A stretch of DNA of 54,179 nucleotides, counting the filler, from Hydrolagus affinis (taxonomy: Eukaryota): NCBI GenBank assembly GCA_012026655.1. It is 3 parts of 3 records of this genome, joined end to end, with 100 filler letters (N's around TTAATTAATTAA, not from the genome) between each part and the next. Parts side by side here need not be neighbours in the genome. Positions count along the whole stretch, not along the records: positions 42,256 to 54,179 come from JAAILG010022731.1; 2 more parts are not named here. One strand, written 5' to 3'. Below, in pieces: positions 1 through 54,179 of this stretch (positions within the stretch are counted from its first letter, which is position 1; each line of letters begins with the position of its first letter). The position numbers and the translations under genes are program-made. A model generated the notes under the pieces. The model saw only the letters and a program-made list of their open reading frames with translations. It made no database searches and had not been told where the DNA came from.

Positions 1-873
1 TGGAACAGCTATAGAAAAACTTTTTCCACTGGTGTGGAATCCAGAACAAGAGATATCATCATAAAAATTGGAAACAAGAAGAGAAATCGCTGGTAACACT
101 CAGCAAGCGAGATGCGATAACAATAACAATAATAATCCTTGCATTATATATACCGCTTTTTCACGTCCTCTGGACGTCTCAAAGAGCTTCAGATGATGTT
201 CTGAAAGGTGAAATGACTCTATATTTATAGACGAAGCATGGCAGCAGAGCAGATTCCCCACAAATGGTCTTGGATTAAAATGACCAATTTTATTATTGTG
301 GATTTTTTGGAAGGTTTATTATTGAAGCATCCACGGAGAAAGGAAAGTGAACCAACTTCTCGGGTCCAAAATGCTTTATTCTGTAGAAGACTAATGGACC
401 CGAAACGTGGACTCAATATACTTTCTCTATCGATGCTGCCTGGCCTGCTGAGTGTTCCCAGCGACTTCGCTTTTTGTTTCATATTTCCAGCATCTGCAGA
501 ATTTGGGGTTTTTTGCTTAAAATTAGAGTCTGACTCTGAGCCAGTGGTGGAGGAAACAGGGGTGGTGACCAAAAGCACGAATTAACAGGGAGGTACTTCG
601 TCCCGGTTTCAAATTGGGGAGAGAGAGGTCAAGCGGCGGGATTAAGGGAGAGTGCCAGCGAGTATTGGTGTATGAAGTCACGGCCACTAATGGTGGAGTA
701 GAAGGGACGAGACACAAACAGGAGTCTGGAGCCAGCCGAGCGCAGGGAAAGTAGCTACTGGAGAGGGGGTGGGTTGTGGTAAGCTAAACGGAACAGGCTC
801 AATGGGCTGTATGGCCTCCTCGTGTCCATATATACTTTTGATCATGACTGGTGCAGAGGCTGATATTCATTAC

Positions 874-993
874 CTTGTTTGCGATTGTTGGTGATCTTTC
901 TGACAGCCACAATGACGATCCCAAAGAGCAGAAGAAACGCTATGGTTAGAATAGCATAAAGCCACTCCCTGTTTTCTCGACTTGTTGGAGGTT
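874..993 (-). CDS. Gene A exon 4, stalk and transmembrane segment
   Basis: Acceptor TCCTCAG, donor AAG/GTAATG; WLYAILTIAFLLLFGIVIVAV followed by RK; cytoplasmic exon(s) not found in the window. Confidence 0.8.
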
Positions 994-1679
994 CTGAGGA
1001 ACGCAAAGAAATGATAAGCGCATTATAAGAGTACACCAAATTAGTGCCGTTGGAGCTGCGAATATTCGGCGGTATTTTTTACGGCAACAATCACTTCAAA
1101 AATAAAATTAATTAAAATTACATAAAAGAAACAATAATAAATGAGTCATTTAAATGCATGATTGTTTGTGAGACATTGCTGTGCGCAACTTGCTGCTATA
1201 TTGCCTGCACAAACATACATTCAATTCCCTTTGCAGTATGTTTGAGACGGCTAGAAAATGTGAAAATATCCATATCGAATGCAAAGTTTGTTATTATTTA
1301 CTTTCAATAATAATATTTCGGCAATTGAATACACTACTTTGTGCTAGACACTGCTGCTCACAATTAGATTGCCACTCTTCACCACAAACGTGAGTGAATT
1401 TCCATTGAATTATATATTTTGAAGTGCTGTGAGATGACTCGGAGTTGTGATCTGCACTAGGTTAATTTCAATGATTGTTGTTATTTTGATAAGGTTATGT
1501 TCAGTATCAGTAAAAAATAACCCTTTGAATTGAGGCAGTGACTGCATGTGGAAAAGACTGATCAAATGTCTTCAGTCATAGATTATGTAGAGAAAGGAGA
1601 AAGCCTGGGATTGTTCTTCTGAAAGCAGAGACGGTTGACTAGCCTTCTGGTTCTCTAACCTGTATAACGGGCGCTGGAT

Positions 1680-2022
1680 AAATGCAAGTTATTATTGTTT
1701 CAATACGCTTCGCAGTAACATGTGGTGACCGTGTATGTTGTGGGCAAAATGTGGCAGATTATCATACACATCGATACAACACCAAAGTAATGGACTGAGT
1801 GACCAAATCGTTTTGAAATAAAATTATTTTCAATGGAATCTTGCCCCCGGAAAATTAATCCACGAATCGAATAACAAGCGGATTTCTTCCTGCTGCTCGG
1901 TAAACAGAGGTGTGTGCGCAGTAAGGAAACCTGCCCAGCATTCTGCACTGTCCCACTCGCGAATCAAACCCGGCTTCTCCCGTTTGTGAGATTAACGCTC
2001 TAAACGCTGAGCTACAGGACTA
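1680..2022 (-). mobile_element. tRNA-headed SINE
   Basis: Head AGTCCTGTAGCTCAGCGTTTAGAGCG on the minus strand, GTAAGGAAAC body motif. Confidence 0.7.
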
Positions 2023-2136
2023 CATGTGGATGGTGAAATGCAAATTGGAAGGACCCTGTTCTTCTCTCTATTGGCAATTTCGTATAGACAGGAAATACGA
2101 GGAGTTGGTCAGGTGAATAGCCATGTGGCTAGTTAC

Positions 2137-2439
2137 CTGTGTGATATAATGCAGTTTGATTTCCAATGTTTTCAGTGGAGTTGAGATGAATGCAAGTGCA
2201 GACAACGCCGCTCTCCCATATCTCCATTGGGATGTTGATCTGACTCCTGATGCTGTAGGTTCCATCTGGTCCAATGATACCCGAATCAGTCAGACCCTCC
2301 ATACGTTGTCCAGCCACCGTCCAGTGGATGGGAGAGGAACCTGGGGTCACTCCACTGACCACACACATCAATGGGACTGTCTCCATTGACAGGTTCTCAT
2401 CCGATGCAGGCGATAAAATATATATCCTGGGGGGACCGG
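2137..2439 (-). CDS. Gene A exon 3, Ig C1-set domain
   Basis: Acceptor TCTCAG, donor CAG/GTAACT, 303 nt, phase 1-1; PLMCVVSGV..IHW..DGTYSIRSQ..W..CTC pattern. Confidence 0.88.
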
Positions 2440-3497
2440 CTGAGACCAGTGAACAGAAAACAATCAACTGAACTTGACAACAGCAACACATCACACGAAC
2501 AACAATATTATATTTGCTTATTGCCTTTCACATCAGGAGGACATGTACAAAGCGCACGCAGATCCGCATAAGTGATCATTAAGCTACTTGGAGTGAAAAT
2601 AATATTTATATTTGCGTTTCATAGAAAGCCTGGTCTCGTCTGCAAGACGGCTCAAAGCACTTGACATGAAACACACCATACACGTAGTGACTGGGTAGTG
2701 CTGCGAGAATCGTGGCAGTGAATTGCTCACAGCAGTGTGCAACACACAGTCGTGCATGTAGTGACCATTTTGTTACTTTTTGATTTTTGAGAGAATATTA
2801 GCACCGAAAAAGGTAATCCAGCAATGGATTAACAACTGTTTACCTTCTTACTGCTGGTAAACAGAGTAAGGAAACTTAACCAAAATTTCGCCTGCTCTTG
2901 CCTGAAAATTGCACTCAGTTCGTCTAGGTTGCAAATCGAATGCTGTAGCTTTAGGCTCTATGCCCCAAACTGACTGTGGATTATGGCCGTATTCATTCCC
3001 ATTGACAAGACTGGAGTGCGGAAATCTTTTGTAGGTCAGGGTATCAAGTGGAATGGGGCAAAGGCAGGCAACTGTAATTAAGATAAAGGTTCAGTTGCGA
3101 TCTTACAGTAAGACCAGGGAGGCTCACGGAGCTGCAAGCCTTCCTTCTCTTTGTACGTTCTTAAATTCCTATTGTGCCCAATACAAAAATCATTCGCCTC
3201 ACAAGCGAGAGTACCTGAGTTCGCTTCCCGTCAGGGCAAAATATCAGGCAAGTTCTCTTGGATCGCTTCTTCAGTGTTAGTAATTTAATCAAAAACAACA
3301 ATAATAATAATAAATTCGTCACTCGGTTTGTAGGACACTGCTGTTCGTAATTGGCTGCCACGTTTTGCTAACAAAATATACAATCAAATCGCAATATCAT
3401 GTGAAGTACAGTGAGATATCTTGAAGACACAGACAGGTGCTTTTTCATGTGCAAGACTATGTGATTCTTACACATCAAAATATTTGTTGAAACTTAC

Positions 3498-3833
3498 CTG
3501 CAATTATGACATTGGAGCCATTCCCAAATACAATGGTTCCACTTGTATAATTTCTAGCAGAACAGTAATATGTCCCCGAATCTTTTCTCTGAGCATTTTC
3601 GATGATGAAAGTATGATGATACCGGTCAGTTTTGTTCTCTTTCTGTATCCCATTTGGAGAAGTTTGTGATACCGTATAGACACTTTTTAGCTTCTCATTG
3701 TGTCTCTGTGTGTACCATCTAACAGCAATGCTCAGGGAGTGCATGCTGCCGTAACAATGAATCTTCACAGTCTTCCCAACCGCCAATGTCTGCAGTGCTG
3801 GAGTCTGCTCCAAAGCCATCCGCGGTACCACAA
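3498..3833 (-). CDS. Gene A exon 2, germline-joined VJ-type Ig V domain
   Basis: Acceptor TTTCAG, donor CAG/GTAAGT; B-strand Cys (KIHC), WYTQ, DSGTYYC, J-like FGNGSNVII; no RSS between V and J parts. Confidence 0.9.
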
Positions 3834-4357
3834 CTGAAACAAAGTCAAACGTTGTGCCAGATTACAGCCAAGTCATTGATTCAAGGAAATAAATTGTTTG
3901 TGAACAGTTAGTAATAATATGCAATATTAATATTGCCTCTGAGCCAAGGCAACATACTTCCCGGAAGATAATAACAACAATATTTATCATGACGTCTTCG
4001 AAACGACTCAAAGCTGAATTGAATTGACTCAAGTGAATTGACTGTAAATATTCTGTGGGCTGTCGAGTTTACCCTCAAACCGCTTGACAATGTATACTGG
4101 TTACAAATGAAGCGCCTTTTGATGTCTTGAAGAAGGGATGAGGCGCTGTGTCAAATGCAAGGAATTTTATTTTTATCCCCCATTTAAAATTAATTGTTCA
4201 GCACATTGCTGTCCTTTGGATAGATGCTGTGTGCCAACAAAGTACACATCCACTAAATTGTACAGTAAACCCTTCAAATGGCATTGAGATTACTCCACAT
4301 AAAATGCTGCAATTATTATTTTGACTGGCGTATTTGATGAGAATATTAAATTCTAAC

Positions 4358-4400
4358 CTTGAAGAAGATGAGAGAGCGCACAGAGCATTAAGACCCTCAT
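4358..4400 (-). CDS. Gene A exon 1, signal peptide (MRVLMLCALSHLLQ)
   Basis: ATG at 4400-4398, 43 nt, hydrophobic, phase-1 donor AAG/GTTAG; in phase with the V exon. Confidence 0.75.
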
Positions 4401-5879
4401 TTTGTCTGTGTGGATCTGAGCTGCTTGTGACTGTATCAAAACTTTCCGCTCGTTATGAGCAATACATTTATGGTCAGTTTGGCGGCTGGAAAGTTTGACG
4501 TACAGAGCGAGGTTCGAAAACCGCATGTTTATTAATAACTTGAGAATAAGCACAAGTACATTGTTTCAGGCAACACATATTTTTGTGGTTTTCCTGTTTG
4601 TGTATTGAACGCCCTCTTGTACACTATGGTCTGTAAAGGGCATCCAATCATATTACTTGTTTCTCTCTCACCTCCAAATAGAGAGCGAGATGTTGATATG
4701 AAGTGAGGCTTGATACAGTGACCAATTTAACGACACACCGAGTGTGGTCTGAATGTGGTCAAATTTCTTGTATTCAGACAACGGCAATAATAAAAATATA
4801 TCAATTGGCCAATCAACCCATGACAATTTATGGGACTTCACTGTGCGCAATTGACTGCCGCATTTCACCCATAAAATACTTAGTCAGTTCGCTTTGCAGG
4901 ATTGACTGTGAAGTGTTTCGTGATATATCGAAGTTGTGATTATATCTGTGTTGAATGCAATGACTATTATCGTTCCTAGTTATCTATTTGTAGTATCCAG
5001 CCATTTACGCTGAACTGAGAGACCATATCATTTTCCTTGAATTTATAGACCAACTGATAAACAACATTAATTGTAATTAAAATAGATTAACGATAATACA
5101 GAAGGATGCTTAGCTGGAGGTTTGAGACTACTTGATGAGGGAGCGCTCCACCAACCCCAATGGCATATTTTTTTTAAAAAAATTAGCATAATTGTCCATG
5201 TCCATTTACAATACGTGATTGGGAGTTGTGATAATACAACTCTGTCCATCAGTTTGGCACAAATAAAACTCTTCAGAATCGAGGCTAAACATAACCAAAC
5301 GTTGTACCCAATATACATATTTCTCTATTTAAAATTGAATGCTCTCCCATTGCCCTGAAATTTCCGATTTGATGGGATACTGAGATTCAAAATTCTTGTT
5401 ACTTTTGTTGGCTAGAAACATCAAAGCCACAATTATTCAATCACTGAATGTAAAGATTGAATGTAAAGATTATTGTTGATCCAATTTCCCACCAAGTACT
5501 TTGGTCCTTTGTTGAATATCTATCAGGAATGATTGAAAGTGATTACCTCAGTTATATTGTTCTGAATTATAGTCTCAGTCTTTCTGTGGCTTGAATATAT
5601 CGTGCGTTCATTTAACGATTACAGTTTATATTGGCAAGCAGGTAGTTTAACTTCATAAGTACTATTAATCGTGAATTAATGCAACTAAAGCACGACACAA
5701 AACTTGAGATCAATTAAGGACAGTTAATGAGTAACTGAGAAGACTTGGTTAGAATCAAGCTAAACACAGGGCGAGACAATGGAAACATTTCCTGACTTCT
5801 CACAAATACCTCCTTCCGCCTAACAGTATGAAGAAACACAATAATTGTTAAATTGGTGGAATGCTTTCGGAATAATAAT

Positions 5880-6195
5880 CCATATCCTCACCCATCTCTT
5901 CAAATCCGTCCACTCCTCTGTACCTCTTCGACCTCGTCTCTCCACAAACGAACACCCGCTGCCTTCACTCCACCAGGTCTGGTCTACTCCGTATCCCCCG
6001 AATCCTCCGCTCCACCCTCGGCGGCCTTAACTACAGCCACCACGCCCTGAGGCTCTGGAACTCCCTTCCTCACTCCCCTCTCTTCCCAGTTTCAGATCCC
6101 AGCTAAATACTTTCTCTTCGACCGTGCCATTGATCACCTTTCTACCCCTGCCCCTGGCTCGGTCACCGGATCCATTGTTGTGAAGCGTTGTTGCT
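5880..6195 (+). mobile_element. L2 LINE 3' fragment
   Basis: Aligns to the 3' part of the copy at 32230-32950; ends TTGTGAAGCG..TAATAATAAT. Confidence 0.7.
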
Positions 6196-6982
6196 AATAA
6201 TAATGATTTGGTCACTAAATTGAAGTCTATTACTGGCACAATTGGCTGCTACGTTTGGTGAAGAAAATATATATTCAATCCACATCAGGCTATTTATGGC
6301 GCCTGGATGTCGCAAATTTCCGCTACACTGAACAAAGGGATTATTATTGTTTCAAATGCAAGTGTCATCATTATCTCAAGCATGTACAGTATTGGCTTGT
6401 TTGTCAAAGGCGGGTCTCGCTACGTAATAGAATTTCTCGCACTTATCACTGTCTATAAGTCAAGTCTGACCACTGTGCTGCAGAGAGGTTTCAGTGAGTT
6501 GTTCGTGCGTGGTATCGGACATATAACAGACCTCTATCTTAAGCGTGCGCTAAACAAATTTTTTCCCCCATTTCATTCCATAACTCGCAAGCTCTCCGCA
6601 GCAAACTGGTCAGGTCGATTGACTCATCATGACAAAAATACTATCGTCAGTCCTTCTCTCTGTCACGCTGTCCTGGATAAACAGTAAGTTTAAACGTGCG
6701 ATGTGATCTTTTATGGGGAGGATGGCAGAGAAACACAAACAAAACAATTTAGCAGAGAAAGATTTTGAAAGGAGTGATTATTTACTACCATACGTTCAGA
6801 CAATAAATGGAAAGGCGTTTAGTGCAGGAAGAGAACACGGGAATACTTTTAGTCTACGGATGAAAATAATTTACACAGTTCTCTTTCGCAAGTTTTACAA
6901 AAAAAGGACTGAGTTCAACTCAATTCAAATTTTTTGTATTTTCAAAGCGGACCAAATTTTATATTTCAAGATAAAACGGTAA

Positions 6983-7154
6983 NNNNNNNNNNNNNNNNNN
7001 NNNNNNNNNNNNNNNNNNNNNNNNNNNNNNNNNNNNNNNNNNNNNNNNNNNNNNNNNNNNNNNNNNNNNNNNNNNNNNNNNNNNNNNNNNNNNNNNNNNN
7101 NNNNNNNNNNNNNNNNNNNNNNNNNNNNNNNNNNNNNNNNNNNNNNNNNNNNNN
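6983..7154. other. Assembly gap (172 N)
   Basis: Run of N between genes A and B. Confidence 0.99.
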
Positions 7155-7646
7155 AAAGGCCACTGATCACTTCTTCGAGAAGTCTCACAACTTTTCGCAG
7201 GATACATACATTGTAAAGTGTAGTGATTTGTTGTCTGGCTTGATGTACATTAGTTTTTTATGCGCTCTTGGACGCTACCATGGGGAGCTTTAGGGAAAAT
7301 AAAATTATTGCTGTCTACATCATGTATCCTGCCTCCCCCGCCCCACTATTGACAATCAGGGCTTCAGCCACACTGCCCCGACCATTGGGAACTTCAGCAC
7401 GCATACCCTTTGTTTCGCATTGTCCCTTTGCTCTTTCAAGTGGTGTCTCAAGATCCTGCTCCTCAACCGAACCTTCGGGAACCCTCCTATCTAAGCCCCC
7501 AGCTCGGGTGCAGACACTGATAATCCCAGTACGTTGTGTTGTCCTACGCACATGAATGTCAGGCGCTATGTAAATATAATGTCGTACTGTTGTTGTTTCT
7601 TTCGTTTAACTCTAACTTCAATTAAACGGCTTTGTTTCCCATTCAG

Positions 7647-7952
7647 AATCTGAACCTCTCGCGTCGCTGTTCCCCTATCTCTCTTTGGTCAAGGTTGGCG
7701 AGGATATTGAGGTAAAATGCAACACAAGCTATGAGATTGAAACTGTTTGGTACAAACAAACTGATGGGGAAGCCCCACAGCTAATCGACACTCAATCCTG
7801 CAAAGGGTCATCTTGTAAATTTGCTTCTGAAACAGTCAACGGAGCTTTAAAACTGAAAATCCGTGATGTACAGAGGAATGATTCTGGCTCATACTATTGC
7901 TCTGACCAATATAGCGACTTTCTATGGAACGCATCAACTCTACTTGTCGGAG
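7647..7952 (+). CDS. Gene B Ig V-type domain exon
   Basis: Acceptor ATTCAG, donor GAG/GTAAGA, 306 nt, phase 1-1; EVKC, VWYKQ, DSGSYYC, degenerate J-like FLWNASTLLV; leader exon not found. Confidence 0.85.
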
Positions 7953-8529
7953 GTAAGAATGACATTTTGTTTGTGATCTGACGCGTTCCACCTACTCATG
8001 GGTATATTCCTCATTGGTTTATTGATTGATCAAGATACACACTCTCTGGAGGGAGGTACAATGCTCGCCTAATTAAATAGTGTATTAAGCGCAGATTGGC
8101 GAGATCAAAGGCTTGTTGAGAGAGGGCAGAGTGGAGAACACATGGTGTGTGTTCGGATAAATGCTGAACCCACTCAGTGAGGCATTTGAGATATTGGCTA
8201 AAATCCCTCCGCCTCAATAATGCTACGGGCCCCCTCTACTCCGTTCTAAAAACCTTCGATTTGACCGCTCATTCATCCACGCTCTCACACACAATGTGCC
8301 TGCTCCATAATCCTGCTGACTCCAACTCCCAACTCAAGTCCATAAACCGTTGTCTGTATAGCGCTCTGGTGCGCCATCCTGACATGATGGCCGCTGGAGA
8401 ATCATACAATCTTACTGCACAAAAGGAGGCCATTCTACCTATCGAATCAAGTCGGCTCTTTGAAAAGAGCGATTTAATCTTATTCCGCAACTCTCTGCCC
8501 ATAATCTCGCAAACTAACTTTCCGAAATA

Positions 8530-8905
8530 AACGTCTCCCTCTCTTTTAATTTTTTTTTTATCGAATCGGCCTCCACAACCTTTTCAGGCAATGCATTCCA
8601 GATTCGAACAAATCGCAGGGAAAACAAAATACTCCTAACCTGCCCTCTGCTTCCTTTTGAAACTATTTTAAATCTGTGACCACGATTCACTGATATTCTC
8701 ATCAGTGGAAACAGTTTTTCTCTATTTACTCTATCGAATTCCTCCATCATCTTAAAAATCTCTAATAGGTCTCCACGCAACATTCTTTGTTCTAATGAGA
8801 ATACACCTAGCCTCTGTAGCCTTTCTTCATAGCGAAAGTTCCTGATTCCTGGTACCGTCCTGGTAAATCACCTCTGCACTCTTTTCAGTGCCTTGGAATC
8901 ATTCC
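8530..8905 (-). mobile_element. CR1 LINE fragment
   Basis: ORF 8514..8783: LRGDLLEIFKMM..LFPL..RGHRFKI..VRIWNALP..VVEA, the CR1 ORF2 C-terminus. Confidence 0.85.
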
Positions 8906-8954
8906 TACAAAAGTAAGTTTCTGCTAGTGAGAGAGCTATTTGCAAGATTAAATA

Positions 8955-9270
8955 ATACGTAAGAATAGTAACCTTTGGTTTTGAAATAGCGCTTTTCCGT
9001 TCTTCTAGGCTTCTCAAAGTGCTTCACAATATGTGCTGTAAAGTTAGTTGACTGCATATTTGTATGCGGAACAAGGCAGCCAATTGCACACAGCAGTGTC
9101 CCACAAACAGACGTGAATTGAAAGCACCAACTTTTTTTTGACAGCACATTATTACGCGTGTAGAATAAGGAAACTTGCCCAAAGTTTCGCTCTGATCTGG
9201 CTAGATTCGCAAACTGGTCTCAGGCTTGTAAAATAAGTGCTCTAACCACTGAACTACAAGACTTCAGAAC
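8955..9270 (-). mobile_element. tRNA-headed SINE
   Basis: Head, core (GGGACACTGCTGTGTGCAATTGGCTGCC) and tail all recognisable. Confidence 0.75.
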
Positions 9271-9352
9271 TCCAGCTTTCTCACTGTCCCAGGTAACAGT
9301 AATATTGAGTCGGTACAAACTATTACCTCCTCTTGTCTGTCTCCCACCTCAG

Positions 9353-9673
9353 AGAGTTCCACAGACAAGACGTCCTTGCAAATATTCGTGCCTCAGTTTC
9401 GCCTGGATTCCGATGAGTCGGTTCCCTTGGTGTGTTTGGTCAGCGGAGTGTCCTCCAATATGGTTCCCGTGTTCTGGAATGTGTCAGGACAAGTAACGGC
9501 GGGAGCGAGTGATCAAGGGACGCACCAACCTGACCGAACTCACAGTGTGAGGAGTCAGATCCTTATCTCAAATGACTCCTGGATCGAAGGTGCCATGTGC
9601 ACTTGTGTTGCTCAAGTGTCTCCAGAGAAAACAATGGAGAAGAGCGTGAGGAACCAAGAAAAAAGGAAAAATG
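9353..9673 (+). CDS. Gene B Ig C1-set domain exon
   Basis: Acceptor CCTCAG, donor ATG/GTGAAT, 321 nt; PLVCLVSGV..VFW..DRTHSVRSQ..W..CTC, alignable to gene A C1. Confidence 0.85.
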
Positions 9674-9711
9674 GTGAATTTACAGATTAGTTAGCTACTA
9701 ACTAGATTAGT

Positions 9712-10145
9712 TCGTCCCTGTAGCTCAGTAGTTAGAGCGCTCGCCATGAGAGGACACGGGTTCGTTTACTGGACATGTCAGGGTGAATCGTTGGATAGTT
9801 TTCATTACATGTGAGCCATGTGGCTCAGTATCTAGAGCTCTCGTCTTTCAAGCGTGAGACCGGTGTTCTAATCCAGCCAGATGAGGGCGAATCCTGGGGC
9901 AAGTTTCTTTGCTCCACATACACGCCTAATAATAATCCTTCCGATAAACAACCAAAATAATAAAATATTGTCATTTTGAATCCACGGCTGTTTATAAGGA
10001 CGCTGCTGTGCGCAATTGGCTGCTGTGTTTCATACACAAATATACAGCTAATTCACTTTACAGTATATACCGTGAAGCGCTTTGATACGTTGATAAGATG
10101 TGGAAAGCGCTATTTCAAATCAAGGATTATTATTAGTATTATTGT
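9712..10145 (+). mobile_element. tRNA-headed SINE with doubled head
   Basis: A-box-like starts at 9720 and 9824, then core and (ATT)n tail. Confidence 0.75.
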
Positions 10146-10713
10146 TACTGCACATACACATGCACAGAAATCTCTGTTTACCAAACTGTAAGTAGGAACC
10201 CGCTTGTTAGTCAATTGGTATTTTGTAGGTAATAATGCCTTGAAAATATGTATGTTTTAAAAAGTAATAGTTAGATCTCTTCGATTCAAGACTGATTGTG
10301 GCGAAGTCGCTGTGCGAATTTTGCTGCAGAGTTTCAACTAAAAAGCACAGTCAAGTCATTTAAAATCACTGCGAAGCGTTTTGAAATTAATGGAAAATGT
10401 GAAAAAGCGCTGTCTCACGAACATGGATGATTATTATTATTACATTCTAAACGAATGTTCAGAGTTGTTCATAATCTAACTTCAAACACGCGGACACATA
10501 TGTTAACCAGCAGTAAGTAATAACCCGCTTGTTGGTCGATTGGCGGAACTATATCCAATGGAAATTTTTGGATTTTTTACATCCAAAAATGTTCAAGGGT
10601 ATGTGGGACGAGAATGTGTGTATAATGGTTGGCAGCTAGGAATGTGCCAAGTAATAGGATGTATCTCACTCTATCTCTCTTTTACTCTCTCATAGACTCT
10701 CTTCACACTGCAG

Positions 10714-10812
10714 ATGATTTCCTTCTGATCACCATTGGTATTACTGCTCTGGTTTTCTTGTTTGTACTTGTGTTTCTTCTCTCCGCCCCACTTTGGAAAT
10801 GGAAACCGACAG
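10714..10812 (+). CDS. Gene B transmembrane exon
   Basis: Acceptor CTGCAG (in-frame alternative at 10696), donor CAG/GTAAGC; FLLITIGITALVFLFVLVFLL then WKWKP. Confidence 0.8.
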
Positions 10813-12289
10813 GTAAGCAACAACAGCTAAAAACATTACACTTACAGATCGTCCCAAGGCGCTGAAAGTCTTGTTGAGATTGCAATTTTCATAGAACCTG
10901 TAATTTTATCATAAATCTGTCAACTAGTTCAAAAGAAGAATTTGTTGAGGACAAATTTGCAAGTTTATCGGGGGAGATCGGGGGTAGAGGTGGGGGTGGG
11001 GGGGAGGGAGTTGGAAGAGTTGATAGCTCTAACAAGGAACCAGCAGTGACAAAATGGGCTGAATGGCCTCTTCGGTACTGTTGTATACGACTTACAACAA
11101 AAATTACAACCAACTATATTAACACAACACAACGTTGGGAAAGTTTCTTTGCTCCCAGTCACCTCTATTTATCAATAGTGAGCGGAAACCTGCCTATTAT
11201 TGAGTTGTTGGATAGCTATTCAGGAGGTAATAATTGCTTCCAGAAAGTAAAAAAATAACAGTTTGGTCACTGGATCCATGACTATTTGTCGGACGCTGCT
11301 GTGCGCAATTGTCTGCCGTTTTCACCCACAAAATATACAATAAATTCACTTTGCAATGTGTCCGGTGAAACGCATTGAAACGTCTCAAAGATATGATTTG
11401 TCGAAGGCAAGGATTAAAGACGACAATTTCATTTTGATCTCCTAATCTTTTTTAAGCAGAAAACGCCAAGATGGGACGCAATAAACGGTAAAAAAAATAC
11501 GTTCAATGTTTCTTTCACAGTAAAAACCTCTATTGTGTTTGATATTCCAGTCCACGTCAATAGTGTATTTTTTTTAGCTCGAAATAAATGCGTAGTAGGA
11601 CGACAATGGCAAATTATCATGAGAAAAAAGTGGCAGTTACCACATACAACTGCTACAGTTCACCCGAAAAATAGACAGTCAATTCACTCTATGTTACTTT
11701 CTGTGGAGCGCTTTGAGACTTCCCGAAAACGTGATAAGGAACTGTATAAAAATGCAAGGATTATTATTTTTAAAGAATTAGTCATTTAGTTAAGTATTTT
11801 CATCTATTTATATTTTAAATAACAGTCTTTTGATTTCCGAATTTCCAGTGACAATCCGAAAATGAAAACAAAATTAGGAAATTATGAACATGCAGGTGAG
11901 ATTCATTCCAGTAATTTTAGAACAAGATTATTCCAATTGAGATTTCTATTATATTATACCAATCTGTGTCACGCTCAAAGTGTTTTGATACAACTCCGTT
12001 GGCGACATATTTTATAACGGTTTAACATGTGGGTTCCCGTAGCTTGGTAGTTATATTACTTTCCCAGCAAGCGAGAGGGTATAGGTTCAACTCCCAGGCA
12101 GGTTCAAATTTGGGCAGTTTACTGACTCCACAAGCACAACTGCCTCTCTGTAAGTAAGAAAAATAAGAATGTTGTAACTCAATCCACAAAATATATAGTA
12201 AATTCACTTTCTGTGTATACTTTGAAGCAAATTACGGCGTCAAGACGAAGTGATAATAGGTTATGTCAAATAAAAGGATGATTATTATT

Positions 12290-12389
12290 NNNNNNNNNNN
12301 NNNNNNNNNNNNNNNNNNNNNNNNNNNNNNNNNTTAATTAATTAANNNNNNNNNNNNNNNNNNNNNNNNNNNNNNNNNNNNNNNNNNNN
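12290..12389. other. Artificial 100-nt gap spacer (44 N + TTAATTAATTAA + 44 N)
   Basis: Identical structure at 42156-42255; the 12-mer has stops in all six frames. Confidence 0.95.
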
Positions 12390-12692
12390 TTTCGGGCTCC
12401 TTGACATGCTGAGTCTTTCAAGTAGAGCTTGGAGGTAAAGAGGGAGGTAAGGATGGGGTTGAGGGTGTATGTGGTTGGTTATTCGAGTTATAGCATTGGT
12501 GAGAGAGAGGAATGTGAGACGGATGCATGTGAATGAAGGGATTCTAAGGGTCCGGGGTGTGTGGAAGAGGTAGGCAGGGGTAGAAATGGCTGAATGCATC
12601 CTCTCTACTAAGGATTTGAGGAAGCATTGCCATGGCAAGTATCAAACATCTTGTTTGACCTGAGTAATATCATGCAATTCAATGTCTGCAAT

Positions 12693-12694
<2 letters not shown>

Positions 12695-12724
<30 letters not shown>

Positions 12725-12900
12725 CGTTGCATTTGATATAGCGCTTTTCACATCTTATCGACGTCCCAAAGCGCTTCACAGAATATACTGTAAAGTGAAT
12801 TAACTGTATATTTGTGGGTGAATCGCAGCAGCCAATTGCGCTCAGCAGTGTCCCACAGACAGTCATGGATTGAAATGATCAATTTTATTATTGTGTTTCT
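12695..12900 (-). mobile_element. SINE core and tail with (AAT)10
   Basis: Core motif and tail match the other copies. Confidence 0.75.
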
Positions 12901-13745
12901 TTTTAATGGATTATTAATTATATTATTAATATTCAAGTAATAGAAATTTCCTATACTGTACTGTAAAATTATGTTTCTCTGTATTTCGTGGGCAAAGAAC
13001 TGAAGGTATGGCCACCAGGGGTAGTGCACAGAGGGTGCGGCAAGAAATGAGAGAAAGGAAATGTTTGCAGACGACAAGGAGGATGGCTTCCGCCATCCAT
13101 ATTAAATTAGAGGAAGTCTGGGGTCATCGAGGTCTTGACACCAAAATGGTTAGAGCATCAGTGGACCTTGGAACAGTGGAAGTTGAAAAGAAGAGCAGCC
13201 TTTCATTCCTATAAATATGAAAGTTAATAGGTTCCCTGTGGAAAGTATCACAAAAAGATAAATAAGAAAAAGAAGGGGGTCCTGAATACAGTTGTTGGAA
13301 ACTCTTCAGGTGGCCATGCAGTTCCTAGGAGATGGATGGAGAAGTCAAAAATTAGCAACAATTTTGAAAGCTGCAGAACATCGATGGGGGCAAGCAGGTA
13401 GAGGCAATGTGGTTGCAGAGAGAAACAGATAGACAGAGAGAGACAGTGTATCTTTGGTTTCTGTGATTAGGCTTTCTATTGCCGTGGACAGAAATTGAAC
13501 TGAATGTTTTCTATCACCGAGAGGAGTGAAACATGGGAGCAAATTTGAGTGACCAGGACCTTGGATACAATAGAACACAAAAAGGCGGAGGGACGAGGTT
13601 GCAGAGTGAGAGAGAGAGAAACACAGATTGGGTGTATTATCGGGGGGCACTATATAGTCCGAAGGTTCGACAGTCCGAAGGTTCAATAGTCCGAAGGTTC
13701 GATAGGAGGAACACACAAATTTCCTATACCCGGCACGGATACCGT

Positions 13746-13942
13746 GGTTACCGCTCGATAATCTGAAAATAAGGTTCGTTAATCCGAACATTTGGTGCAA
13801 TAGTCTGAAGGTTCATTAGTTCAAATGTTAGGGTTAGGGTTAGGGTTAGGGGAAGCTTCGGACTAATGAACTTTCGGACTAACGAACCTTCGGACTATCG
13901 AACTTTCGGATTAATGAACCTTCGGACTATCGGGCGGTAACC
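13746..13942. mobile_element. MITE-like element with TIRs, 16-bp subterminal repeats and internal (TTAGGG)4
   Basis: GGTTACCGCTCGATAATCTGAA at 13746 is the inverted match of TTCGGACTATCGGGCGGTAACC ending 13942; three more units at 13655-13702; TTAGGG x4 at 13828-13851. Confidence 0.7.
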
Positions 13943-14270
13943 ATATTATCATTAATTTGACTGTGCTGTCTAGGGTTTTGGAAGAAACTGGACTTCAAGG
14001 ACTTAATGCAGAAACAGGTGGGAGCAAAGTTCAGTGACCAGGTCTTTGGATGGATACAAACAGTAAGGTTAACAGGGGATGATAATTTTGATGTTTAAAG
14101 GGGCTTGATGCTTAAAACAACATTTCCGGTTTGAGAGAGCACCACTGACTCAATGGTGATGCTGAATGCTACTTTTTATGTTCAGATATTTGTTTAACCT
14201 TCCTCTGGGATTAATAGGAAGAATTATTATTATCTCAATTTTACTGTAGAAGTGGATTTCAAATCGTATC

Positions 14271-14313
14271 AACCACACCAACCACATTTCACAAACCCAA
14301 ATCAACAGGAAGT
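14271..14313 (+). promoter_or_regulatory. Candidate gene C promoter: two RUNX-like ACCACA sites and an ETS site CAGGAAGT
   Basis: Motifs 75-115 nt upstream of the ATG; short motifs, function untested. Confidence 0.35.
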
Positions 14314-14387
14314 CAGTGTCACAGCTACCTAGTCTATATCAAATACTCCACGTTCACGTGTTACAGTTTATCAGAGTCGAGTCAGAC

Positions 14388-14439
14388 ATGGGGAGTTTTG
14401 TCTTTCTGTACCTGTCCGTCTTAAATTTTATTTCAACAG
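14388..14439 (+). CDS. Gene C exon 1, signal peptide (MGSFVFLYLSVLNFIST)
   Basis: ATG 14388, 52 nt, phase-1 donor CAG/GTATAT; paralogous to D and E leaders. Confidence 0.8.
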
Positions 14440-14598
14440 GTATATGTCTACTCTATCACTCAGTTCTTCTATGAAATATGTGCAAGCTTGTTTCCGCGTG
14501 CCATGTATCATATGTACCTACTTTTTGCTGTTTTACTGCTTTGGTTTTCCCATGGCATACTTTCTAAGAAATCATTCTTTGACTTTATTTTCTGACAG

Positions 14599-14919
14599 TT
14601 GCTGGCGATTCTTCAGTGAAAGTGACTCAACTCCCCAAACGTGTAACTGTCATCGGAGGGACCAATATCAATTTCATCTGTATCTTTTCATCCTCTCAAA
14701 ACAGTTCAGGAGTGGATGTGCAGTGGAAGAAGGAGGGTGAGGATGGCTATTTAGATACAATTGTGGATAGCAGGAAAATATTTGGTGTGAAAGAGAAAGG
14801 AAGCAGCTACTTCCAGCTCCTGAATGTGAGTTTCCAGGACTCTGGGGTCTATCGCTGCACAGTGACCCGCCAGGGATCAATAATTGGAACAGGACCTGGA
14901 TCACAATTAATTGTGCAGG
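14599..14919 (+). CDS. Gene C exon 2, NKp30/SIRP-like VJ-type V domain
   Basis: Acceptor TGACAG, donor CAGG/GTGAGT; VTQ..FIC..VQW..DSGVYRC..IGTGPGSQLIV, resembling the NKp30 G-strand GVGTGNGTRLVV. Confidence 0.88.
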
Positions 14920-16049
14920 GTGAGTGTGGATCAAGAGCAAAACTATGCAAAAATTACACAAAATGTAATAAATGCAGTGAATGCTATTTGAATATTGATA
15001 TTTTTTGTGCATTAATAACCTTTACATCTTAATTTTTAGAGTATGTTATGTGAGAATCATGTGTTTAATTTCAAACTGTACGCAACTAAAACACAAAATA
15101 CTGTAACTCACTACAACTTCACGAATAATTTTATAACAACAACAATTTGCATTTATATCGTGGCCTCCACACCAGGCGGCATGTCAGAGTGCTTCAGAAT
15201 GGCGGAGCCCGAGGCCGAGGGGGACGGTAACCATAAGCATGGTAGAAGAGAAAGATCTTCAGGCACGACCTGAAGATGGAAAAGGAGGAGGTGAAGAGAA
15301 GGGGTTAAGGATGGTAGTTCGAATGTTTCGGCCAGTAATGACTAAAAGCAGAGCCACAAATGTTTGAGTGGAGGATTAAGGGACAAGCAGGAGGCTGGAC
15401 ACATTAGATTGCAGTGAGGAGAGACCAGGTCGGAGAGTTAGAGGAGGTGCAGAGGAGTGGAGGGATTTAAACACAAGATTGAGAATGGAGTGGAAGACAA
15501 CTTAAAAAAAAAATTAATTGTTGGGCAGGCCGCCGATTCTCTATTTGAATTTGGCCATGAGATCATTAACGTTTTAGCCAAATAACGGTCATAACTAAAC
15601 CAGGTTTAAATTTGCATTTAAGAACAGCATTGCAACAGATGATTCAACGTAGACTATATGAATTCCAAGTCTGGAGACGGAGCTTGAACCCAAACCCTTC
15701 TAACTCAGAATCGAGAAAGTTACCAATTGAGCTAGAATAACATCGTGTGCACAGCCATCAGGAATATTCTATATCCTGTGTTTGATAGTTCGCAGTGATC
15801 AATTCCACCTGCTAATCATTACATTCAGTATAATATTTACGACAACAATATGAAGGAGTATTGATGATAAAACCACAAATTAATCAAAGCAGGAGGAACG
15901 CTCTGCTGCGATGAGAGGAATATGTGTAACTAAACTAACCTCCATTTGCACTCAGGAATCAGGATTTTGCAAATAAATGAATCAAAATAAAGCTTGTCCC
16001 GCCGATTCGTCAAAACTAATACGATTTTCCTCTATTATCTGTTCTACAG

Positions 16050-16367
16050 TTCCCCCAACTCCAATCAGGATTTTCTCTAATTCAACTGAGCAAGTAGCTC
16101 TTGTGTGTGAAACTACCGCGTTTTACCCAAAGTATTTCACCCTCACATGGCATAAAGATGGGATTCAAATTACACGAACATCAGGAATAAAGGTGGAGGA
16201 GACAATAACCAGTGAAAAGCAGAAATCGGGGGAACTCTATAAGGTCTCTAGCTCTATTGAAGACACACAGTCTGTCCAGAAAACTTCTGTTTATACCTGT
16301 CTGGTGTCTCACGCCACCCTCAAGACTTCAGCTATTGCCACCTACACTATCCCAAAACCTGATGCAG
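16050..16367 (+). CDS. Gene C exon 3, Ig C1-set domain (SIRP/tapasin-like)
   Basis: Acceptor CTACAG, donor CAG/GTAAGA; LVCETTAFYP..LTW.KDG..YTCLVSH.TL. Confidence 0.9.
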
Positions 16368-16739
16368 GTAAGATTCTAAACAAATTTTAATTAACCAACT
16401 GTTGTTAATTCAAATCTCATAGTAATGCTTCTTTGCATTGACTCGCAAATAACGTTAACAACAAAGTTACATTTGTGTAGCGCCTTTCATTGAATCATCT
16501 GAAGTGATTTGAGATGACGATAACAAGATAATAATAATATTATCAATCATTGCATTCAATATATGAGACGCTATAGAAAATGCAGAGATTGTTATTATTG
16601 AGCTGCTGAAAGCCAGAGTTCATAGGGACTTGAAGTTTGACACGAACTGGATCGAAGGTGAATGTTGCCTGTGGAGTAAGATGGGAGAGTTGGGTTTCAC
16701 CGTTATACACGTGGACGTACAATACATGTCTATGGTTCA

Positions 16740-16945
16740 TGTCGCCAAGTGGGAGAACAGAGATAGTGAAGGGCAGAGGCTGAGGTTAGAGCCCTGAGGA
16801 ACAGTCAATGTTCGGCAGCTCCTGCCTGTGACTTGAGGGATGGAATGTGACTTGCTCTCCGGGGAGACCTGCAGGGATTGGAAGCGATGCCAGAGTTTAT
16901 AGGAGACAAATGTGTTGGGAATGGTGATGAGGGGGTTGTACATGA
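16740..16945 (-). mobile_element. Old L2-type RT remnant in gene C intron 3
   Basis: VPQGS motif in ORF 16737..16943. Confidence 0.5.
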
Positions 16946-17565
16946 TGGTGATTAACTACATTATATCATTTGAATGTGAAACATTTTATGTGTATCATCA
17001 AACATTTTGTTAATTCTAAGTGGTAACATCCTAAATAATTTTGAAAACCTCGGTTTCAGCTCAGGACATGCCTTTCCATCCCATAAGGTTCCATCTTTTT
17101 ATTATTAACAAGTGAGCAGGTTTTATCACTGTGATCTGATGTCAATAGGTACACCTGTCTTATTCTGCAATATATAGATTGTATTTTGTAAGGATTCCTT
17201 TGAAAATCAATGTTCCATTTGGGGTATTCTGTGTGTTACTCTTGCCTGTGTACTAAAATCAAGAGGTATAATAAAAATAATTGAGAGCTGTTGTCAATAG
17301 ATACACCTGTGCTACGCTATATAAATATCAAACTGTTTTCAGTGATGGTCTCCTTGTAATTTTAATTCTTATTTCAATAAATACACAGATTAAGATTAGG
17401 CGTGATAGTTAAACCGGTTATTGTGCTTAGAACTTACTTGAAATCAATACAAACTATCAATGCAAACTATATACAGTATATGCATAACATTTCTGTTCTA
17501 CTGAAATTATAAACCATTCCCCTATACAATGTACAGTTTCACCTCAATGTATACTATTTCTCCAG

Positions 17566-17679
17566 GGAGTGGAAATAAAACCCCTCATTTACAGTTGGGT
17601 GGATATGCAGCGGGTGGATGTGTATTTCTGATCCTTTTAATCATAATTGGGAACCGATACCGATTGAAGAAGAAAAACG
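17566..17679 (+). CDS. Gene C exon 4, transmembrane
   Basis: Acceptor CTCCAG, donor ACG/GTAAGA; LGGYAAGGCVFLILLIIIG then NRYRLKKK; no charged TM residue. Confidence 0.85.
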
Positions 17680-18560
17680 GTAAGAAAATTCTGATATCAT
17701 TGCAATTAATTGTCAATGTTATATTTGGATACAAAAGCTTAGAAAGCAGCAATGGTTAGCCAAGAGAAAAAACAACTTCCTTGTGACTTCAAATTTGAAG
17801 ATAGAGTTCTGTGATGCTGCAGTTATACAATACCAATTACTTGTAGTTGTCGCAACAGTTTTACATGGTGAACTTTGGTATCCCAGAATTTCTCATTTTC
17901 CAACACCCAATATCTGAAATCTGACTTAATATTTTGCAACCACCTTAAACTACAATGAATTATTATATAACTGTGGCGATGAATGGCGTCAAACAATTGC
18001 AGGGACAGGCACCAGGTGTATGTTTATCAGTAATAGAATTCAGCCACACATTATATTGAAATTGTAACATTGAAAATATGTTTTTATTATTGAGAGTGCC
18101 AGGAGAAATACCAAGGCCCAGACTGCAGGAAACAACCAAGTTTCATAAGAAAAACTAAAAGATTTAAGGAATAGTGTTTGGTCGTCGCTGTTGCATATTG
18201 CTTTAACAAGATAAGTTTCAATTGAATGAGACAAGTATAAAAAGATTATGGGAAGAGTGACTGGATAGATTTGGAAGAGAGTGGAAAGTGGTTGATCTGA
18301 TAGAGATAAATTTGAATTGAAGTACTGGGGTTATCCACATTGCATTTTGTGGATTAAATAACATGACAGTCACCAAGTTTCAGATTTAAAATATTCAAGG
18401 GAAAGAGTTACACAGTGTTACGGATTTCAGAAAGTATGAGTGAGATGAAAATTCTATATGTCATTACATTTCATCCTGAAATGTAGAAAAGTTACATTAT
18501 TTTAGTGTTAATATTGAAATGGAATAAATATTTAGTGAAGTAAATTGTATTCATATTTAG

Positions 18561-18604
18561 GATCAAAGGGAAACCTGACTCAATCGGGCAATCATGAAGA
18601 TCAG
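18561..18604 (+). CDS. Gene C exon 5, short cytoplasmic linker
   Basis: Acceptor ATTTAG, donor CAG/GTAAGT; 44 nt converts phase 1 to phase 0, as both downstream motif exons require. Confidence 0.7.
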
Positions 18605-19179
18605 GTAAGTTTATCACCAAATCATTGGGTGACTAATGGACCAATTTAGTAATTATCATTTTGGAGCCTATAATTCCAACCCTTTTAAAATGCTTCATGG
18701 GTGGTAACATTGTCTTTGCAGCAACTCTATTTGCTCGAACCAACTTGCACACAATATGGTCCCATGATGAAGTCTATTGCCAATTTATCATGATTATCAT
18801 TTGCCAGGTCACCAGACAAATCTCATCCCACCTCCAACAATACATTTATTTGCTCTATGAACTGAAAGTTTGCAACCTTAATATGACTCCTCCAGAATTC
18901 CACACCTATTTATTTCCCTTTACATTAAGTTGTTACTTCAATAAACACAATTGGCTGGCAGTAATTTACCTTACTGGTAATCAGTTCTGCAACATATTGA
19001 AATGAAATGAAAGGCAAAACCTCAGTTGGAATTACGAATTTCACTGCATCTAGATAGAACTCGATCAACTTACAGCCATTGTTTCCCCTAAAATCCCTAC
19101 TTAGTCAATACCATGGTCAAAGAGTACAGACCTAGGAAGTCAACTGAACAATCATTTAACTCTATACTTTGTTTTACAG

Positions 19180-19305
19180 ATGGGGGAGGGAGCAGCGGGT
19201 GACAATGTGGCTTATGTAACATTGGATTTGAGAAATTCCAATAAAACTCCAAGACCTAAACACCAGGATGAGGGCACAGTATATGCCCAGGTAAACAACA
19301 TGTAG
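19180..19305 (+). CDS. Gene C exon 6, ITIM (VAYVTL) plus ITSM (TVYAQV); internal donor at 19290
   Basis: Acceptor TTACAG phase 0; reads MGEGAAGDNVAYVTLDL...GTVYAQVNNM-stop; CAG/GTAAAC after 19290. Confidence 0.8.
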   Translation: MGEGAAGDNVAYVTLDLRNSNKTPRPKHQDEGTVYAQVNNM

Positions 19306-19974
19306 GTTGTTAAATAGGCTTGACTTTGAGCGTTATGATTTTGTCTGTTCCTCCAATCTTCTACCTCATTTGGAACCTGCCTTTGGTTGTTGAACATGTT
19401 CAGCCTTCCAGCATTTAACCAGCATCATTTATTTATCTAAAGTTAATGGGCATATGTAAAATGGGTGAATTTGAAGGAATATTGTGGAAACATCAGGTAA
19501 ATGGGACTCAATAAATTATTCTTTCAAGTTGACAGTACGTGTATGATGTGCAGACTGGCTTTCTGGGCTATAAAGTTCCTAAGGTTGTATCTTTACATAT
19601 GAATCAACAATTCATCAAATAAGTTAACAACGATCACATGTATTCTGACCCAGACATTTTGAGATGTCAAGTTCCCAGAGAGCAATCAGTTAATCAGCAT
19701 TAACTGATCATCACAAACCATTAAAGCAGCTGTCAGCTCATCGTTGAGATCTACAGACATTAAATGCACAGCGAGATATCACAGTTTGAAATATATTTAC
19801 CAATTGGCCATGGGGTGATGGGTTTGGTATAATGTAACATAAAACTTGTTGCTCACATGAGGAGAAGAGATTAAAAAATTATAGCAAAAAATAGGTAAGG
19901 ATGGAGCTCATGTGAAGTATAAACACTGGCTGCCCAGTTTCCTTACCATTCTATTTACATCTACAACAATAACA

Positions 19975-20570
19975 ACAACTTCGATTTATATAGCACCCTC
20001 CACGCCGGCCGGCGTCTCAGAGCGCTTCACAGTGACGGATTCCAGGAACGAGCCAGGGGCAGGGGTTGAAAGGTGACCAAAGGCGCAGTCGAAGAGAAAG
20101 GTCTTTAGCTGTGACCTGAAACTGGGAAGAGAAGGGGGTGAGGCGAAGGGAGTGAGGAAGAGAGTTCCAGAGCCTTGGGGCATAGTGGCTGAAGGCATGG
20201 CTGCCGAGGTGGAGCGGAGGATTCGGGGACATGGAGGAGGCCAGATCCAGTGGAGCGAAGGCAGCGGGTGCTGGTTTGGGGAGAAAGGAGATCAGAGAGG
20301 TAGTGGGGTGCAGAGGAGTGGAGGGATTTGAAAACAAGGGTGAGGATCTTGAAGTTGATCCTCTCTGGGACAGGGAGTCAGTGAAGTCTGGCAAGGACTG
20401 GGGTAATGGGGGTGAGTATGCGGGTGAGTATGCGGGTGGCAGAGTTTTGGATTGGCTGGATTTTGTGGATTGTGGTGGCGGGGAAACCGGCAATGAGGGC
20501 ATTGCAGTAGTCCAGCTGAGAGGTGACAAAGGCATGGACCAAGGTTTCAGCGGCTTTTGGAGTGAGGTAT
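19975..20570 (-). mobile_element. L2 LINE 3' fragment between gene C exons 6 and 7
   Basis: C-terminal RT-region remnants (AAETLVHAFV.S.LDYCNAL, APRLWNSLP) and (TTG)n tail; explains ORFs 20017..20646 and most of 20231..20785. Confidence 0.85.
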
Positions 20571-20620
20571 CTATATATGGAACCAGCAAAAAGACAATCC
20601 CAAACGTTGTTGTTTTGCAG

Positions 20621-20785
20621 ACCAAGCGAGGAGCCACCGCTGACAAGCTGACCTATGCTGAACTGGATTTAACTCGCTCCAAACAAACAAAAAAAGCTAA
20701 ACCCTGCGACAAGAATTCAGAGTATGCGGAGGTAAATATCGGAAAATACAAGGCTGTCACTGTCATGGAATCAGGAACCGTATGA
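20621..20785 (+). CDS. Gene C exon 7, second ITIM (LTYAEL) plus SEYAEV motif, terminal exon
   Basis: Acceptor TTTTGCAG phase 0; TKRGATADKLTYAELDL...SEYAEVNIGKYKAVTVMESGTV-stop; paralogous to exon 6. Confidence 0.8.
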   Translation, partial: TKRGATADKLTYAELDLTRSKQTKKAKPCDKNSEYAEVNIGKYKAVTVMESGTV

Positions 20786-21123
20786 TGTCACAATAATAGA
20801 TAATTACCACTGCATATCAGTCACAGATCGCTTCTGATGAAAGCTAGTGACAGTGTGTATATCAATGCTGATCTGCTATTGTATCACCGCTTTGACAGTG
20901 CAGAAAGATTCGATTCTGTTTGTATTACCCATCATTTATCAAGTCGATCCAATTTCATCTTCTAATTTGTTTAATACGAATCTGATAATGTCGTTGTGCT
21001 ATCAACTCTAATCGTTTATAAAAGCAATGAAGCTGTTATATCACTGGAACAAAATATACCAATCCAAATCTAGAACCAGTTTATAATAGTTTATAACATT
21101 GTAAAGCGGTTTTGTCAACTTTC

Positions 21124-21129
21124 AATAAA
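21124..21129 (+). terminator. Candidate polyadenylation signal of gene C
   Basis: AATAAA about 340 nt after the exon 7 stop codon. Confidence 0.35.
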
Positions 21130-21318
21130 CAATATTTTATGGAATGCGACGTGTCGAGTTTGATTTGGTCAATCTCTCTCTTTGATAGCATCAGATAAAA
21201 TAAATCAGAAACCATAATGTAGAATTCTTACGCTTTGTTTCAGATACAGCTTAGCCAAGTACTTACTGCTGGACTTCAGATATAGATTATGATGATTCTT
21301 TAATGTTCAGTAAGGTTG

Positions 21319-21344
21319 CTCTCTCTCTCTCTCTCTCTCTCTCT
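21319..21344. repeat. (CT)13 microsatellite
   Basis: Direct reading. Confidence 0.95.
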
Positions 21345-22099
21345 GGGAAATCTAAACATTTTAAGGATTGGTCATCAATTAAATGATTGGACGAAACGCA
21401 GCCCTTCAGTTGATTCCGGTTATCCTCATTCCATTCTCCATGTAGCAAATTTCAAGAATAAATATATAGTTTACTGCCCACAAAATTTGTATGTAGAGCA
21501 TATGATCAATTCTAATAACAATTCTCAATCTGTTACATTTAAAAGTTAGTTATCCTGAGTTCGGGCTGGCTGCCTCATGGAACTAATAAGTTTAACACCA
21601 AGTCCTCTTCATTACATACAGCTGGAAGTAAATATTCACCAATTCAGTGTTTGCATTGAGGGTAATGTTTTGTTTCACATATATTTTGTTACCTCATCTG
21701 ATGACAATAACATACAGAGACTCAAGTTAGAAGTAAACCGATATAAATTACCTTAACAGCTACCTAAGAAAATTCAATGTAATTCATCTACCGCAATGGA
21801 AAAGTTATTGTGTGAGCGTTATGCAAGTACGTGCAAAAGCTAGCTAAAATAAAGCTACATGTATTTTTACTTATGTCACTGCTGCACTGGGTTAAACAAA
21901 GAACACGATTGTCCCCGTTGATAGGCAGTTCATGCAACACATCAACTGATGCTGTGTGGGGTGGATGGGTGTAGCAATTTCACACATACGCGCATATATC
22001 CACAACTATATATATATACGTATACGTTACAATTTCACACCGCAAAGCCTTTTCTTGGCCAACAGTAAAGCCCATGTCCTTAACTGCATGTTTTCATCT

Positions 22100-22280
22100 G
22101 TTACTTCAGCTTTTAAGAGAAAACTAGATAGGTATCTGGGGAAGATGGGTTTGCAGGGTTATGGGGAGAAAGCTGGTGATTGGGGTTAACGAAAGTGACT
22201 TGCTCGGTCAAAGAGCCGGCACAGACTCAATGGGCTGAATGGCCTCCTTCTGTGCCATAACATTCTATGATTCTATGATT
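22100..22280 (+). mobile_element. CR1 LINE 3' end
   Basis: FKRKLDRYL remnant, ATGGGCTGAATGGCCTCC hairpin region and (ATTCTATG)n tail. Confidence 0.8.
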
Positions 22281-22879
22281 CAGTGTTAAAGTGCAACGTT
22301 CCATTTGATGGAATGAAAGCGAATGTTGTTTTCATCTCGAAGGTTTTTAATCAATGTTCTTATGTATCCATTTACTGGCTTTCAATTAAATTGAGTTTCT
22401 TGAAAACTTAAGCGGGATCGTTATGCTCTTATTTATATCAGCATGCATTCCTGGCATCTGGGGTTAAGAGTATTCCAGGGCCGATTCTGTGGTTTATCAT
22501 TAAATTTGAATTAATCGATGTGCAATGTTGTTTGTTAAGAGTTTAAAATTTTAATCCAAGTGGACTATAATGCGCCGGCCCCAAAACTTATCCAATGATT
22601 GATAGGGTAAAGCCGTTCAGCAAGAAAAACAAATACAGCCAGTGGTAAAAAGGTGGAATCAAAATATATGCCACTGATTTTGATGCTCAGCGAGTACTGA
22701 ACTTGGATTATGGCTACATGGTTATTCATCACTTACTTTCTCTTTCATGTTTGGTGTCTGACAAATGCGGAGCCACATTTTGTCCTGTTTGAGACTGCAA
22801 GCTACATACTTAACAGTCATTTAAAAAGAAGCCGTAACAGACCATAACAGGTCACCTCACCTACACACCACACGTACAC

Positions 22880-23225
22880 TCTTCTGTGACCATTTTGTCT
22901 GCCTGATCTTTTCCAATTTCACCCACCCTTTGTAAACATTATTAACACATCTTCTCTCCAATTTTGTTGCAAAAGCCCAACCCCCCCTTTTATTTCACAA
23001 CAATAACACCTCTTTAACCTATCATCTCCTGTCCTCTACCACATTTTCTTCTTTGTCTTCCTTGCCCTGCCTCTCCCTCTCAGTTAGTTCTTAAAAGCCT
23101 CTCCCTCCCAACATGACCCAGGTCTGATGAAGGATCATGGACCTGAAACTTTGAATTACTTTTCCTTTCTCCATAAATGCTGCCTGACCTGCTGAGTGTT
23201 CCCAGCGATTTCTGTTTTTGTTTTA
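22880..23225 (+). mobile_element. Penelope-like terminal repeat with hammerhead-like core
   Basis: CTGATGA (23124) + AGG..CCT stem + GAAA (23145), then TGCTGCCTGACCTGCTGAG shared with copies near 440 and 31480. Confidence 0.55.
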
Positions 23226-23399
23226 TTGGAAAAAGAAATTATATCTTTGTATGGTTCTAACAATATACGTCACAACGACAAAATGTGTATCAACTGTAAT
23301 ATTTATTCACGCTATGTGTGAATGGCAAATAGGAAAATAACTGGTCTAAAAGGTTGAAACTTAACTTTCTACATATATATATACTGTAGATAACAACAA

Positions 23400-23900
23400 C
23401 AACAAAATTACATTTGTATAGCACCTTTCTTGTCAGGGCGATATCCCATGGCTCTGGACAGTCACTGCGTCAGACCTGAGCTCAGAACAGGTGGTGGGAG
23501 GGAAAGGGGGGGATTAGGAGTTGCCGATGAGTCCTTCGAAGAGAAGAGTCTTGAGGTGAGACTTGAAGGAGGCCAGGGAGGGGACGAGGCAGAGCGACTG
23601 CAGGATGGAGTTCCAGAGGTTGGGGGCAGAGTGGCTAAAGGCACGCCTGCCAATGGTGGGGAGGGTGGGGAGGGGACGTGGAGCTGGCCAGAGCCTGATG
23701 AGCAGATGAAACAGGCAGGTTGATAAGGAGATACAAGGTCAAGGATGTAGGGTGGTGGGGGGGGCGAGGTTGTGGAGGGCTTTAAATGTGAGGACTAGGA
23801 TATTGAATTGGATCCTCTGCATGATGCATAGCCAATAGAATGGGGGAGATGGGGGTCACAGAGTTTGGAACAGTAGAGGACATGCGCCTCATAGTTCTGG
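23400..23900 (-). mobile_element. L2 LINE 3' fragment
   Basis: Same tail and WNSLP-region similarity as the other copies. Confidence 0.65.
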
Positions 23901-24539
23901 ATGATCTGCAGCCTGTGGAGGGATATATAATTGCTCACTCAATCCATGATTGTTTGTGAGAAACTGCTGTGTATAATTGGCTGCCCCGTTTTGACCACAT
24001 TTACCTTAGTAGATGATACATTGTACCATAGTTACAGGTCTCAGTGATAGTTATAATCTGGAATACATATTGAAGTCAATAATTGGTATTTATCATCGTC
24101 AAACATATATAAGCAAGCAAGAAACTTCTTGTATGTGGTTAGAGCTTCAGGAACAATAGAACATGTCCAATAAATAAAAGAACACCATTAATATCCTGAC
24201 TATTAAGCTCCACAGTTAGTAACTTCAACACAGGATCAGATGATAGATTGCTTACTTGTCTTACTGTCTTTTATTGTTAAACACTTTGTTACTGGAAATT
24301 CTACATTTATTTATACTTAAAATTTACAGCCGTGTGCTAAATGCTTCTCACTGAAAACCCTGCACATAACAACAACAAAATTACTATTGTATAGCACTTG
24401 TCGCAAGGACATCCCAAGGCGCTGGACAGTCAGTGTTTCAGACCCAAGCTGGGGTTGGGATATATAGATAAACAATCAACAATCAACTATAACATACCAA
24501 ACCTGGGTATGTTCCTGTTTTGTTATTAAATTCTAAATA

Positions 24540-25770
24540 TCTCTTCTGGATGAGCGTGAATTTCCTTCAGCTCAATGTTGACAAGACGGAAGCCATATTC
24601 TTCAGTTCTTGTCAACATATTCAATCCCACAGCTCTCACCTCCTCCACCTACCCGACCTGCCCCTAAACCCTCCAAACCTATATGCAACTTAGGCGTCAG
24701 GTTTATCTCCCAATTATTCTTCCTCCATCACATCTGGTCCCTCACCAGCACCGCTTTCTTCCATCCTGGACACATCACCCGTCTCCACCAATATTTCACC
24801 TCAAAAGCCCCCTAAACACTGGTCCATGCCTTTTGTCAAATCTCGGTTCCATTATTCAAATGTCCTCTTCGCTGGTCTCCCCTCCGCCACCATCCTCAAA
24901 ATCCAGGTTAATCAAAATTCTGCTGCCTGCATTCTCAACCATACCAAACTTTGCTCCCCGATTACCCCAGTCCTTGCCAGACTTCACTGGTTCCTTGTCT
25001 TGGAGTGAATTGCTTTCAAAATCCTCAATCTTGTTTTCAAATCCCTCCACTCCTCTGCACCCCCCTACCTCTCTTACTTCCTCTTTCCTCACAACAACAC
25101 CTATTGCCTTCACTCTATCAGATCTGGCCTTTTCCTTGCCTCCCAAATCTTCCGTACCACCGTCAGCAGCTTCAGCCACTATGGCACGAGGCTCTGCTAC
25201 TCCCTTCCTCACTCCCTTTGCCTAGTCAGCTCTTTTCCTGTTTTCAGGTCATGGCTAAGACCTTTGTTTTCGACTGCGCTTTTGGTCACCTTTTTTCCCC
25301 CACCTGGTGCCTCAGCCCTGGGATCCATTATTGTGAAGCACTCTGAGACGCTGTCCGGCATAGAGGGCATTATATAAATCCAAGTTGTTGTTGTTGGCTC
25401 GACTACGCCAACGCCGTGCTTGTCGGTCTTCCCAATTCCTCCCTCCATAGCTTGCAGAAAATCCAGAACTCTGCGGCCAGTGTCCTCTACCACTCCAAGC
25501 TTCAGGACCCCGTCTCCCCCATCCTTGCCCAACTTTATTGGCTTCCTATCACCCAGACGATCCAAATCAAGATCCTAGTTCTCACATTCAAAGCCCTCCA
25601 TGGCCCTCCATGGCCTTGCCCTACCCTCCTTGCTATCTGCTAACCCCATACCAACCTGCCCGCAGCCTCTGCGCAGCAACCTTCAACCTGCTCCACGTTC
25701 CCCAATCCATCCATCCCACCATCGGCGGGCAATCATTTGGCCACTTTGCCCCCAACCACTGGAACTCTAA
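24540..25770 (+). mobile_element. Two tandem L2 LINE fragments (about 24540-25395 and 25400-25770)
   Basis: FLQLNVDKTE-like start, IQNSAA..L and HWL..RI motifs, tail TATAAATCCAAGTTGTTGTTG. Confidence 0.8.
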
Positions 25771-27292
25771 CCTGCAGGTTATTTTTTTCAGGGATTATTA
25801 TAAGGCACGTAATGAAACTTGTTGAGGTTTCACCTTGCCTGGAATCGAACCTAAGTTTCTCGCTTATAAGGCAAGCACTCTAATCATAAGCTACAGAACT
25901 CCATCATTCTTGATCACAATGCTGTATTTTGTTCAACCTTTACAGGACGCTTTAGCATATTCAGAAAAATCAGAGGTGTGCGAATACATTTTACCCTCAA
26001 CCGGCTGATGAAGCGCTCTGAGACGCCGTCCGGCATGGAGGGCGCTATATAAATTGAAGTTGTTGTTGATGGTCTTGATCTTATCTTCATCTCATATAAC
26101 CATATTAAATTATTGAACCCTGCCAGTTGCTGTTTGCATAATGTATTTAAATAGAATTTAAATTCCCATTCACATTTTTCAGCTGTTTAAAATAAAGTGT
26201 CATTTTAAAAAAAAAAACCTGGATTACTATGTTATTTGTTTCTAGATTGGCAAACATATTAAATTCAGCACCAGAAAATTGAGTCAAGTTTTCATTCTAC
26301 CCGAATATTCAATTTACATTTTTGCACTCACTGACATGTGGGATCTACCAAGACTTGATTGCCAAATCTCATAAGTGATATGGTGTTGTGTTAAAATAGA
26401 TCTATTGGTGTTTTGTAAGAGCGGTGGCTACGACTTTGCATTGCATAAAGGTTCTATTTTATTTTTGTGTGATATTTGTAATGCCACTCATCTAAAGTAT
26501 CAAATGAAGTTGCTTGTTTGGTACATTATATTTGAATATAACAGCTTTGATTGATCATTTTAAATTGCAATACATAAAATGTTCAATAATGGTGAACATG
26601 GTCTTTTGGTCAATCATTGATTGTATATGCTATAGGGGAAAGCAATATCTAGAACATGTGGAAACCTATTAAATGCATCCAATCTTTTCGTTCAGACATA
26701 TTTTTAGATATATTTTCTGATTCACCTATATTATTGGTAACAAATACAGCTTCAATGACAACGTAAGTATTTGTTTAATGAAAGGAGACCAAGGTGCACC
26801 ACCATAGTTTGCCTTCCACCAACCGTGCAGTCCCTTGATATGAGTCCCAAACAGCACACTTTATCCCAATGTAGTGTTTTCTAGCAGAAATCTATCTAAT
26901 TTCTCCTTGAAGCAAACTGTAGTTTCTGTCTTTAGCATCTCCTTATCATCTTCAACAAGTTTACTACTCGCTTCTTTGTGTTTGATTTAAAGATTTCTTT
27001 GGCTCTGATTGTGCTTTCCTTTAGATTCAATGGTGTGATTCTAAAATTGTTCTTAAACTGGTGCGGATATATTTTCTTTAGTTATGTATTTCAGCCTTAA
27101 AGATGTACAGTTACATGCTTATTGTGAATGTAAATTTGGGGATGAAAAGGAAGAGCTAATGCAAGAACATAGAAAACAAAAACAGGTAACAGATGGATAG
27201 TTAACCCTCCTCTTTGCTGTCGATCTGAAGAGTGATTCGAATTAAAATTGAAGCGCATAATTCACTCATGAAATCACGTGTCTTATCTGTGT

Positions 27293-27312
27293 GAGGAAGT
27301 CACATGACACTG
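27293..27312 (+). promoter_or_regulatory. Candidate gene D promoter, ETS plus E-box (GAGGAAGTCACATGACAC)
   Basis: About 90 nt upstream of the ATG; conserved in gene E at 37213-37230. Confidence 0.4.
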
Positions 27313-27393
27313 TGAATTATTTTATATTAGACAACCAGCAAATCCATGTTACACCAGCAAGAGGCTCAGGGCGAGTCTGAACAACTGATCACA

Positions 27394-27448
27394 ATGGTGG
27401 CCAGTGATATGTCCCCCTATCTTTCTCTAATGGGGATTATTTTCACAG
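27394..27448 (+). CDS. Gene D exon 1, signal peptide (MVASDMSPYLSLMGIIFT)
   Basis: 55 nt, phase-1 donor CAG/GTAAGT; close paralogue of gene E leader. Confidence 0.8.
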
Positions 27449-27659
27449 GTAAGTGTTTCACAACAGTGCATTTAAATACAGATCGATATCGGTGAAGTGT
27501 TTCAAAATGTGTTCAGTGAGTGCGTCCATCACTCTTTCGCTTTCTTCCACCTTCTCTCACTCCTTCCCTATAGCTATTTTATCATCTTTCATCAACTCTA
27601 TCATCGCTAATTATAGATTCCACAATCACTTATTATAGATCTGTGTTATTTTCTCACAG

Positions 27660-27965
27660 TTGCAGGTGATGCATCGATGAAAGTGATTCAATATCCTGAA
27701 GACCGGACAGTAATGCAAGGTGAAAACGTTGCCTTTGGCTGCAAGGTTGCCGATATTCCACACGATTCAGATATAACATTTCACTGGTGGAAGCGAGGAG
27801 AGAGTGAGTACTTACATCAAAGACCTGACAACAGGAAAATGTTTGGCGTCAAAACATTCCAGCTTCTAAATGTGAATTTCAATGATTCCGGAGTCTATCA
27901 CTGTGCAGTGATCCATCAGGGGAAAAGAGCAGAAAATGGAACCGGATCAAGTTTGACTGTACACG
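27660..27965 (+). CDS. Gene D exon 2, NKp30/SIRP-like V domain
   Basis: Acceptor TCACAG, donor ACG/GTAAGT; VIQYP..FGC..HWW..DSGVYHC..NGTGSSLTV. Confidence 0.88.
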
Positions 27966-28339
27966 GTAAGTCTGGACACAATAGTAACGGGGAAAGTATT
28001 GCAGCAAATTTTCATAATTACGGGTAAACTATTTGTTTAATTTACAACTCCCTCAAAAGGTTATGATTGCACAGTACACGGGAACAGACTTGATTTTAAC
28101 CCGAAATACATTTTATCAGTAGAATATTTTTCTCGTACAATTCTGGTGCTTCGTTACGGGGCTGATGTGAGCGAACAGGTTTGTACCAATCAACAAAGTG
28201 GGAATTTGAGTTCTTTTATAACTGCGTTAAGCAATGCTTTCAAACATATGTATCCCGTATACCACTGTATGTAGCATGTTAATCCTATATATTGTATTGT
28301 GTCCTGAACGCATTTATTGAGATTGTCCCACATCAGGAC

Positions 28340-28695
28340 ATGAAGATCACAGTGTGCACTGACAATCCAATGCAATGCTGGGTCAGCGCTCTATGTCTTG
28401 AGGTGCCCCCTATTTGGATGAGCCATTACCGAAGTCCATTCTGGCTGTTTAGGTGGATATTAAAAGTCATGTGGAAGTACAGGTATTCGAAACGGGAAGA
28501 CATGTTTTTCCTCCCTGGATCCTGGCTAATGAATCCCCAGTTCAAGTTGGTTGTACACTTTGTGTTTGTGGGTAGATTGCTGTGTGCAAAGTTGGCTGCT
28601 ATATTGCCCTACAAAATCATCACACTTTGCAGTGAATCCTTTGAAATGCTTTGAAAATCATCTGAACATTCAATGTCTATATCTAATGCAAGCAT
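28340..28695 (+). mobile_element. Deu-domain SINE (SacSINE1/AmnSINE-like) in gene D intron 2
   Basis: GAGGTGCC..GGATGAG..CCGA.GTCC..AGGTGGA..TAAAAG..CCTGGC.AAT core; paralogous copy in gene E. Confidence 0.55.
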
Positions 28696-29588
28696 TATTA
28701 CTATTATTAATCAAAGTCACTTGTACCTATGGTCCAGACATTTACAATTCACTAATTTATAAGAAAGGCAAATGTTTAAAATCAGTTAGACAATTTCAGG
28801 TAACCTGAACAATCTACACAAAAACAATGTCCCACATTCAGCCACTAAATTATTTTGAATTACCTATTCTAGTTATGGAAAATTGTTTGGAAACCTATAA
28901 ACTAAATTAAAAAGCAGAGTGGAACAAAATCAATGTTGGTGTGAGATGGGATCTTTTGCTTCTATTTCTAATTATGGTGAAGTCTCTAGATTTCTGCAGG
29001 ACACGATCCTGCGATTAGGGCATTTTATAATTACAGATTGCTGCTGGAGAATGGTGGCAGAACTTTTAATTGATTTTCACCTGCCACTTTCCTCATATCC
29101 CATTTGAATCGGCATCTAAAGCCACTTATGGGAATGGATACCACAATTTTACCGAATTATATATGAATACAAAATGTTTCATTTTACATCTAATAGGTTT
29201 AGACAAGACGTTAGGGTTGTGTACCCTTCAAATTTTGCTCCTCTACTAGAAGTACGTGCTCTGGGCATTTTTAGCCTTTGTTGACAGCTCAATCAAATTA
29301 CTTCCCATCCTTCCCACATATATCAAATATAAACCACGTTTACTCATCTTATCGTCATAGTTAGATCCTTTCATCCATTAATCTACTAAATACTGGCTTT
29401 ACCTCCTGCAAGGCATCTTTTGACATTTGCTACCCTGAACATTGTTGAAAATAAAAAACCCAAACAGGATAAGTCTCTTTCTGTTACAATCCAGACTACT
29501 TGTTCGGACAACAACAATAATGGGAATAAAGTTTTATATTCCAACTAATCACAAGTAACGCGATTTTACTCCATTGTGTGTCCTACAG

Positions 29589-29906
29589 TCCCCCCGACCC
29601 CTCTGCGGATATTCCCCAGAGATTCTGAAAGAGAATCATCAACATCTCAGATTCTTGTGTGTAAAACGGCTGCGTTTTACCCCGACGGTGCAATGCTCAC
29701 TTGGAATAAAGGTAGTGAAGTTATAACTGCGATAAATTTTACTGAAGAGAAGAATACAGATGGACTTTATGAAGTTTCTAGCTATATGGAAGACACACAA
29801 CCTGTACAGTTCGGTGTAGTTTATACCTGTCTGGTATCTCACGTCACCCTCCAATCTCCAGTGGTTGCCGTCTACACCGTTCCTAAAGTGTACACAGCAT
29901 TGGAAG
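29589..29906 (+). CDS. Gene D exon 3, C1-set domain
   Basis: Acceptor CTACAG, donor AAG/GTAGGA; LVCKTAAFYP..LTW..YTCLVSH.TL. Confidence 0.88.
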
Positions 29907-30754
29907 GTAGGATGCTGACTTGTTTTGAAGTCTTTTGTTGTTTAACACCTTGCTACCAGAAAATATATTTACATTTATTTACGCCACCATTTGTAGGCAT
30001 CCAATCTTCCCGCTGTAGACTCAATATATACAAAACTATCAACTATAAATGTAGAGTCTTTGAATCGAAGAATATCTCAGATCTGGGTATTTCTTGTTTA
30101 TCCATTAAATTCTAAATATCTTCCCTTCAAATAAGTTCATTACTTTTGTGGCATTTAGTAACATGCCAAACTGCAATAGTCCTGCAATAGTCCTCTCCCC
30201 ACCTATATTTAGGTTTGAAATCAGAAATCAAACTTTTGGACTAATACATGCGTACAAATGAAACAAATAATATTTGTTAATCAATCCATTGAATTTTCTG
30301 ATGAATTTTTTGAACAAACCTTTCGTTACTTATTCCTTTGGAACAAAAATCACCATAATTAAAACAAAACTCTTTTGTGAGATGTTTTAAAGAAGTTCAG
30401 TTTAATAGTAGATGTCCAATGGAATCAGTTTTGATTACGATAGTGGCCACAGCTTGGGTCTGAACAGTCATTCTCTCTGGTACATTTGAAGTTGAGCACA
30501 CAGTCTCAGGGGAACTATTACCACATAATATATAAATACATCTCTAAAACATCACTAATAAACTGCCTGTGCATTGGTATTCACTGCTATTCTCTACTGT
30601 TTTCAATCAATTGAATGCACAGTTTATAATATTCCTCCACCTCATTGTAGCTTCCAATAGAAAATAGTTAAGAACGTATTTATTTTCCCAATAAAGCCTA
30701 ATTATTGAGTAGTTTCCATGTAAATCCTTTTGCATTCCAATATTTGTTTTCTAG

Positions 30755-30869
30755 GTTATCGTGGAATGTCAGAGAATATGATGATTTCATGGTTTATATT
30801 CTGTTTCTTGGTAGTGATAGTGTTGACCATCTTCATTGTTGACCATGTTAAAATCTCACAACTTGAAAG
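30755..30869 (+). CDS. Gene D exon 4, transmembrane (unrelated to C and E TM)
   Basis: Acceptor TTCTAG, donor AAG/GTAAGG ending in phase 2; ISWFIFCFLVVIVLTIFIV; a candidate acceptor at 31803 would add Arg then stop (unconfirmed). Confidence 0.72.
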
Positions 30870-32229
30870 GTAAGGCATTCTTTGCTTCAAAATAATATTG
30901 TGATTCGATTCACATTATTGTATTTGTATCGTAGCCCATAAAATTATCAATCTACAGGACTCAAATTTATGTTGTTCGCTGCTAACCGGGACCAGACTGT
31001 TTAGATTGTGGACATGACAATTTGTTATATTGGAGGATTCTCTAATAATCAGTGTATATAAAGATATCTCCTCCAAATCTCCAGGTGTCTGGAACAACAT
31101 TAAACAATATATTAGTGTAATAATTTCCATATCTGTTACTTGGTTATCATTTTAATATTCATATCATCGATCATAAACTCTGCTCACAAGAGGCTGGACA
31201 ATGTTGAAGATAAGTTGAAAATACGAACAGTGTAATAATAAATTGATACCGTCCTAGAGACACATGAAATCAGGCAGTCATTGGTGATCAAATGCAAAAT
31301 ACTGCAGATGCTGGATATCTGAAACAATTACAGAGATTGCAAGGAACACTCAGCAGATCAGGCAGCATTTACGGAGAAAGGAAAGTGAGTCAATTTTTAA
31401 GGTCCATGGCTCTTCATCACCAAGGCTTCTAACGAAGGATCATGGACCAGAAATGTTCCCCACTTTACTTTCTCCATAGATGTGCCTGACCTGATGAGTG
31501 TTCCCAGCCAGCTATGTGTTTGAGTCTTATTTGATATTTGGGTTTCCGTCTCCAGCTCGGGTGTCAAGCACTTTCAGACGTCCCTCCAACATGAAAGATG
31601 TGAAATAGATATAAATTGTGTTGCCTGAATATGTTTAATTGTCGTTTAAAATTATAGCTAAAACACTCCAAGTTTGTAGTTTCATTGTAAACATATCAAA
31701 TTGATACATCAATTTGTTGGCCGAAGATGCAGCAATCTTTACAATTAATCATAGAATCAATAGATTGGTAATATTCACAATGGCACTGCTTGTTTAATTA
31801 TAGATGAAGGAAAGAAGAAACGATCATATGGTTTGAATTATGCTGGTGGAAATGCACTGACTGGAAGAAATCGAAGACTGTACATTTTGGACTAGTATAC
31901 TATATTAAACATATTTGAGTCCATGTGATTTATACCATTTAGGAGTCAGAATATGTCTACATTATCAACCATTATTTGCTTCTCACCCAGCGAATGTTAG
32001 CAATTTCCCAGGCTTCGTTGTAGACTCAGATCAAAATATTTCACATCAGTTTGGTCAATTTGGCTCCAATAAACCGAGAATTATGAATATAATATCATAC
32101 ATCAAATGCAATCAATATAGTGTTTTAAAAAAATATCTTAGGGACATATCCCGGAGTCCAGTTGTCCATCCAAAATAATAATACAATTAACCTTGCTTTT
32201 AATGTAGCACATTACACGTTACACTCTCC

Positions 32230-32950
32230 GAACCTGTGCGCAACCTAGGCATCAGGTTTGACTCACAACTGTCCTTCCTCCCCCACATCTGGTCGCTCAC
32301 CAGCACCGCCTTCTACCACCTCCGACAGATCGCCCGTCTTCGGCAATACTCACGCCGAAAGCTGCTGAAACCTTGGTCCATGCCTTTGTCACCTCTCAGC
32401 TGGATTACTGCAACGCGCTCCTCGCCGGTCTCCCCGTCACTACAATCCACAAAATCCAGCTAATTCAAAACTCTGCCACCCGCATACTCACCCACACCAA
32501 GCTTTGCTCCCCATTACCCCACGCCTTGCCAGACTTCACTGGCTCCCTGTCCCTGAGAGGATCAATTTCAAGATTTGTTTTCAAGTCCCTCCACTTCTCT
32601 GCACCCCCCGAACCTCTCTGATCTCCTGCCTCCCCAAACCAGCACCCGCTACCTTCCCTCCACCGGGTCTGGCCTCCTCCATGTCCCCCGAATCCTCCAC
32701 TCCACCCTCAGCGGCCATGCCTTCAGCCACTATGCCCCAAGGCTCTGGAACTCCCTTCCTCACTACCTTCACCTCGCCCCCTCTCTTCCCAGTTTCAGGT
32801 CTCAGTTAAAGACCTTTCACTTCGACCGTGCCTTTGGTCACCTTTCTACCCATGCCCCTGGCTCAGTCCTGGGATCCGCTATTGTGAAGCGCTCTGAGAC
32901 GCCATCCAGCTTGGAGGGCGCCATATAAATCAAAGTTGTTGTTGTTGTTG
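32230..32950 (+). mobile_element. L2 LINE 3' fragment
   Basis: VRNLGIRFDSQLSF..LVHAFVTSQLDYCNALLAGLP..APRLWNSLP over shifted frames; (TTG)n tail. Confidence 0.88.
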
Positions 32951-32952
32951 TT

Positions 32953-33605
32953 CTAGACATCTCAAAGCGCTTCACAGAATATACTGTAAAGTGAATTGAC
33001 TCTATATACAGTAAAAGCTGTTTATCCGGCATACATCGGGGGGTGGGGTCGACTAATTGATTGTGTCGGATAATCAGGCGGCAAGTTGCCGAAAACTCAA
33101 CACAAAAAATTTACTTATTTTAAAACATACCATATTAATAATATGATAAATAGTAACAGAATATTGTATGGATACTTACCAATAAAGATTCCAGCATACT
33201 CGGTAAAAAAAAGATCGGTAAAAAAGCATTTTCTACCGATCGGTAGAAACCTAGAGCTCGTAAGTTTAATAAGTGCGCATGCACACGCATTGCGCGCATG
33301 CATAAAGTGAGCATACTCACGATTGCTGGAATGGGGAATTGCCCCAGGAGGGGGTCGAGCAATCCGGTCGATCGGGTCACGGATAAATGGGCTTTTACTG
33401 TATATGGGCAAAAAGTGGCAGCGAATTTCACTCAATAGTGTCCCACAAACAATCATGGATTGAAATTATCAAATTTTTTTGAGCGATTATTATTAGGCAT
33501 GTGGAGTAAGGAAACTTGTCCAAAGTTTCATCTGCCTGGAATTGAAGCCAGGTCGCTGGCTTTTAAGGTGAGTGCTCTAACCACTGAGCTACAGGACTCC
33601 ATGAT
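32953..33605 (-). mobile_element. tRNA-headed SINE interrupted by the Tc1/mariner MITE
   Basis: Tail and core left of 33009, remaining core and head (GGAGTCCTGTAGCTCAGTGG) right of 33400. Confidence 0.8.
33009..33400. mobile_element. Tc1/mariner (Tigger/pogo-type) MITE
   Basis: TIR CAGTAAAAGC..TTTATCCG at both ends, TA on both flanks, inserted inside a SINE. Confidence 0.8.
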
Positions 33606-34544
33606 TGTAGATGACATCAAGTTTTCTGACTGCTACTGACTTGTTTCAATAATTCTATGCCACAGAGAGCTTTCTCCACAAAAGGATCCAGAAGGCAGCT
33701 GCACTTTGAACTATACTTTTGTTCCAATTTTATAGTGGACCAGCATAAACACTTCAAATTTTTCAGCTTTTTAAAAATGAAACCTTGGTCTGTTTTATCG
33801 TAATTACAAAAACGTCCCAGATTATCATGTTATTTGTTTTTAAATTCGCAAACATTTCAAATTCAGCACCAGAAAATGGAGTCAAGTTTGTCGTTCTACC
33901 ACAAGTTTCCAAATATTTTACATTGCACTCACAGGCACATGTGAACTATTGAGACTTGATCGCCAGGTCCCAGGTCACACTGTATTTTATTGCATTAATA
34001 TAGAGTTATTCATTTTTAGTAACGATGATTGGTGGCTAATGGCTTTGCAAAGAATAAAGGTTTTATTTTATGTTTAGTGTGATATATGTAGGAGCACTTG
34101 CCTAAAATCTCCAACAAAATTCTCTGTATCATGCAATGTAATTGAACATAACAGCTTTGATTTCATCCTGTTGAATTGTAGTAAATAAAATATTCAATGA
34201 ACTTGAATACGGTAGTTTAATCAATCATTGATTGTCTATGCTCCAAAGGAAACAATGTCTGGGACATGTGGAAATCCATTAAAAGCATCAATCATTGAGT
34301 TGCGAAATATTGATTAGATCTATTTGCTGATCCTGTAATGTTGGTAACAACGCCAATTTAAGAACATGAAAACATAATTTTGCTGGCGAAAGAAGACCAA
34401 GGTCCATCAGATCGCCTTTCACTATCCTGGCAGTCGCTTGACATGTTGCGTCACTATATACAGTACTGTATCCTGATATCCTGAGTTATTATTATTCATG
34501 ATTAATGTATCTACTTTGTTCTTGAAGCAACACGTTTTGAATCC

Positions 34545-34720
34545 ATCATGTCTGGTCGATGAGACCAAACCTAGATTGGAACCTAGATCGCTTTGCCGCA
34601 CAGCTCACTTCTTTTCACAAGTGTAACCCTGAGCTTTTGGTTGCTTGCCACTTTATTCTTCCTTCCCACTCCAACTCTGACTTCTTCAATGGTATCCTAT
34701 AATGCTTAAAAAAGCAGAAC
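34545..34720 (+). mobile_element. Penelope-like element GIY-YIG endonuclease remnant
   Basis: ETK.RL / DRFAAQL..PELLVACHF..PSHS.SD, matching the Penelope GETKRRL.DRFAEH..PVA.HF pattern with a frameshift. Confidence 0.6.
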
Positions 34721-36639
34721 CCTCCCACGCACCCCCTCCCCCATCCCCCCTACCCACCCCCCCATACCCACTTCATTAGCCCCAGAGCTAACGAAGATCT
34801 CTGTTGACTTTATTCATTAGAGTTTGACATGAAACTAATGTTACCATGTAGAGAATGAAGCATCTTTACCTCTTATTTAAGCTTTTATCCATACAGGCTT
34901 GGCATGTGTCACTGAGTCCTGTTATGATATGATGTTGTTCATTTTAAAAATACATCCAAATAGCTCAAATAAGTCTGCTGAGGAGCGTGAAGTGAACCAT
35001 ATATAGTGTATCAGTCTGGCTCATTTGGAAGACTCCTCACCTCTGAGTCAGAAGTTTTTAGATTCAAGCTCCATATAGGGACTTGGAACTCATATACTCT
35101 AGGACAGGTTGGTCCAGCCTTTTGGCTGTTGAGCACTGAATGCCCTATTTAAGAAACATCTGTAGGCTGTATATGTAATATATGTGTGTTACACTTCAAT
35201 ATACATAACAACGTTTACACAAGTACCCTTTTCGGGGAAGTGGGGATGTCAACCCATTGACATTCCTGGCTGAGCACCTGAGCTGGGGGTGTAAGACAAG
35301 GGAGGAGTTGGGGAGAGGAAACGATGGCAGTCAAATAGTTCTTCATGTGCCTTGAAAGAGACGAGGGAAGGAACGATTTTGAAGGGACTCCAGCCGTACA
35401 CTCACACACTCTCTCCAACTCTCAATCCCTAAGCTCTGTGCTCCCTAATTTACTCTTGTTTCTTTCTCTTGCGCTCTCAGGCTCTCTCTCATTCTGTGAA
35501 CACCACCCCATCCCCAACACCACTGCCACTCACAGCCGCTCTCTCTGCCCCTCTCTCTGTCACTCTCCCACTGCACTCTCATTGCTCAATGGGTATCCAA
35601 ACTGTGAGCAGAGTAATTGAGATTATATCAAACATTTCACACTGAGCAGTGATGTCCACCAAGACCTTCATAGGGAGGTGTTACTACCTGACATCCACCA
35701 AGTGAGGGCTAAAACCTGCCTTTGTCAATTGTTAAATGGCAAACTAGAGTCCCCAGAACTTGGCTTTTGCCTGTTATTAATACTCTCTAGGATTCGCTAA
35801 ACAGGATTTTTCCCTGCAAGGGAGAGGATCTATTCCCAATACATGGGAATTTCCACACCAAATCGGGATGCATGGAACTCTTAGTTTACTTTGTGGGATC
35901 TTAAACATGGTGATGGGTTTCTTCATGGATTTGATACCCAGATGAGAAAAAATAATTGCACAGATATCCGTGAAGATGTCAGGCAGGTTGTTTGGATCTA
36001 ATTATTTTGTTGCCGATTGGTTTCTATCAATAGTTGTATGGAACTATCTGAAGATGTGATGATCCACCAAATTGGTATCAGTCAACCCCAGCATCGCTCC
36101 ATACACAACGTGAGTTTGAATTCTGCCATAAAGGCTAGATGTGCAACCAACGGATCGGGTTAAACTCGTCATAGCTTTCGTGATCACGTTTCCTTACAAA
36201 TTGCACTTGCAACTCAAATTCAATTTCCTGAACCCTCAAAGACAGGAAGTCAAATGACACAGAAGTTTCTGTGGGTAAAACATCTATGCAAGTTGCTGTT
36301 CTTATCCAGGCTGCCTGGTCAGGTGTAAGTTAAAGATCTTAGCATTACTCTTATACTGAAGTGTGTCCTCTGGGGAAAATTGTCCATTGACTTCATACTT
36401 GCTTCTGTGACATTGCCGTGCACAAATAGATGCAATAAACATTAAATAATTCAAATCTTTGTGGTTGATTCAAAGATCATTTTGGTTTTCCGTGTGCTTT
36501 TCATTAGATTCCAAACAATGGTGAAGCCTAAAGATGATGTTAAACTGGAGAGAATGAAGCTTCCTAAACTCTGTTTTTCAGCTTTAAAAACATATTGTTC
36601 CTGATAATATACATATTATAAATGTGAATGTTTGGGATA

Positions 36640-37055
36640 GTCAAAAACGTTTATTGATTCAGGAAATGGAAGGACTGGTCTATGAGGAATGACTAAGTAG
36701 ATTAGCTATTTTCATGGTGGAAAAGAGAAGATTAAAAGGCAACACGATTTTTATCTTTAAGATTCTGAAGGGGCTAGACAATATAGATCAAGCTGTTTCA
36801 ACTAGTCTCAACATGCCTTTCGATAGAAGGACTGTACATTAAAACATATCTACACATTGTGGAACAGGCTGCCTAGGGAGATGGTGAAGCATGAAGCATT
36901 GATTCCTTCAAACACAAATTAGATACGTTTTTCAGGAAATATCATTGTGGTATATAGCACATAGGTATGAATGTGCATGTGGAGACCAGGAAGGTAGAAG
37001 TGGAACTAGATGGACCTTGGTATATTTATGTCTACCATCTCTAATGTTCTTATGA
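36640..37055 (+). mobile_element. CR1 LINE fragment inserted upstream of gene E, absent from the gene D paralogous region
   Basis: Degenerate EKRRLKG..IFKILKGLD..W..LP..MV..FK..LD; D-homologous sequence resumes on both sides. Confidence 0.65.
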
Positions 37056-37212
37056 TAAGGAAGAATTAATGCAGGAATGCAGAAAATAAAAACAGGCAAT
37101 AATGTGCATTTATTTACCCCTTCTCTTTGCTACCAATCTGAGGAATGATTACAGTTATGATAGAAAGCCACAATTTGCAAACTGCGTCTAACTCATCTCT
37201 GATAAACGGATA

Positions 37213-37232
37213 CAGGAAATCACATGACACTG
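37213..37232 (+). promoter_or_regulatory. Candidate gene E promoter, ETS plus E-box (CAGGAAATCACATGACAC)
   Basis: Same position relative to the ATG as in gene D. Confidence 0.4.
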
Positions 37233-37308
37233 CAAATTATTTCGACAATCAGCAAACATTTCTTGCACCGAGCAAGAGGCTCAGTGTGAGTTTCAACAAC
37301 TGATTGCA

Positions 37309-37363
37309 ATGATGGCGAATGATTTGCTCCTCTATCTTTCTGTAATGGGGTTTATTTTCACAG
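37309..37363 (+). CDS. Gene E exon 1, signal peptide (MMANDLLLYLSVMGFIFT)
   Basis: 55 nt, phase-1 donor CAG/GTAAGT. Confidence 0.82.
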
Positions 37364-37482
37364 GTAAGTGTTTTACTGCAGCGCATCTTAAGTGCAAAAT
37401 AATATTGATGAATAGTTTCAAAATGTTTCTCACTCTTTCACTTTCTTGCATCCTCTTTCCCTCCTTTCCCGGGAGTCTTGTG

Positions 37483-37770
37483 GAGTCATGTAGCTCAGTA
37501 GTTAGGGTACTCGCCTTGCAAGCTTGAGACCTGGGTTCAATTCCAGGCAGGGTGAAACCTTGGGCAAGTTTCCTTACTCCACAAACCTAATAATAATCCC
37601 TTGAAATTTGGGGGGGGTAATTTCAATCCATGACTATTTGTGGGACACTGCTGTGCACAATTGGCTGCCGCCTTTCACCCACATATTCACTTTATTCTGT
37701 GAAGTGCTTTGAGATGCCTAGAAGATGTGAAAAGTGCTATATCAAATGCAAGCATTATTATTATTAGTAC
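37483..37770 (+). mobile_element. Near full-length tRNA-headed SINE in gene E intron 1
   Basis: A-box TAGCTCAGTAGTTAG, B-box GGTTCAATTCC, core, tail ATCAAATGCAAGCATTATTATT. Confidence 0.85.
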
Positions 37771-37849
37771 TATTATTCTCTATAGTTAATTTGTTACCTT
37801 TCTTCAACACTATAATCACCAACGCATGGTTTTAATTGTTTTCTCACAG

Positions 37850-38155
37850 TTGCTGGTGATGCATCGATGATAGTGATTCAATATCCTTTAGACCGGACAG
37901 CACTCCAAGGTGATAACGTTACCTTCAGCTGCAAGTTTGCCGGTAACCAACCCAGTTCAGATCTAACATTTCACTGGTGGAAGCAAGGAGGGAGTGAATA
38001 CTTACATAAAAGACCCGACAACAGAAAAATATTTGGTTTCAAATCATTCCAACTCCTAAATGTGACTTCCCAAGAATCAGGAGTCTATCACTGTGCGGTG
38101 ATCTGTCAGGGGAAAGCATTGGGAAATGGAACTGGATCACGTTTAATTGTACATG
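37850..38155 (+). CDS. Gene E exon 2, NKp30/SIRP-like V domain
   Basis: Acceptor TCACAG, donor ATG/GTGAGT; 66 of 96 residues identical to gene D V by manual alignment. Confidence 0.88.
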
Positions 38156-38559
38156 GTGAGTGTGAATACAATAGTAAGAGAGAATGTTGAAAGGCTGTCC
38201 ATGCCAGCATTTTGAAACAGTATGGGTAAATTATTTTACCCATACTTCATTTTTTAATTTTCTGCTTTCGTAAAAATTTATGATAATAAAGCACCCAGAT
38301 TTTTTAAAATTTCAACCTGACTTATTTTTATTAATAGAATATTCAAATAAAGTATTGCAATTTTTAAAATTGTATTCATAGGAGCTGGCAGATTTATACC
38401 ACACACATCAAAGTGGAATCTAAGTTGCTCAATAATTGTTTTCAGCAATGCTTTCAAACATTTATAACCCTCCTAATGTCACAAGTAGAAAATTAATTCC
38501 ACCTCGTATTTGATTCTGTTCTCAACAAATTTATTCCAATTGTCCCTATTCAAAACTTG

Positions 38560-38850
38560 AAGATCACAGTGTACACTGACAGTCTAATACAATGCCATGA
38601 GGTTCCCCCTGATTTGGATGAGACGCTATCAGAGGTCCCGTCTGCCTGTTCAGGTTAAAGACCATGTGATATTCGAAAACAGAAAATAGATTGTTCCTCC
38701 CGTGTCCTGGCCAACGAATCCCCAGATAATGTTTGTTATTCACTCCATGGCTGTTTATGGCACATTGCTGCGTGCAAAATCGGCTGCTGTGGTCTCCTTA
38801 CTAAATCACCGCCTTTTACAGTGAATCATATGAAAATGCTTTGAGAAGTC
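38560..38850 (+). mobile_element. Deu-domain SINE in gene E intron 2
   Basis: Same position and core as in gene D, so it predates the D/E duplication. Confidence 0.55.
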
Positions 38851-39749
38851 CTCTCAATACAAACGGCCCTATATTGATTGCAAGGTTTACTATTATTTCT
38901 ATTAATGTTAACGCAACAATAATACTACTTATTATAATACTAACAGTAACGCTAATAAGTTTACAGACAATACTAATGAGAATAATGATCAGAATCTCTG
39001 ATTTGTATGAAAGACAGATGTTTAAAATCTTTGACAATTTGCACAAATTTGCACACATCAATAGTCATAAAATGGTTTAGAATTTCTTATTTTAATTATG
39101 GTAAGTTGGTTCAAAGCTCATAGAATGTAAAGAAACGCAACCGAACAAAAGGAATATTAGTGTTAATGGGGAGGTTTGCTGATATCTCAAATGATGGTGA
39201 AATCTCCACTGTTCTGCTCAAGAATGGTGGAATAAATTTGAATCCAATTTGTTCACCACTTTCCGACCCCTTTGATACATTTAGCTTTCATATCAGGCCT
39301 GATACACTTTGCCAAAATATCAGAATTATGTCTCCTTCTATTTTTATACCTCTATCAGAAGAATGCATCCTGCAATATGTTATCATTCATTGACAGCCCA
39401 ATCAAATTATCTCCAATCTATCAATACAAACCATGTTTACGCACCTTCTTGTCACAGTTAAATCCTTTCATCAAGCTATTAATCTGCTGAATAGTGGAAA
39501 GACCTCCTCCAAGGCATCTTTTAACAGTGTTTGAAATAAAAGATCCGAACAGGATCAGTTCCCTCCAGATTGCTTGTTATGACAGCAATAACTTGCAACA
39601 TAGTGCCCTTAATGTGTGGTAACATCTCAGAGGATCTTGTTTATTATAATGTTGTAAGGAAACAATTTAAAGAGAATTCAAATGGGAATAAAGTCTAACC
39701 TTCCAACTGATCACAATTAACTGATTCTCCACCATTGTCTGTCCTACAG

Positions 39750-40055
39750 TCCCCCCGACCCCGCTGAAGATATTCTCCAGAGATTCTGAAGGAGATTCAA
39801 CAACGTCTCTGACTCTTGTGTGTGAAACGGCTGCATTTTACCCTGAAGATATAACACTCACCTGGAGTAAAGATGGCAATGAAGTTAAAACTGGGATAAA
39901 TTCCAGTAAAGAAAGGGATTCAAATGGTCTTTACAGAGTTTCCAGCTATTTGGAAGAGAAGCAGCCTGTACAGAGCGGGGTTGTTTATTCCTGTTCGGTG
40001 TCTCACAACAGCCTCCGGATTCCAGCAGTTTCGAGATTCACAGTTTCTATCCCAG
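39750..40055 (+). CDS. Gene E exon 3, C1-set domain
   Basis: Acceptor CTACAG, donor CAG/GTAATT; LVCETAAFYPEDITLTW.KDG..YSCSVSH. Confidence 0.88.
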
Positions 40056-40084
40056 GTAATTTAATAATAATGATAATAATCCCT

Positions 40085-40442
40085 GCATATGATATAGAGC
40101 CGTAGCACATCTTCGAGACATTTGAAGGAGCTACTGTGAAGTGAATTGACTGTATATTTTGCGGACGAATTGTGGCAGTAAATTGCGCATAGCAGTATCC
40201 CACAAACAGTCATGGATTGAGTGACAAAATTATTATTTAAAATTTTTAAAAAGTGTTTTTAATGTACTATTACCCCTGGGAAAGTGAATACATAAATTGA
40301 CCAACAACTGGATTCATACTTACTGCTAAGTGAACAGAATGTAGAGTAAGGAAATTTGCCCAACATTTTGCTCTGCTCGGCTATCGAATCCATGGTCTCT
40401 CGCTTGCGACACTATTGCTCTAACCACTAAGCTACAGACTCC
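40085..40442 (-). mobile_element. tRNA-headed SINE in gene E intron 3
   Basis: Head at 40380-40442, core at 40140-40220. Confidence 0.75.
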
Positions 40443-41025
40443 ACACATCTGCCAACAACCTATTATTAATTGTTGTTAACTAAATTGTTATTCAAACATA
40501 TTTAAATTTTATATGCTCTGAAGACAATCATATCGTTTTCTTGCCCAGTATTCCATAGAAACATATATAAAATAACATGCAGCTTCATGTGTATAGTCTT
40601 TGAATTGAAAAGATTTGTACCATCTCCCCAAGAAAAAGGATCCTTAAAACTTATCAAATTTGAAATTCCTGGTCCCTGCTCAATAACGTCGTCCACATCT
40701 AATTTTTCCTTTGTCTGGATTGCAATGTGCTTTGTCTCCCTGGACAGACTCGTCTTTCTAGCCTATTCAGAATAGCATTTGGCAAAGGTTGCCCAAGAAC
40801 CTTCCCCCACTGTGACTGTCCTGCAATTCCAGGTCTTGTTCATCATCTAGACTATCTGGTTTTTCATCAACATTGCCTTGGACTGCTGCAGACCTTGTTT
40901 AAAAATAAAAAAAATTAAGTAGCAAAACTTGCTAAAACATCTCTATTCTGGTGCATCGTACAGTTGCTGAAACTATAACTGATTGCTGGAATCCCAAACA
41001 CACTCAACTTATGCTTTTCTTGTAG

Positions 41026-41139
41026 AACATGCTGCTCTACCTAACTACGGACTGATCGCTGGATGTACAGCGGGAGGCCTGGTATTTCTGTTGCTTTTGA
41101 TCATCATTGGCAAACAATGCCAATTAAAAACAAAGAAAG
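41026..41139 (+). CDS. Gene E exon 4, transmembrane (paralogous to gene C TM)
   Basis: Acceptor TTGTAG, donor AAG/GTGAGA; GLIAGCTAGGLVFLLLLIIIG; cytoplasmic exons not found before the gap at 42156. Confidence 0.82.
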
Positions 41140-41397
41140 GTGAGATGTATTCCTATTTCATTGAGATTAAATGGAAATGCTTAATTTAGTACAAAAATTC
41201 AGTCAATCGGTGAGAGAATTCGAGGTGACAAGGAGAGAAAGACATCCTGGTAAAGTGATGACAATCATCAATTTATTGCGATTGAATTACAAATAACCTG
41301 ACAGAATCTCTTCCCGTGTATATTTAATCAGAAATTTCCATGCAACGAATATCTTAAATCTGTTGTGATACAACTACAGAAGGCTAAGGCATACAAC

Positions 41398-41600
41398 AAT
41401 AACAAAATTACACTTTTATATAGCGCCTTTCACGTCAGAAGGACTTCCCAAGGCACTGGACAGTTACTGCTTCAGACCCGAGTTTAGGACAGGGTGGTAG
41501 GGAGGGAAGTGGGGATCAGGAGGTGCTGATGGATCCATCGAAGGGGAGAATCTTGAGGCGGGACTTGAAGGAGGCCAGGGACGTGGTGAGGTGGAGGGAC
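41398..41600 (-). mobile_element. L2 LINE tail fragment
   Basis: Tail AACAATAACAAAATTACACTTTTATATAGCGCC matches the other copies. Confidence 0.6.
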
Positions 41601-42155
41601 TACGTGGTGGATAGAAGGCCATTCAGCACACAGATTCTTTATTCACTCTTTGAAGAGTCCACAACCCATCTATCTGCCTTTTCCACATTGCGCCACAATG
41701 AACTAGTTTTACAAAATACAGGTAGAGAATGTTTGATTATATAAAATGCACATTCTGCCCTGGCCACTGCTCCCACAGCATCCTGTCAGGACCGGGCACA
41801 AATCCCAAAATGTTCAACCATGCTTTTCTCGATTTAATTTCATCCGCCACTTGTCTATCCAATCTACTAGACTTGATATCTCTTCCATGAAATTACTATC
41901 TTCTTCACTCTTAGTTTCACTTTTGTCTCTTTAGCAACCTTAGAAATTGTGCCCTGTTACACCACAATCCAGATTGTTTATATAGATGGAGAAAAGTAAA
42001 AGCTATCGATAGAAATGCAGTGATATAACTCAGAATTTGGGTCAAAGAGGTTATTGTAAATTAGAGCAATATTTAACTGTATAAAACAAATATGCCACAC
42101 AATGATACTTTTATATAGTCCATTTAAGTCTGGAGGAAATTCCAAAGTGCTTGAC

Positions 42156-42255
42156 NNNNNNNNNNNNNNNNNNNNNNNNNNNNNNNNNNNNNNNNNNNNT
42201 TAATTAATTAANNNNNNNNNNNNNNNNNNNNNNNNNNNNNNNNNNNNNNNNNNNN
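42156..42255. other. Artificial 100-nt gap spacer between gene E and the V array
   Basis: 44 N + TTAATTAATTAA + 44 N. Confidence 0.95.
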
Positions 42256-42634
42256 TGATACAGAGTCGTGAATTAGAATTTCAGTCCAGACTATCATCTC
42301 AATGTAACGTCTTGAGCCTTGAACAAAAATCGTTCTGACTCATTAAATATAGTACCAACAACAGAGGTAGGTTGTCATCTCAGCCTTGAATTTAGACAGT
42401 TAACCTTTGTTCGTGGGTGAAACATGTATCTATTCCCTCCGTTCTAGCCCGGATCCACCTGTAGCCAATCAGCTGCTGATTAAGGCCAATATACTCTGGT
42501 TAGTGTGACACACCTACAATTTTATTGAATAACCCACTGCCTGCACACAGCAGATCAGCCGCTGCCTCGCTACTTGTAACTGAAGCAGTCGAACAGACAT
42601 ATACAAATAAATAGATACCACCTCAGCAGCCAGC

Positions 42635-42680
42635 ATGACAGTTCACTGTCAGTTAATGTTAGCAATCCTCGCCATAGCCA
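42635..42680 (+). CDS. V segment 1 leader exon (MTVHCQLMLAILAIA)
   Basis: 46 nt, phase-1 donor CCA/GTAAGT; paralogous to the leader at 53302. Confidence 0.75.
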
Positions 42681-42757
42681 GTAAGTATGTGTAGACATGC
42701 CCAGTGCATGTGATTTTTTATTACAAGATGTGGAAAGCACTATATCAAATGCCAGTA

Positions 42758-42758
<1 letters not shown>

Positions 42759-42789
<31 letters not shown>
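42759..42789. repeat. (ATT)n microsatellite
   Basis: Direct reading. Confidence 0.9.
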
Positions 42790-42792
<3 letters not shown>

Positions 42793-43239
42793 ATTATATA
42801 ATATTCAGTAGAGTAGCAATTAGAGCTCTCCAATTGAAAAAGAAAGCACCTAAGCGTAACTCACGGCAGGGCTAATTGTTGGACAATTTGCTTTACACCA
42901 ACACACGACTTTGTGAGTCTACCACTAATAAGGAACTGTATTCAAATTCCACCTAGAATCTTCTCTCCGACAATTATTGATAATATCAATACTTTGAGAG
43001 CTCACTCTCAAACTCTTTATGGGACACTGTTGTGCACAATTAGCTGTGAGGTTCGCCTGAAAAGGCGATTGGAGTCAATTCATTTGAGTTTATATTCATG
43101 GGTTGTTTTGTGTATAGTTTTTGTAACGTCTCATTGTTGTTAAAATTCCAGCAAAAAAACTCAATAATAGTTGGTATTATTCGAATTGCACATTAATCTT
43201 TGCCTTGCCTTGTGAAAAACATGTTTTTTTTTATTGCAG

Positions 43240-43537
43240 AAGTTACCGGGAAAGATGTAATATACCAATATCCTCCTGTGATAAGGAAGGTTGAAGAACA
43301 AGACGCGAGATTAAACTGCAATTATTCCATAATGGACGCTGCCTTCTGGTACAGGCAATATCCAGACGGAGAGCTTCAGTACTTCTTCAGGATATACGCC
43401 TCGGGAAAGGTAGACAAAGCTCCTGATATTCCTGACCGCTTCACTGCCAAGCTGGACAAGGAGAATAAAGCATTTAGCTTGCAAATACTCAGGGCTGTTG
43501 TGGGTGACGGCGCCGTGTATTACTGTGCCCTGCAGCC
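43240..43537 (+). CDS. TRAV: TCR alpha/delta-type V segment 1, apparently functional
   Basis: Acceptor TTGCAG; open frame with Cys, FWYRQ and AVYYCALQP, followed by an RSS. Confidence 0.85.
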
Positions 43538-43576
43538 CACACTGTGACAGGATGCCACATACACTGTACAAAAACT
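43538..43576 (+). promoter_or_regulatory. 23-RSS of V1
   Basis: CACACTG + 23 nt + ACAAAAACT. Confidence 0.85.
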
Positions 43577-43669
43577 CAGCAGACAATCGTGACTTCCTCT
43601 CACACTTTCAACTTCTTGCTGCCAACACAGGTGGCTACACTATTATAACAGGGAGGGCGGTGGACAGAG

Positions 43670-44045
43670 GCTGTGGAATGTAGTGCAGCGTTTAGAGTAC
43701 TCGCCTTGCTCTCGAGTGGACCTCGGATTCATTCCCAAGCAACGGGAATCCTTACGTAGTTCTCCACACACTGGAAGAACATACATCTTTACTTAACAGT
43801 TGCTTAGAACCTTCCTATTAGTCGTTGGGTGGATCCCTTTCCCTGCGTTTATAATCCGTTAAATAAACATAATAATATAAATGTAATTACTCTATCCACG
43901 TAAGTTTGTAGGACACTGCTTTGCTCATTGGCCTGCCAGTGTTTCTTCCACCAAGACACACATTGTCAAGGCACATTACGGTATATTCTGTGAAGCCCTA
44001 CGAGACATGCGAAAAATAACGCTATATCAAATCCAAAGATATTTT
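43670..44045 (+). mobile_element. tRNA-headed SINE about 100 nt downstream of the V1 RSS
   Basis: Degenerate head at 43679, core at 43905, tail at 44020. Confidence 0.65.
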
Positions 44046-44898
44046 TAAAATTATTGTTGCAGTACTATATAGTAATAATCAAACATCTAACTTCCAAGTA
44101 ATACACCTAACAGTGACTTACATACTGTGGATGATATATTAGATTCCTGACGGACGTACTGGGCTGACACACTAGTGCAGGGCTTGGGGGGTGTCTAGAA
44201 ATGCCAGAGAAGCTGCTCTTCAGTTGGACCATCAAACAGTTGTCCAGTCGGTTTGTAGCAAGTGTCGTTAATGATCCCATGTGAGAGCAATAACAGGTTT
44301 TCTCCTGGTGATTGGGCTGACACTCCATCAGCACAATTATTTGTTCACTTCACAGATGACTGAGGGAACATTGTTTTAAATACATTAGCCGATGACGTTG
44401 CCAAACACTCAATCTCTGCCCTCGAGAGAAAAGCCTGTGTCGACCTATAGGAATCTTCCATTAACTGATTTGTTTAGGATATCTGCAAAAGAATGTTAAA
44501 CCTAAATAACTCCTTGAAGGCATATTTCTTCCGATATTGCATTCCCTTAGAAAATTACAATAATAATATTAATAATACTAACAGCTATATTTGATGAATT
44601 CGATGTAGTCCAGATTATTTCATTCACGTGATTCAAAGTGATTAAAAGAATATACTGAAAAGTGCAGTAACTTCCTATCTTGTGTGCTGAATGAACTCTG
44701 TTGGAAGCAGACAGGGGAATGAATGTCACACCAGCAAACATACAGGAAATGAGACGTCAGTGGAGGCATCACCGAGAGCAGTTATAACCTACACAGTTAG
44801 CGGCACTCGACAAACATTTATGATCGTTTCTCAGCAGTTAGCTGGTGTCTACTTGCATTTCATTTGGAGATCCTGACATGAATCGACAAGGCTTGAGA

Positions 44899-44956
44899 AT
44901 GAAACCAAGTTGCCAAGCAACGTGTAGTATTTTTAATTTCATGCTGTCGCTCTTCT
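44899..44956 (+). CDS. Candidate leader exon of V segment 2
   Basis: MKPSCQATCSIFNFMLSLF + T/GTAAGT (phase 1); no good in-phase acceptor found downstream. Confidence 0.45.
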
Positions 44957-45049
44957 GTAAGTAGAGTGTGATTTTGAACAAAGACATGCTTGTTTGCTGT
45001 TAAATAATTATAAGTTTTGTTGGAGATATTTTCCGAATTTCCTTCAAAG

Positions 45050-45339
45050 AATGTTCATGTCTTGGCTGAAAGCGAAGTGTCACAGAGACCTCAGGCACTG
45101 ACAGAGAATGAAATTGGAAATGTATATATAGAGTGCAACACCACTGTGTACAACCCAACTTTTTATTGGTATAAACAGTATGGAAACGGCTCCATAGGGT
45201 TATTGGTGTTGGGAAAAAGGGAGGTAAAGGCGGAGGAGAGGATAAGTTCTTTGGCTGATTCAAAAGAGAAGAACAGCAAACTGACAATTAGAGACGTGCG
45301 AGTGACAGACACCGCCACTTACTTCTGTGCAGCAGAGAG
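45050..45339 (+). CDS. TRAV: TCR alpha-type V segment 2 (5' boundary uncertain)
   Basis: Open frame EVSQ..YIEC..YWYKQ..DTATYFCAAE, followed by a consensus RSS. Confidence 0.82.
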
Positions 45340-45378
45340 CACAGTGCTGCGTGTCTAAGAGGAGCCTGTACAAAAACA
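45340..45378 (+). promoter_or_regulatory. 23-RSS of V2
   Basis: CACAGTG + 23 nt + ACAAAAACA. Confidence 0.92.
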
Positions 45379-45384
45379 TGCTGA

Positions 45385-45742
45385 GGTTGCTGTAGCTCAA
45401 TGATTAAAGTACTCGTTTCACAAACGATAAGATTGTTGGTTCGTATCCCAGCAGGCCAAAAACTCGGCCATTGTTTTCTAACACCACACGCTTCTGAGTA
45501 CATACGAGTAAATAGGAATCCGGTTATTAATCTAATAGTGGATGGCTTTTTCTCGATTCATAATTTCTAATTAAAATGATCACTTAAATCCACGAATTAT
45601 TGTGTGACACTGCTGTGCGCAGTTATGTGCCGCATTTATCCCATAACATAGACAGTAAACTCAAAGCACAGTACAACAAGGGAAGCGCTACTCGACGTCT
45701 CAAGGACGTGGTAAAGCACTATATCAAATGCATAGATTATTA
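45385..45742 (+). mobile_element. tRNA-headed SINE directly after the V2 nonamer
   Basis: TGTAGCTCAA at 45391, GGTTCGTATCC at 45438, core and tail present. Confidence 0.75.
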
Positions 45743-45959
45743 GCATTATTGTCTGTTTGCCGACGTGTAAGTAGGGCCCCATTTAATTGTCAATTACTAT
45801 GTCGCCATTTTCCAGGATGGTAATCCATTCAACAAACATTATTGTCACTCGATTGTCTACCAATCGTACAAAGCAGCATTGTCCCACAGACAGTCGTGTT
45901 TTGAGTTACTTATTTAACAAGAGAATGATGCCCCTGTGAAGGAAACATAAATTAATAAT

Positions 45960-46262
45960 AATAATAAATATTGCAATTGATACAGCGCTTTTCACATCTT
46001 ATCGAGGACTTAAAGCGTTTCACAGAGTACACTGTAAAGTGAACTGACTGTATATTTGTGGGCGAAACGCGGCTGCCAGAACCACGAACAATCGTTGATT
46101 GAAACCACCAATATTATTATTGTGGTGTTTTTATTTGCACGGATTTTCGTTAGGCGTGTGTGGGGTTTAAGGAAGCTTGTCCAGGCTTTCGCCCTGATCT
46201 GCTTGGATTCGAACACACACTTGAATGCCGAGTGCTCTGAACACCGAGTTAAAGCACGGAGA
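45960..46262 (-). mobile_element. tRNA-headed SINE
   Basis: Tail, core and head recognisable. Confidence 0.75.
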
Positions 46263-46541
46263 TAAAGCCTCTCGTACTCACTGGTCGACTAATAACCATA
46301 TTCCTGCGTGTCAGACACCCGGTGGATCAAAGACATGTCAGTGATGGCAGAGAACCAATGGTGCAGCGAGATGGGTGAGCAGAGAAGATGACGCAAATTG
46401 ACAGAGAAACAAGGATTGTACCTAAACCTCAGACCTGCTGACTCTATGCCATTCAGTGTTCAGCTCTCCTCACGCTATCTTACCGCTTCCTCGCCTAAAT
46501 TCTCCAAATAAAACATCAGCGCCCTTTACATATACACGGCA

Positions 46542-46581
46542 ATGTATATATATGTGGCAGCAGCCATCATTGCCTTGTCAG
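46542..46581 (+). CDS. V segment 3 leader exon (MYIYVAAAIIALS)
   Basis: 40 nt, phase-1 donor CAG/GTAAGC. Confidence 0.75.
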
Positions 46582-47074
46582 GTAAGCCATAAACTCATTC
46601 TATAGTCAGCCAACTGCACTGATTATCCAGCCAGGTGTTTATTGCTTAACATATTGAATACACAACAAGCCTTATAGAGTTGTCACAATCGAGAGTATCT
46701 GGGTTCTTCACAGCCGGCATAGGGCGAAACATTAGGCAAGTTTGTCACTCATCACTCATTGCTGTGAATACCGAGAAGTAATTTTGAACATGGTCCATCG
46801 GCCGATTGCTTTATTGGGGGTTAATTATCTCCAAGTATGTGATACTGCTAATCATAATATAGTTGCTCAATCCATGACTGTTTGTGGAACACTCTTGTGT
46901 AAAATTGGCTAATAAGTTTAAACCGCAAAGTAAACAGACACCACACTTTACCCTATATTCTGTTTAGTTGACGTTTAGTGATCGCGAAGACGCAAATTAT
47001 ATCTTTGTCATATGCCTGCATTAGTATCTTATTGTTGTTATTCTACTGAACGCTGACATGTGACTGTTTTCCAG

Positions 47075-47381
47075 GACACTGTGGAGGAGACTATGTGACA
47101 CAGCTACAATCTACTGTGACAGTAAATGAAGGGGAGGATGTGTATCTGAGGTGTAATTATACAACCACAAGTAATTCTCCCTATCTGTTCTGGTACCGCC
47201 ATTATCCGAACACAGCTCCACAATATATCGTTTGGACGTCCACTAGCAACAGACCACAATATGCCGACTTTACCAACAAACGATTCTCAACGATGGTGGA
47301 TAAAGTGGGAAAAACTGTCCCGTTAAATATAACCCAAGTGAAAGTTACAGATTCGGCGATGTACTACTGTGCACTGAGTCC
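47075..47381 (+). CDS. TRAV: TCR alpha/delta-type V segment 3, apparently functional
   Basis: Acceptor TTCCAG; GDYVTQ..YLRC..YLFWYRH..DSAMYYCALSP. Confidence 0.9.
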
Positions 47382-47420
47382 CACAGAGACTCAGATCAGC
47401 GCTTCCGCCCTACAAAAACT
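47382..47420 (+). promoter_or_regulatory. 23-RSS of V3
   Basis: CACAGAG + 23 nt + ACAAAAACT. Confidence 0.9.
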
Positions 47421-47429
47421 GACAATTGT

Positions 47430-47560
47430 AGTCCTGTAGCTCAGTGTTTAGAGCACTCATATCGCTAGCGACGAACCTGGGTTGAATTCCATGGAGAACG
47501 AAACTTCGGTGAAATTTTCTTAAACTACACACTGTCAACTCAGCAGTAAGTTCGAACCCG
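47430..47560 (+). mobile_element. SINE head directly after the V3 nonamer
   Basis: AGTCCTGTAGCTCAGTGTTTAGAGCACTC, B-box-like GGTTGAATTCC at 47480. Confidence 0.8.
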
Positions 47561-48600
47561 TTTATTATTTGATTACTGCATTGCTTTTCCATTGGTATTA
47601 ATTACTTCAAAATATATGATATGGCGCTGAATCGAATGCGAGGATTATATGAGTATAAAACATAATCAAGTTACTATCACTGACATAACTTCAAAGCTCC
47701 TGCTTTCTTCGGCTGTTCGATGGACACGTCATTTAATACACAGCATTCACAACGCTTTGCTTGACATCTATGGATTAGAGGATACAACAGATCTGGTCGT
47801 GCAGTTACAACAGGTTCATTCAATGGTTCGCAAAAGAGCACACACTGAAGACATGATTGTGTTCTTCCTTGCGGCAATAAGAATTGAGGACAAAGTTGAT
47901 TATTGATGCAACAAAAATAAAAACGCTGATCATTTGTCACTTCTCATCCAGTTTTCGTATTCAAAGTCCTCGTCCACAACTTCAAGGCCATTCACGGCGT
48001 TGCCACGCACGCGACCCACCCCCTCGCCAGCGCTACCGCCCCAATCTCCGACCTGCTGTCCTCCTATGAACCTCCACGCCCCCTCCGTTCAGCGGGCTCC
48101 GATCCGCCCCATGTCCCCCGCCTGACCCGCCCTATCATCGGTGGACGGGCTTTCTTCCACTAAACTCTGGAACTCCATCCCACAGTCCCTAGGCCTGGCA
48201 ACCTCCCTCGCCTCCTTGAAGGCCTGTCTCAAGTCCCTCCTCTTCGACCATGCCTTCTGTCCCCCCGACTCTTCGTCGTCGTTCCTATCACCCGCCCTCC
48301 AGTCTTACCTGTCTCACGCCCCTCCACACTACCCTGCCCTCTCCATTGCTCAGTTCCAGAGCTGACAGGTCAGCGGCTTCGGACGTCCATCCGACGTGAA
48401 CAACAGCAACAAAATTGTACTTACATAGCGCCTGTCACGTCGGGAGGACGTCCCAAATGTGATTCTTTTGTTGATGTAGTGGTAAATACATTGCATTGTG
48501 ACATCATCCCAAAATGAATGGTGCCACACACATGTAACTATTGTGCGGCTGTCATGTAAACGGTGAATGGCAGATCAAGGTCAAGTAAAATATAATCAAC

Positions 48601-48907
48601 GTTTCCAGGATCAGAGCAAGGAATAGCATCAAAGTGGAGAAACAATGATCAGGGATATATCACTGTAAGAGACTGTGAATGAGAATGAATTCGTGTGTCC
48701 CATTAAAGCACAGACAATACGAGGAAAAAACAAGTGAATGGGACTGAGGTATCAATTTCCATTGGAGGCAATGGGACCAGGAACGTTAAGAAGGCCCCCA
48801 AAAAAACACTTGCTTACAACAGTGGATAAATCGGCGAGAACCGTCCCATTATATATATCCCAAGTGAGATTCACAGACTCGGCGGTGTATTACTGTGCAC
48901 TGAGCCC
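48601..48907 (+). pseudogene. V segment 4 relic, V3 family
   Basis: Only FR3 (VDK..VPL.I.QV..TDSAVYYCALSP, from about 48810) aligns well to V3; 5' half degenerate, no intact first Cys or Trp. Confidence 0.8.
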
Positions 48908-48946
48908 CACAGAGGCACAGATCAGCGTTTCCGCCCTACAAAAACT
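48908..48946 (+). promoter_or_regulatory. 23-RSS of V4 relic
   Basis: CACAGAG + 23 nt (20/23 identical to the V3 spacer) + ACAAAAACT. Confidence 0.88.
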
Positions 48947-48954
48947 ATCATGCA

Positions 48955-49120
48955 GTGTCCTCTATCTCAGAAGTTAGAGCAGTCGATTCGGAAGCGAGAG
49001 TACCTGGGTTCGACTACGTGCTGCGCGAAAATTTGGACAAGTTTTCTTAATATGTGTATACCTCTATTTAGACAGGAGTCAGTAGCAACCCGCTTTTTAG
49101 TAACTGGTAAATGAATTAAT
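48955..49120 (+). mobile_element. SINE head directly after the V4 nonamer
   Basis: GTCCTCTATCTCAGAAGTTAGAGC, B-box-like GGTTCGACTAC at 49007. Confidence 0.7.
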
Positions 49121-49659
49121 CTACAGTAGATATAATTCCTTCAAAATATGTTTATTATTATTCGTGAATTACTAACTGAATTCAAAGAAACACTGACGTT
49201 TGTAGTCAATGTTGCGTGTATTTATGCAACTTTTACATATATTGTTGAGATATAAAGGTGGGTCGGATATATTGGTATTACAATAAATATAAGATAATAT
49301 CAAGTTTCAATTTTGTATTGAAGACTGAAGATGAGCGCGTTTGATGAAGAAATAAGTCGTTATTATATTGATATTTCCATCTGATCAATTGCCTTACATT
49401 AATATGTCTCAAAGACTATACTATAAAGTGAATTGACTGTGTATTTTGTGGGAGTGATTACTCAGATTCAAATGTACACGTTTAAGCCGTGAATCTGATA
49501 GGAGCAGTCCCACACGCCCACAGCAGCTGGAGGGCCGAGATAGTGACGCACATATAAGAGACAACATCACAAAGGATTCTCAGCTACATCTATGGCCTCA
49601 GTATCAGACGGTGTCAAGAGCAGCAGAGACATAAACGCTGTTTGTGGTGTCTGAATGTA

Positions 49660-50797
49660 ATGCAGTTGGGATATTAGCTCTACGCATCCATCGCATTCTC
49701 TCTATATGGTTAGTTAATCTAGATATCATTACCGACAGCCAATCCAGTCAATGCTAGTACCACGGGTCACCTCTAAACAGAGTCTCCTTTAACACCGTTT
49801 ACTGTAACTTTGCTGTGCACAATTGGCTGTCAAGCTTCACGCACAAATATGCAGTCAACTCACTTTACAGTATATTCTGTGAAGCGCTTAGTGACGTCTA
49901 GAAGTCATGGAATGCGCTATACCAAAATCAATAATGATTATTATGATTTCTCCATTTGTAGGACGATGCAATTTAATTTTCCAATGACGGACAAATTCTT
50001 ACAGACTTGTGGCCTCTTGTGTTATCTCGCGGCACAAAACATTCCCGTGGGTGGAGATATTCTCAAAGCGTCTCAAAGTGTTACATTGAAAATAGTAATA
50101 ATCCTTTCATTTGATAGTGAGGTTTTCACAAATTATCGACGTCTCAAGGAGCTTCACAGAATGCACTGTACAGTAAATTCACTTAAGATTGTGGGCGAAA
50201 CGCGGCAGCCGTTTGCGCACAGCAGCGTCCCCACAAACAGTCGTTTATTGAAAATGACCAATTTATATTTGTGTCTAATTTTAAAGGAATTTTTATTAGG
50301 CGCGTGTGTGCAGTAAGGAAACTTGCCAAGATTTCGCCCTGAGCTGCCTGTACTTGAACACAGGTCTCCCGCTTGTAAGGCTTGTGCTCTAACCACTGTG
50401 CCACGGGAGCTCCATATCCTCTAAATCGCATGAACGCCGCATACAATAGCGTTGTTTGTTTTTACTTAGTATTAATCGGTTCAACGCTGAATAATACAAT
50501 TGTTTCCTGTAGGAATCCGTGATGGAGATTCGGTGAGGCAGAGCCCGAAAGCGGCCTGGCGTTTGGAAGTCGCCTCACTGACTATCATCTGTAATGTCTC
50601 CACGACTACTCAGTGCTGCTGTACCGCCAGCGCCGCAGTGAAGGGCCCGCTTTCATCATCCTAAGGCATTCCTACGGGAAGTATATCAGTCAGGAACGCT
50701 TCTCTGCCCTGATGGATTCCTCTAAGAAACATTTCCAGTTCAAGATCGACAACCTGCAGCTCAGCGACAGTGCTGCCTATGTTTGTGCACTGAGGCC
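49660..50797 (+). pseudogene. V segment 5 pseudogene (leader 49660-49708, V exon 50513-50797)
   Basis: In-frame TAG in the leader at 49675; frameshift near 50602 after the first Cys; conserved Trp reads Leu; YVC instead of YYC. Confidence 0.8.
50125..50412 (-). mobile_element. tRNA-headed SINE in the V5 leader intron
   Basis: Tail, core and head recognisable. Confidence 0.75.
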
Positions 50798-50835
50798 CAC
50801 AGCGAAGCCATCCTCGCGAAACCCGTACAAAAACC
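50798..50835 (+). promoter_or_regulatory. RSS of V5 (22-nt spacer)
   Basis: CACAGCG + 22 nt + ACAAAAACC. Confidence 0.85.
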
Positions 50836-50840
50836 CTTGT

Positions 50841-51030
50841 GGCGTTATGTGCCATATTGGTTGGAGCACTCAACTGGAAAGCGGCAGGAGCTGGGTTCAA
50901 TTCCTATTGAGGGAGAAACTCTCTAAGATGCATAGAAGGCGCAATGTAATAACAAGTGTTTATAGTTAGGCAAGTTTCCTTACTCCATACATCTCTGATT
51001 AACTTGCTGTAAGTGTGAACCCGCTTTACA
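50841..51030 (+). mobile_element. SINE head directly after the V5 nonamer
   Basis: GGCGTTATGTGCCATATTGGTTGGAGCACTC, B-box GGTTCAATTCC at 50894, CAAGTTTCCTTACTCC body at 50970. Confidence 0.7.
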
Positions 51031-52794
51031 TGCGATTATAATTAGCTCCTGTAGCTCAGTAGTTAGAGCACTCGACTTATTCGACCGAAACTACAGCTGA
51101 ACCCATTTCTGGGTGTGCAGGTAGAGCAAACTAAATCAACGCTTTGAAGCAAACCACACTATGAACCACCGTAAATGTTGGTGCATGGAGTGAGAAGAGA
51201 GGTAACATTGATCCAGATTATTTCTCACTTCTCTTCAAGGCAAAACAGCACCTAGAGACATCACTGTGATTAGCGCTGTATCAATGTAATACAATTGTAT
51301 ACCCATGTAAATCTTATGGTTCTGTAATGTAAATTCTTAATGTCAACATTACTTAATGTAACATTACCAATTACAAGATAAGTAACAGGAATCAAATTAA
51401 ATTGGTGGTGTCAAGTATAATGAGAGACACGTCGCAATGAGGTTGGAGTCGAATTTCCCATTGAACCATAGGCAATATGAGAAACGAGCAGCGAGATAAG
51501 AATAAGGTATCAATATCCAAAGGAAGGGATAGGAACAGGAAAGATAGGGTGGGACGAAATCAACTTGCAAGCGTTTGTCTCTGCAGTACACGTGTTATAG
51601 CTATAATCAACCAATAGATGGCGAAGCAAACACACCTATAACACCAGCAGCAACTGACATAACTTCCCACGTTGCTTTCTGTAACAACTAATTTGGCAGC
51701 CACAGCAGGTGCTTCCTGTAACAGTTGACACTGTTTCCCTGCTATACACTATCGCTGGCTCAGCTGAAAAATGCAAAGGTTTGTCTAAAGCCTGATTAAC
51801 GCAAGGCTGCGGTTGACTAATGAACAATGTATCCATATTTATTCTATAATGTTGTACTTCTCACAAAAAAAACGACCTTTCGTGGATCTTATTAGTTTTA
51901 TCAAGGTGTTAGTATTCGATATAAGCAATCAGTTTTTTTTATTGGTTTAATTCGGGAAAACTTTTAATACTGGCCTACGTTAATTCATTTTAGAACACAT
52001 AGTTAAAAGCATATTTCCTGTGATACATTGCCAACAAAAGAACGAATGAGATTGATAATAAAAATAGTAATAATAATAATAATACCAGTAACATTAACTG
52101 CCTTTGCGGTAGCATCTTTCTCTTTGAGAAAGATAGTAAAGCCTTGAAGTTACATAGTAAATGTTTACTGTTTTCGGCTGGGCTGCACAGTTCAAGCATT
52201 CATCACTAACACAATTGAATGCGTTCACAACGATAATAATAATCCACCTATATGATCTAGTCCATTTTGAAACCCTCTAGTCGTCTCAAAATACTTCAAG
52301 GAATATATTGTTGTGCGAGTTATAAAAATTGTTGTGTTTAATGTTGATATTGTGATTTATCACGTTTCCCATAAAAGTACCACAGACGATCTACTGTATA
52401 AACTAATGACTGTATATTTCGCTTGTGAAACGCGGCAATGAATTGCCCAGAACATTTCCTCCAAAGCAGCCGGGGAAGGAAGGAACAAATCATTATTATT
52501 ATTATTTATATTTGAAGAGTTGATTACAGCAGCAACGTGATCCACCAACGGACTAAGCTACACGATGCGACTCATTTTCAGCGATACGTAGTTGCGTGTG
52601 TAGATTAAGAACATTTGCTCAAATTATCGCCCTGTCTGGTAATCAAACCCAAGTCGGCTCACTTGTGAGTTGAGTTCAGTGACGTATATCACTTTGTTTG
52701 TGGGCTAAATCTACATTTCATTCCTTTCCCAGATTCACTAGCTGTCAATCAGCGGTACAATAACTACAAAAATTTTACATATATAAAACTAATA

Positions 52795-53095
52795 ACATAT
52801 GCAATTGCTATAGCGTTTTTCACAATTTCACGACGTCTCAAAGCGTTACACAGTATATACTGCGAAGCGAATTGACTGTGTATTTGTGGGCAAAACGCGG
52901 CAGCCAATTGCACACGGTAGCTTCCCCACAAACAGTCGTGGTTTGAAATGACTAATTTTTATTATTGTGTATTTTTGAACGGAATATTATTAGGCGTGTG
53001 TGTGGAGTAAGGAAACTTGCGCAAGGTTTCGCCCTGATGTGCATGGATTCAGACACAAGTCTGAAGCTTGTAAGCAGAGAACTCTAACCACTGTA
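52795..53095 (-). mobile_element. tRNA-headed SINE upstream of the V6 leader
   Basis: Tail, core and head recognisable. Confidence 0.75.
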
Positions 53096-53301
53096 CAGCA
53101 AAGGTTGCACGTCGGGAAGACGTCTCAAGTTGCGGTGGATCACGTTCAAGATCCACTGGTTAGTGAGCAACGCCTACACATGTAGACGATAATCCACTGC
53201 ACACGTCAGACCCGCCGCTGCTTCACAACATTCAACTGAAGCAGCAAAGCAGCCTTTTATACAGGAAGAGACTATTATCTGTCCACACCTCAGCAGACAG
53301 C

Positions 53302-53347
53302 ATGGCAGCTCACTGCCAGTTATTGATATTAATTCTCACTCTATCCA
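53302..53347 (+). CDS. V segment 6 leader exon (MAAHCQLLILILTLS)
   Basis: 46 nt, phase-1 donor CCA/GTAAGT; paralogous to V1 leader. Confidence 0.75.
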
Positions 53348-53917
53348 GTAAGTATGTTTGGACATGACCAATGCATGATGCGCACATGGGTTTAATGTTG
53401 TCGTTGTTGTTATGTAATTAACGAATCGCTTCCTAATAATAATGTTTAAAAATACTAATTTGATCGATAAATCTACAACAGATTGTGGGACACGGCTACC
53501 CACAATTGAATGCCAAGTTTCCACCAACAGAACATACATTAAATACGCTTCACATCACTGAAGCGATTGGAGACGGCGACAAGACGAGATAATGCAAACA
53601 AACAAACCCAAGAGATGTGTACTTTTAATTTGGAAGCAGCTTTTAATGAATTATTTCACGAGCTGCAGAAAATCAAAGTTAAAAGTTGAATGGAACAACT
53701 TCGCAAGTATAAGCACTTCTAACATTTAGAAACTCAGACAGAAAATCTATCAGCACCAAAACACTATTGATCGTTTAGCGTTCACCAGCAAAGTTACAGT
53801 AATAAAAGCAACACTTGTGTTTCATATTGACATTTTAGACGTGTAAAAGTTCTCCATAATATACATAGTAAAGTGAGTTGACTCATACTTTTAATTAGAA
53901 ATGTATTGCTTTTCCAG

Positions 53918-54179
53918 TGGCCAGTGGGATATACCAAAACCCTCCTGAGATAACAGAACATGAAGGACAAAACGTGACAATAAGAATGAACGTTTCAAGA
54001 ATAGACACTATCTTCTGCTACAGGAAATATCCCGCTGGAGATCTTGAGTATATCCTCAGGATATATGCCTCGGGAAAGGTAGATAAAGCAATTGGAATTG
54101 CTGACCGTTTCACTGCCGAGGTGAACAAGAGGAAGAAACTAATTAACTTGCAGATTCTCAGGGTTGTTGTGAGTGACAG
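53918..54179 (+). CDS. TRAV: V segment 6, V1 family, truncated by window end; first Cys and Trp altered
   Basis: Acceptor TTCCAG; open frame sharing RIYASGKVDKA and DRFTA with V1; absent from the ORF track because no stop lies in the window. Confidence 0.75.

Follow-up and report, generated by a model that had tools for sequence, protein, structure and literature searches.

Among the closest described systems is SIRP-alpha (SHPS-1 / PTPNS1), whose cytoplasmic tail carries two spaced tyrosine units, ITYADL..TEYASI and LTYADL..SEYASV, and recruits SHP-1/2. NKp30 signals through CD3-zeta/FcR-gamma via an arginine in its transmembrane (TM) segment, and its V domain has a J-like G-x-G-x-x-L-x-V end, similar to that of the gene described here. 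The ITIM content of several receptors is set by alternative splicing, as in CEACAM1 (L/S forms), PECAM-1 (tail exons) and NKp30 (a/b/c forms). The SIRP-alpha motifs ITYADL, LTYADL and TEYASI are documented in the literature (PMC5413580), and a germline-joined VJ-type V domain followed by C1-set domains has been described for UrIg/UrIg2 and PRARP (PMC10751288; PMC12227049). The C domains of UrIg and UrIg2 are numerous, and ITIMs go unmentioned in their description (PMC12227049).

We analysed a window of 54,179 nucleotides, filler included, from the cartilaginous fish Hydrolagus affinis, in which one gene, here termed gene C, combines features of these receptors (Table 1; slashes in junction sequences mark exon ends). 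Each of its seven exons has an open frame and canonical splice sites, and joined they give 1125 nt encoding 374 aa; an in-frame product of 324 aa results if exon 6 is read through, and one of 337 aa if it is skipped, reproducing the three products predicted by the first-pass annotation of this DNA. The 374-aa product has a leader, a V-set domain (Pfam E 2.8e-8; Ig_3, E 3e-9), a C1-set domain (E 5.4e-10) and one hydrophobic segment, and is thereby a type I membrane protein with an immunoglobulin (Ig) ectodomain. The top matches of exon 3 in a PDB sequence search were Ig mu constant domains, with the C domain of UrIg2 also among the matches. No third tail unit was found 3' of exon 7 within the piece, nor any tail exons of genes 2 and 3. 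The neighbouring gene 2 also lacks TM exons.

Table 1. Positions of the gene C exons and associated features, counted along the window.
Feature	Position	Strand	Description
Exon 1	14388..14439	+	Start codon and leader MGSFVFLYLSVLNFIST; phase 1 end, CAG/GTATAT
Exon 2	14599..14919	+	V domain with J-like GTGPGSQLIV end; non-rearranging VJ type
Exon 3	16050..16367	+	C1-set Ig domain; phase 1 at both ends
Exon 4	17566..17679	+	Stalk, uncharged TM segment LGGYAAGGCVFLILLIIIG, basic stop-transfer NRYRLKKKN
Exon 5	18561..18604	+	Short cytoplasmic spacer GSKGNLTQSGNHEDQ; phase 0 end, CAG/GTAAGT
Exon 6	19180..19290	+	Tail unit 1, 37 codons, 111 nt, phase 0 to 0
Read-through codons	19291..19305	+	GTA AAC AAC ATG TAG (VNNM, then stop TAG at 19303-19305); end of hypothetical 324-aa form
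Proximal AATAAA	19510..19515	+	In intron 6; candidate poly(A) signal of short form
Interspersed repeat, 608 bp	19962..20569	+	Inserted in intron 6; no role in gene function
Exon 7	20621..20785	+	Tail unit 2 and C-terminus; ITIMs LTYAEL, SEYAEV; TGA 20783-20785
Exon 7 3'UTR	20786..21129	+	Runs to distal AATAAA 21124-21129

The V domain had been likened to that of NKp30, and structural comparison leans the same way. When an AlphaFold model of the domain (pLDDT 90.8) was compared with Swiss-Prot using Foldseek, NKp30 was the best reviewed match, extending over the whole domain (E 1.6e-9, 20–23% identity; ranks 1-3, 5 and 15; among PDB structures, entry 3noi came at rank 8), albeit by a small margin over CD79B and Ig VH, which followed closely behind. 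PDB sequence searches with the V exon and with a 22-sequence V profile did not tell NKp30 from SIRP, multi-Ig proteins and antibodies making up most of the matches. The TM segment, as read from exon 4, has no charged residue, in keeping with the contrast to NKp30 and its arginine drawn by the first-pass annotation.

Comparison with Callorhinchus milii identified the orthologue of gene C as LOC103185896 (XP_042196354.1, annotated as 'uncharacterized protein'; P0002). Positions 14105-21497 of the window align colinearly, introns included, with 9717-16250 of the C. milii locus (L001) at 72–81% identity. The two genes share the leader (17/17 residues aligned), the V domain (69% identity), the TM segment (exon 4 is alignable with the TM exons of both the orthologue and gene 3), the spacer (GSKGNLTQLGKLEDQ in C. 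milii, with junctions identical to those of exon 5) and the two tail exons. The orthologue's tail reads ..VAYVTLDL..TVYAQ/TKRG..LTYAALDL..SEYSEV.., and its protein, which is a predicted model with no cloned cDNA, uses the exon 5-6 and exon 6-7 junctions; this splicing together of the two corresponding exons supports exon 7 as part of gene C. The annotated C. milii protein lacks a C1 exon, though an intact one, 60% identical to exon 3, is present in the locus. At the DNA level exons 6 and 7 are 88% and 83% identical to their C. milii counterparts, as against 63% and 73% for the adjacent measured introns, the latter value being that of the intron following exon 6. Exon 7 retains a donor-like GAG/GTAAAT (20731/20732) at the place of the unit 1 donor, and this relic is shared by C. 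milii, which has GAG/GTAAAG at the same position. The 3'UTR following exon 7 is 81% identical, and the distal AATAAA is kept there in the motif CTTTCAATAAACAA. The 608-bp repeat in intron 6, of which we found four further copies within the piece, is missing from the orthologous C. milii site, where intron 6 is repeat-free.

Exons 6 and 7, both entered in phase 0, are paralogues, as the first-pass annotation had recognized. Their translations are identical at 15/36 residues in an ungapped alignment (tblastn inside the piece, E 1.6e-6, with the next match at only E 0.4) and their DNA at 72/126 bases, likewise ungapped and inclusive of the GGTAAA at the donor position, a likeness that exceeds chance. 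Exon 6 is bounded by the acceptor ttttacag and the donor CAG/GTAAAC, and exon 7 is preceded by the acceptor ttttgcag. The predicted motifs VAYVTL, TVYAQ(T/V), LTYAEL and SEYAEV were all found in the tail, whose four tyrosines form two pairs: in exon 6 the ITIM VAYVTL is followed 23 residues later by TVYAQ, completed as TVYAQT in the spliced form, and in exon 7 LTYAEL is followed by SEYAEV at the same distance. VAYVTL, LTYAEL and SEYAEV conform to the pattern [SIVL]xYxx[ILV], which together with the uncharged TM segment characterizes ITIM receptors; TVYAQT is neither a canonical ITIM nor an ITSM. The layout of two units, PhixYAxL ... 23 aa ... xxYAx, supports the earlier description of the tail as SIRP-alpha-like.

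Two-unit tails occur not only in the C. milii orthologue but also in many paralogues, and gene C is a receptor of a cartilaginous-fish V-C1 family with tails of repeated 37-codon exons. About 20 relatives with 1–4 tail units were found in chimaeras, sharks and rays, including Callorhinchus, Heptranchias, Heterodontus, Stegostoma, Pristis and others, and in many of them the first tyrosine motifs of successive units are spaced at 37 residues. For three C. milii genes one internal unit per gene was mapped, and these unit exons terminate directly after Y-x-[QE] at a phase-0 GT (CAG/GTACAC, CAG/GTAAAG and GAG/GTACCA). The residue at Y+3 is Thr at the internal units of 12/15 multi-unit proteins listed (the gene C protein and the P0180 isoform group each counted once), and V/I/L wherever a last unit has its second motif complete. 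The +5 G is absent from the exon 6 donor and from every unit donor seen. Gene C shares the colinear orthologous locus, the matching junctions, the 37-residue units and the Y-x-[QE] ending at a phase-0 GT. Many members are named 'tyrosine-protein phosphatase non-receptor type substrate 1-like' by the automatic NCBI pipeline, and our literature search found no paper on such a V-C1 'PTPNS1-like' family of cartilaginous fishes; we found the family solely in automatic annotation. In the protein collection the exon 7 peptide, searched by way of a stop-free ORF, had no match, and a search with the orthologue's tail recovered the orthologue itself and one Scyliorhinus protein; no annotated product of the Hydrolagus affinis gene was thus present in that collection.

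The read data comprised four runs, namely X1 and three single-cell RNA runs. X1 was rejected as RNA evidence, as it consists of DNA-like contigs of a 2–4% divergent relative that run straight through introns. Matches of the three single-cell runs fell almost wholly on interspersed repeats, and the 608-bp repeat showed extreme depth in every run. Reads of gene C amounted to a handful, all from one single-cell run that is labelled as a different organism; they were located in exon 3 as well as in exon 7 and its 3'UTR, where a few X4 reads reach into 21016-21212, and none lay on exon 6. No splice-junction read was seen in this handful, and neither tail isoform was visible.

In our assessment gene C is probably an ordinary member of its family, a modular-tail inhibitory receptor with constitutive exon 5-6-7 splicing. 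It is a type I receptor whose VJ-type V domain resembles that of NKp30 and is followed by a single C1 domain, an uncharged TM segment and a SIRP-alpha-like inhibitory tail, the last assembled from tandemly repeated 37-codon exons of phase 0-0. Each unit contributes an ITIM, PhixYxxL, with a second tyrosine 23 residues on, and the exon ends two residues later at a GT. An internal unit would be spliced to the next, whose exon supplies the Thr at Y+3 (TVYAQ/TK(R/Q)G), and the last unit reads its old donor position as Val/Ile/Leu, completing a canonical motif (SEYAEV). The normal product would most likely be the 374-aa form (exons 5-6-7), polyadenylated after 21124, with three canonical ITIMs and the non-canonical TVYAQT. 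Judging from these motifs, the tail, once phosphorylated on tyrosine, would attract phosphatases of the SHP-1/SHP-2 type and dampen activation. Thr at Y+3, and the TK(R/Q)G with which the next exon begins, recur in chimaeras, sharks and rays, a pattern that points to selection for the spliced form.

The first-pass annotation had further proposed that splicing tunes the signalling of gene C, the Val codon that follows exon 6 serving also as a donor. The donor is real (CAG/GTAAAC), but since any phase-0 GT gives Val when read through, the doubling of Val codon and donor is a family-wide feature, seen at each of the three internal tail exons mapped in C. milii, and a Val at Y+3 is uninformative. 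A regulated switch would yield either a 324-aa form, which has VAYVTL and completes TVYAQV as a true ITSM and is made through retention of the last intron or polyadenylation after 19510, or the 374-aa form, in which exon 6-exon 7 splicing destroys the ITSM and adds two ITIMs, with a resulting change of SH2 partners. The reading frame stays open in either form. It is an established rule that retention of a last intron escapes nonsense-mediated decay, and intron 6 is the last intron, so its retention would not trigger this process; moreover, some intron retention is plausible given that the exon 6 donor, like other unit donors, lacks a +5 G. The proximal AATAAA lies 220 nt 3' of exon 6, the tail of Heterodontus XP_067906071 ends through read-through of a copied unit donor, and the Ensembl/UniProt models of a C. 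milii paralogue (P0023) read through a unit donor (TVYTQVYPRN..). Against this, the read-through peptide, 4 added residues in gene C (VNNM), is replaced in C. milii by 13 (VHSIEKSCIEQVW, then stop), and the proximal AATAAA by AATAGA at the aligned position, about one AATAAA being expected by chance in an intron of the length and base composition of intron 6, by our estimate. The stretch after exon 6 is conserved like any other intron (73% as against 72–81% across the locus), and neither it nor exon 6 bears any of the handful of reads. Further, in three related genes the isoforms annotated by NCBI differ from one another in the 5' end or C1 exon, and never in the tail. The recurrent Thr at Y+3 and TK(R/Q)G also speak against it. 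With the read-through peptide and proximal signal unconserved and the tails of the relatives' annotated isoforms invariant, tuning by splicing found no support. A regulated switch in the gene C tail is therefore unproven and in our view unlikely, and a short read-through form of gene C is possible but unobserved.

The placement of the stop only four codons past the exon 6 donor, and the lengthening of intron 6 by a repeat not present in C. milii, would also fit exon 6 being the true last coding exon, with the 324-aa form as the sole product and exon 7 a relic through the repeat or disuse. However, exon 7 is intact, has a good acceptor (tgttgttttgcag) and is 83% identical in DNA to its C. milii counterpart; the stop region, 3'UTR and AATAAA are also conserved, and the only reads near the 3' end of the gene are those on exon 7 and the UTR, making such a truncation highly improbable. 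Nor do we favour the view that gene C, lying in a receptor cluster with rapid turnover, is a copy that is not expressed or is in decay, which would render its isoforms moot. Pseudogenes are common in receptor clusters of this kind, the adjoining gene 2 is incomplete and RNA support is almost nil, but the seven open exons with canonical splice sites, the excess conservation of exons 6 and 7 over the adjacent introns and the annotation of the orthologue as protein-coding make decay very improbable. It is also improbable that a donor two residues after the tyrosine is a conserved device and not a by-product of exon duplication. If it were, leaving the last intron in place would complete the canonical ITSM/ITIM TVYAQV and terminate the protein; its removal would mask that tyrosine (TVYAQT) and append further ITIMs, and splicing efficiency at the weak donors without +5 G could set the strength of inhibition or the choice of partner. 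Were a splice switch borne out by RNA data, it would be of moderate interest.

The design of the repeated tail exons, with a donor placed two residues past the second tyrosine and its relic read as Val in the last unit, offers a simple explanation of how tails with 1–4 ITIM units originate and end. Gene C documents the V-C1 family in one more cartilaginous fish, and its NKp30-like V domain joined to a SIRP-alpha-like tail bears on the paired/inhibitory receptors of early jawed vertebrates and on non-rearranging VJ-C1 genes. Among the latter, UrIg/UrIg2 and PRARP have the same V-C1 order as gene C; an identification with UrIg/UrIg2 was rejected, as those are different, multi-C-domain genes. As in CEACAM1, PECAM-1 and NKp30, where inclusion or skipping alters the number or type of tyrosine motifs, the gene C tail is built from several small exons; the isoforms of those receptors are documented in RNA and protein, whereas those of gene C are unobserved. 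The V domain of NKp30 is the closest reviewed fold match, closer by Foldseek than that of SIRP-alpha, and a single member of the family in C. milii bears the name 'natural cytotoxicity triggering receptor 3-like'. Nevertheless, gene C is not NKp30, which has a single V domain, a TM Arg and a short ITIM-free tail, whereas gene C has a C1 domain, an uncharged TM segment and ITIMs. Its ectodomain is not that of the SIRP family either, as only one C1 exon separates the V exon from the TM exon (V-C1 as against V-C1-C1 in SIRP-alpha), and the second tyrosine of its first unit (TVYAQT when spliced) is non-canonical. What gene C shares with SIRP-alpha is a VJ-type V domain placed first, C1-set sequence after it, an uncharged TM segment and a four-tyrosine, two-unit tail.

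The piece of the window at 12390-42155 (JAAILG010007786.1) is vertebrate DNA with a G+C content of ~34-49% and contains three tandem genes on the plus strand, each with a V-set and a C1-set exon. The first of these, gene C, probably encodes an inhibitory receptor of the immunoglobulin superfamily whose ITIM tail is modular; as a sequence finding it is real, and its biology is ordinary. Its junctions are canonically GT-AG throughout, and joining all seven exons yields the 374-aa product predicted by the first-pass annotation. Leaving the exon 6 donor unspliced (CAG/GTA AAC AAC ATG TAG) yields the predicted 324 aa with the C-terminus TVYAQVNNM, and skipping exon 6 is in frame (337 aa), as had also been proposed; the claimed AATAAA sites at 19510 and 21124 are present. 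Exons 6 and 7 are indeed paralogues, with 15 of 36 residues identical in an ungapped alignment, 72 of 126 bases in common, and a tblastn match within the piece at E 1.6e-6, the next-best match there having E 0.4.

Features of the piece and unit donors of C. milii genes
Feature	Position	Strand	Remark
Gene C exon 1	14388-14439	+	leader
Gene C exon 2	14599-14919	+	V domain, J-like end GTGPGSQLIV
Gene C exon 3	16050-16367	+	C1 domain
Gene C exon 4	17566-17679	+	uncharged transmembrane segment LGGYAAGGCVFLILLIIIG, then NRYRLKKKN
Gene C exon 5	18561-18604	+	
Gene C exon 6	19180-19290	+	entered in phase 0; 111 nt; donor CAG/GTAAAC
Gene C exon 7	20621-20785	+	entered in phase 0
Gene 2 leader	27394-27444	+	
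Gene 2 V exon	27659-27964	+	
Gene 2 C1 exon	29588-29911	+	
Gene 3 V exon	37849-38154	+	
Gene 3 C1 exon	39749-40048	+	
Gene 3 TM exon	41031-41141	+	
608-bp interspersed repeat	19962-20569		in intron 6
Further copy of repeat	32349-32951	-	
Further copy of repeat	24796-25396	-	
Further copy of repeat	15135-15486		
Further copy of repeat	23536-23818		
Unit donor, orthologue LOC103185896			CAG/GTACAC
Unit donor, XP_007902825			CAG/GTAAAG
Unit donor, XP_007902824			GAG/GTACCA

A search of the gene C V exon against 1.84 billion representative proteins recovered 267 matches, with C. milii XP_042196354.1 (LOC103185896) at the top; its tail reads ..GSKGNLTQLGKLEDQ/AGEAAAGDNVAYVTLDLRSSNKTPRNKHQEDRTVYAQ/TKRGAAANKLTYAALDLPRSKNTGKAKHSDKNSEYSEVKIRNYEDGTFMESGTA, slashes marking exon junctions. 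As window positions 14105-21497 are colinear with its locus (L001) at 72-81% identity, introns included, the two genes are orthologous, and the most likely source of the window is another chimaera-like fish. The exon 5-6 and exon 6-7 junctions of gene C are also used in the C. milii predicted model, and exon 7 is therefore part of gene C; its suggested splicing to this gene is a join that the orthologue's predicted protein already makes. At the level of predicted sequence, it is thus the 374-aa form that has outside support. The single-domain matches to the V exon (40-69% identity) come from cartilaginous fishes, namely Callorhinchus, Heptranchias, Heterodontus, Stegostoma, Mustelus, Pristis, Narcine, Scyliorhinus and Chiloscyllium, and define a known but unstudied family. 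Its NCBI pipeline names range from 'tyrosine-protein phosphatase non-receptor type substrate 1-like' (SIRP-alpha-like) and 'signal-regulatory protein beta-1-like' to 'natural cytotoxicity triggering receptor 3-like', 'tapasin-related protein-like' and 'uncharacterized'. The V domain also matches four turtle and lizard multi-V-domain proteins (P0012, P0013, P0048, P0068) named 'polymeric immunoglobulin receptor-like', 'titin-like' or 'CD22-like', two of which, P0048 and P0068, have ITIM-like tail motifs (VTYADLNF; LTYASLRF..VIYAEVRT); these may be distant relatives outside the cartilaginous fishes.

The tails of about twenty relatives of gene C contain one to four units, in each of which an ITIM (PhixYxxL) precedes a second tyrosine by 22-23 residues. 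Successive ITIMs are spaced by 37 residues, in agreement with the 111-nt exon 6. Loci were read for three C. milii genes; in these, internal unit exons end directly after Y-x-[QE] with a phase-0 GT, and the Val codon of exon 6 coincides with its donor because such a GT, if unspliced, always encodes Val. Of the 15 multi-unit proteins listed, 12 have Thr after the internal units (TVYAQ/TK(Q/R)G); where the second motif of the last unit is complete, its Y+3 residue is V, I or L (SEYAEV, TEYAEI, TEYAQL). The old donor position in the last exon reads GTAAA(T/G) in the window species and C. milii alike: GAG/GTAAAT of exon 7 (20729-20737) aligns exactly with the exon 6 donor, and its C. milii counterpart is GAG/GTAAAG at about 15490 of L001. 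The Val of SEYAEV in exon 7 is a fossil splice site. In the simplest reading, tails would lengthen through tandem exon duplication, with the last copy reading through its former donor. Such read-through is directly visible in Heterodontus XP_067906071, whose last unit is nearly a copy of an internal unit and ends ..RPIYAV/YSSSKYIGHRRSALAHNRQGT*. The four-unit tails of the Heterodontus francisci proteins P0180, P0163, P0179 and P0114 stem from a recent two-unit block duplication, and their last unit terminates by the same read-through of a copied donor (..RPIYAV/YSSSKYIGHRRSALAHNRQGT*). The signatures TVYAQT (unit 1) and xEYAx[VIL] (unit 2) are common to chimaeras, sharks and rays, which suggests that the two-unit tail was already present before their split.

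The first-pass annotation had taken the exon 6 donor for a built-in splice switch between read-through and joining to exon 7; this layout proves to be a family-wide design, and the short isoform found no computed support. Retention of a last intron does not expose an mRNA to nonsense-mediated decay, and intron 6, being the last, would escape it if retained; G at +5 is absent from all unit donors, and for one paralogue in C. milii (P0023) the Ensembl-derived models read through a unit donor, all of which would favor a short form. However, the read-through peptide is not conserved (VNNM* in the window, VHSIEKSCIEQVW* in C. milii), and neither is the proximal AATAAA: C. milii has AATAGA at the aligned position, and the sole AATAAA of its intron lies elsewhere. 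The distal AATAAA (21124) is conserved. Furthermore, the 330 nt 3' of exon 6 are 73% identical to C. milii, as is other intron sequence, against 88% for exon 6, 83% for the coding part of exon 7 and 81% for its 3'UTR, and the NCBI isoforms of three related genes show no tail differences, varying only at the 5' end or by C1-exon skipping. The RNA evidence was poor: X1 behaves as DNA contigs from a 2-4% divergent relative, and three single-cell RNA runs map almost wholly to interspersed repeats. In one of these three, X4, a few reads cover exon 3 and also exon 7 and its 3'UTR, as far as bin 21016-21212; no junction was listed and no reads fell on or behind exon 6. Hence constitutive exon 6-exon 7 splicing is at present more likely than a regulated, unproven switch, and a short form, unobserved, is possible. 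As to the C1 exon, the annotated protein of the C. milii orthologue omits one that is intact in the genome (L001 11143-11460), and Heterodontus isoform X4 lacks C1 while isoforms X1-X3 have it (P0114 compared with P0180). Skipping of this phase 1-1 exon may be the real alternative splicing of the family, giving an NKp30-like V-only ectodomain.

Between 29911 and gene 3 no transmembrane or tail exon was found for gene 2. Its product may be secreted or act as a decoy, or the gene may be a truncated copy; XP_042196356 of C. milii ('tapasin-related protein-like') is similarly V-C1 only. The tail of gene 3 would lie past the end of the piece, and its C. milii counterpart LOC103185949 has the two-unit tail VAYVTLNL..TVYAQ/TKQG..LTYAALDL..TEYAEL. 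Copies of the 608-bp repeat are 66-87% identical, and C. milii lacks the repeat at the orthologous intron site; it has enormous depth in the DNA-like and single-cell RNA runs. A second repeat of high depth lies around 16288-16680.

When an AlphaFold model of the gene C V domain (pLDDT 90.8) was used for fold searches, NKp30 led the reviewed matches (ranks 1-3, 5 and 15; E 1.6e-9), at 20-23% identity over the whole domain. Against the PDB, NKp30 (3noi) ranked 8 and SIRP-alpha 22, among matches that also include IgNAR, nanobody and TCR V domains, making 'NKp30-like' a fair description, though by a narrow margin. Membership of NKp30 itself fails on the C1 domain, the transmembrane segment without Arg and the ITIMs in the tail, and membership of the SIRPs on domain number, V-C1 instead of V-C1-C1. 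Three of the SIRP-alpha tail motifs ITYADL, TEYASI, LTYADL and SEYASV are confirmed (PMC5413580). The tail of gene C agrees in layout with ITYADL..TEYASI / LTYADL..SEYASV, upholding the earlier likening to SIRP-alpha and making a SIRP-alpha-like working probable: judged by its motifs, gene C probably recruits SHP-1/2 after Src-family phosphorylation, as SIRP-alpha does.

What the first reader, a model, noticed from the sequence alone, without database searches (positions are those of the whole stretch)
45340..50904. tRNA-SINE Pol III promoter at a fixed 13-15 bp offset behind four RSS nonamers
Seen: the SINE A-box-like TGTAGCTCAG (or its degenerate match) starts 13 nt (V2, 45391), 15 nt (V3, 47435), 15 nt (V4, 48961) and 13 nt (V5, 50848) after the last nonamer base, always on the same strand. 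Each has a B-box-like GGTTC/GRANNC about 45 nt further on. V1 has the same head at +103 nt. V2, V3/V4 and V5 are divergent families, so one recent duplication does not explain all four. Established: TFIIIC-bound SINE B-boxes can act as insulators or loop anchors, and mouse proximal VH segments have CTCF sites just 3' of the RSS that promote their use. Inference: either an old insertion was kept with each V-RSS cassette (possibly as an accessibility element), or it spread by gene conversion, or the A-rich nonamer is a retrotransposon endonuclease target. I found no target-site duplications.
Basis: partly seen in the sequence, partly recalled or inferred. Interest (0 to 1): 0.75.

Follow-up and report, generated by a model that had tools for sequence, protein, structure and literature searches.

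The report
Old SINE copies abutting TCR V-gene RSS nonamers
In a chimaera-like T-cell-receptor V-gene array, decayed copies of one old tRNA-derived SINE start right after the recombination-signal nonamer of four V segments; they look like repeated insertions at one kind of site, not like working Pol III promoters kept for a function.

Summary
Tails of 23-RSSs end at 45378, 47420, 48946 and 50835. A tRNA-like SINE head starts 13, 15, 15 and 13 nt later on the same strand, and V1 has one at +103. Random placement gives three of four independent RSSs about 5 times in 10 million.

The heads are the 5' ends of roughly 200-390 nt SINE copies with an L2-type 3' region and (ATT)n tail. They belong to the older of two subtypes that fill at least 29% of the piece. 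They are decayed: no tRNA by ARAGORN, one sub-threshold Rfam hit, and A/B boxes no better kept than the rest.

V3 and V4 share one copy by duplication. Between V families, homology begins at the SINE. RSS spacers are random to each other, synonymous sites are largely saturated, yet the SINE copies are only as diverged as the V3/V4 pair. This argues against one ancient inherited insertion and favours at least two, probably three, independent insertions next to the A5 nonamer. No target-site duplications could be recovered and no preference could be tested genome-wide, so the mechanism is inferred. A selected Pol III or insulator role is not supported. Interest is moderate.

The parts
45340..45378 (+). 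V2 23-RSS (CACAGTG, 23-nt spacer, ACAAAAACA) behind V2 exon 45050-45339
   Evidence: V-set domain by Pfam
45379..45751 (+). SINE copy V2p (older subtype B), full length: tRNA-like head, body, L2-type 3' region, (ATT)n-like tail. Its 5' leader starts 0-5 nt after the nonamer.
   Evidence: nhmmer 45386-45750, E 6e-24; Rfam tRNA 23.8 bits, below the 29-bit cut-off, at 45390-45454; alignments
47382..47420 (+). V3 23-RSS behind V3 exon 47075-47381
47421..47655 (+). SINE copy V3p (subtype B) with an internal deletion of the 3' domain; tail-like end at 47623-47650
   Evidence: nhmmer 47432-47532, E 8e-11; alignment; very high depth of other genomic copies on bin 47401-47600
48815..48946 (+). V4: only the FR3 end of a V3-like gene (48815-48907) plus its 23-RSS (48908-48946)
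   Evidence: FR3 78% identical to V3, heptamer and nonamer identical, spacer 20/23
48947..49290 (+). SINE copy V4p (subtype B), duplicate of V3p; the 3' limit is approximate
   Evidence: nhmmer 48956-49051, E 5e-9
50798..50835 (+). V5 RSS (22-nt spacer) behind V5 exon 50513-50797. The exon is frameshifted and lacks 10 nt at 50608 compared with related genomes.
50836..51039 (+). SINE copy V5p (subtype B), head and body. It carries a ~40-nt insert and stops at the A/T-rich body motif where the next SINE begins.
   Evidence: nhmmer 50848-50991, E 2e-5
51040..51300 (+). Second, divergent SINE copy (f51), head-to-tail behind V5p and in the same orientation
   Evidence: (51044-51079 and 51247-51286)
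43538..43576 (+). V1 23-RSS behind V1 exon 43240-43537. The next 92 nt (43577-43668) are not recognisable SINE.
43669..44055 (+). SINE copy V1b (subtype B), full length; its head motif lies at +103 from the V1 nonamer
   Evidence: nhmmer 43669-43771 and 43851-44048
45943..46289 (-). SINE copy m46 (younger subtype A), upstream of V3; used as a comparator that is not next to an RSS
50076..50454 (-). SINE copy m50 (subtype A), inserted into an older minus-strand subtype-B copy in the V5 intron, at the same A/T-rich body motif as f51
52770..53137 (-). SINE copy m53 (subtype A), upstream of V6
52344..52677 (-). SINE copy m52 (subtype B), not next to an RSS; used as a comparator

Best explanation
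The four 'promoters' are the decayed tRNA-like 5' heads of copies of one old, L2-mobilised, tRNA-derived SINE. This is the older of two subtypes in the piece, probably the SacSINE1-CM kind described in Callorhinchus milii. The younger subtype resembles CmiSINE.

Each copy lies in the V-gene orientation. The 12-14 nt 'offset' resembles the SINE's own 5' leader (the similarity is partial, roughly 4-9 matches per copy, and untested against chance; it cannot be confirmed without a family consensus), so the element would start 0-5 nt after the nonamer.

Shown: V3 and V4 carry one insertion that was duplicated with them. Inferred: the V2 copy, and probably the V5 copy, are separate insertions made long after the V families split.

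Inferred mechanism: target-primed reverse transcription starts from a nick in the T5 run opposite the nonamer's A5. That puts the SINE on the A-rich strand, a short and LINE-specific distance downstream. This is the first place where an insertion leaves both the V exon and the RSS intact. After insertion the copies decayed neutrally, and nothing suggests they act as Pol III promoters or insulators now.
For: 1. SINE identity and abundance. A profile made from three other copies finds 22 pieces covering at least 29% of the piece, including all five post-RSS regions. Related genomes pile huge depth on these segments. Two subtypes share the 3' half. The younger subtype is found inserted in the older one. 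This matches the published pair CmiSINE and SacSINE1-CM, which share an L2-2_CM tail and have the same age order (PMC5499810).

2. The homology boundary. RSS spacers of different families are no more alike than shuffles: 6-9.5 of 23, with a null of about 6.5 (V2/V5 reaches 9.5 against a null mean of 5.8, nominal p 0.036, not corrected for ten pairs). V3/V4 share 20 of 23. The SINE that follows is alignable in all copies.

3. Relative dating. The V3p/V4p pair has no more shared derived changes than unrelated copy pairs have (7, against a background of 1-10). Its path length of 0.59 equals the FR3 dS of 0.57, so the insertion is about as old as the V3/V4 duplication. V3p-V5p and V3p-V2p paths are also 0.59 and 0.67. 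Between families, however, pS is 0.62-0.95, dN is 0.57-1.0, and codons at identical residues match in only 33-56% of cases, against 71-79% within families.

4. Old V families. V3 is 61-73% identical to C. milii V proteins and about 50% to cyprinid TRAV, but only 33-34% to V1 and V2. V1, V2 and V5 sit on very long branches.

5. Geometry elsewhere in the piece. Two other SINE heads (f51, m50) sit directly behind an A/T-rich motif of an older SINE, in the same orientation. In cell assays the second-strand cut lies at a LINE-specific distance from the first nick, about 5 bp for an L2-clade element (PMC4245944). That would keep offsets tight.

6. No constraint. Identity to consensus is 0.81 in the boxes and 0.74 elsewhere for post-RSS copies, against 0.73 and 0.79 for other copies. 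ARAGORN finds nothing.
Against: No target-site duplication could be recovered for any copy, so no insertion is proven to be separate. Three hits within 2 nt of each other need a strong site preference. A mere liking for A5 runs (38 in the piece) gives my rough estimate of only about 0.004-0.02 (a hand calculation, not a tool result). Other old copies (V1b, m46, m53) show no clear A-run in front of them. The preference of the partner LINE is unknown.

The clock argument rests on about 110-200 SINE sites and 21-65 synonymous sites. For V5 against V3/V4 it is marginal: 15 of 27 same codons against 15 of 21. The SINE tree has no resolution and cannot reject one clade of post-RSS copies (p-AU 0.26). 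It does not even recover V3p+V4p. Only one 12-kb piece could be examined.
Confidence: 0.5

Rival explanations
1. One ancient insertion behind an ancestral V-RSS was inherited by all cassettes through tandem duplication. The 2-nt differences in offset are later indels, and V1 gained about 90 nt between the nonamer and the SINE.
For: Same strand and almost the same offset in all four. This is the simplest reading of the position, and it is certainly true for V3/V4. The SINE tree cannot reject a single clade (p-AU 0.26). Holocephalan DNA evolves slowly and published rate calibrations differ several-fold, so very old copies may stay recognisable. V3/V5 synonymous divergence is not clearly saturated.
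Against: RSS spacers of different families are random to each other right beside SINE copies that are still alignable. The V3p/V4p pair is as diverged as any inter-family pair and shows no excess of shared derived sites, although the V3/V4 exons and RSS are far closer than those of V3/V5 or V3/V2. The V families look older than the split from bony fishes. V1's 92-nt spacer shows no SINE remnant.
Confidence: 0.17
2. The SINE heads are kept behind the RSS because TFIIIC or Pol III binding to the A and B boxes makes an accessibility, insulator or loop-anchor element that promotes use of the V segment. This would be analogous to the CTCF sites behind mouse proximal VH RSSs.
For: The positional enrichment is far beyond chance. 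B boxes of the four copies have only 1-2 mismatches. Box identity to consensus (0.81) is slightly above the rest (0.74).
Against: The box excess is small and I ran no significance test on it; non-RSS copies show similar values. A boxes carry 1-3 mismatches, there is no tRNA by ARAGORN, and only one sub-threshold Rfam hit. V3p and V4p diverged at the synonymous rate, with the linker 43% and the head 61% identical. V4 is a gene fragment and V5 a frameshifted pseudogene, yet both keep the copy. There is no CTCF-like motif. The one RNA run laid showed no reads on the V exons and only multi-copy SINE signal.
Confidence: 0.08
3. The SINE spread from one V flank to others by gene conversion or unequal crossing-over, using the conserved FR3 end and RSS as homology.
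For: The last ~25 nt of V3, V4 and V5 plus the heptamer are very similar (family D6). V arrays are known to undergo conversion (general knowledge).
Against: Spacers between heptamer and nonamer are unrelated across families, so a tract would have to begin exactly at the nonamer's end. There is no homology on the far side. The copies show long private branches and no sign of homogenisation.
Confidence: 0.05

Closest known systems
SacSINE1-CM and CmiSINE (SINE2-1_CM / SINE2B-1_CM) of Callorhinchus milii, mobilised by LINE L2-2_CM (Luchetti et al. 2017, PMC5499810)
   Same: tRNA-like head with A and B boxes. Two families share the ~160-nt 3' region and an L2-type tail. The older family is about 22% diverged and the younger 13-17%, and the younger inserts into the older. 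Density is very high, about half a million copies in a ~1 Gb genome. The V proteins of this piece are closest to C. milii.
   Different: The paper reports nothing on target sites or on RSSs.
A-rich target sites of LINE endonucleases, and SINE insertions into A-rich tails of older SINEs (L1/Alu type TT|AAAA; established knowledge)
   Same: The new element lies on the A-rich strand, a short distance downstream of the A run. Head-to-tail nesting in the same orientation is seen here for f51 and m50.
   Different: The partner here is an L2-clade LINE with an (ATT)n-type tail, whose site preference is not known. No target-site duplications are visible.
CTCF-binding elements just 3' of mouse proximal VH RSSs
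   Same: A sequence element at a short fixed distance behind V-segment RSSs.
   Different: No CTCF-like motif here. The element is a decaying repeat with no sign of constraint.

Membership tests
tRNA-derived SINE | tRNA-related 5' head with Pol III A and B boxes | tested here: met
   Rfam tRNA alignment of 45390-45454, 23.8 bits. Box matches have 1-3 mismatches and 43-45 nt spacing.
tRNA-derived SINE | Many dispersed copies on both strands, unrelated to the flanks | tested here: met
   22 profile hits in 11.9 kb on both strands. Depth in related genomes is about 5 to several thousand times the neighbouring bins on the repeat-bearing bins.
tRNA-derived SINE | LINE-related 3' region and simple-repeat tail | tested here: inconclusive
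   A shared 3' domain ending in (ATT)n is seen in all full-length copies. It resembles the L2/MIR 3' end from memory and fits PMC5499810, but no LINE sequence was available to compare.
tRNA-derived SINE | Target-site duplications | tested here: not met
   None recognisable by eye or alignment for V1b, V2p, V3p/V4p, m46, m50 or m53. Copies are 17-37% diverged and an L2-type duplication may be only ~5 bp, so this failure is expected and not informative.
SacSINE1-CM / CmiSINE families | Deu or CORE central domain and sequence identity to the published consensus | not testable with these tools
   No consensus is held: no supplements for PMC5499810, and these families are not in Rfam.
Functional tRNA gene or intact Pol III type-2 promoter | Cloverleaf that passes tRNA detectors, and consensus A and B boxes | tested here: not met
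   ARAGORN finds 0 genes. Rfam gives one hit below the gathering score. Every post-RSS copy has mismatches in both boxes.
23-RSS of a V segment | CAC-heptamer, 23+/-1 spacer, A-rich nonamer directly behind a V-set exon ending in Y-x-C-A | tested here: met
   Five RSSs, one with a 22-nt spacer.
RSS-proximal CTCF-type accessibility element | CTCF core motif within about 100 nt behind the RSS | tested here: not met
   Only 2 weak matches in the window, at the chance level, and neither lies behind a nonamer.

The most novel reading that the evidence does not exclude
The L2-type retrotransposition machinery that moved this SINE had a real preference for the 3' edge of RSS nonamers. It may have recognised the same A-tract or bent DNA that RAG reads, or used RSSs engaged in germ cells of cartilaginous fishes. 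If so, antigen-receptor V arrays were hot spots, and many independent V families across holocephalan TCR and Ig loci would carry a SINE at this exact spot.
Probability: 0.25. Interest if true: 0.65.

Novelty: new member of a known kind. Interest (0 to 1): 0.4.

Why it matters
If the separate insertions are confirmed locus-wide, RSS nonamers would be a recurrent landing site for a vertebrate SINE. That would be a new kind of interplay between retrotransposons and the V(D)J system. It would also give a simple way to date V-segment duplications from the SINE copies attached to them. It also matters as a caution: a striking fixed offset between a 'promoter' and an RSS can arise without any regulatory function.

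Tried and rejected
- tRNA detection: ARAGORN found nothing, and an Rfam E-value scan gave one sub-threshold tRNA hit.
- Target-site duplications: searched by eye and by alignment around all head-bearing copies, none convincing. Candidate short matches (V2 TGCTG/TGTCTG; V3 A-run/TAAAAC) are not above chance.
- V1's 92 nt between nonamer and SINE were tested as a possible older SINE remnant. They are not significantly similar (p >= 0.05).
- An ML tree of the SINE copies is a star. It has no power to group or separate the post-RSS copies.
- A CTCF motif scan gave chance-level matches only.
- A pattern scan of metagenome contigs for RSS plus tRNA-like head returned 32 loci, none a chondrichthyan V gene. 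Most belong to an unrelated invertebrate-like repeat. One contig (L012) looks like a mammalian, possibly human, TRBV segment. It was seen only in that batch print and was not saved, compared or searched further.
- A word search with the V2 protein found no relatives.
- Sequencing runs hold only related genomes, with small word shares and 86-90% identical contigs. They bridge the V2, V4 and V5 RSS-SINE junctions, which shows only that the insertions predate those splits.
- The RNA run showed no reads on V exons, so it says nothing about Pol III activity.
- My first label, 'V-SINE', came from memory and was dropped after reading PMC5499810.
Full report
**What the piece is**

Places 42256-54179 hold a plus-strand array of V segments. 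V1 has its exon at 43240-43537, V2 at 45050-45339 and V3 at 47075-47381. V4 is only an FR3 end, at 48815-48907. V5 lies at 50513-50797 and is frameshifted. V6 starts at 53918 and is cut by the edge of the piece.

The exons encode V-set domains ending in Y-x-C-A. V3 is 61-73% identical to Callorhinchus milii V proteins and about 50% to cyprinid TRAV. The source is therefore a holocephalan-like TCR alpha/delta locus. Each complete V is followed by a 23-RSS (22 nt in V5) with an ACAAAAAC nonamer.

**Checking the observation**

The TGTAGCTCAG-type motif begins 13, 15, 15 and 13 nt after the nonamers of V2, V3, V4 and V5. It begins 103 nt after that of V1. B-box-like motifs lie 43-45 nt further on.

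V3 and V4 are old duplicates, so they count as one event. Random placement of the nine independent head-bearing copies puts a same-strand head 10-20 nt behind three of four independent RSSs in about 5e-7 of trials. The association is real.

**What the element is**

A profile built from three minus-strand copies (m46, m50, m53) finds 22 pieces on both strands, covering at least 29% of the piece. All five post-RSS regions are among them.

Full-length copies are about 350-390 nt. They have a tRNA-like head, a body, a shared 3' domain and an (ATT)n-like tail. There are two subtypes.

- Subtype A (m46, m50, m53) is 17-20% diverged from consensus and has a 5-nt insert after the B box.
- Subtype B (V1b, V2p, V3p, V4p, V5p, m52) is 25-37% diverged and has a longer body.
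- Copy m50 of subtype A sits inside an older minus-strand subtype-B copy.

This picture matches the two SINE families described in C. milii: the younger CmiSINEs and the older SacSINE1-CM. Those families share about 160 nt at the 3' end, use the L2-2_CM tail, and together number about half a million copies (PMC5499810). I could not compare with their consensus sequences, so the assignment is probable rather than tested.

Contigs of related genomes pile up from about 5 to several thousand times more deeply on the repeat-bearing bins than on the V exons.

**Where the SINE really starts**

Copies that are not next to an RSS (V1b, m46, m50) share an AGAGGCT-type leader of 13-17 nt before the TGTAGCTC motif. 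The 12-14 nt 'linkers' of V2, V3, V4 and V5 align partly to that leader; the match is weak (roughly 4-9 positions per copy) and I did not test it against chance. On this reading the SINE would begin 0-5 nt after the nonamer, and the 'fixed offset' would be mostly the SINE's own 5' end. A family consensus is needed to settle this.

**Are these working Pol III promoters, or conserved?**

- ARAGORN calls no tRNA. Rfam gives one hit below threshold, on V2p.
- Every copy has 1-3 mismatches in each box.
- Identity to consensus in the boxes is 0.81, against 0.74 elsewhere in the post-RSS copies. The other copies show 0.73 and 0.79. The difference is small; I ran no significance test on it.
- In the V3/V4 duplicates the FR3 has pS 0.40 and pN 0.15. 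The heptamer and nonamer are identical and the spacer matches at 20 of 23. The linker is only 43% identical and the head 61%, which equals the synonymous level. The SINE has therefore drifted neutrally since that duplication.
- V4 is a fragment and V5 a pseudogene, yet both keep their copy.
- No CTCF-like motif lies behind any RSS.

**One inherited insertion, or several?**

Three lines of evidence point the same way.

1. Homology boundary. Spacers of different V families are as unlike as shuffled sequence: 6-9.5 matches of 23, with a null of about 6.5 (V2/V5 has a nominal p of 0.036, uncorrected for ten pairs). V3/V4 match at 20 of 23. Directly behind the nonamer, all copies align to the SINE. 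If the SINE had been inherited with the cassette, the spacer beside it should be at least as similar as the SINE is.

2. Calibration with V3/V4. Relative to a consensus of the other copies, V3p and V4p share 7 derived sites. That is within the background of 1-10 seen between unrelated copies. Each also has 16-19 private changes. In the ML tree their path is 0.59, equal to the FR3 dS of 0.57. The paths from V3p to V5p and to V2p are 0.59 and 0.67. The insertion behind the V3/V4 ancestor is thus about as old as that duplication, and the other copies are of similar age.

3. The V families are much older.
   - Between families pS is 0.62-0.95 and dN is 0.57-1.0, against 0.40 and 0.17 for V3/V4.
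   - At identical residues the same codon is used in 33-56% of cases between families, against 71-79% within families.
   - V3 is closer to teleost TRAV (about 50%) than to V1 or V2 (33-34%), and V1, V2 and V5 sit on very long branches.

Together these argue against a single pre-family insertion. They support at least two separate acquisitions (V2 against V3/4), and probably three, since the evidence for V5 is weaker.

V1 has an empty site at +13 and a separate subtype-B copy at +103.

**How it most likely happened (inferred)**

In target-primed reverse transcription, the first nick lies on the strand opposite the A-rich target. The element ends up on the A-rich strand, and its 5' end lies one target-site duplication downstream of the nick. 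For the nonamer, the A5 run is on the V coding strand. This predicts what is seen: same orientation as V, and a 5' end a few nt behind the nonamer.

The distance between the two nicks is LINE-specific, about 5 bp for an L2-clade element in cell assays (PMC4245944). That would keep offsets tight. An insertion there leaves both V and RSS intact, so it is neutral.

In the same piece, two other heads (f51 and m50) sit directly behind an A/T-rich motif of an older SINE, in the same orientation.

Some things remain unexplained. A simple liking for A5 runs (38 in the piece) would give three nonamer hits with a probability of only about 0.004-0.02 by my rough hand estimate. A stronger preference is therefore needed, and I could not test one. 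CAAAAAC occurs seven times in the piece, and five of those are nonamers. No target-site duplications are recognisable, and older non-RSS copies show no clear A-run upstream.

**Limits**

- Only this 12-kb piece could be studied.
- The metagenome pattern scan gave nothing useful. One possibly human-like TRBV contig (L012) was left aside.
- The sequencing runs are from related genomes and show only that the junctions predate those splits.
- The SINE tree has no resolution.
- The dating rests on about 110-200 SINE sites and a few dozen synonymous sites.

**Verdict**

The elements are ordinary, neutrally decaying SINE copies, not maintained Pol III promoters. The interesting residue is that their position next to RSS nonamers seems to have arisen more than once. 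That points to the nonamer's A-tract as a preferred retrotransposition target, and it needs a locus-wide and genome-wide test.

Noticed in passing
window 50600-50612 (V5 exon): V5 changes reading frame near 50601-50604. Contigs of two related genomes carry 10 extra nt behind 50608, which would keep the frame. V5 is therefore a recent pseudogene, or an assembly error, in this genome.
   Followed up: partly
window 47950-48440: A GC-rich (about 53%) repeat, read on the minus strand, lies between the V3 SINE and the V4 fragment. Depth is high in all related genomes and in the RNA run. It probably truncated V4. Its family was not identified.
   Followed up: no
window 48678-48783 and 51436-51541: A 106-nt direct repeat, 71% identical, lies a few hundred nt downstream of two V cassettes. 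It is not part of the SINE profile and its nature is unknown.
   Followed up: no
window 50455-50512 and 50076-50454 versus 50836-51300: The V5 exon is flanked by inverted composite repeats. Each consists of an older subtype-B SINE body followed, at the same body motif, by a second SINE head. The splice acceptor of V5 lies at the edge of the minus-strand copy.
   Followed up: partly
window 42862-43085, 46866-47026, 53432-53591: The leader introns of V1, V3 and V6 each hold a plus-strand 5'-truncated SINE piece, at different distances from the exon. The V1 intron also has an (ATT)13 tail at about 42757-42797.
   Followed up: no
window 45464-45472, 47510-47517, 49039-49046: V2p, V3p and V4p have a TTTT run just after the tRNA-like part, where the family consensus reads TTTCC. 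Any Pol III transcript would stop after about 90 nt. This may be a shared subtype feature or parallel C-to-T decay.
   Followed up: no
L012 (metagenome contig Ga0126362_10015646): A chance pattern match in what looks like a mammalian, possibly human, TRBV segment with its RSS. It is not a SINE head.
   Followed up: no
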